Assembly: GCF_964194155.1 (NCBI RefSeq) | Contig: NC_135909.1 | Location: 12,648,001-12,712,000, forward strand | Length of the DNA: 64,000 bases | From: Cetorhinus maximus | Lineage: Eukaryota | Reading direction: 5' to 3' | In this document: positions 1-64,000 of the stretch, in pieces | Numbering within the stretch: the first letter of the stretch is position 1 | Layout of the letters: each line of letters opens with the position of its first letter | Notes under the pieces: generated by a model | What the model saw: only the letters and a program-made list of their open reading frames with translations | Database searches by the model: none | What the model was told of the DNA's origin: nothing | Program-made: the position numbers and the translations under genes

Positions 1-1174
1 AGATACAGAATGAATCTGACATTCACACAGTACCACAGACCAAGAAACACAGAAAAATCTTACAGCCAAAAACTGATAGGGACAAAATGAATCCTTCATT
101 TCTGCAAAGCATCAGGCACTGAGTTAGAAAATGGCTTCAACGCTTACACAGGGTACCAGAGTCCATCAGAAACAAAATGATTTGCAAGCTTCCATAAAGT
201 ACCACTGATTGAGAGAGAATTGATCCCACTCATACCAATACTATCCATTGAGGCAAATTCTACATTGTCAGTCTTTGGTGCCGAATGTGACAGTGGGGTT
301 ACTTCTGTCAAAAATTGCAAGAGATGGACCTATTGAGAATAAATTACACACTTTGAATCAGTACCAGAGACTGACCGATACAGACTGAATTTCACACTCC
401 CATTCAGCAAAGGATGTTGACAGGTACAGAGTTAATCTCACATTCACACACAGTATCAGATATTGACAGTGAATGAGAAGTTCAGACTCAGAGATAGTAC
501 CACAGGCTGAAAGACATAGAATCAATACAACTCTGACCTACAATGACAGGGACTGACAAATAAAGAATCTCATTCACATACAGTTACAGAGATTGACATG
601 TACAGAATAAATCCAATACTTTTCGTGGCCGAGAGAAACACATGCTGATTTAATTCCGCACTGTCTTATAGTCCCAAGGAGCCAATAATTTCACTTACAT
701 GCACCAATAACGGACAGATGCACAATGAGCCTCAGGATATCAAGTGAATCCAACACTGAGACATGGTCCCATCAAGTCACAGACACAGAAGAAATCCAGC
801 CCTCGCACACTGTACCACGGCCTTCCAAACAGTGAAGGAACCCCACTCTCACACACAGAATCAGGGAGTGAATAAATCCCACAATCACAGACTTTACCAA
901 AGCCTCACAATTCCTGAGGGAACCCCACATTACCGTACAGTCCCTCGCACCGACTGCCAGGCGACATTTCCTGGTGTATCTTTACACACTGAGAAATTCC
1001 GCCTGGAGAGGGTCTTTGTAAAAAGTATTTCCTGATTGCAGTAAGGAGGCCTATGATTGGTGGAGAAAGCTAAATATGATTGGTCGATTTCTCTATCCAA
1101 TCAAATAAATCACAAATTAAGAACTTGTTTTCTTTTAAAAATGTCCAATAAGAATTGTTGTTTTCTCATTCCTC

Positions 1175-1207
1175 ATTAGCATATATCTGTCAGACTGTCT
1201 ATTTAAT
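1175..1207 (+). promoter_or_regulatory. H2B promoter: octamer-like ATTAGCAT plus TATA-like TATTTAA, with CCAAT/ATTGG boxes upstream (1055-1150)
   Basis: ATTAGCAT at 1175-1182 is a one-base variant of the H2B octamer ATTTGCAT. The same element lies upstream of the other two H2B genes. Confidence 0.7.
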
Positions 1208-1259
1208 GAGCGGACGGAAGGGGTTTGGTTTATTTCTGTGGCTGAAATTGAGATTGAAG

Positions 1260-1637
1260 ATGGTTGAAGAGAAGAAGAAACCAGTTGCTAAGAAGGGCGC
1301 CAAGAAAGCGGTGAATAAGCCGTCAGGAAAGGGCGGCAAGAAGCGGCGAAAGTCGAGGAAGGAGAGTTACGCCATCTACATCTACAAAGTGATGAAGCAG
1401 GTTCATCCCGACACCGGCATCTCCTCTAAGGCCATGAGCATCATGAACTCGTTCGTGAACGATATTTTCGAGCGCATCGCGGGTGAGGCTTCCCGCCTGG
1501 CCCATTACAACAAGCGCAGCACCATCAGCTCCCGGGAGATCCAGACCGCCGTGCGCCTGCTGCTGCCCGGGGAACTGGCCAAGCACGCCGTGTCGGAAGG
1601 GACAAAGGCGGTGACCAAGTACACCAGCTCCAAGTAA
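1260..1637 (+). CDS. H2B: Histone H2B, replication-dependent (125 aa)
   Basis: ATG at 1260. [26 protein letters not shown]...AVTKYTSSK histone fold, intronless, with a downstream stem-loop. Confidence 0.98.
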
Positions 1638-1676
1638 AACCCCCGAACGGACTGAAAAACACATTCACAACACAAA

Positions 1677-1717
1677 GGCTCTTTTAAGAGCCACTCACAA
1701 TCTCTACTAAGGAGCTG
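1677..1717 (+). promoter_or_regulatory. Histone 3' stem-loop and U7 downstream element (H2B)
   Basis: GGCTCTTTTAAGAGCC at 1677-1692; AAGGAGCTG at about 1709-1717. Confidence 0.95.
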
Positions 1718-2446
1718 CACCCGACATCTTCCTACTGGATTATTATAATATAAAATAACTTCCACTGCTGTTAGTGTCTCCTGTCCTGTAACCCAGACAC
1801 TAACCCTTTAATTAGCTCATCGGCCTTCGCTTTGTGCTGAAAGCGGTTATTCTGTTATCACAGCCTTTAAGTGACCTCATTAGCTGCTGTTTTCAACTTT
1901 AATTGTCCCTTCCCCCAATTCCTGAAACAGTTACTGAGTCATTTTATTAATTTTCCGCAGGGTAACAGCCGGAGTGGGATTATTACAGAGCGGAATAAGA
2001 ACAGTCTGAGGACTCGATCAGCTCCCTCTTTACAGCGAAGGGTGTTCGGTTCAGAGTGAAGTCTGAACGGAATGTTTCACTCCTGGGAAAGCGGTGACCC
2101 GGGATTGATTCCCTCCCGGGACAGTTAGAAAGCGACAGGAGAATGAACCACATTTAAACAAAATGATAAAACCCGCGCCTGCGATTGGTGATGACACGAG
2201 CTGAATAAAACCAAATAAAGAGCAGGGATTTGAAATCTCAGACCAAAGACGACATTTACTTTAATCCGCTTCTTTCCCGCAGTGAAATTGGCGGGCTTTT
2301 TAAAATGGACATTTTTCTGGTTCTGACGGTTATTTGCAAATCCCGCCCTTTTCTGCTTCCATTTATCTGATTGGTGAAGAATATAGGCAAATAAGTGGAT
2401 TGAACAGAGACCAATGAGACGAGTTTTCAGTTTATAAGAACAGTAA

Positions 2447-2890
<444 letters not shown>

Positions 2891-2920
2891 AGCGGCCATT
2901 CTTTAATCTAATAACCCAAA

Positions 2921-2960
2921 GGCTCTTTTCAGAGCCACTCACAGAGTCTGTGAAAGGGTG
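2921..2960 (+). promoter_or_regulatory. Histone 3' stem-loop and HDE (H2A)
   Basis: GGCTCTTTTCAGAGCC at 2921-2936; purine-rich AAAGGGTG downstream. Confidence 0.93.
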
Positions 2961-3029
2961 ACCTATTGTCTGTCCGCGGCCGGACCAAATTTGTAAGTGA
3001 TTCTGGACCAATAATGGCGAAGGAAGAAC

Positions 3030-3530
3030 TCGCACAACGTTTGAGAAGTATTTAGTTGAGCCCTCGAAACGACATAACTAAAAGTACTATGGGCTAAGTG
3101 CTGGAGAATAGAATTAGAATAGATAGGTGCTTGATGATCGGCACGGTTACGACGGGCCTGTTTCTGTGCTGTATAACGCTATGACCTCTCTAGTGCAACA
3201 ACATCCTTCCTATACGGGCAGATGAGATTTTCCCAGGCTGCTGTGGAAGGCAAGGGAGGAGATTGCAGGGACCCTGTTAATAATTTTCAAATCTTTGACC
3301 ACAGGCGAGGTGAAAGGACTGGAGGACAGCTAATGGTTTCCATTATTCAAAAAGGGGGCTAGGGATAAACCAAAGAACTATAGGCCAGTCAGTCTTAACG
3401 TCAGTGGTTGGGAAACTTATGAAAAAGATTCTGAGGGACACAATTAATTTCCACTTGGAGAGGCAAGGATTAATCAAGGATAGTCAGTCCGGCACGGACA
3501 CGAGCGGTCTGTTTCTTTGCTGTATAACTG
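3030..3530 (+). mobile_element. CR1-like LINE fragments (3' ends and a piece of ORF2) between H2A and H3
   Basis: Decayed ORF2 sequence (...FKKG.RDKPKNYRPVS...) and two CR1-type 3' ends ending in GCTGTATAAC. Confidence 0.7.
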
Positions 3531-3846
3531 ACTAAAAACAACCATCAAAAATATCTGCGCAATGGAGGGTTACTCTCGGACAATCGCTTCATGTTCATAG
3601 TGGTACCTTATAATAACAATGAGTATTGACTTACAAACCGTACCTCACCCTGTGCCGCAATTCGTTGGAAAAAAATCCGTGGCCTAAAATATTCGCAGAC
3701 ATAACCTGAGCTGCAATTGATAACTGCATCATCTGTATTCTCTCAATTCTACAACCTCTATGTCGACAAGACAAATAAACCGGTGCAAGGGAGAATAAAT
3801 TTTATCTTCGAGTTGTTTAAGTGCTGGTGTGTTTAACAGGAGATCG

Positions 3847-3887
3847 CAGCTCTTTCATTTGTCGATTTAGTGGCTCTTAAAAGAGCC
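3847..3887 (-). promoter_or_regulatory. Histone 3' stem-loop and HDE (H3)
   Basis: Reverse complement of GGCTCTTTTAAGAGCC at 3872-3887; AAAGAGCTG at 3847-3855. Confidence 0.95.
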
Positions 3888-3916
3888 TTTGTTGTACTTG
3901 GTGCTGAAGCCGGGTT

Positions 3917-4522
<606 letters not shown>

Positions 4523-5353
4523 TTAATTGGCCATTTCAAAAATTCCGCCAATTTTTTGCAGCCGTTTCCCGTCTCGAGAATATGCTTCGTTCTTCCCTTT
4601 TTTGAAAATTAAAAATACAATTTTTCACTCTCACTCGCTATTTCCTAACCCCAATTTAATTCCAGTTCATGTGATCTGTCCCGGCAATTTTTAAACCAGG
4701 TATCATCCTGGTGAATCTGCTCATTTTTGGACAGAAACACCAGTCTGTTGTTTGAACTGTGTAAAGTCAGTGCTGAATTTCCGAGGCAAAAATTGAAGGA
4801 CTGTCCATTGCTCCCTACAGCACAACTAACCCTCGAAATCGCCGCTCACTTCGAGGAATGGAATGGGAAATAAAATAGAAACGGTGCTGGGGGCATCAGA
4901 CCCCTTCCCATTGCCCTCATTCTGGGCTGTTCATGCCGATAAAGAGCGGCTCGAATTTCCGTTATTCCCAGTCTGAGTCTACACGAACATACGTGCGAAT
5001 ATTTGGATTAGGAGCAGGAGGAGGCCACTCAGCCCATCAAGCCTGCCTCGCCTGATCCTGATATGATTGTAACCTCAAATCCACTGACGGATTGAACGGC
5101 TGGTGTCAGAGGAACCGCCAGATCCTGTCATTACTACCTGACTAATTATTCATTTAAAACAAAACCTATCGAAAATATGAGGCAGTGGAGAGGCCTTTCA
5201 GTGTCAGTGCAGAATGGGCCATCCGGGTAAATAAACCATTAAAAAGATTCTCAGTACATTCCCGTCCAGAACAAATCAGGCACTAACATTCCAGATCAAA
5301 GCGCATCCCAGCTCCCGTTCCCAGGTTTCTGCTCTCTCTGTGAGGCGGTGCGT

Positions 5354-5369
5354 GGCTCTGAAAAGAGCC
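5354..5369 (-). promoter_or_regulatory. Histone 3' stem-loop (H4)
   Basis: Reverse complement of GGCTCTTTTCAGAGCC; purine-rich AGAGAGAGCAG downstream. Confidence 0.93.
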
Positions 5370-5404
5370 TTTGTTGTTGTGTTTGGTAGAGAGAGTCGAG
5401 TTGT

Positions 5405-5725
<321 letters not shown>

Positions 5726-5774
5726 TCACTCAGATCGCTGCTGAATATGAGCGATGAGCTGTTTCGGTTCCTCC

Positions 5775-5806
5775 TTTATAGAGCCCGCCCCGACCTGACT
5801 GAGAAA
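5775..5806 (-). promoter_or_regulatory. H4 promoter: TATAAA, GC box and site II-like element
   Basis: Minus strand reads TTTCTCAGTCAGGTCGGGGCGGGCTCTATAAA. Confidence 0.75.
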
Positions 5807-6469
5807 GGAGCATAGAGTGAGAGGCGGGACAGGGAGGAGACTAAATGACAGACAGAACAGAGGAATGTCTATGATAATCCAGCTCCACCCCCTGCCTGTC
5901 GAAACGACATTTTATTTAATTGTCGACAATGGAAGTTAACACAGCGCTCGGCACAAAACTTATCGATTGGAGCTTCATGTTCAACGGTTCTAGAAACCCG
6001 CAGTTTTTAATTGCAGGCCTTTACAAATAAAATTCTGTAATATTCCAGCCCAAGTACATACACTATACCCTGTCAAATCCGCCTGTTTCCACTTCACTCC
6101 CAGCTTCTGTTCTATCCCCACACACCTCCCCTCCAGGCGGGTTGAGCAGTTTACCGACACCTCACTCAAGCTGAATTAGACAAACTCATGTGTTGGGCTT
6201 TGAGTTGTAACGCGGGGTTACTCCGCCCTGGTAACTGTCTTACACACTCTCACCTTGAATCTGTGAAAAGGGAACGAGCAGAAACTGACAGAGCAGCTGA
6301 ACAAATCCCCAGTTACAATGGTGCACGGACCCCGCTGTTTTATTGCAGATTGGGGGAGGGGCTGGGTATAGTGCATGTCAGTGAGATACCGGGAATTTTC
6401 AATTGAATATAAATCACTTCAGTGTGAAACCTGCTCCCAGCGCCGGGACAGGGACATTTGATTCGGGGA

Positions 6470-6511
6470 TCAGCTCTTTCCTGAGAGACGTGGGCGGCTC
6501 TGAGAAGAGCC
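6470..6511 (-). promoter_or_regulatory. Histone 3' stem-loop and HDE (H1)
   Basis: Reverse complement of GGCTCTTCTCAGAGCC at 6496-6511; AAAGAGCTG downstream. Confidence 0.93.
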
Positions 6512-6547
6512 TTTGTGTTCAGAGGTTTACAATTTGCTCGGCTGGTT

Positions 6548-7219
6548 TCATTTCTTTCCTGGCGCTGCTTTCTTAGCCTTTGCTGCTTTCACTTTGGGCT
6601 TGGCCTTCGACGATTTATCCACTTTTTTTAAAACCTTTCCGCCCGTCACCTTCTTGGCGGGAGATTTTTTCTTCAGCGCTGCTTTCTTCACCGCCTTTTT
6701 TGGAGTTGCCGCCTTCTTGCTGCTTGTTTTCTTGACTGTTGCTTTCTTCGCTGGGGATTTCTTGGCTGTTACTTTCTTGGCTGGAGATTTCTTAGCTGCT
6801 GGTTTTTTTGTTTTCACCTTCTTGGCCGCTGGTTTCTTCACTAAAGATTTCTTGGCTGTTGGTTTCTTCTCCTTCTTTCCCACTTTCCCCTGGGATTCCT
6901 TCTTAGGGATTTTGAAGGAGCCGGAGGCGCCCTGTCCCTTTACCTGCACCAGGGAGCCGCTCTCCACCTTCCTCCTGATACTGAGCCTGATCTGGGAGCC
7001 GAGCTTCCCCACATCGACACCGCTGCCAGACAAAGCTTTCTTTATCGCGGCCAGGGACATCCCCTTGCGATCGCTGCAACCCGCCACAATCTTGAGGATC
7101 TGTTCGCCTAACTTGGGACCGGCTGCCTTCGATCGGGAAGCCGCCTTCTTCTTCTTGGGAGGTTTGACTTGAGCGGCAGCGGCTGGAGGAGCCGTTTCGG
7201 CGGCTGCAGTATCAGTCAT
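6548..7219 (-). CDS. H1: Histone H1 (223 aa), replication-dependent, with a divergent globular domain
   Basis: SLAAIKKAL...LVQVKGQGASGSFK winged-helix motifs; Lys/Ala/Pro-rich tail with SPAK/TPKK motifs; H1-box AAACACA at 7364-7370. Confidence 0.96.
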   Translation of the reverse strand: MTDTAAAETAPPAAAAQVKPPKKKKAASRSKAAGPKLGEQILKIVAGCSDRKGMSLAAIKKALSGSGVDVGKLGSQIRLSIRRKVESGSLVQVKGQGASGSFKIPKKESQGKVGKKEKKPTAKKSLVKKPAAKKVKTKKPAAKKSPAKKVTAKKSPAKKATVKKTSSKKAATPKKAVKKAALKKKSPAKKVTGGKVLKKVDKSSKAKPKVKAAKAKKAAPGKK

Positions 7220-8389
7220 ATCCGAGACTGTGTGTAAAATCTCTCTGACAGTCAGAACTGGATCAGAAATGAAACCAGTGGTGGCGGCTCAGAGCAACTT
7301 AAACACAGAGAGCGGACGGGGCAGAGACAACCTGCTGTCATCTCCCGGCTCCTCCGGCCTCTCTGTGTTTCTCTCTCCTCATAAACTCCCCAATTCCACT
7401 TCAAATTGGACATTTCAGATTCCCACACTCGCTTCCTTCTGTTAACAAAATCCGAATCTTTGTTGTCGAGAAAGTTCCATCCGAATTAAAGGCATCAATT
7501 TCGATTTAAACCCGTTTCTTTGCTGCTTTGATCGCGCCCTCTCAGCCGAGCGCTGACTTCTTCGCTGTGTTTCCACTGAAATCTTGAAATTAACGAAAAC
7601 TTTGCCTTAAATTCTCTCTTCAGGGCTGAGCAGGGGAGCATCGCGATCCAATTACAGGGAAATCTTGTAATTTTACACAAGAAGGACTCGGAAATCTGTC
7701 GCTGAGGCCGAACACACAAACACAGTGACATTAGTCTAACCCGCCCGCCCCTTTAACACACTCTCGCAGATACAATGTTCACATCTGCACATTGACAGGA
7801 CAAACTGTGGCTCAGATTTACAGCTCCCAGGACAGGCTTTCCTCTCCTCTCGGCCTGTGCTGTGGATTCACGGGGATTAATTGTAGTTTCCCAGCTCAGT
7901 AACTGTTCAACCCTCTGAGACCGGAGCTGCACACAGTGTCTGTTCTCCAGATTCAGGAGGCTGCAGCCAATCACAGCTGTGCCTGGGTTAACCCGTAACT
8001 GGTTTAAATTATGATCTTGTTCAGAAGCAGATTTATTTTTTGATCATTTGAAGACACAGATTGTGTGCACTCAGCCACTAAACAACACTATCCCGCCTTC
8101 ATGTGGAGTTCAAAAGAGAGGGGGTGGAGGGATTGATAGAGACAGAGTGAGTGAGGGCGGTGAGACACAGACAATGCATCAGTTGCAGAAATCCTTGTAA
8201 GCTCTGGTTTTACCCAGAAAGATTCTCGTGGAGAGGCAGAAGCTGCAGTCTCAGATTGCAATGATATTGTAACAGAGACATATTATTAATCCCACACTCA
8301 GGAAAAATGCTGTATTTTAACAGAAGAGAGGCAGTATAAACTATAAGGTCCAGTTCTAAAAATTGTGCAAAGGTCAGAGGGACCTTTAG

Positions 8390-9060
8390 ATCTTTGTAGG
8401 TGACACGAGATTTTGAGGGAGTAGTTTGGAAAGCAGATGGGATCATTGGTTTCATCAACAGAGGTACTGAGCATACAAGCAGGAACGTTATGTTTAACAT
8501 CTATAAAGCTCTGGTTAGGCAGCAACTAGAATATTGTGTCCATTTCTGGTCACCACACTTTTGGAAGGATGTGAGAGTCGTTGAGACGGTGCAAAGGAGA
8601 TTTACTAGAATAGTTCCAGACATGAGGGGTTATAGCTGCAAAGTTTGTTTGCGGAATCCAGAGCTGCTCTCCTTGAAGCAGCCGAGATTGAGGGGAGGTC
8701 TGAGAGAGGTGTACAAGATTGTTTAGATCAGGTAGACAAAGGAAGGCAGTTCCCATTAGCGGAGAGTAGAAGGATTAGGAGACACGGATTTAAAATTTAA
8801 GACAAGATGTGCAGGGGGGAAGTCTGGAAGAACATTGTTACTTTCTGGGTTATCACCTGGATCTTTATCCCGATGGGCATCGTGGAAACGGAGATGGTGA
8901 ATGATTTCAAATGGAAATTGGGTGGGCGCCTGTGGGAAAAAAAGTTGCAGGCATAGAGCAGGAGAATGGGACTGACTGGATTATTCTACAGGCAGGCAGT
9001 ATGGACTGGATGGGCCGAATGGCTACCTTCTGAGCAGCAATGTCTCCATGACTCTATGAC
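8390..9060 (+). mobile_element. CR1-like LINE 3' fragment
   Basis: YKALVRQQLEYCVHFWSPH...VQRRFTRIVP C-terminal RT region and CR1 3' tail. Confidence 0.85.
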
Positions 9061-9924
9061 TGTATGTCTCTTTGACAGTCTCAGTGAGTGAGAAACAGTG
9101 GCCCATGTTTAAACCTCAGTTCCCTGTTGTACACCCTGCAGCTCAGGGCTGTTAGGTTTCACTCTCAGTGAGTGAGTGTTTCACTCAGATTGAATTAATC
9201 TGGAGAGTTCCTGTCTGATATTAACTCCTGCCCGGTCCCAGCAAACACCCCGACTCCCGGGTTCCTCCAGTGTTTCTGTAGGATTGCTTTGTGAAGACAG
9301 GTCCCTGAACATCAAACAAGCTGAACAGAAAAATCCCAGGTTGTGTCTCTTAATGGGGCGAGTCCCAGTTTTCACCATCCCCTTTCCCATGAGCTCCAGA
9401 TCATTTGCTGATCTCGGATAAAAGTGAATTGGAAAACGTTTCACTGCAAAATGGTTTCATGGAATGTTATAGAATTCTGCGCATGCGTCATTCCGACCCA
9501 CCAGAGCTCAATGGATGGGAGCGGAAGAGCGCATGCACGCGGCTCTCCCCCAGCTTTATCTGGGACAGGATGAGCCACCAATGGAATGACTCCGGTCCTG
9601 GGGGAATGGAACAAACAGCAGCCTCCTGGGAGGAGGGAGACAGAATGGCAAGAAGCTGTTATTGAAAATCACTGCTGCTTTCTCTCCGCAAAGCAACAGT
9701 GAATATTCCTGGTTGAGTTCACACTCCCCTGGTTTGTTGATATTGGACAGTGAAGAGTGGGAACAGAGCCGGACAGTCAGGATGTGGGGAGTCAGACAAA
9801 GAGCAGCTATTGTAGGCACAAGGTGTGAAGACAGGCACGTTTTAAACAGTGGCTGTTTGGTTTCGGTGACAGTTTTATTAGTGGAGATGGCGTCGTAGCA
9901 GGAATCTAGAGTTCCAGGTTAATG

Positions 9925-10295
9925 AACATAAGAACAGAAGGAATAAAGAGCAGGAATAGGCCACTCGGCCCCTCGAATTTGCTCCACCATTCAGTAAGGT
10001 CATGGTTGATCTGATTGTAACCTCAACTCCACGTTCCTGCCTCCCCTCGGTAACCTCTCACCCATTTGCTTTCAAGAGTCTACCCCTGCTTTAAAAGTAT
10101 TCAGAGACTCCGCTTCCACCCTCTTTTGAGGAAGAGAGTTCCAAAGACTCAAGAACCTCAGCAAGAATAAAAAGTCTCCTCATCTCTGTCTTAAATGGAC
10201 GACCCGTTATTTTTAAACTGTGACCGTGAGTTCTAGATTCTCCTCCAAGAGGAAACATCCTGTCCACATTTGCCGTGTCAAGACACATCAGGACC
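9925..10295 (-). mobile_element. CR1-like LINE 3' fragment
   Basis: MFPLGGESRTHGHSLKI...FKTEMRR motif; AACATAAGAAC terminal repeat. Confidence 0.8.
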
Positions 10296-10477
10296 CCCTT
10301 AAGATAATGTTATGGAGGCGCGGGATCAAATCCCACCACCGCTGCCGGTGACATATAATTTTAAAAAATCTTGAAAGTCACATTGATAAAAACCCATCTG
10401 GCTCACGCACTCTCCTCCTCCGTTTGAACGAATAGACATTCCTGAGACTTGGGCTCACTGCCGGACTAACTTAGTGC

Positions 10478-10678
10478 AAACAAAAACAGAAAATGCTGGA
10501 AAAACTCAGGAGGTCTAACAGCATCTGTGGAGAGAAAGACAGAGTTTACGTTTCATGTCTATATGACTCTTAAACGTTAACTCTGTCTTTCTCTCCATAG
10601 ATGCGGTTAGACCTGCTGAGTTTTTTCAGCATTTTCTATTTTTCTTTCAGATTTCCAGCATCTGCACTATTTTGCTCT
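10478..10678. mobile_element. Head-to-head inverted pair of Penelope-like terminal repeat fragments (hairpin)
   Basis: AAAATGCTGGAAAAACTCAG...GACAGAGTTTACGTTT is mirrored by AAACGTTAACTCTGTC...CTGAGTTTTTTCAGCATTTT. Confidence 0.7.
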
Positions 10679-11779
10679 TATCTTACTGTGTTGTTGGTGA
10701 TTGTGGAACTGGTGTCTCTGCTCTCTGTGAGTGATACTGTACTTACTGTGTGAGAAGGAGCTGGCTGCACTTCTCCTTTTGTCACGGAATCACTACTTTG
10801 ATTCTGCTGCTTTCAAATATTTGCCTGTCGGAAGAAAAAGGTATTTATAATAATCCAAAGAGAGAGGAGGTAGCAAATACAAAATAGACCAACGCATTTG
10901 TTTCAATTAATAGTCATTGCAAAAAAACAGAAAATTAAAAGCAGCGACACAAGCAGGGTCTGGTCTGAAGGGCAATTCGGGATAGGCAACAGATTCTGGC
11001 CTTGTCAGCGACTCCTACATCCCGTGAACAAATAAAAATATAAGTAGATCCTGAGAGTGGGAAGTAGTAATTTGACCTGTGCAGAACTCCCTGCTCTGTC
11101 ACTCAGTCCCATTCATGGAGCAGTGGATTGTTTATGGATGGCAGGAAATTGTTGTAAAATAATCCAAATCCTTGGTCTTCAGTAGCCGGGTGCTGCAGGA
11201 CAGTCGTGGAATCAGACACTGACTCTGTTCAGAGTGGAAGAGAGAGAGAGAGAGTGGAAGCAAATCATCCTCTATCCCGAAGGTCTGAATAATAATAAGA
11301 ATAATGGAGACATTCCGATACAGAATTAACCCCACTTCCCCTGGCAGTAATGGGGTCCGATAGACACAGAATGATTCCAACATTGACATTCAGTAACACT
11401 GCCTGAAACAGAATTAATCTCACCCTCACATATAGTACCAGGCATTGACCCATAAGAAGAAATCCTACTCTCACAAACTGTTCCAGAGACAGAGATGCAG
11501 AATGAATCCTACACTCACAAACACTATCTGTGATGGACATATACAGAACAAATCTTGCTCACGTCTACTAACAGAGTTCTCAGGATGTATCGCACAATCA
11601 CATTCACTCCTAGAAGGTAACAGATACAGTCAAGAATTGATGACTTTTTTCCAGTTGTGGCTTAACCAGATTTTAACACAAGAAGAGGGAACATCTGAAC
11701 ACGACATGGAACACGTTAATATAACAGGGAACATCGAGGACCCAGGAAGAAAATATTTTCCCAACAGAAAACATCTTCA

Positions 11780-12470
11780 CTGAGCAACAGAGAACATATT
11801 TACAGTATAGGAGCATCTTGAGACAACAGAGAACATGTTTACACAGCTGGCAACACGTCTGCACGACAGGGAGGCACGTTACACAACAGTGAAGATCTCT
11901 CAACAGCAGAGTGCACAGTTACACAACAGGGAGCACACTTTACGCAACAGGGGCACAGTCACACAACGGAGAACACAGTTAAAAAACAGAGGACACAGTT
12001 ACACAGTAGAGGGCGGAGTTACATAACAGAGAGCACAGCTCCACAACAGAGGGCACAGTTAAACAACAGAGGGCACAGTAACACAGCAGACAGCACAGTT
12101 ACACAACAGATATCACAATTACACAACAGAGAGCACAGATAAACAACAGTGGGCACAGTTTCACAATTGAGGTCGGAGTTACAGAACAGAGAGCACAGTT
12201 ACACAAGAGAGCACAGTTGCACAACAGAGGGCAGACTTACACAGCAGAGGGCACAGTAACACAGCAGAGAGCACAGTTGCACAACAGAGAACACAGTCTC
12301 GCCAACAAAGAGCAAAGTTATTCAACAGAGAGCACAGTTATACAACAGGGTGCACATACACAAAACAGAATGCACAGTTACAAAAAAAGGGCACAGGTCC
12401 ACAACAGAGATCACCGTTACACAACAGGGTGCACAGAGACACAACAGGGTGCACAGTTACACAGCAGGAC
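11780..12470 (+). repeat. Minisatellite, about 20-bp unit ACACAACAGAGGGCACAGTT
   Basis: About 30 diverged tandem copies visible directly. Confidence 0.9.
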
Positions 12471-12762
12471 TCATTATTACAAACCGGGGACATCTCTGAC
12501 AAACGGAATGGTTTGGACAAATGATCAGTTTCTCCACCTCAGTGTCTTGCTAATTTGCTCGGCATCGTTCTCTGTCATCTTGTGTATCCTGGCAGCCTCT
12601 TGCTGCCTTTTTTTCTGTGTTTTTTTTGTCTTTTTCTGGTGTTGCAAAGTGGAATTGTGCAGCCAAGGTGATCCTCCCAACACATCGCTCAAAAGCACAA
12701 AGCAAGTGACTATTTATCTCCCTAATACACAAAGTAACATTCATCCACAGCTGACAATGTGT

Positions 12763-12834
12763 AGCAGAGTGGCACAGCGGAAGCGTGCTGGGCCCATAAC
12801 CCAGAGGTCGATGGATCGAAACCATCCTCTGCTA
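12763..12834 (+). tRNA. tRNA-iMet-CAT: Initiator tRNA-Met (CAT)
   Basis: Matches vertebrate iMet except G12>A; A1-T72 pair and GATCGAAA T-loop; T-run at about 12860. Confidence 0.93.
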
Positions 12835-13619
12835 TTTATATTCCCACAAATTTATCTAATTTTTCTTTACAGTTTGCAGGTCTTAACATTGGAATCTCAC
12901 TTTCTGTAAACACTTCAGTTTGCAACAAATATCCCAAATTGTTTTTATTTACACGAGGACACGAGCTGCAATTGCTGCAAACACACACCAGCCGAGACCA
13001 GTCCATTTCTCGCAACGAGCTGGCACAGTCTGAATATTCTTCTCTCGTTCACTATCACTCCATCATTACCTGAATAAGAAATTTCTAAGATGGAAAAATA
13101 TCGTGAAGTTGATATTTATTAGGTGCAGTATGTCCGATCTAAATGACACCCTGCAGTAATTCATCATTTTAATTTGGACAACAGCTTCCTTCACTGCGAC
13201 ATGTACCATCGAGGACGAGAGAATCATCATAGTGAAGACAGCATCATGTCAAAGGCAGTTAATCAATATTAGGGCAGATATCACAGTTCCTGCTTAATTA
13301 CTGGTTTAAAACGTGGAATTCAGTTCCAAATTCACCATGAAATTTCCTTCCTTGGGCCTTGCGTCAGACACCTATTATACTGAAATCACCTTTGAGTGCC
13401 TCTGATTGTTTCCTTTAGCCGTTTAGTAGCTGTTCACATTTTAATCTGTTCAGCTTCCTGCTCATTCTGCCCTTACCGACCTTACTTAAGGTGAAAATTG
13501 TTACATTTCTGTGACCATTCCCTGCCTCTAACATATTGTGGTCACTCGTTGCCAGATGCTCATTTACTTTCAGAATATTAACTCTCTCTCGTTAGTTATT
13601 AATAAATCTAATATAATTT

Positions 13620-14400
13620 TTTTCTCTTGTGGTTTCCAAATCTGGGTGGATGGCAGGAGAGGTTAAAAGACAAAAGAGTTGATGGTGCAAGGTTAAGGTA
13701 CATGTTCAAGTAACAAAACCAAAGATGTGTCTAAAGGAGGTGTGAATGATGGGATGATGAACAGCTGCCATCCAAAAGCATAAACAAGATAAAAATGTGA
13801 ATATCCAATGGAAAAGATACATAATGGGGATTGAGTTTACATTCTCAACTTGTTGGACTCAATGTTGAGACTGGAAGGTTTTAACGTGCTCAATTTAAAG
13901 ATGAGACACGGTTCCTCAAGTTTACACTGAGATTCATTAGAACACTGCAGGATACCAAGGACAGAAACGTCAGTGTAAGAACAAGATGTAAAATTAAAAT
14001 CACAGGAGATCGTAAACTCAGTGTCGTATTTGCTGACCGAGCAGATGTTCATCAAAGCAATCACTGAAACTGTCTAACATCGATCAGACCACCATTGTGA
14101 ACAGTGAATACAGGGTGCCAAATTGAAGAAAGTACACATAAATCACTGTTTCAGCTGGAATGAGTGTTTTGGCAAGGACAGGTAATATTCCATACCAACA
14201 CTGCTAATTTTTTCTCAACTGGTTATCTCTCCTATCTGTGATTGACAGGGCCCTCAAGCATTTCTGTTCCATTTCGCGAGCTCTGCTCTCACCAATTTGC
14301 TCTCTCCCAGAACGCTTTTAGGCTTCCTTTGTCCTCACCCTCCTCCCCAACATCTTCCACATTGAATGGATCATCCCTTGTCATGTCTTTGTCAGGCAGC
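13620..14400 (-). mobile_element. Penelope-like element remnant (GIY-YIG endonuclease C-terminus)
   Basis: SVLGILQCSNESQCKLEEPCLIFKLSTLKPSSLNIE resembles the PLE endonuclease end (LEE.HLIFRLGTL.P.GLN.E). Confidence 0.7.
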
Positions 14401-14569
14401 GAGTTGTTGTGGTCTTGAATGCTCTGCCGAAAATGGTGGTGCATGCCGATTAAAAATAAACTTTCAAGAGTAAACACAGGAGGGACAATGTTTTAAGGCT
14501 ATTGTAAAGGAGAATGGGAGTGGGGCTGATTTTCTTTAAAAGAGCTTGCACAGAAACTATTAACACAAA

Positions 14570-14800
14570 AGCTTCCTCCCGCGTTAGAGTTTATAATGAA
14601 ATGGCCGATAACGCGTCCCAGAATGCTCTGGGAGATATTAAACGGCCTATCTCTCCCAGAAGGACCGCAGTGCGCAGGCGCAAACATGTCTGTCACCGGA
14701 AATCCTGTCTACGCCGAGCATGAGCCGTTCAGCTCGAGCGTGGTTGAGCGGAGCGTCACGAACACCGAGTCTCAGCGGCTCTCAGAGCGCGAATTAGAGC
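14570..14800. promoter_or_regulatory. CpG-rich promoter-like element with ZNF143, NRF1 and ETS motifs
   Basis: TCCCAGAATGC (SBS), TGCGCAGGCGCA (NRF1) and ACCGGAAAT (ETS) cluster in a CpG-rich patch. Confidence 0.55.
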
Positions 14801-14804
14801 CGCT

Positions 14805-14970
14805 GGGTCCCCTGCTCTTCCTGATATATATTGTTGACCTACTCCTTGGTGTATGGGGCACCATTTCAAAATTTGCGGATGACATGAAACTTGGAGGTAT
14901 TGTGAACTGTGAGGAGGATAGTGTTAAACTTCAAAAGGACAGAAGCATATTGGTGAAATGGGCCGATAAG
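14805..14970 (+). mobile_element. Short CR1 RT fragment
   Basis: LGPLLFLIYIVDL...ISKFADDMKLGG motif. Confidence 0.8.
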
Positions 14971-16659
14971 TTCGACCTCAGAATGACCCGGGGCCGGCCC
15001 TGGGGAGCATGCACACTCTCAATGCCGGGGAAGTCAGTGTATTAAATAGAGCGGTTTCTGGGATGCAGGGAATTGTGGGAACTGCAGTCACCATGGGCAG
15101 ATGTTAGTAAGTGTTTTAGTGCAGGTTGATTGTCAGTGACCCGAAATGTGAACTCCTTTTCTTTCTCCACAGATGCTGCCTGATGTGCTGTGTATTTCTA
15201 GCATTTTCTCTCTTTATTTCAGGTTGCCACTATCCACATGATGTTGTCAGTGAATTATTGCAGGTGTTGCTCACAAAACCAAGGTCAGAAACACAAACTG
15301 ACAAATGAAGAATGCTTTTGAATCAGAATGGATGTTGCACGTGGAAGCCGTTCCTCGCTTACTTTGAAGGTATGTTCTTGTTGGCTGATTTAGAACTGGA
15401 GAGTAGAGAGAGAAGGTGATGGGTTTAACCGCGAGCACTTTTGAGAACAGTAGGGCCCAAGCATTTCTGACATAAGGTCATTAACTGTTTCCTGTACAGT
15501 AACAGAGACGGACAGGGAATTGATTTCACATTCACATGTAACAGCAGAGAGTCACCGACAGTGTTAATTCCACCCACACTCATATATTGTAAGAGATATT
15601 GACGGAGAGTTAATTCATCTTATCATAGAATGATTACAGCACAGAAGGAGGCCATTCTGCCCATTATGTCTATGCTGGTCTTCTGAAGGAGCAAATCACC
15701 TCATGCCACTTCACCGCCTTTTCTACATAGCCCTGCACATTTTTCCTTTTTGGATAATAATCCAATTCTCTGTTGAATTCCTTGATTGAACCGGCCTCTA
15801 CTACATTCTCAGCCACTTATCTGATCCACATACTGCATGACAAGATTTTTCCTCATGCTGCCATTGCTTATTTTGCCAATTAGCTTAAATCTGCGTCCAT
15901 TGGTCCTCTACTTTTCCATCAATGGGAATTGAAGTCTCCCTGTCTGCTCTGCCACACTCGTAACAACAAAGAATGACAGAAAACTAATTCCACATACATA
16001 CAGTAATGCATATCAAACTCACTTACAGTGATAGACTCTAACAGAGAGTTAATTTCACACTCAGATCCAGTAACAGACATTGACAGGAAGGCAATTCCAC
16101 AATCACACACAGCACCCAAGACTGTTAGAAATTAATTTCACACTCACTCACAGTAACTGAGACTGGCAGAAATTGAATACCACACTCACAGCATAATTGA
16201 GGCTGACAGGTACAGAATTAATTCCGCATTCACGTACAGCAACAGAGGTTGACATGTAAGGTACGAATTCCACACCCACAGACAGTACCAGAGACAAAAT
16301 GATAGAGATTCAATTCTTCACTCACATGACAGAGACTCAGAGTTAATATCGTACTTATATACAGTAACATAGATTGACAGATGATGAGTGTGGAATTTAC
16401 TTTTTTGAAGTAGCAGAGCCTGAAAAGGAGTTATTTCTATGGCCTGATACAGTAACCGAGACTGACAGATACAGAATCAATTCTATGTTCTGATACAGTG
16501 ACAGAAACTGACAGAGTTAATTCTATATTCACCTACAATAACAGATTATCATCCAAAGAGTGAATTTCACACTCATGTGCAGTAACTGACATGATTGGGT
16601 AGAAAGCTAAATCCGCACTTGCACACATGACAGAGATTGAAAGTTAAGGTTAACAATAT

Positions 16660-17140
16660 AGGAAGTATCTGAATGCATTGGAGAGAGTGCAGAAGAGGTT
16701 TATGAGAATGGTTCCAGGGATGAGACACCACAGTTATGAGGAAAGATTGGAGAAGCTTGGACTGCATTCCTTGGAGAGGAGAAGGCTAAGAGGAGACTTG
16801 ATAAAAGCTTTCAAAGTCATGAGGTTTGTGAACAATGTAGATATAGAGATACTGTTCTCGCTTGTAAACGGATCGAGAACCAGAGGGCATGGTTTTAAAG
16901 TGTTTTACAAAAGAAGCAGCGAGCCATTAGGTTTTGGAATGCACTGCCTGGAAGTGTGGTGGAGGCAGGTTCAACTGAGTCATTCAAGAGGGCATTGGAT
17001 GATTATTTGAGTAGAAACAATGGGCAGGGTTATGGCGCAAAGGCAGGAGATTGGCACTAAGTTAAAATGCTCAGAGATCTGGTGCAGGCACGATGGGTCA
17101 AATGGCCTCCTTCTATAGCGTAACAATTCTGTGATTCTGT
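16660..17140 (+). mobile_element. CR1-like LINE 3' fragment
   Basis: ERVQKRFMRMVPGM...YEERLEKLGL.SLERRRLRGDLI, followed by an ATTCTGTG tail. Confidence 0.85.
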
Positions 17141-17724
17141 GAATTCACACTCACAATAACAGAGACTGACTGATAGAGAGTTAATTCCACACACTCAGTA
17201 ACAGAGGCTAACAGATTGTTTGTTTATTCCTCAATCATACACATTAACACAGACAGACTAATATGACTAATTTCTCTCAGTCTCTGTTGTTGTAAGTTAA
17301 TCCCACACTGAAATATTAATGGAAATTGGCAGGTTCTTAACTGTACTCCCAGATGTCATAACAAAGCCTGGAAAAGAGAATTCCACATTCACAGTAACCG
17401 AGACTGACCGATAGAGAGGTAATTCCACATTCACATACAGTAACAGAGACTGACGTGTTAATTCCATATTCTCAGACAGCTAGAGACTGACAAAGATTGA
17501 ATTCCACACTCATATACAGTTTCATAGGCTGTTCGAGAGTTAGTTCCACTCTCATAACCGTAAAAGAGACTGACAAAGATTTAAATTACACATTCACATT
17601 CAGTGAGTGATGGACAGAGAATCAATTCCACCCTCACATGCAGATCAGACTGAATTAATTCCACACTGAAATACAGCCAAAGAGACTGACAGACAGAGGG
17701 TTAATTCCACACTGACAAATTAAA

Positions 17725-19745
17725 AATATAAGAAAGAGAAACAGGAGGAGGCCATTCAGCCCATCAGGCCAGCTTTACCATTCCAGAAGACCATAGCTGA
17801 TCTGATTGTGGCCTCAAACCCATTTTCCCACCTGCCCTATAACCCTTGACTCTCCTGTAGATGAAAAATTCTGTCTAACTCGGCATGAATATATGTAATG
17901 ACCCAGCCTCCACTGCTCTCTGAGGTGGAGAATTACAAAGATTAAGGACGTTCTGAGAGAAGAAATTCCTTCTCATCTTTGTCTTAAAAGGGAGATGTTT
18001 ATTTTTAAACTGTGGCCCCTGGTTCTAGTTTCTCCACAAATGGAAACACTCCTCTCAACATCGACCCTGTCAAACCCCCTCAGAATCTTATTTGTTTCAA
18101 TGAGATCACCTCTCATTCTTCGAAACTCCTATGTGGTTCAGCCCAACCTGCTTAAACATTCCTCATACGACAATTCCTTCATCTCTGGAATCAGTTTAGT
18201 CAAACTTCTCTGCCCCCTATGCAATTATATCCCCCTTTAAATAAAGAGACTACAACATAACACAGGACTCTCGGTGTAGTCTCACCAATGCTGTGTAGCT
18301 GTAGCAAGACTTCCCCACTTTGATACTCCACACCACCCTTGGAATAAAGGCCAACATTCCATTTCCCTTCCTAATTACTCGCTCCAGCTGCACATTAACT
18401 TCTTGTGATTCATGTACAAGAGAATCTTGATCCCTCTGTACTGCAACATTCTGCAGTCTCTCTCCATAGTATTGAAGGAGGCCATTCAGCCTATCAAGTC
18501 TGCACTGGCTCTCTGAAAGAGCATTTTGCCTCGTCCCATTCTCCTCCCTTTACCCCATAACCTTGCACGATCTTTCCTTTAAGGTAGCAATTCAATTCCC
18601 TTTTGAATATCTCAAGCAAACCTGCCTCCACCACCCTTTGAGGAAGTTTGTTCCAGACTCCAACCACACTCTGGGTGAAAAAAGTTTGCATTTTAAGTTA
18701 AGCATCATGAGTCTATCTCACATCACATTTACTCCTTTTGCCAATTATTTTGAGTCTGTGCCTTCTGGTTCTTAATGTTCTATTGAGTGAGAACAATTTC
18801 TCATTATTTGATCTGTCCATACCCCTCAGGATCTTGAATACATCTATTAAGTCTCCTTTTAGCCTTCTTTTCTTCAGGGAAAACAGTCCCGACCTCTCCA
18901 ATCTATCCTCGTAGCTACAGTTCTTTATCTTGGAATCATTCTCGTGAATCTCCTCTGTACTCTCTCCAATGCCTTCACATCCTTCTTTAAGTATGCCACC
19001 CAGAACTGGACCCAGTACTCCAAATGAAGCCTAAAAAGCGACCTATACAACTTCAACATGACCTCCTTACTCTTCACAGTGATGGAATCTTGTACTCAGT
19101 GCCCCTGTTAATAAAGCCTAACATTCTATATGCTTTATTACCTGCTCCCTCAACATGCTCCACCATCTTCAATGACCTATGTACATATACAATTTGGTCC
19201 CTCTGTTCCTGCACCTTCTTTAGAGGCTCTACCTTTATTTAATACAGACTCACTATATTTTTATAACTGAAATTAATCACCTGACACTTCTCTGCATTGA
19301 ACTTCAGCTGCCACTTGCCTGCCTAATCCAGCAACATGTCTATGTCCTTTTGAAGTTCAAGACTATCCCATTCACAGTTTACAATGTTTCCAATCTTCCG
19401 ATCATCTGCAAATTTTGAGATTTCTTACCTCCCTGCACACCACAGTCTAGGCCATTAATATATATATCATTTGAATAATGTTTTGTTTTTCTATTCTTCC
19501 CATCAAATTTCCCCACATTGTATTCCATCTGCCAAATGTTTGCCCACTGATTTAACCTTTCTATATCCTCTTGCAGACACTTTGTGTCCCCCTCACAACC
19601 TGCTTTCCCACCTATCTCTGTATTGTCTGAAAATGTGGTGATGCTCTCTCCATTCATCTGAGTGATTAATATAGATTGTAAATAGCTGAGAACCCAGCAC
19701 TGATCCCTGTGACACTCTACTGGTTACAGTTTGCTAACTTGAAAG
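17725..19745 (-). mobile_element. Nested CR1-like LINE fragments
   Basis: Two minus-strand RT C-terminal segments (LFSLKKRRLKGDLIDVFKI; WANIWQMEYNV), one inserted into the other at about 18470-19480. Confidence 0.8.
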
Positions 19746-20519
19746 TGTACCCACTTCCATAGGATAACAGAGATTGACGGACGGAGAGTTAATGACACTC
19801 ACATTATTATAGATTGATAGAGAGCGAACTCCACACTCAGCCAGTAACAGAGATTCACAGTGTGTTAATGCCACACTAAAGTAAAGTATTGGAGACTAAA
19901 GGATAGAGAATTAATTCACACTCACATAAAGTAACAGAGACTGTCAAAGAGAGAGTTAATTCTATATTCAATTACTCTCAACGAATGAAAGAAATGCTGC
20001 ACTCACATACAGTTAATTCTGTTAATACAGTTAACTGCTGACAGTTAATTCCACTCTCACATGCAATAACAGAGATGAACAGAGAATTAATGCCCCACTT
20101 ACATACAGTAATGTAGAATACCAGATACAGAATTAATTCTGCCCTCTCACACTAACGAAGATGGACAGAGAGGTAATTCCACACTGAAACACAGGAACAA
20201 ATACTGACAGATGAGAGTTCATTGTGCACTCACACACAGTAACGGTGATGAGGGAGAGTTAATTCCACATTGACATACAGCAATAGAGGCTGACAGATAC
20301 TGAATTAATTCCACACTCTTACAGACTAATGTTTAATGATAGGTAGAAAGTTATCATAATTCTGCCCTGAAACATAGCAACAGAGACTGACGGATAGAGA
20401 GTTAATTGTGCAGATTGACTGATATTGGGGATTAGTTAATTCCACATTCACATACTGTAACAGAGATGGACAGAGAGAGAGTTAATTCCACACTCTCATA
20501 CAATAGCAGTGACCTGGTT

Positions 20520-21940
20520 CACACTTGAAGAATTCATCTGACATGCATCATACGGCCTCTTCATTATTTCATCATATTTTCTATCTTCCTCATTATCCAA
20601 GGAGCCCTGGCTTTGGTTCCCCTCCCTTTCCCCCTATTGGAAAGTACCTACTCTGTACCTGAAACATCTCCTCCTGAAAGATCACCCATTGCTCTGTTAC
20701 AGTTTTTCCTGTCAGTCTCTGGTTCCATTTCACCCTGGCTAAATCCCCTCTCCTCCCATTGAAGTTCGCTCCCTTCCAATCACTCTTACCCAAGGGTCCA
20801 CCCACAGACACTTGGTTCACGCGGCCAACCTTGGCCCACCTCATTCCCCAGCACCAGATCCAGCAATGCCTCCTTCCTAACTGGACTGAGAACATTCTGG
20901 TCGAGGAAGTTCTCCTAAACACATTTCAGAAATCCCCAGATACCACCGCTCTATAGTTCTTATACATCTCTGTGATTTCCCTGCGTATTTGCTTCTCTAT
21001 CTCACCACACCTCCATTTTTTTCCTTCTCTCTCTTTTCTGAACACTTTTTGCCTTGAATATGAACCCGATCCTCACCATTTTTAAATCACGTTTTCATCA
21101 TTGCCACCACATCATTTCCCCACATGGCTCTTTGTGCTTCTAGCTCACCAGATTTATTCACCAGACTTTGTGCGATCACGCACATACATTGTAAACCTGT
21201 CCTTGTATTCCTCTTAGATTCCTTCTTCATTTACTCCTATCTTATATGGTTCTACTTCCTTCTCTAGTTATTGCTCTTTTCTACTTCTTTATAGTGGTGC
21301 CCACCCCCTGCCAGTTCAGTTCAAACCCTCCCCAACCTCACAAGTGACCCTCCTCACGAGGACATTGGTCCCAGCCTTGTCATGGTGCAACCTGTTCCTT
21401 TGGAATAGGTGTTTCCTGTCCCAGATCTGGTCCCAATGTCCCAAGAATCTGAAGCTCCCCCCCCACCTCCTGCACTGGCCTCAAGCCATGTATTGATGCT
21501 CCCTATTTATTTCTACTCTAGTTATCACGTGGCACTGGCAGTAATCCTGAGATTACCCCCTTCGAGTGCTACATTTTAACTCCCTCCCCAGCTGCTGAAA
21601 TTCTGACTGAGGTACCTCAATACCTGACCCCCCTGTATTATTGACACTGACGTGTACAACAACCTCTGGCTCACTCCCTTCCCCCTGCAGAATAATCTGC
21701 ACCCTCTCCGTGATGTCCTTTACTCTGGCACCAAGGAGCGAACACATCATGCGGGACTCACAATGATGGTTACAGAAATGTCTGTCTGTCCCCCTGACTA
21801 TGGAATCTCCTATAATGACTGCATTTCTACTCTTTGCTGTTCACTCCTGTGCAGTTTCTTGCCCATTGATGCCATGGTCTGGACTGCACTCCTTCAGGGT
21901 GTCACCATTCCCAGCAGTCTCCAATGCTGAGTACCAGTTT
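20520..21940 (-). mobile_element. CR1-like LINE 5' part (ORF1 esterase and endonuclease remnants)
   Basis: GARVKDITERVQIILQGEGSEPEVVVHV SGNH-esterase motif; WKGANFNG ORF2 motif. Confidence 0.8.
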
Positions 21941-21959
21941 GACAGTGAGAACTGTGACT

Positions 21960-22310
21960 ACGGGAGAGTGAGGTTAAAACAGAGAGACTTCGGGAGAGAG
22001 AGCTTAACACAGACAGACTTTGGGAGGGAGAGGTTAAAACAGTGAGGATTCGGGACAGAGGTTAAAACAGTGAGGATTCGGGACAGAGGTTAAAACAGTG
22101 AGGATTCGGGACAGAGGTTAAAACAGTGAGGATTCGGGACAGAGGTTAAAACAGTGAGGATTTGGGACAGAGGTTAAAACAGCGAGGATTCGGGACAGAG
22201 AGGTTAAAATGGCAAACTTTGGGACAGAGAGGTTAAAACACAGACCCTTCCGGAGGGAGAGGTTAAACAAGCAAGACTTCGGGAGAGAGAGGGTGAAAGC
22301 AGCGAGATTC
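21960..22310 (+). repeat. 28-bp tandem repeat (AGGTTAAAACAGTGAGGATTCGGGACAG) at the 5' end of the CR1 element
   Basis: About 6 near-perfect central copies flanked by diverged 30-bp copies. Confidence 0.9.
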
Positions 22311-22365
22311 AAGTGGGATTAAGGGTAAAATAAAAGCAAGAATCCATATTCTGTTTAGTTAAGTT

Positions 22366-25300
22366 ATGCCTGGGGAGCTCAGTGCTGTGATTTGCACATC
22401 CTGTGCTATGTGGGAAATCCTAGACTCTCCCGGTGGTCTGGATGACCATGTGTGCAGGAGGTGCCTCCGACTGGAGGAACTCGAGCTCCTGGTTTTGCAG
22501 CTTGAGCGGCAGATGGGGGCATTACGGTGCATCCATGAGGCTCAGAGGCTCGTGAATAGCACGTTTCAGGACGTGGTCACCCTGCAGCTGAAGGAGGTGC
22601 AGGCAGAGAGGGAATGGGTGACCACCAGACAGAAGAAGGGGACCAGGCAGGTAGTGAGGGAATCCCCGAGTGCACCACACTTGCAAACTGTTTTTCGGTC
22701 ATGGAAAACGGTGAGAGTGACGGTTCCTCTGAGGAGGCCAACCAGAGCCAAGGCCATGGCACTGTGGGTGGCCCATCTGCTCAGTGGGGGAGGACAGAGG
22801 CAATAGTGGGAAGGGATTCATTAGTGAGGGGAGTAAACAGGCGCTTCTGTGGCAATAGGCGTAACTCCTGGTTGGTATGTTGCATCCCAGGTAACAGGGT
22901 TAAGGATGTCACGGAACAGCTGCAGGGCATTCTGAAGGGGGAGGGTTAACAGCCAGAGGTCGTGGTCCATGTTGGGACCAATAACATAGGAAGAAAGAGA
23001 AATGAGGGCCTGCAAGCAGACTTTAGGGAATTAGGTAGGAAATTGAAAAGCAAGACTTCAAAGGTGGTAATCTGCAGATTACTCCCGGTGCCACACAGGA
23101 GTGAGTATAGGAGCAGAAGGATAGAGCAGATGAATGTGTGGCTGGAGAGATGGTGCAGGTGGGAGGGCTTTAGATTCCTGGGGCATTGGGACTGTTTCTG
23201 GGGTAGTTGGGACCTGTACAAGTTGGACAGGTTACATCTGAACAGGAGCGGGAGCAGCATCCTCACGGGGAGGTTTGCTAATGCTGTTGGGGAGGATTAA
23301 ACTAAATTGTCAGGGGGTGGGATCCTGAAAAGTGGTTCAGAGGGGAGAGAAGCTGAAATGGAATTAGAAGTTAAAACACTAGTAAGTGAGTCTGGAAGGC
23401 AGAGGAAACATAGGCTGGTTAAGAAAGATGTGAGTTTAGCAAGGCTAAGTGGAATGCATTTTCATGCATGGAACCTGAGGAATAAGACAGACGAGCTGAG
23501 GGCACAAATTGGCATGTGAGAGTATGATATAGCTATGACCGAGACTGAGCTAAAAGATGTGCAGGATTGGCAGCTCAACATTCCTGGTTATAGGGTAATC
23601 AGACATGATAGGGGGGTGCGGGTGAATAGAAGAGGAAGGGGGTAGCAATATTGATCAAGGAATCAATTATAGCAGTGAGGAGGGATCAAATGAAGCCATA
23701 TGGGTAGAAGTAAAAAACACAGAAAGGGCAAACAAGCTGTTGGGTGAGATAGGGAGAGTTAGAGGATTAAATATGTAATCAAATTTCAGAGATGTGTAAG
23801 AATAATAAGGCAGCAATAGTCGGGGATTTTAACTACCCAAATATAACTGGGATATTTTCAATATGCAAGGTAGGGAGGGAGCAACATTCTTATGTTGCAT
23901 CCAGGAGAACATTTTTAGCCATTGCATAGAAAGCCCAACAAGGGAGCAGGCAGTTCTGGACCTAATAGTTGGAATGCGCCAGGGCTGGTGGAAGGCACAT
24001 CAGTAGGGGAACATTTTGGAGATAGTGACCATAACTCAGTTAGATTCAGGATAGTTATGGAAAAGGATAAGGTTGGGCCGAGAATTAAAGTTGTAAACTG
24101 GGGAAGGGCTAATTTTACGAAGATGAGATACGATTTGGCCCAAGTGGACTGGGAGCAGCTACTTGCAGATAAAACTGTGTCAGAGCAGTGGGAGGCATTC
24201 AAGGAGGAAATAGCGAGAGTACAGGGCAAGTATGTTCCTGTAAAGACAAAGAGGGGGACCAAGTCCAGAGGACCCTGGATGTTAAGGGACATAAATGTTA
24301 GGATTAAGGAAAAAAGAGAAGGTTATGACAGATACCGAGGGCTCAATACGGCTGAGTCCTAGAGGAGTATAAAAAGTTCATGGGGAACTTAATAAGGAAA
24401 TTAGGAAAGCTAAGAAAGTGCATGAGAAAAATTGGTGGGTAGAATGAAGGAAAACCCAAAGGGTTTTTTTAAAAACATAAACAGTAAGAGAATAAGTAGG
24501 GAAAGAATAGGCCCAATTAGGGACCATAGAGGTGACCTGTGTGTGGACCCAGAAGACGTGGGTACAGTCCTCAAAGAGTACTTTGCATCGATCTTCACAA
24601 TGGAAAAGGACAACGCAGATAAAGACATCAGGGTGAAGGACTGTGAAATATTGGAGGAAATTAGCATGGAGAGAGAGGAGGTACTCGAGAGTTTAATGGC
24701 CTTAAAAATGGATAATCAGCATGCCCAGATGAGATGTATACCAGGCTGTGGAAGGAGGTGAGGGAAGCGATGTCAGGGGCCTTGTCAGTTATTTTCAAAT
24801 CTGCCCTGGCCACAGGAGAGGTGCCAGAGGACTGGGGGATTGGTAACGTTGTCCCATTATTTAAAAAGGGAGGAAGGGATAGATCAGGAAATTACATGCC
24901 TGTCAGTCTAACCTCGGTGGTGGGGAAGTCCTGAGAAAGAACTCTGAGGGACAGAATATATCTGCACTTAGAGAGACTCGGATTAATCAGGGATAGTCAG
25001 CATGGATTTGTTAAGGGAAGGTCGTGTTTGATTGAATTTTTTGAGGAGGTAACCAGGAGTGTTGATGAGGATTATGCATTTGATGTGGTCTACATGGACT
25101 TTAGCTAGGCTTTTTTTTAAGGTCCCTCGTGGCAGAATGGCCAAGAGGATAAGTGCCCATGGGATCCATGGCAGAGTGGCACATTGGATCCAAAACTGGC
25201 TGAGAGGCAGGAAGCAGAGGGTGATGGTAGAGGGATGTTTCTGTGACTGGAAGTTTGTTTCCAGTGGGGTTCCGCAGGACTCAGTGCTGGGGCCCTTTCT

Positions 25301-26445
25301 GTTTGTGGTGTACTTAAATGATTTGAACTTAAATGTAGTGGGTACAATCAAGAAGTTAGCTGATGACACGAAAATTGGCCCCGAGGTAAATAGTGAGGAG
25401 GATAGCCATAATCTGCAGGAGGATATCAATGGACTGGTCAGGTGGACAGAGCAGTGCCAAATGGAATTCAACCTGAAAAAGTGTGAGGGAATGCACTTGG
25501 GGAGGGCTAACAAGGCAAGGGATGACACTGAACTGTTGGACCTTGGAAAGTACTGAAGATGAGAGGAACCTTAGTGTGCAAATCCACAGATCCCTGAAGG
25601 TCACAGTGCAGGGTATTTATTACCCATTCCTAATTGCTCTTGTTCACAGGGCATTTCAGAGTCACCCACATTGCTGTGGGTCTGGACCAGGTAAGGATGG
25701 CAGGTTTCCTTCCCTAAAGGGCATTAGTGAACCAGATGGGTTTTTACGACGATCGACAATGGTTTCATGGTCATCATTAGACTTGCCCTGATGGGATTCG
25801 AACCCGGGACCCCAAAGCATTACCACTGCGCCACTGCCTACATGCCATTATTAGCTGAGGCATAGAATACAAGAGGTTATGCTGGAACTGTATAAAACAC
25901 TGTTTCGGCCTCAACTGCATGCAGTTCTGGTCACCACGTTATAGGAAGGGTGTCATTGCACTGGAGAGGGTCAGAGGAGATTTACCAGGATGCTGCCTGG
26001 GCTGGAGGGTCTGATCTATGAGGAAAGATTGGATCGGCTGAGGTTGTTTTCCTTCGAGCAGCAAAAGCTGAGAGGGGACCTGATAGAGGTAAATAAGATT
26101 ATGAGGGGCATAGATAGGGTCGGTAGGTAGGCCCTTTTTCCATTAGTAGAGGGGTCAATAACCAGGTGGCATAGATTTAAGGTAAGAGGTAGAAGGCTAA
26201 GAGGGGAGTTGAGAATATTTTTCACCCAGAGGGTGATGGGAGTCTGGAACTCACTGCCTGAAAGGTGGTTGAGTCAGAAACTCTCATAAATTTAAGAAGT
26301 ATTTAGATATTCACTTGCGTTGTCGTAGCCTCTAGGGATATGGGCCAAGTGCTGGAAAATGAAATTAGTGTCGTCGGATCTTTGTTTACCCGCGCTTACA
26401 CGATAGGCCGACTGGTGTCCTTCTGTGCTGTAAACGTCTCTGAGT
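22366..26445 (+). mobile_element. Near full-length, disabled CR1-like LINE (ORF1 zinc finger and esterase; ORF2 APE and RT)
   Basis: CTSC...CRRC and VHVGTNNIG in ORF1; GDFN, SDHN, PLFKKG, GVPQ.SVLGP and ADDTK in ORF2; many frameshifts and stops; CR1 3' tail near 26430. Confidence 0.92.
25610..25838 (-). mobile_element. tRNA-derived SINE inserted in the CR1 (shark SacSINE1-like; family name tentative)
   Basis: A box (TGGCGCAGTGG) and B box (GGTTCGAATCC) on the minus strand; body related to copies at about 39130, 41740, 46900 and 60450. Confidence 0.7.
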
Positions 26446-26449
26446 CAAT

Positions 26450-26750
26450 GAGTGGCACAGACCCCAAAGTCTCCTGCATTTCCTGCCTCTTCCTACTCTT
26501 GCGATGGCCGCCCATCTACTACCCTGAACACACTCCCTTTGGGGTGTTTACCACCTGGAGCGTACGATCCAGGAAACTCTCATCCTCCCCGATGCTCCTC
26601 AGTGACTCCAGCTGCCCCTCAACTTCGGAAATTCTGAGTTCGAACTCGAGCAGCTGCAGGGACTTCCTACACATGTGGCCCCCAAGGCCTGATGTTCCCA
26701 AATGGGTCAGGAACTGCAAGCAACAGGTCTCAGCTGCCCATCCGTGATCG
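26450..26750 (-). mobile_element. CR1 ORF1 N-terminal fragment
   Basis: HMCRKSLQLLEFELRISEVEGQLESLRSI is homologous to the ORF1 at 22366. Confidence 0.7.
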
Positions 26751-27129
26751 AAAACAAACCTCTATTCCTTCTTATAGAATCGAATGGGTACCTTGTTTAA
26801 ACTCTAAAATGTATTTAATATCTCTAGAACTGCTCTGCACTAATACTCTTATTACACTTACACTGACTGTCACACTTACCCTGATTGAAATGTTTAATTT
26901 TCCAGCTCCTAGTTTTAATCAAAGCCTAATTTAGAGAAATCTGCAGAAACCAACCAGCTCCCTTCTTTCCCCTGATATCATGCTTTGACTATTTATTATA
27001 AACATGGCCGGTTTGCTCCAACCCCCCCCCTCACAGCTCTTTATCCCCCCCCACCGCTCTCACTCTTCTCTCCTCTCTCTCACTGCTGCTCTCGGGCTGC
27101 TCTGCCGCTGCTCTTTATCCACCCTCCAG

Positions 27130-28160
27130 TCTCAATCAGCTCTCACTCTCACTCACCCTCAGCTCCTCCACAGTCCCAAGTTTCTGACTGTTTAGGAAAT
27201 TCTTTGATCTTTCTTTATTCCAAGATGGGTGACCTCACACTTCCCCATATTGAACAGCATCAGCCACAGTTTTGTTCACACTGAATCTGTCAATGATCCT
27301 TTGAAACTTGCTGCTCCCACCTACACTACTAACCATGTCACCTAACCTAGTGCCATCAGCAAACTTGGATATTGTCTGGAATTTATTCAACTTTAAAAGA
27401 GCTCTGAGAATGGGAATAGAACAGCCGCCTGACGTGAGAGAGCATTGGTTCTGTCTAAATCCCTCCACTCTGAAAACAACCGCTCACCTCTACATTATCC
27501 TTTCTGCCCCTTATTCAATTTTATATCCATGCTGCCACTGCCCATTTAATCCCACCTGCTTGAATTTTACTAACAAGTCTGTTATATGGAACTTTTTCAA
27601 ACACCTTTGGAAGTCCAGGCTCACATCATCAAACTCACTCCCCTGGTCAATGTTCTCTGAAACTTCATCAAACACCATTAAGTACTTCAGTCATGATTTT
27701 CTGTTCACCAATCTGTACTGCTTGACATTTATCAACCCATGTTCTACGAAGTGACAATGAATTTTATACTGGATTATTGTCTCTAAACATTTCCCCATCA
27801 CCAGCATTAGACTAACTGGTGTTTTCTGCGTTTATTTCTCTCTGTTTTAAACACAGATGTAACATTAACAACTTCAGTTCTCTGGCTTCACTCCCATATC
27901 CAAGGGAAAATGAAAAGATTGTGGGTTAAATCTCCACTATTTCCACCCTTCCCTCAGTAATCCAGGATGTATGGCATCCGGATCGGGTGACTTTTCTGCT
28001 GTGAGCGCTGCCAACCTTTTAATTGCCTCTTCTTTATCTATTTTCATCCTATCCAGTTTCTCCACCAGCTCCTCCTTCACTGTGACATTCGCAGCATCCA
28101 CTTGTTTTGTGCTGACAGATGTAATGTTCTCATTTAGTACCTCAGCCCTCTGCCTCCACA
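27130..28160 (-). mobile_element. Decayed CR1 ORF2 fragment
   Basis: ISKFADGTRLG and EKSPDPDAIHP motifs. Confidence 0.75.
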
Positions 28161-28999
28161 TGATTTCCTAACCAGCCACCCTTTCAGTGACTCTCTGTTT
28201 TTGGTAAAAGTCTGCGTAGTTTTCTCTTGTGTTACCTTCTAATCCTTCCTCATGCACTCACTCTCTGCTGATCCAATTTTCTTTTTATCAGTTCTGTGCT
28301 GTACTTCATTTATTGTACTTGTTTCTCTAATGTTTTATGAATCTGGCATTTATCATTAGCCTGCTTTGGAGTTTTTACAGAGCATAGGATGCACCGAATC
28401 TCCACTCTCAATAAATCCATGTTTTCAAGTCTTCACTCTGCAATTCACTCTCTCTGTGTTTGAACTCACAGGTCACTCAATTTCTTGTTTGCAATCTAAT
28501 TGTACCACTTTCTTTATCACAAGGTAACTTATTTGTTCTGCAATGATGTATCTATTCCACTAAGTTCAATAAATCCTGTTCTTAAAAGAATGCTTTATCC
28601 GGACAATATTTTGAATAATCTGCTGATTCCCAGATTGTTGGTCTCGGGATCTGAGCTTGGTTTTGGATCATGAACTCAGTTCCTATTGCCCACACCTCTC
28701 CTCAAAATGTTCCTGCAATGTTTTTGTCCTCTCTAACTCTTTGCCTCCTGACCTCCCCTCAATCACTGCTGAATTCCAGAAATTAAAACACACAACAGCC
28801 CCTTCATATAAACCACTTCGAAATGAAGTCCTTCTTCCCCATTTAACGAGCAATTCGATCGAAGGTTCAGAGATGTTAAAACAATCGTGTCAGAGAGAGG
28901 AACTATTTCCGATGTTTGGGGATCCAGGAATTGAATGGGGGGTCGGGCGTGGGATGGTGGGTGGGTGACTGGGGGGTGGGGGAGGTGGAGGGGTAGATG

Positions 29000-29770
29000 G
29001 CGGCAGTGGGAGCAGTCAAAAATGCTGAGCTTTCCGGAGGTGAAATTCGAAAACAGTGGAATTCCCCAAGGGTCGGCATCCGAACTATTACTTTTCTTGT
29101 TATATACATGACCTGGCCCTGGATATAGGGGACACAGCTGGCAAATTTGCAATGATGCAAAACTTGGCGACATATTAAATAGAGAGCAGTATAAAGCAGC
29201 CTTCAGCAGGACATAAACATGATGACACAGGCAAACAGTTTGAATTTTTAAAAAAATTTTGATAATTGTGAAGTGAACTTTTGGAGAAACACACGGAGAT
29301 GTTGAGGATGGTCGTGTAAGTCCATTAGATGGATAAGCAAGTGTGTTGGATGTTTAACTTCATAAGTAGAGACATAGAATACAATACACGGAAACGCCTT
29401 CAAGAACAAACCTAATAGAAGTATGTACAATAATGAGGGGCTATGAATTAGCAAACAGCGAAACCATCCCTTGAGCAAGTGGCTCGATTGCCAGAATCGT
29501 TGGTTGAAAATAATTGGCCAAAGAAGCAGAGGGTAAATGAGGAGAAATGTCTTCGGACAGAGGGTTGTTAAGATCTGGAATGTGCTCTCTGAAAGGCTGG
29601 TGCGATGAGATTCTGTAGGAACTTTCAAAAGGCAATTGGATCTGGACTTGGAGATTCCAATTTACAGGGTGATGGGGAACAGCTGGATTCTGGGACCAGA
29701 TTGACCGCGCTATCAAAGTCCGACACAGGCTCGATGGGCAGAGAGGCCTCCTGAGCTGTACGGTTCATTA
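29000..29770 (+). mobile_element. Decayed CR1 3' fragment
   Basis: Degenerate RT C-terminus (QRVVKIWNVL) and 3' tail. Confidence 0.6.
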
Positions 29771-29974
29771 TAACCCCAATTTCCCCAATTAGAGTTGAAA
29801 CAGCACAGAATGAGGGCACTCGACTCCATATGGGGAACAGTAAAGATTTAAAAAGATGCATCTGACGGAGATGTAAATCGCGGATTAATCAACAACTGCC
29901 GAGGCTCAAACCCACATCTGCGAACAGAAGGGAATCAGAATGTTGGCAGTTTTTACAGAGCGATATTGTTGAGC

Positions 29975-30360
29975 TGAACGTTCACACTGGAAGGCTGTAA
30001 AGTTCCTCATTGAAGGATGAGCCGCTGCTCCTCGAGCGAACCTTGAGCTTCATCGGAACATTGCAAGAGTCCGAGAACCGAGTGATCAGGGTGAGGGCCA
30101 GGTCGCCAGTCATTTCGTTTCACCAGCTTGACTGTGTGGATGAGTTGGTTGGACTTTCTGTTAATTTACCGCACATTCTGGCTATCAGTTCAGTCGCAGG
30201 AAAATGCCACTTCAACACTTTCCATCAAAAGTAACCCCATCCCAACTCTTACTGCCCTGAGAAACTGCCACTTAGACATGTGATGACCAGCAATTGAAGT
30301 GAGCGCTGCCTAACTTCCCTGACCGTTAATTCCCCTTGAGTCAAATTAAAGCTGACTTTC
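29975..30360 (-). mobile_element. Penelope-like GIY-YIG remnant (copies at about 42180 and 47345)
   Basis: HSVLGLLQCSDEAQGSLEEQ.LIL..GTLQPSSVN motif. Confidence 0.7.
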
Positions 30361-31159
30361 TGCAACTCCTATAACACAGCTAAAATATGGTCAAGTAATA
30401 TGAAGCTGTAACCCTCCCGCTCAACCCACCAACATCTACCCCCACAACACGCCCCTCCCCTCACAGCATCCCCACAACTGCCACCACCCCAACTCCCCCA
30501 CCCCACCCCACCCTACCAGCTCTGCCAGCCTGAATGTTCTTTCAGACAAGATTACAACTCCATGTTGAAATCAGGCTGTGAACATTTTGACCCGATTGGG
30601 CTGTATACAAACGGGGTCACATGGTTTTTATGGCTCTGAAAGAAAACATACCTGGACGACTGTGTTTTAAAAAGTGGGCTTTTTTTTTCCTTTGAGAAGA
30701 GAAGGACCAACTGCTTGGGCAGGAACACAGTCGCATTTTGCACTCCAGAGGCAGTCCACAGCTGGAAGTTAGAATTAACTACTCCTGAGATGCTCTACAC
30801 GCTGGAGTACAGTGCTCTCGATTATTCCATGAGACCGCCTGAAAAGCAGTGCCAGAATCATTGATGTTTTCACGTTCAGTGCTGGGGGAGCGATTGTATA
30901 ACACTGACCCCATCTCAAGACTCCACACCCTGTCCTTTGCCTTGATCCATTGACATTTAAAGTTTGGCCAAATTCCCCCCTTTCTGAATAAGGGTCATAA
31001 GGACTCGAAATGTTGACTCTGATTGTGTTTTTCTCCCCACAGATGCTGTTAGACCTGCTGAATTTTTCCCGCATTTCCTCTTTGTTTCAGATTTCCAGCA
31101 TCCGCTGTATTTTGCTTTAATTTCCCCAATTTCTCTTTTTTATGTCATGCTTTTCTATT

Positions 31160-31280
31160 ATGAGTGTGTGAGTGTCTGTGTGTGAGTGTCTGTGTGTGTG
31201 AGTCTGTGTGTGTGTGTCTGTGTGTGTGTGTCTGTGTGTATGTTTGTGAGAGAGGGAGAGCGCGTGTATGTGTGTGTGTG
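31160..31280 (+). repeat. (TG)n compound microsatellite
   Basis: Direct observation. Confidence 0.95.
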
Positions 31281-32323
31281 ACTTATGGTATCTCGAAAAA
31301 TTAATTTGCATAATTTCATATTCCATACTGTATGTTGATAAGCTTTACTTTTCTATTCGGGAAGAGCTTTTTTATAATAAACAAATGAATTTGTTGTTTA
31401 TCGAAATAATCCACTTTAAATTCTCTTTTATTCTCGGGAACAGCGGTGAAGGTAAATAATTGGCCATTTTGGTGAGTGAATTGAACATTCAAACCAATGT
31501 TGTGATCTGTGGAGTAGTGGGACTAGACCAACGGCGCACTCCTCCCATCCCGCTCGTAACAGGGTGCTCACTCAGAAACTTAGCTCCAGGTCACTGTCGA
31601 TTCCTTCTGTAAAGCAGATGACATATTGAGCTTCCCACTAAACATGCAGAAAACTAAGATCCGATTCCAATATCCGTGACTGAGGAAGACTCCCAGAAAC
31701 GGCTGCACACAAAGATCTTACTGAAAGGTCAAATTATGTTGTTTCAGTTAGTCATAGAAGTGCCCTTGGAGCAGGTTAAGCAGCATTTCCTGTGTTTCAA
31801 TGATAAATTCGGATCTGAATTTAAAAGGAAAGGCTAAATATTTGTAATACTCATGAGATCCGTCCGCCGCATGACTGAGGCGAGCTCATTTCTTGATCTA
31901 ATCACAGAGAGACACAGACATGCAGAAAAAGTAATGAACAAATGGGTTAATTGGATTCCATTTCCGCTCCCCTGTTTAATGTTAACAAAAGCACCACTGA
32001 AATGGATCAACAGACGGATTTTTCAGGATTTCTATTCTCAATGACTGACCGAGGAATCAGAAGCTGGGAACATATGAGAGTTACATGGTTTAATAGGAGC
32101 TGAGTTGACCAGCGCTTGTTCACATGTTTTTCAAAGAAAAATAAGGTAAACCGATCGTTATTCTAGTAACGTGGACCAGCGGGTACAGAGCTGCACACGT
32201 GCTTTGGAGGAGGGCAACTCTCCCCTACCCTCAGAAGTGCGACTGAGTCTCCACAAAAATTACTCGCAACATCAACTAGTGAACAGCACATGCAGACACG
32301 GGAGATGACCAAGGGAGCGGACT

Positions 32324-32396
32324 TGCCGAAACCGAGGACTGAACCAGGGACCTTTAGACCTTCAGTCTAACGTTCCCCCAACTGAGCTATTTCGGC
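32324..32396 (-). pseudogene. tRNA-Phe-GAA: tRNA-Phe(GAA), degenerate copy
   Basis: GCCGAAATAGCTCAGTTGG...CTGAAG...TTTCGGCA with substitutions in the D stem, position 38 and the T arm. Confidence 0.8.
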
Positions 32397-32409
32397 TGAC
32401 AGAAGCGCT

Positions 32410-32477
32410 TTCTTCGAGCCAGAATTGAACCAGAGACCTAAGGGTGTTAGTTTTACAGGCACCTACATTCCTCCGCT
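32410..32477 (-). pseudogene. 5'-truncated intron-containing tRNA-Tyr(GTA) remnant
   Basis: GCGGAGGAATGTAG, 17-nt intron, then CCTTAGGTCTCTGGTTCAATTCTGGCTCGAAGA; acceptor 5' strand and most of the D arm are missing. Confidence 0.8.
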
Positions 32478-34049
32478 TATATTAGAGAACATGATCGCAT
32501 AATGACAAAGGACAGCCATCACCTCGTTTCAGTTTCCTCCAGGTTTCCAGTTTTTCTTGATAAAGAGGGGGCGCAAAGCCCAACGAAGCATCGGTTCATT
32601 GCCATAATCTCTTGGCCAATCGCTACACAAGGATTGTCCTACAAACAGCTTTCTTCATCCTTTGAGTGAATTGCTCCCTGAGGTCACTATTTAATGGCTT
32701 CACTCTAAGTTTAAGGTAATATCTATTTATTCTGCACTCCCCCACCAGAGGAAATCGTTTCTCTGCATTAAAACCTATTAATCATCTCAATTACCTCAAC
32801 CAGATATTGCCTACAGCTTCTCAACTCAGGACTATGTATGCGTCACAGCGGGAGTACATCTAACAGCAGATCAGAAAACTGAGTGTGTATCGCACATGGT
32901 CATGGCTACTTTTGCACCAAATCTGTATCTGAATTATTGGAACCCTATTGGAACACTGTCACCTTTCACTGTTTAGCAGATGAGTTTCATCGAGCCACGT
33001 ATGTGATTCCCTCAGTTCCGCTTTTGCACAAAGTTGGGGAAATGCATCACAGATGTCAGTCTTCAGCCAGCTCCATTCGCTCTAAGTGAAATCAAGAAAT
33101 GGCTGAAGGCACGGGTAACTGCAAAGGCTTTGGGCCCCTACACCATTCCTGCAACAGTACTGAAAACCTGTGCTCCAGAAATAGTCTCGCTCCTCGCCAA
33201 GCTGTTCCAGTGCAGCTACAGTTTTATAAAATAATGGTTGGGCCATGAGCAGAACATTGTGTCGAACAATGATCAGCACACTTTAGAAAGATGTGGCGAC
33301 ATTAGGGAATGCACAGGAAACATTGGTGGGAAAATGATTTCACTGAGAAACCTCAGTTTGATGGGTACATTGGAGAAGCTGGGGCTGTTCCCCTTAAGAA
33401 GGGGATGCTGAGACGAATGTACAAAGTAGTGGTCATCTGAAAGCCTGTTTGCTGCAGGATGAGGAGTTTGGGAAAATAGGAATATAAGGAGACAGTTCAA
33501 CATCAATCGTGTTCAACTCATGACTGGTCCCTCTTTTCACTTCATCTATCCACTGTGGTTTCATAATCCTTAAATATCCTACATCTTAATAACAATAAAA
33601 ACTTGTACCCAGTTTCAGTATCGAAAACTTTCAGCTAATCCTAAGCTTCAGTAGCAATTTTCAGAAGGTTCCACATTTTTACGAACTTTTGTGTGAAGAA
33701 GTGTTTCCTGACGTCACCCTAAACGGCTTAGCTGAAATTGAATGTTATGTCCTCTTGTTTTGAATTCCCCAAAACAGGGAAAATTGTTTCTCTCTATCTA
33801 AACTATCAAGTCCCTTAATCACCTCATAAGCCTCAATTCAACAACCTGAACAAAACACATGCGGGAACCTGGGTTTTATAAATAGAAGAATCGAGTACAA
33901 AAGCAAGGCAGCTATGGAGAATTTTTATAAACACTGAAATAGAAAGAAACTGGAGGCGACAGACATGGACAATGTTGGATGAATGGCCTCATCCTGTGCT
34001 ATAACCATTCTATGATGCTCTGATTCCAACCTACCCACATTCTTTAATC

Positions 34050-37000
34050 CTTTTAGAAACATCGAAGAAGGAGTAGGCTATTCAACCCTTCGAACCAGCT
34101 CCGCCATTCAATATCGTCATGGCTGATTCTCTATCTCAACGCCACACTCTCGCTCTTTCCCCATGCCCCTTGATGCCTTTCGAGTTCAGAAATCCATTTC
34201 TTTCTTGAATATATTCAGTGACGTGGCCTCTGTGGTAGAGAATTCCACAACTTTATCACCGTCTGAGTGAAGACGTTTCTCCTCATCTCAGTCCTAAATG
34301 GCCAACCCCGAATCATGAGATTCTTACCCCTTATTCTGGACCTCCCAGCAAGGAGAAATATCCACTATACATCCAGTCTGTCCAGCCCTGCCGGAATTGT
34401 ATAGGTTTCAATGAGAACCTCTCTTATTCTTCGAAACTCCAGTGAATACAGGCCTAGTCGGCCCAATCTTTCCTCAAACGACAATCCTGCCATCCCTGGA
34501 ATCATTCTGGTGAACTTTCGATGCACTTCCACTTTGACAAGTATATCCTTTCCTCGGGAAGGAGACCAAAACTGCACACAACACTCCAGGAGTGGCCGCA
34601 CCAAGGCCCTGCACTGCTGCAGCAAGACATCCTTTCTGCTGTGCTCAAGAGGCCTTGCAATGAAGGCCAATATACCATTTGCCTTCTTAACTGCTTGCTG
34701 CATCTGCGTGCTTGTTTTCAGTGTTTGGTGTACAAGGACACCCAGGTCCATTTGAACATCAACATTTCCCAATGTATCAACATTGAAATAATATTCTGCC
34801 ATTGTGTTTATCCTACAAAAGTGGATAAATTCAACATTTATCCACCTAAAACTGCATCTACCATATATTTTGTCACTCACTCAACTTCCCTTAATCGCCT
34901 TGAAGCCTCTTTACATTGTCCTCACCATTCACACTTCGATGAAGTTCCTTGTCGTCTGATAACATGGAAATATTACATTTGATTCCCTCATCCAAGTCAA
35001 TGATATGTATTGTGAAAAACTGGGGCCCAAGCACTGATCCCTGTGGTACCCTACTGGTCACCGTCTGCCATTCCGAAAAATACCCATTTGTTCCTACTCT
35101 CTGTTTCCTGTCTGCCAACCAATTCTCAATCCACACCAAAATATCACCCCCAATCCCATGTGCTTAAATTTTGCACACAGACCTCTTACATGGGGCTTTA
35201 TCAACAGCTTCCTGAAATTAAAAAGTACACCACATCCACTGGTTCTCCCGTATTTATTCTGTTAGTTACGTCCTCAAATAAACTCCAGCAGCATTGTCAA
35301 ACATGATTTCCCTTTCATAAATGCCTGTTCATTTTGTCTAATCCCGTTGATGTTTTCTAAGTTTCTTGTTATCACATCCTTTATGATAGACTCTAGCATT
35401 TTCCCTCATGTCAGGCTAACCGAACTGTAATACCCTGTTTTTTCCCCTCCCCCTTTTTTAAGTTGTGGGGTTACATTTGACACCCTACAGTCTGCTGGGA
35501 CTATTCCAGAATCTACAGAAATTTGGAAGATGGTAACCAACGCATCCATTATTTCCATGGCCACGTTCTTTAGTACCGTGGAATGTAGATTTTCAGGCCC
35601 TGGGGTTTTATTGGCTTTCAGTGCCATTAATTTCTTCAGCGCTGCTTTTTTAGGAATACTAATTCTCTTCAATTCCTCCTCCTCACTTGACCTTTGGTTC
35701 GCTGGAATTTATGGGAATCTACTTGTGTCTTCCTCTGTGAGGATAGAACTAAAGTAGTTGTTGAATTGCCCTGCTACATCCTTGTTCTCTATTGTAAATT
35801 TTGTTGTTTCGAAATGTAAGGGCCCTACATTTGTCTTCATTAATCTTTTTCTTCTGCGTACTTATATAAGCTTTTACAATACTCTTTATGTATCTTTCAA
35901 GTTTACTCTCATTCTCTATTTTTCCTCTTTTAATTAACCTCTTGGTTCTCCTTTATTGAATTCTAAACTGCTTCCAATCCACAGGCTTGCTACTTTTTCC
36001 AGCAAATTTATATGACTGCTCTTTGGAACTAATACTATCCTTAATTTATTTTGTACACCATGGCTGGACCACTTTTCCTGTTGTCTTTTTGCGCCAAAAA
36101 GGAATATACACATGTAGCAATGCATGAATTCATTCCTTAAGTAGTAATCATTGCCTACCCACCGTCATGCCTTTTAATGAAGTTCCCCAATCGATTTTAG
36201 CCAAATCACTCCTCATGCCTCCGCAGTTTCCTTTGTTTTGATTTTGGACCATAGTTTTGGATTGGATTACTTCATTTTATAACCTAAGAAAGAGTTCTTT
36301 CATATTATGGTCACTGTTCCCTCACGGACTTCGCACAACAAGATTATTCATTAACCCCGTCTCATTGAAAAAAATAAACAAATCTATTATAGCCTGTTCC
36401 CTAGTTAGTTCTTCGATGTACTTGTCAAAAAAGCTATTTCAAGCACAATCCATCATTTACCACAGTATTATTGATAATTTGATTTGTCCACTCTATATGT
36501 AAATTAAAGTCACCCATGACAACTGTAGCACACTTGTTACATGCATTTCTAATTCCGTGTCTAATGCCGCCCCCTACCTTACCACTTCTGTTTGGAAGCC
36601 TGTATACCCCTGCCGCGAATGTTTCCCGCACCTGATTGCGTCACAGCTCCACCTAGATTGATTCTGCATCTAGATTTTCTCTCAATATTGTATTGATGTC
36701 ATCGTTAACTAAAAATGCCACGCCCCCTACTTTTCCTTTTTGCCTGTTCTTCCTAAATATCGAACACCATTGGATATTCAGCTCCCAGCATTGGTCACCC
36801 TGCAGCCATGTCTGTGTAATCACAATCATATCCTATGCGTTGACATCTATTTGCATTGTTAATTCACCCACCTTATTGCAAATGCTCTATTCATTCAGCT
36901 ACAGTGTCTTTAGGCTTTTCTTTTTACACATCTTTCTTTGTACTCTGGCCCTATTTGCTGCAGCCTCCGTTTCCTCTGCCTTCTACTTCTGATGTTTTTG

Positions 37001-37080
37001 CTTTTCTGTCTTTCATTTCTATCTTTGTTTCCCTGTCTCGTGTCTCCCCTCTCAGGTCCCCATCCCCCTGCCAGTCTAGT
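34050..37080 (-). mobile_element. Long decayed CR1-like LINE (endonuclease, RT and 3' end)
   Basis: VMGDFN, KTPGPENLH, VPQGSVLGP and LVRPLLECCVQFWSP motifs in order. Confidence 0.9.
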
Positions 37081-37089
37081 TCATCCGAC

Positions 37090-38070
37090 TATCATTCTGG
37101 CGAAGCTGCACTGCAGCCTCTACGTTACAGATGTATGTCCATGCAACTTCAGCTGCTTCATCAATGACCTTCCCGGCAAAGTAGATTCAGAATTCGAGAT
37201 GTTCGCAGATGATTTACGCAATGTTTAGTACCATTTGCGAGTCATGAGGTTCTGAAGTTGTCCGTTGCATGAACAGTGAGGCCTGAACAATATTCAGACA
37301 TGGGCTGATAGGTGGCAAGTAAGAATTGCGCCTCATCAGTGGCCAGGCAGTGACCATCTCCAGCCAGAGAGAATCCAATTATCTCCCCTGAAGCTCAATG
37401 GAATTAACATCGCTGAATAAAGCACCATTCACATCCTGGGTGTTATGATTGAGCAGACACTATATTGGACTAGACATACAAATACTGTGCTTACAAAAGC
37501 AGTTCAGGTGTTGGGAATTCTGCAGAGAGGGACTCCGCTCCCCCAGCCCAAAACCTTTCCCACATCCACAAGGCACAGGTCAGACGCCTTCTGAATACTT
37601 TCCATTTGCTTGAATGCTTGAAACTCCAAGAGCACTCAAGAAGCACGACAACATACGGGACAAAGCAGCCCGCTTGCTTGGCACCTAATACACCACCTTT
37701 TACACCCAATCCCTCCAACAGCGACGCACAGTGGCGGCCGTGTATACCGTCTACAAGATGCACTGCTGTAACTCACCAAGTCTCCGTCCACAACAACTTA
37801 CAAACCCGTGAAATCTACCGCCTAGGAGGCCAATGGCAGCAGATGCGTGGGAACACAACCACCTGCAAGTTCTTCTTCAAGCCACACACCATCCTGACTT
37901 GGAGCTGTATCGCCGTTCCTTCACCGTCACTGGCACAACATTGTGGAACTCGGTTCCTAACATCATTGTGAGTATACCTACACCACATGGACTGCAGCGG
38001 TTTCAAGTTCTCGATGATAGTCAGGGATGGGCAATAACTGATGACTTAGTCAGCGAGAGCCAATTCCGGT
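37090..38070 (+). mobile_element. CR1/L2-group LINE 3' fragment of a second family
   Basis: FINDLP...MFADD motif and 3' region; related pieces at 33030-33220, 40000-40590, 45170-45760 and 51130-51340. Confidence 0.7.
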
Positions 38071-38426
38071 GAAGGAATAAATAATAATAAACAATATGAA
38101 TAATCTTTTTGTAATGTTTCCATTGTCTCTCAGCCGCAGTAGCTTCTGTGGGGGAGACTTCTTGATTTCCAATACTCTTCGCGTGAAGACGTTCTTCTTG
38201 TCAACGCCCCTGAACAAGGTAAATTCCCGCTTGGTTTGCAGACTGTCCACCAGGTTAAATAACGAAGCTAGCGAGTCATTTAATCATCATGCGCATGAGA
38301 TCAAACCTTCAATATAGTTATTCAAGGAATTACAAGAAATGTCGAGACAATCCGTCTGCCCTCATAACTTGGGTTTGATATCACAATGATAATTTCAGAT
38401 TTCCATTCTGCATTACGCTGTCCCAT

Positions 38427-38499
38427 ACAAAAACTGGATTCAAACTCACGCGTGGGAAACATAATGGATTCACAGCTTTAAACTCTGGACTACCTCGCC
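38427..38499 (-). pseudogene. Highly degenerate tRNA-Ser relic
   Basis: GGATTCAAACTCACGCGTG...AATGGATT...TACCTCGCC aligns to the reverse complement of Ser-GCT; flanks resemble those of the other Ser copies. Confidence 0.55.
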
Positions 38500-38968
38500 A
38501 CATGCATGACACTTATCTAACGACGTCATGGAGCGTTGGCATCCATGGACTGTTGAACTAAATGATCCTCTTTGGCACAGGTCCTGAATATTCAGCCAGA
38601 TGATCAAAATGGAAATGGAGTTTCTGTTAGCCGACGAAATTTCCATCGCATCAGTTCAGGGACTGGTGTGAATGGACTGATGCGAAACATTTCAACACCA
38701 TGTCCAGCATGTATCTCCACAGTGTGAAAACCTACTGCGGAAAAACTGAAATAGACAAACATTCCGCAGCAAAAACAAACCCCTCCCAGAGATTCCTCAC
38801 AGAGGAATCCATAGACCATCGAAACACACGCTTCCTGACCTACATTGTCTGATCATTGAGACACATGTATCTGCTCCTGCCTGGCTTCATTCCGTGAAGG
38901 CAGAGAATTTATATTGTTCCACTGAGCCGTGAAAGTGTCTCTAGAGCAGCTTAAAGAGAATTCCTTCT

Positions 38969-39827
38969 GTTTCACTGAGATGTTCTGAATTGATCTTTTT
39001 CTTTAAGTCGCAAAATGCTTTATTATTCAACACGTCTGTCCATTACAGGGCCGATGAAAGATCCAATCAGTGAGGTGCGCATTCACCGTTGTAAAAAATT
39101 ATTTCAGGGGGTGTGAGAGTCGCTCGCGAGGCCAGTCTTTGTTACACATCCCAAACTGTCCTTGAACTCAGTGGCTTTCTCAGCGGGCAGTTAGGAATCA
39201 AACTCATATGTAGGCCAGACCAGGGAAGACACCAGTGAACCAGCACTGAGATTAGCGTTTAATTGCAGGTTTTAATTATTGAGTTTAATTTCCATCAGCA
39301 ACTCTGGTGGGAAATGAACCCAAGTCCCCGGAATATTTCCACTGCTCCAATGTTTCGCCTTAGAGAGAGATGGAAATATCATGTCGAATGGACTCTAAGT
39401 GGGATGCCCATGTTATTGTGAACTAAAGTATTGAATCCAAGATCTTACAAGAAAAGTCGAAGCAAAATGACCTCATAACTTGGGCTGGAGAATCACATCA
39501 GTGATTCCAGGCAGAGCTTCTGCAAAATCACCGCAATAAGGCGGAAAAAAGTTGATAAAGTAACAACGAAGATGGGACTCGAATCCACACGTGTAAAGCA
39601 CAAAGAATTAGCAGTCCATCGCCTTAACCTCTCGGTTATACTTTTCGCATGAACAACCCTTTGAAATAAATGATCCTCTTTGGTACAGGCCCTAAATATT
39701 CGGCCAGATGTGTAAAGATGGAAATGTAGTTTATGTCATTAAAATATATGTGCCTCACGTCAGATCAGGGACTGTTGTAAACCGACTGATGTGAATCACA
39801 TCAACACTTCAACCTAATATCCAACAT
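38969..39827 (-). repeat. Inverted duplicate of 41205-42100
   Basis: Reverse-complement match along the whole arm, including the SINE and tRNA-Ser. Confidence 0.9.
39564..39635 (-). pseudogene. tRNA-Ser(GCT) pseudogene, 5' acceptor strand deleted
   Basis: CCGAGAGGTTAAGGCGATGGACTGCTAAT...; GACGAGG start missing; T-arm changes. Confidence 0.8.
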
Positions 39828-40703
39828 CTAACGGCAGATCAGAAAAATGTGTGTGTGTCGCACATGGTCATGGCTACTTTTGCACCAAATCTGTGTCTGA
39901 ATGAATGGAACCCGTTTGGGATAAACACTGTCGCCTTTCACCACTTAGCTGATGAGTTTCCGAGGGCCACGTGTGTGATTCCCTCAGTTCTGCTTTTGCA
40001 CAAAGCAGGGGAAATGCATCACAAATGTCAGTCTTCAGCCAGCTCCATTCACTCCAAGTGAAATCAAGAAATGGCTGAAGGCACAGGTAACTGCAAAGGC
40101 TTTGGGCCCTGACAACATTCCTGCAGCAGTACTGACAACCTGTGCTCCAGAAATAGCCTCGCCCCTCGCCAAGTTGTTCCAGTGAAGCCACAAGACTGGC
40201 ATCTACCCGGCAATGTGGGAAATTGCTCAGGTCTGTCTTGTCCACAAAAATAGCAGGAAAATCCAACCGGCAAAAACCGCCCCATCAGTCTTCTCTAGTT
40301 TATCAAGAAGGTGAGGGAAAATGTCTTCGACAGTGCGATGAAGTGGCACTTACTCAGCAATAACCCGCTCACTGAAGCTCACTTTGTTTCCTGCCAGGGT
40401 CACTCAGCTCCTGACCTCATTGCAGCCTTGGTCCAAACCTGAAGAAAACAGCCGAACTCAAGACGTGAGGTGCAAGTGACTGCACTTGAGTTCAAAGAAG
40501 CTTTTGACCTAATGCGGCATCAAGGAACTCCAGCAAAACTGAAGTGAAAGGAAATAAGGCGGGAAACTCTCCACTGGTTGGAGTCGTCCCCGGGGTTACT
40601 AAAACATTGGAAAATATTTCTAGCATGAACTGTAATGCGCTTATGATTGATGCACTTTGTGTGACAATGAAAGGATTCCTTGTTTGCGTTCTCTTCTGCA
40701 GGT

Positions 40704-40793
40704 GGCTCGTTGGTCTAGGGGCATGATTCTCGCTTTGGAATTTTTGTTGAGTTGATATGCGAGAGGTCCCGGGTTAAAATCCCGGACGAGCCC
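40704..40793 (+). tRNA. tRNA-Pro-TGG: tRNA-Pro(TGG) with an 18-nt intron-like insertion at 40740-40757; probably inactive
   Basis: GGCTCGTTGGTCTAGGGG...CTCGCTTTGGA[ATTTTTGTTGAGTTGATA]TGCGAG...ACGAGCCC; G37>A, C56>A and a T5 run inside the insertion. Confidence 0.75.
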
Positions 40794-41423
40794 ATCTTAA
40801 TGCAGCTTTTTTATTTCGCGCTCGAGGTGGTGGCAGTTCCGGAAATCAGGACCAGGTTTGATCACCCGGGGAGTCATTGCAGGGAATGCATCACCTCAAC
40901 ACACCTGATATAAATGAATGCCAAGTTTAAAGAGCGTTTCTCCGTGCCATGAGACTTTGAATTTATTCTAATGCATCAAATGAGTGAACTGTCTACTTGT
41001 GGATTCACGTGGGAGGCTGATTGCACTCAGTTTCAATCTTGACTGAAAGGACAAGCAGAACTGGGAACCCCAGTGTTTCATTTTAATTTACCACATTTTA
41101 GCTGTGTTCCGGTGCTTGCAGTGAGCTGGGAGGGGTTTCTTTTTGCGACCAAATGCTTGTAAGTTCCGGTCTTTCAGCGCTGGATTTTCACACTGTGTAG
41201 AAACATGTTGGATATTAGGTTGAAGTGTTGAAGCGTTTCACATCAGTCGGTTTACAACAGTCCCTGATCTGATGTGATGCACATTTATTTTAATGACGTA
41301 AACTACGTTACCATCTTTACACATCTGGCCGAATATTCAGGGGCTGTACCAAAGGGGTTCGTTTATTTCAACGGTTCATGGATGCAAAAAGTATAGAAGG
41401 GGGTTTAATAGGCCGCATTTTGC

Positions 41424-41505
41424 GATGAGCTGGTCGAGAGGATAAGGCGATGGACTGCTAATCCATTGTGCTTTGCACGCGTGGGTTCGAATCCCACTTC
41501 CGTCG
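41424..41505 (+). pseudogene. tRNA-Ser(GCT), degenerate acceptor and D stems
   Basis: 82-nt Ser-GCT body with GATGAGC/TTCCGTC acceptor mismatches. Confidence 0.75.
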
Positions 41506-43234
41506 TTACTTTATCAACTGTTTCCGCCTTATTCCGGTGATTTTGCAGAAGCTCTGCCTGGAATCACTGATGTGATTCTCCAACCCAAGTTATGAGGCCA
41601 GCTTGCTTCGACTTTTCTTGTAAGATCTTGGATTCGATACTTTTGTTCACAGTAACATGGGAATCCGACTTAGAGTCCTTTCGACATGATATTTCCATCT
41701 CTCTCTAAGGGGAAACATTGGAGCAGTGGAAATATTCCGGGGACTTGGGTTCATTTCTCACCATAGTTGCTGATGGAAATTAAACTCAATAATTAAAACC
41801 TGCAATTTAGCACTAATCTCAGTGGTGGTTCTCGGATGTCTTCCCTGGTCTGGCCTACATATGAGTTTGATTCCTAACTGCTCGCTGAGAAAGCCACTGA
41901 GTTCAAGGACAGTTTGGGATGTGTAACAAAGACTGGCCTTGCGAGCGACGCTCACATCCCCTGAAATAATGTTTTAAAAGGGTGAATGCGCACCTCACTG
42001 ATTGGATCTTCCATCAGCCCCTGTAATGGACAGACGTGTTGAATAATAAAGCGCTTTGTGACGTCAAGAAAAAGATCAATTCAGAACATCTCAGTGAAAC
42101 CGAGGCTCAAACCCACATCTGCGAACAGAAGGGAATCAGAATGTTGTCAGTTTTTACAGAGCGATATTGTTGAGCTGAATGTTCACACTGGAAGGCTGTA
42201 AAGTTCCTCATTGAAGGATGAGCCACTGTTCCTCGAGCGAACCTTGAGCTTCATCGGAACATTGCAGGAGTCCGAGAACCGAGTGATCAGGGTGAGAGCC
42301 AGGTCGCCAGTCATTTCGTTTCACCAGCTTGACTGTGTGGATGAGTTGGTTGGACTTTCTGTTAATTTGCCGCACATTCTTGGCTATCAGTTTTGTCGCA
42401 GGAAAATGCCACTTCAACACTTTCTGCCAAAAGTAACCCCATCCCAACTCTTAATGCCCTGAGAAACTGCCACTTAGACATGTGATGACCAGCAATTGAA
42501 GTGAGCGCTGCCTAACTTCCCTGACCGTTAATTCCCCCTGAGCTTCTTTGCTAAGTCGAATTAAAGCTGAATTTCCGCAACTCCAATAACACAGCTAAAA
42601 TATGGTCAAGTAATATGAAGCTGTAACCCTCCCGCCCCACCCACCAACATCTACCCCCACAACACGCCCCTCCCCTCACTGCATACTCCCAACTGCCACC
42701 ACACTCACCCCCCGGACGCACCACCCCACCCACCACCCCCCCCGCCACCCCCAGCTCTGCCAGTCTGGATGTTCTTTCAGACAAGCCTACAACTCCATGT
42801 TGAAATCAGGCTGTGAACATTTTGACCCGATAGGGCTGTGTAGAAATAGGGTCACATGGATTTCATGGTTCTGAAAGAAAACATACCTGGGAGACTGTGT
42901 TTTAAAAAGTGGCCTTTTTTTTCCTTTGAGAAGATTAGCACCAACTCCTTGATGTTGTCACGGATCAGTGCTGGGGGAGCGACTGTGGAACACTGACCCC
43001 ATATCAAGGACTGCACACCCTGACCTTTGCCTTGATCCATTGACGTTTAATGTTTTTCAAAATTGTCCCCTTTCTAAAGAAGGGTCATAAGGACTCGAAA
43101 CGTTGACTCTGTATTTATTTCTCCGCACAGATGCTGTTAGACCAGCTGATTTTCTCCAGCATTTTCTGTTTTTGTTTCTGATTTTCAACATCCCCATCAT
43201 TTTGCTTTAATTTCCCCTATTTCTCTTTTTAATA

Positions 43235-43412
43235 NNNNNNNNNNNNNNNNNNNNNNNNNNNNNNNNNNNNNNNNNNNNNNNNNNNNNNNNNNNNNNNNNN
43301 NNNNNNNNNNNNNNNNNNNNNNNNNNNNNNNNNNNNNNNNNNNNNNNNNNNNNNNNNNNNNNNNNNNNNNNNNNNNNNNNNNNNNNNNNNNNNNNNNNNN
43401 NNNNNNNNNNNN
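43235..43412. other. Assembly gap (N run)
   Basis: N characters; the paralogous position (31160-31280) is a TG microsatellite. Confidence 0.99.
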
Positions 43413-44457
43413 TTAATTCGCATAATTTCAGATCCATACTGAATGTTCATAAGCTTTATTTTTCTATTCGAAAATACCTTTTTTATAATAAACAAACAAA
43501 TTTATGGTTTATTGAAATAATCCACTTTTAAACCTCTTTTATTCTCGGGAACACTGGTGAAGGTAAATAATTGGCCATTTTGGTGAGCGAAATGAACATT
43601 TGAGCTAATGTTGTGACCTGTGGAGCAGTGGGACTAGACCAAGGGCGCACTCCTCCCATCCCGCTCGTAACAGGGCGCTCACTCAGAAACTTAGCTCCAA
43701 GTCACTGTCGACTCCTTCTGTAAAGCAGATGACATATTGGGCTTCCCACTAAACATGCAGAAAACTAAGATCCAATTCCAATATTCGTGACTGAGGAAGA
43801 ACCCCAGAAACGGCTGCACACAAAGGGCTTACTGAAAGGTCAAATTATGTTGTTTCAGTCAGTCATAGAAGTGACCTTGGAGCAGGTTAAGCAGCATTTC
43901 CTGTGTTTCAATGATAAATTCTGATCTGAATTTAAAAGGAAAGGGTAAATATTTGTAATACTCATGAGATCCGTCCGCCGCATGACTGAGGCGAGCTCAT
44001 TTCTTGACCTAATCACTGAGAGACACATACACAAAGAAATAATAATAAATGAGAGGGAAACAATGGATTAATTGGATTCCAATTACGGTCCCCTGGTTAA
44101 TGTTAAAAGAAGCACCATTGCAATGGATCAACAGACGGATTTTCAGGAATTTAAATTCCCAATGACCGATCGATGGACCAGAAGCTGGGAACACATGAGA
44201 GTTGCACGGTTGTTAGCATAGTTTAATGGGAGCTGAGTTGACCAGCGGTTTTTCATATGTTTTTATCAAGAAAGGTGAAACCGACCTTTATTCCAGTAAC
44301 GTGGACCAGCGGGCACAGAGCTGCCCGTGTGCTTTGGAGGAGGGTAAGTCTCCCCTCCCCTCAGAAGCTGAACTGGGTATCCCCAAAAACTGATGGCATT
44401 ACCAGCTGGCAAATAACACGAGCAGCAGCTGCCCAGGTTAAAGGATTTGCAACGTGT

Positions 44458-44530
44458 TGCTGAAACCCGGGATTGAACCAGGGACCTTTAGATCTTCAGT
44501 CTAACGCTCTCCCAACTGAGCTATTTCGGC
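44458..44530 (-). tRNA. tRNA-Phe-GAA: tRNA-Phe(GAA)
   Basis: Near-canonical vertebrate Phe; one acceptor mismatch (C3.A70); only T3 immediately downstream. Confidence 0.85.
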
Positions 44531-44543
44531 TGACAGAAACACT

Positions 44544-44609
44544 TTCTTCGAGCCAGAATTGGCCCAGATACCTAAGGATGTTAGTTTTACAGGAAGCTAC
44601 AGTCCTCCG
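44544..44609 (-). pseudogene. 5'-truncated intron-containing tRNA-Tyr(GTA) remnant
   Basis: CGGAGGACTGTAG[CTTCCTGTAAAACTAAC]ATCCTTAGG...CTGGCTCGAAGA. Confidence 0.82.
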
Positions 44610-45870
44610 TTAATATTAGAGAACATGATCGCATAATGACAAAGGACAGCCAACACCTCGTTTCAGTTCCCTCCAGTTTTCCAGTTTTTCTTGATAAAGA
44701 GGGGTTGCAAAGCCAAACAAAGCATCAGTTCATTGCCATAAGCTCTCGGCCAATCGCTACACAGGGATTGTCCAACAAACAGCTTTCTTCCTCCTTTGAG
44801 TGAATTGCTCCCTGACGTCACTATATGATGGCTTCACTCTCAGTTTTAGGTAATATCCATTTGTTCGGTATTCCCCGACAAGAGGAAATAATTTCTCCGC
44901 ATTAAAACCTATTAATCATTTCAATTACCTCAACCAGATAGCGCCTAAACCTTCTCAACTCACGATTATTTAAACGTCACAGCGGGAGCACATCTAACTG
45001 CAGATCAGAAAAATGTGTGTGTATCACACTTCGTCATGGCTAATTTTGCACCAAATCTGTATCTGAATTAATGGAACCCATTTGTGATAAACACTGTCGC
45101 CTTTCACCGTTTAGCAGATGATCTTCATAGAGTCACGTATGTGATTCCCTCAGTTTTGCTTTTGCACAAAGCTGGGGAAATGCATCACAGATGTCAGTCT
45201 TCAGCCAGCTCTATTCACTCCAAGTAAAATCAAGAAATGGCTGAAGGCACGGGTAACTGCAAAGGCTTTGGGCCCTGACACCATTCCTGCAGCAGTACTG
45301 ACAACCTGTGCTCCAGAAATAGTCTCGCTCCTCGCCAAGTTGTTCCATTACAGCTACCAGACTAGCATCTACCCAGCAATGTGGGAAATTGCTCAGGTCT
45401 GTCTTGTCCACAAAAAAAACAGGAAAATCCAACCGGCAAAAACCACCCCATCCGTCTTATCTTGTTTATCAAGAAGATGAGGGAAAATGTCTTCGACAGT
45501 GCGATCAAGTGACCCTTACTCAGCAATAACCCGCTCAGTGAAGCTCAGTTTGTTTCCTGCCAGGGTCACTCTCTTCCTGACCTCATTGCAGCCTTGGTCC
45601 AAACCTGAAGAAAACAGCCGAACTCAAGACGTGAGGTGCAAGTGACTGCACTTGAGTTCAAAGAAGCATTTGACCTAATGTGGCATCAAGGAACCCCAGC
45701 AAAACTGAAGTGAAAGGAAATAAGGCGGGAAATTCTCCACTGGTTGGAGTCGTCCCCGGGGTTTGTAAAACATTGGAAAAGATTTCCAGCATGAACAGTA
45801 ATTCGCTTATGATTGATGCACTTTGTGTGACAATGAAAGGATTCCTTGATGGGGTTTTTGCTATGCCACC

Positions 45871-45960
45871 TGCTCGTTGGTCTAAGGGCATGATTCTCGC
45901 TTTGGGATTTCCTTTGAATTAATATGCGAGAGGTCCCGGGTTCAATTCCCGGACGAGCCC
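45871..45960 (+). tRNA. tRNA-Pro-TGG: tRNA-Pro(TGG) with an 18-nt intron at 45907-45924
   Basis: CTCGCTTTGGG[ATTTCCTTTGAATTAATA]TGCGAG; intact B box GGTTCAATTCC; G1>T; T4 terminator at about 45975. Confidence 0.8.
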
Positions 45961-46589
45961 ATCTTAATGCAGCATTTTCTATCGCGCTCGAGGTGGTGGC
46001 AGTTCCGGAAATCAGGACCAGGTTTGAACACCCGGGAAGTCATTGCAGGGAATGCATCACCTCAACACACGTGACATAAATGAATGCCAAGTTTAAAGAA
46101 CGTCTCTCCGTGCCATGAGACTCTGAATTCATTCTAATGCATCAAATGAGGGAACTGTCTATTTGTGGATTCACGTGGGAGGCTGATTGCACTCAGTTTC
46201 AATCTTGACTGAAAGGACAAGCAGAACTGGGAACCCCAGTGTTTCATTTTAATTTACCATATTTTAGCTGTGTTCCGGTGCTTGCAGTGAGCTGGGAGGG
46301 GTTTCCTTTTGCGACCAAATGCTTGTATGTTCCGGTCTTTCCGCGGTGGGTTTTCACACTGTGTAGAAACATGTTGGATATTAGGGTGAAGTGTTGAAGT
46401 GTTTCACATCAGTCGGTTTGCAACAGTCACTGATCTGTTGTGGTGCACATTTATTTTAATGACATAAACTACGTTTCCATCTTTACACATCTGGCCGAAT
46501 ATTTAGGGGCTGTACCAAAGAGGATCATTTATTTCAACGGTTCATGGATGCAAAAAGTATAGAAGGGGGTTTAATAACCCGTCTTTTGT

Positions 46590-46671
46590 GACGAGGTGGC
46601 CGAGAGGTTAAGGCGATGGACTGCTAATCCATTGTGCTTTGCACACGTGGGTTCGAATCCCACCTTCGTCG
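46590..46671 (+). tRNA. tRNA-Ser-GCT: tRNA-Ser(GCT), apparently intact
   Basis: GACGAGG/CTTCGTC acceptor pairs; anticodon GCT, long variable arm, GGTTCGAATCC. Confidence 0.9.
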
Positions 46672-48544
46672 TTACTTTATCAACTGTTTCCGCCTAATTG
46701 CGGTGATTTTGCAGAAGCTCTGCCTGGAATCACTGATGTGATTCTCCAACCCAAGTTATGAGGCCAACTTGCTTCGACTTTTCTTGTAAGATCTTGGATT
46801 CGGTACTTTTGTTCACAATAACATGCGGGTCAAACTTAGTGTCCTTTCGACATTATATTTCCATCTCTCTCTCAGGGGAAACATTAGAGCAGTGGAAATA
46901 TTCCGGGGACTTGGGTTCATTTCCCACCATAGTTGCCGATGGAAATTAAACTCAATAATTAAAACCTGCAAATAAACGCTAATCTCAGTGTTGGTTCACT
47001 GATGTCTTCCATGGACTGGGCTACGTATGAGTTTGATTCCTAACTGCCCGCTGAGAAAGCCACTGAGTTCAAGGGCAGTTTGGGATGTGTAACAAAGACT
47101 GGCCTTGCGAGCGACGCTCACATCCCCTGAAATAATGTTTTAAAAGGGTGAATGCGCACCTCACTGATTGGATCTTCCATCAGCCCCTGTAATGTACAGA
47201 CGTGTTGAATAATAAAGTGCTTTGTGACGTCATGAAAAAGATCAATTCAGAACATCTCAGTGAAACCGAGGCTCAAACCCACATCTGCGAACAGAAGGAA
47301 ACCAGAATGTTGGCAATTTTTACAGAGCGATATTGTTGAGCTGAATGTTCACACTGGAAGGCTGTAAAGTTCCTCATTGAAGGATGAGCCACTGTTCCTC
47401 GAGCGAACCTTGAGCTTCATTGGAACATTTTGTGACTGGATTCAAACTCAAAATCCTGTCTCAATGACATCTCAAATAAAGCTGTCGGCTGCTTGAAAAC
47501 GCAGCAGTTAAACTTTCTGCCTGATCATGAGAGCGACTGTGACGTTTACAAAACAAAATCATTTGATAAAATAGTTCAAAAACCATCAAGTTTGAAATCC
47601 TATGAGGAAAAGTCAAGCTATTATTGTGAACTCTGCTGAGAAAGCTTCAATGGACAGCACAGAAATCAGGTGAAGAGTCTGAGTAAATCGACACCAGCGA
47701 ACAAGTCAACATCAAAACTGAAGCAACTCTTGTGAAGATCAGTGAGTAAAAGCTGAGTGCTCCGTGCACCATCAGCTCATCAAGTCGATGTATTGTCTGT
47801 ATAAAGCGTTCTGTTTAGAACAGGATTTATTGACCTGAGTTGAGCAGGCACGTTATTGCAGAACAAATAAGTCACCTCTAGATTTTCCCTGGAAAACATA
47901 GAAACTAGGAGCAAACTTCTAGTTTGTTGATATATTGTATTGAAATAAACTGGAATTACAGTGCAAATGAATTGATATTCAAAATCAAATCTTATTTTCA
48001 GGTTAATTACGTGGAGCAATTAAATTACAAACAGGAACACAAGTGACCTGTGAGCTCAAACACAGAGAGAGTAAATTTCAGAGTGAAGACTTAAAAATTT
48101 CAATTTTTTGCAAGTGAGGGTTAAGTGCAGAGGGGGAAGGAGCTGCTGTGTAATTTTAACCCAGATACTGCAGCAAAAGTACAAGAGGGAAGGAGTGGAA
48201 CTCTCTAAATAGCGAAAACTTTACTTAACTAGACAATTCATTTCAGTGAAATGTTGGGACAGCTGAGAGCTGTTGCCTACACATCCTGTGCTCTGTGGGA
48301 ACTCCAAATAAGACTGATGATAATAGTCAGATTCATAATACATTACAGAACCAAGCAGAATACAGAAAGTGCAGAGGAGAAATGGAAAAGGAAATTAGAT
48401 CAGAAGGGAGAGCGTATGAGAAAAGATTTGCAGGTAACAACTGAAAACACTGAAGATTTTTTACCAGCATAAGGGCAGTCACTTTAAGTGGGGCTGATTT
48501 GGAGATCCTGTGTAGGGAGAGGGCATGGCTGATGTACTAAATGA

Positions 48545-49050
48545 GAACATACAAACAAACTAATTAGCAGCAGGAGTAGGCCACTCAGCCCCTCGAGCCT
48601 GCTCCGCCATTCAGTAAGACCCTGCCTGATCTGATTGTAACCTCAACCTCACATTCCTTCCTACCCCCAATAACCATTCACTTCCCCCCCTTGTTAATCA
48701 AGAATCTATCTAACTCTGCGTTTAAAATATTCAAAGACTCTGCTTCCACCAGCTTTTGAGGAAGAGAGCTCCAAAGACGCTCGACCCTCAGATAGAAAAG
48801 AAATCCTTAACTCTGTCTGAAATGATCGACCCCTTATTTATAAACAGTGACCCCTAGTTCCAGATTCTGCTACAAGAGGAAACGTGCTCTCCACCTCCAC
48901 CCTGTCAAGACCCTCAGGATCTTAAAGGTTTGAATCTAGTTGCCTCTTACTCTCCTGAACTCCATGTGATACAAGCCTAACCTGTTCAACCTCACCTCAT
49001 AAGACAACCGGCCCATCCCTGGTATTTGCCTCGTAAACTTTGCACTAAAC
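48545..49050 (-). mobile_element. CR1-like 3' fragment
   Basis: IPGMGRLSYEVRLNRLGLY.MEFRRVRG motif and 3' tail. Confidence 0.8.
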
Positions 49051-49069
49051 CTGTCATCACAAAACAAGC

Positions 49070-50600
49070 GGATGCTGCTAATGTCATTGGTGGGGAAATT
49101 GGATAGGATGAAAATAGATGAAGTGGAAGCTATCACAAGGCTGGCACCGCTCACAGTAGAAAAGCTGCTCGATCCGCATCGGATACACCTTGGATTACTG
49201 AGGGAATGAAGGGTGGAAATAGCAGAGACTCGAGCCACAATCTTTCAATCCTCCTTGGATATGGGAGTGAAGCCAAACAACTGCAGGTTGTTGATGTTAC
49301 ATCCGTGTTTAAAATGGAGAGGGATAAACCCAGTAACTACAGAGCAGTTAGTCTCATGCTGGAGGTGGGGAAACGTTTAAAGACAATAATCCAGAACAAA
49401 ATTCATTGTCGCTCGGTAGAACATGAGTTGATAAATGATAACCAGCACAGATTGGTTAACAGAAAATCAGCACTGAAACACTTAATAAAGCTCTTTGATG
49501 ACGTGTCAGAGAACATTGACCAGGGAAGTGAGCATGATGAAGTGTGTCTGGACTTCCAAAGGGATTTGAAAAAGTCCCACATAATGAACTTGGTAAAATT
49601 CCAGCAGCTGGGATTAAAGGGGCAGCGACAGCATGGATACAAAATTGAATAAGGGACAAAAAGGGTAAAGTTGTGGCGAGCTCTGAAGAAGAGCCATACG
49701 GACTCAAACGTTGACTCTGTTTCTCTCTGCACAGATGCTGCCAGGGCTGCTGAGTTTTTACAGCACTTTCTGTTTTATTGTAAATGTTAATAACTTCCAG
49801 CCTATATTCAAGTTTGCTGATAACACTAGGTTAGGTGACATGGTTAGTAGCGTATGTGGGAGCAGCAAGTTTCAAAGGGTCATTGACAGATTCAGTGAGT
49901 GAATAAAACTGTGGCCGGTGGTGGTCAACACTGGGAAGAGTGAGGTCATCCATCTTGAACTAAAAAAAGATCCGAGAATTTCCTAAACAGTCAGAATCTT
50001 GGGACTATGACAGAGGAGCCGAGAGTGAGAGCTGAGTGAGACCAGAGGGTGGAGAAAGAGCCTGCATAGATATGTAGATGTTCAAGTGAGTGGGGATAAA
50101 ATGGAAGTACAATGTAGTAAAATGTCAGGTTGACCACTTCTGCAAGAAGCATAGGAGAGAGGAATATTACTGAGATGGAGAGAGACTGCAGAATCCTGTG
50201 GTACAGAGGGATCCTTGTACAAGAATTACAAAAAATGTTTAGATGACATTGCAGAATGCTGCAGTACAGATGGATATGGATGCCGCTGTATAATAATCAT
50301 TGAAAAAAAGTTGTCATTTAGGTGCATCAAATACTTAGGAGGGCAGGTGGAATGTTGGTCTTAATTGCAAGGGGACTGGAATAGAAAAGCGGAGAAGCCT
50401 TGCTGCAACTGTTCAGGGCATTGGCGAGACCACACCTAGAATAATGGGTGCTGATTTGGTCTGATTACTGAAGGATGGACATACTTGCATTGGAGTCAGT
50501 TCCAGAGAAAGGTGACTGGGATATTTCCTCGACTGAGGAGGTTTTCGAATGAGGAAGGGTTGATCAGGTTGGATCTAGACTCACTGGAATTTAGAATAAC
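49070..50600 (+). mobile_element. Decayed CR1 ORF2 fragments with a Penelope-like terminal piece at 49680-49780
   Basis: NYRAVSL, LDFQR and KFADNTRLG motifs. Confidence 0.75.
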
Positions 50601-51671
50601 TTAACAATGTGATAGTGAATGAGCATCTGGCAATGAGTGACAGCAATATGTTAGAGACAGACATTCAGTTCGAGCACAAAGGTCATATACATGCTGGTTA
50701 TCACCTCAAGTAAGGCCAATAAGGACGGAATGAGTGATAAACTGAGCACGTTAAATTCCCATCGGCTATTAATAGGTAAAACAAGACAGGAAACAATCAG
50801 AGGCAGTCAAATAATAATTTAGTGCAATCTGTACCGAAGGAATGAAACTTTTATGATAATTATGGTTAAGTATTATTATGATTAATACTATTAATAATGG
50901 GGACGGAATTCCATAAATTAAACCAGTGATTAAGAAGGAATGACAATTTCTGTCCAGATAATGATGAACTGTGTATTTGGTGCGATGATGTCTCCGCTAT
51001 GCTGATAGTTTTGTCCTTCTCGGTGGTTCATGTCACAGGGAGGACGCTGCTGTTCAAATAAAGATGACGAATTACTGCAGGGTGTCCTATAGATCGGAAA
51101 ACCTGCGGCTAAGTTCCCCTCCGAGTCACTCATCATCCTGACTTGTAAACATATCGCCGTTCCTTCACTGTCGCTGGGTCAAAATCCTGGAACTTCCTTC
51201 CTAACAGCACTGTGGGTGTACCTACACCACACGGAATGTAGCAGTTCAAGAAGTCAGCCCACCACCACCTTCTCAAGGGCAACTCGGGATGGGCAAATAA
51301 TTCCGGCCCAGTCAGCGAAGCCGACATCCCGTGAATTAACTTTAAAAAATATGACCTTGACGATATTGTTTCCATCTAAGAGGATGTTTTTTCTATTCAG
51401 ATAATCATACAGTGATAGTGAAGAGGAGGTGGCCACTCAGGACATTGCGCCTGTGCCAGTTCTTTGGGAGGAATGGGCTGAGGGAAAGGGGAAAGCATTG
51501 GCTGGGATGTGTTTGCAGCATTTCCAGCTTGTATCCATCTGTGAATAAACACCATATCAGAGATTTGTTGAAGATTGAATTTTTGCACTGGAAGCAAGAA
51601 ACTGTTGCAAATAACAGACATGATTGTGGGTAACAGAAAATGCTCCCTTTTGGCATTAATGAGAACGTAAA

Positions 51672-51743
51672 TAGCAGAGGATGGTTTCGATCCATCGACC
51701 TCTGGGTTATGGGCTCAGCACGCTCCCGCTGCGCCACTCTGCT
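51672..51743 (-). tRNA. tRNA-iMet-CAT: Initiator tRNA-Met (CAT), variant with an anticodon-stem mismatch
   Basis: AGCAGAGTGGCGCAGCGGGAGCGTGCTGAGCCCATAACCCAG...CTCTGCTA; two substitutions versus canonical. Confidence 0.85.

Positions 51744-64000: not shown

Follow-up and report, generated by a model that had tools for sequence, protein, structure and literature searches.

Transcription by Pol III, cutting by TSEN and joining by RtcB are established steps in the biology of eukaryotic tRNAs (PMC10275265, PMC10485636, PMC8479045), whose introns measure between 6 and 133 nt (PMC4090602). In human, four families carry introns, namely Tyr-GUA, Ile-UAU, Arg-UCU and Leu-CAA, and these are spliced by TSEN and RtcB (PMC10275265, PMC8479045). 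As far as the cited accounts describe them, their introns are short, sit at 37/38, set a purine at intron position -3 against a pyrimidine at position 32, and vary within a family. Human TSEN needs this anticodon-intron pair for cleavage at the 3' site (PMC8479045), and in fly reporters splicing is less efficient with a U-A pair than with a C-G pair (PMC6614914). For proline, the closest described system is that of budding yeast, in which tRNA-Pro(UGG) has 10 intron-containing genes (PMC4090602) and every gene of the family bears the intron (PMC10275265). Shark genomes have also been described as holding abundant intron-containing tRNA loci, expanded and clustered with histone genes (bioRxiv 10.1101/2025.06.08.657570); the main text of that preprint, in the part available to us, leaves the isotypes unnamed, puts no splicing feature to the test and draws no line between intact and damaged loci, and its Fig. 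3A or its supplements may list the isotypes.

We will focus here on a stretch of 64,000 nucleotides from the basking shark (hereafter the window), in which an earlier note had singled out an intron-containing tRNA-Pro(TGG) gene and taken Pro to stand outside the usual intron classes of vertebrates. The host is indeed a vertebrate, a shark, and Pro is absent from the four human intron families. The shark Pro genes resemble those described for yeast in isotype, anticodon and canonical site, but they coexist with intronless genes and bear introns with three anticodons. They likewise differ from the human families as described, in that the shark classes are Pro (AGG, CGG and TGG) and Arg-TCG, in that the Pro pair is U-A and not C-G, and in that about 110 intron copies stand beside intact intronless genes for every anticodon, whereas the human families number about 5-13 copies. 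Judging from the sequences, we think it probable that the flagged stretch is itself a dead copy, and that it belongs to an old intron-bearing Pro family whose intact members are likely transcribed by Pol III and spliced by TSEN.

The flagged copy and the array around it

The window lies on contig C32, where duplicated histone/tRNA units form an array over about 9-21.5 Mb. At 45871-45960, a tRNA-Pro(TGG) body of 72 bases is split after G37 by 18 nt at 37/38 (Table 1), as the earlier note had read it. This is confirmed by the sequence itself, by the intronless paralogues and by the intron search of ARAGORN, which calls a tRNA-Pro(tgg) with an 18-nt intron and exactly these ends. The program puts the junction one base earlier, and we set it at 37/38 because the intronless paralogues have G37. 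The finer claims also hold in the sequence, namely that A(-3) faces U32 and A(-4) faces U33, that the insert is free of T4 runs, and that the B box is intact.

Table 1. Features of the flagged gene copy and of its tRNA neighbours (window coordinates)
Feature	Position	Strand	Remarks
5' exon, tRNA positions 1-37	45871-45906	+	anticodon TGG 45903-45905; G37 at 45906; C20
18-nt intron at 37/38	45907-45924	+	possible pairs: A(-3) (45922) and U32; A(-4) and U33; T(-6) and G35
3' exon, positions 38-73	45925-45960	+	B box intact; A59>T
T4 run, 14 bases past the gene	45975-45978	+	likely Pol III terminator (putative function)
Second intron-bearing Pro(TGG) copy (L125), about 5 kb upstream of the flagged copy	40704-40793	+	G37>A; C56>A (B box broken)
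Intronless tRNA-Ser(GCT), downstream partner of the flagged copy in the duplicated unit	46590-46671	+	ARAGORN, Rfam
Twin of this tRNA-Ser(GCT)	41424-41505
Intronless tRNA-Phe(GAA), histone/tRNA array neighbour	44458-44530	-	ARAGORN, Rfam

An exact exon-gap-exon pattern has 50 matches in the genome and none in a reversed control, so that the insert is not there by chance. The flagged copy (L013) agrees with the intronless Pro genes at 45 of the 49 exon sites that were left free by the search pattern, and its differences from these genes are G1>T (45871), G15>A (45885), T20>C and A59>T. It lacks the paired 1-72 and the G15-C48 by which a functional tRNA-Pro is recognised, and it is missed both by ARAGORN without the intron search and by Rfam, in which it scores below the gathering threshold. 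Because G1>T breaks the 1-72 pair and G15>A breaks the 15-48 core pair of the standard tRNA structure, this copy is likely a pseudogene. So, likely, is L125, whose intron (40740-40757) contains a T5 run.

Histone genes (H2B, H2A, H3, H4 and H1) with 3' stem-loops are found at 1206-7219 and 55416-63762 of the window with tRNA genes interspersed, an interleaving that is like that of the clusters described for ray, human and zebrafish in the source excerpts at hand. The H1 of the window has its nearest relatives in the basking shark (97%) and the white shark, followed by other sharks and rays, which points to a host of the lamniform type. A word search in sequencing runs recovered 35-54% of the words of the stretch in 4 runs from one basking-shark sample, which may be the source data. 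A further 16 runs contain 5-14% of the words, which carries no evidential weight; shares outside this organism were small, and among its RNA runs none contained the stretch. On contig C32 there are also Ser-GCT bodies with GTT and GCA anticodons, which ARAGORN calls Asn and Cys (C32:13,355,048 and 21,314,113). A degenerate tRNA-like stretch at another locus (L131, 4102-4190, minus strand) is called Ile by ARAGORN and resembles a tRNA-derived repeat.

Census and integrity of the intron-bearing genes

A pattern for any Pro body has 130 matches in the genome, 100 of which were listed. The 125 loci that were fetched comprise 110 intron-bearing Pro copies, 7 Pro bodies with an intron and a TGC anticodon, and 8 intronless genes. 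As the patterns were exact, these counts are lower bounds: there are at least 110 intron-bearing Pro genes (57 TGG, 22 AGG and 31 CGG), a figure that is approximate because the near-identical array copies of C32 may be partly over-assembled. The 57 TGG genes are the outcome of the count, in this genome, that the earlier note had proposed for Pro-TGG genes with a 37/38 intron. An additional intron-bearing Pro class, as it had postulated, is borne out for TGG, but introns reach further than it had supposed, AGG, CGG and Arg-TCG being intron-bearing as well.

The intronless Pro genes found in 4 Gb number only 8 (TGG 4, AGG 3, CGG 1); they form small clusters on C6, C7, C8 and C16, and all of them are intact with terminators close by. 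The junction pattern finds only 7 canonical ones, the eighth having a G31-C39 stem. Among the intron-bearing copies, all 14 Pro bodies that ARAGORN calls in 864 kb of C32 have the intron, and six copies lie off this contig, on C4, C7, C12 (two) and C22 (two). In those of C4 and C7 the body is damaged and the flanks match array copies over short stretches, while those of C12 and C22 look older. In dispersed copies a T run directly follows base 73. In particular, the two copies of C12 (L039 and L040) share one and the same body; their introns, 18 nt and 12 nt long, are 33% identical, their 50-base flanks are 54-56% identical, and their T runs lie at +3 and +2.

In all 110 copies the insert is located at 37/38 by comparison with the intronless paralogues, and its length is 12-19 nt. 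A spliceosomal intron was rejected on this length and on the lack of GT-AG ends, and a tRNA-derived SINE on the hundreds of bases that the array copies share in both flanks. Many of these copies are miscalled Ile, Thr, Tyr, Leu, Lys or Ser by ARAGORN, which is a trap for annotation; its alternative parses (for instance Ile-TAT with an intron at 34) were discarded, since the site is non-canonical and the bodies are those of Pro.

When scored for 20 stem pairs and 19 invariant bases, 61 of the 110 copies are intact (TGG 26 of 57, AGG 16 of 22, CGG 19 of 31), and the other 49 are damaged. From G1>T, the earlier note had suspected that the functional source lies elsewhere, and it had made its reading depend on there being an intact intron-bearing Pro-TGG gene in this genome or in related ones; the 26 intact TGG copies bear it out on both points. 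If the anticodon-intron pair and the absence of an internal T4 run are also required, 27 copies are left (12 TGG and 15 AGG), every one of which has a run of at least four Ts within 20 bases downstream. A T4 run lies inside the intron of 14 of the 26 intact TGG copies, where it could end transcription early. Some vertebrate tRNA genes read through T4.

Seven TGG copies, the flagged one included, form a clade that shares G1>T and was duplicated after this damage. Seven other Pro-intron copies (L138-L144) are without most of the D arm and were duplicated after its deletion. The earlier note had held the D-arm variant to be diagnostic, which it is not, since C20 is also found in the intronless TGG gene L110 and cannot serve alone. 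The exon variants that occur in intron copies only are C20 in AGG, C20 together with C31-G39 in TGG, and A16 in CGG. The seven intron-bearing bodies with a TGC (Ala) anticodon (L111-L117, contig C32) have a broken 32:-3 pair, two of them keep all stems, and they are likely dead, anticodon-shifted copies.

Introns are not limited to Pro in this genome. Of 37 pattern matches for Arg-TCG, 36 have 17 nt inserted at 37/38 (contig C32, for example L189-L217; the intronless L188 is on C27), with G(-3) opposite the cytosine at position 32 in all matches listed. Among 30 fetched bodies, one intronless gene included, 27 have no broken stem pair, and a T run directly follows the gene in most. A more divergent Arg-TCG with a 16-nt insert is found near C32:21,498,874. 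Arg-TCT, a known vertebrate intron class, is present in the array too (58 matches); its inserts are similar in length, and it has the layout of the human intron families.

Anticodon-intron pairing

The pair between a pyrimidine at 32 and a purine at -3 is present in 54 of 57 TGG copies, in all 22 AGG copies, in 1 of 31 CGG copies and in none of the 7 TGC offshoots; in the flagged copy it is U-A. Across nine intron lineages, a register is kept at 32:-3 (8 of 9), 33:-4 (9 of 9) and 35:-6 (9 of 9), that is 26 of 27, whereas shuffles give about 4.5 per position and reach 26 of 27 in none of 100,000 trials; this result is supportive rather than a clean test, as the lineages are related by descent and the choice of the three positions was made with the data in view. 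The 34:-5 and 36:-7 pairs are not kept across these lineages (4 and 2, respectively). A canonical intron is expected to form a weak anticodon-intron helix that leaves a 3-nt bulge at the 3' site; constrained minimum-energy folds form the helix in only 1 of 15 precursors.

The CGG family (L060, L062-L089, L124) has U32·U and retains U33:A, C34:G and G35:Y; three TGG copies derive from it via C34>T. By analogy with the pairing need of human TSEN, this branch is predicted to be poorly cut at the 3' site, and the U-A and U·U variants offer natural substrates for the TSEN pairing rule. As for the enzyme, the catalytic domain of the splicing endonuclease (PF01974) has two exon-sized matches over the cut-off in this genome. 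In site, length and 32:-3 pair, the TGG and AGG introns have the make-up of the canonical TSEN-spliced tRNA intron.

Divergence, origin and competing readings

At active human and mouse tRNA genes, divergence is elevated over the 20 upstream bases and within introns (PMC6130373). For the TGG set (49 distinct copies of 57 rows, leaving out 7 TGC-anticodon rows and L014), parsimony counts per site amount to 2.1 changes for the inner 5' flank, 1.78 for the intron, 0.49 for the exons (0.68 at free sites) and 0.61 for the outer flank. The exon values err on the low side, since it was by exon patterns that most of the copies had been detected, and gene conversion or alignment noise could inflate the counts. 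The inner flank (p 6e-9) and the intron (p 4e-6) vary about three times as fast as the outer flank, and the free exon sites change more slowly than the intron (p 3e-4). The corresponding values are 0.90, 0.39, 0.06 (exons) and 0.14 (outer flank) in 14 AGG copies, and 0.55, 0.89, 0.24 and 0.23 in CGG. Two long-flank TGG profiles kept only 7 distinct copies and gave nothing significant, and they were redone with shorter flanks. In the intronless Ser-GCT control the flank signature is not clear (0.75 vs 0.50, p 0.14), and the bodies varied more than the flanks. Between lineages, the introns are 33-72% identical and the 50-base flanks mostly 34-72% (global alignment, with no random baseline), while 9 of 11 lineage representatives agree with intronless Pro at 47-49 of the 49 free exon sites (L061 at 45, L038 at 42). 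The raised divergence of inner flanks and introns within the families fits transcription together with selection on the exons.

The family could instead be a once-functional class that is by now mostly a relic, few or none of its members being spliced today and the 8 intronless genes supplying the proline tRNA. With nearly half of the copies damaged, with the G1>T and D-arm-deleted clades duplicated after their damage, with exons that change no more slowly than the outer flanks in the TGG and CGG arrays (p 0.3-1.0) and with Ser-GCT neighbours that drift too, this reading has its arguments. We nevertheless find it unlikely, because TGG exon sites change about 2.6-fold more slowly than the co-transcribed intron, and because in the C12 pair and the AGG array the bodies have stayed near-perfect and the terminators close although the introns diverge. 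Less likely still, the copies would be tRNA-like repeats or insulators, Pol III elements that are transcribed but unspliced and are retained for the sake of their A and B boxes, their RNA being degraded or remaining a non-coding precursor. The flank signature indicates transcription at most, the CGG family displays it without the anticodon-intron pair, and many introns contain T4 runs; but the acceptor and anticodon stems are conserved, which goes beyond the boxes alone, the insert position is invariant, its 3' end keeps the helix register, and the long flanks common to the copies give no sign of retroposition. Finally, the damage to the flagged copy and the possible over-assembly of the array might evoke an assembly artefact, or an insertion that befell a single duplicated pseudogene by chance. 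We give this reading almost no credit, as it is already refuted by the spread of the copies over five large contigs, with introns that cannot be aligned and bodies that are intact.

Coming back to a family whose intact members would be transcribed and spliced, the flanks of the AGG, CGG and TGG families are homologous to one another at 69-80% (AGG-TGG downstream, about 70% over 224 bases; AGG-CGG upstream, 80% over 75), and the two C22 loci are linked by their flanks, as are the two C12 loci. No flank link was found between the intron-bearing families and any intronless locus. The simplest reading is that of one ancestral intron-bearing gene followed by anticodon switches, from which the C12 pair could be separate. 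Compared by eye, the Arg-TCT and Arg-TCG introns show no likeness that would make them the source of the Pro intron, and the ORFs around the C12 pair provide no obvious synteny anchor. An old intron-bearing Pro gene would have been duplicated, its anticodon switching among AGG, CGG and TGG, with a few dispersed loci left (C12 and C22) and an amplification of about a hundredfold in the histone/tRNA array of C32. Given the signature of flank and intron divergence, Pol III would transcribe the intact members, from their A and B boxes to the T run. As site, length and register suggest, TSEN would then recognise the body and cut at 37/38 by means of the 32:-3 pair, and RtcB would join the exons. 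The spliced product would be equal or nearly equal to that of the 8 intronless genes, so that the family would add tRNA dose and not a new decoding ability; indeed nothing forces splicing, as there are intact intronless genes for all three anticodons.

Vertebrate Pro introns are not named in the titles and abstract openings of the literature searched, and the available parts of PMC8450103, PMC4536317, PMC9858662 and PMC10485636 contain nothing on them; automated annotations such as GtRNAdb may have them. A metagenome scan for Pro 3' exons preceded by an intron gave a single match, a lone Pro 3' half without its 5' half (L220, 1501-1537).

The list of spliced vertebrate tRNAs rests largely on mammals. 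In this shark, four more anticodon classes carry canonical introns, and a sizeable share of its many intron-containing tRNA genes belongs to them. Tentatively, and with less confidence than for the family itself, sharks may have a wider splicing repertoire than the four human families, with Pro-AGG, Pro-CGG, Pro-TGG and Arg-TCG spliced as well; the intron-bearing Pro genes would then supply much of the proline tRNA, and the coexistence of old intron-bearing and intronless lineages would possibly be an ancestral state of jawed vertebrates that was lost towards mammals. Genes that share a body within one genome, some with the intron and some without it, provide a natural test of the role of the intron, be it in modification, in dose or as free-intron RNA, and their coexistence among the Pro genes is also a test of how tRNA introns are gained or lost.
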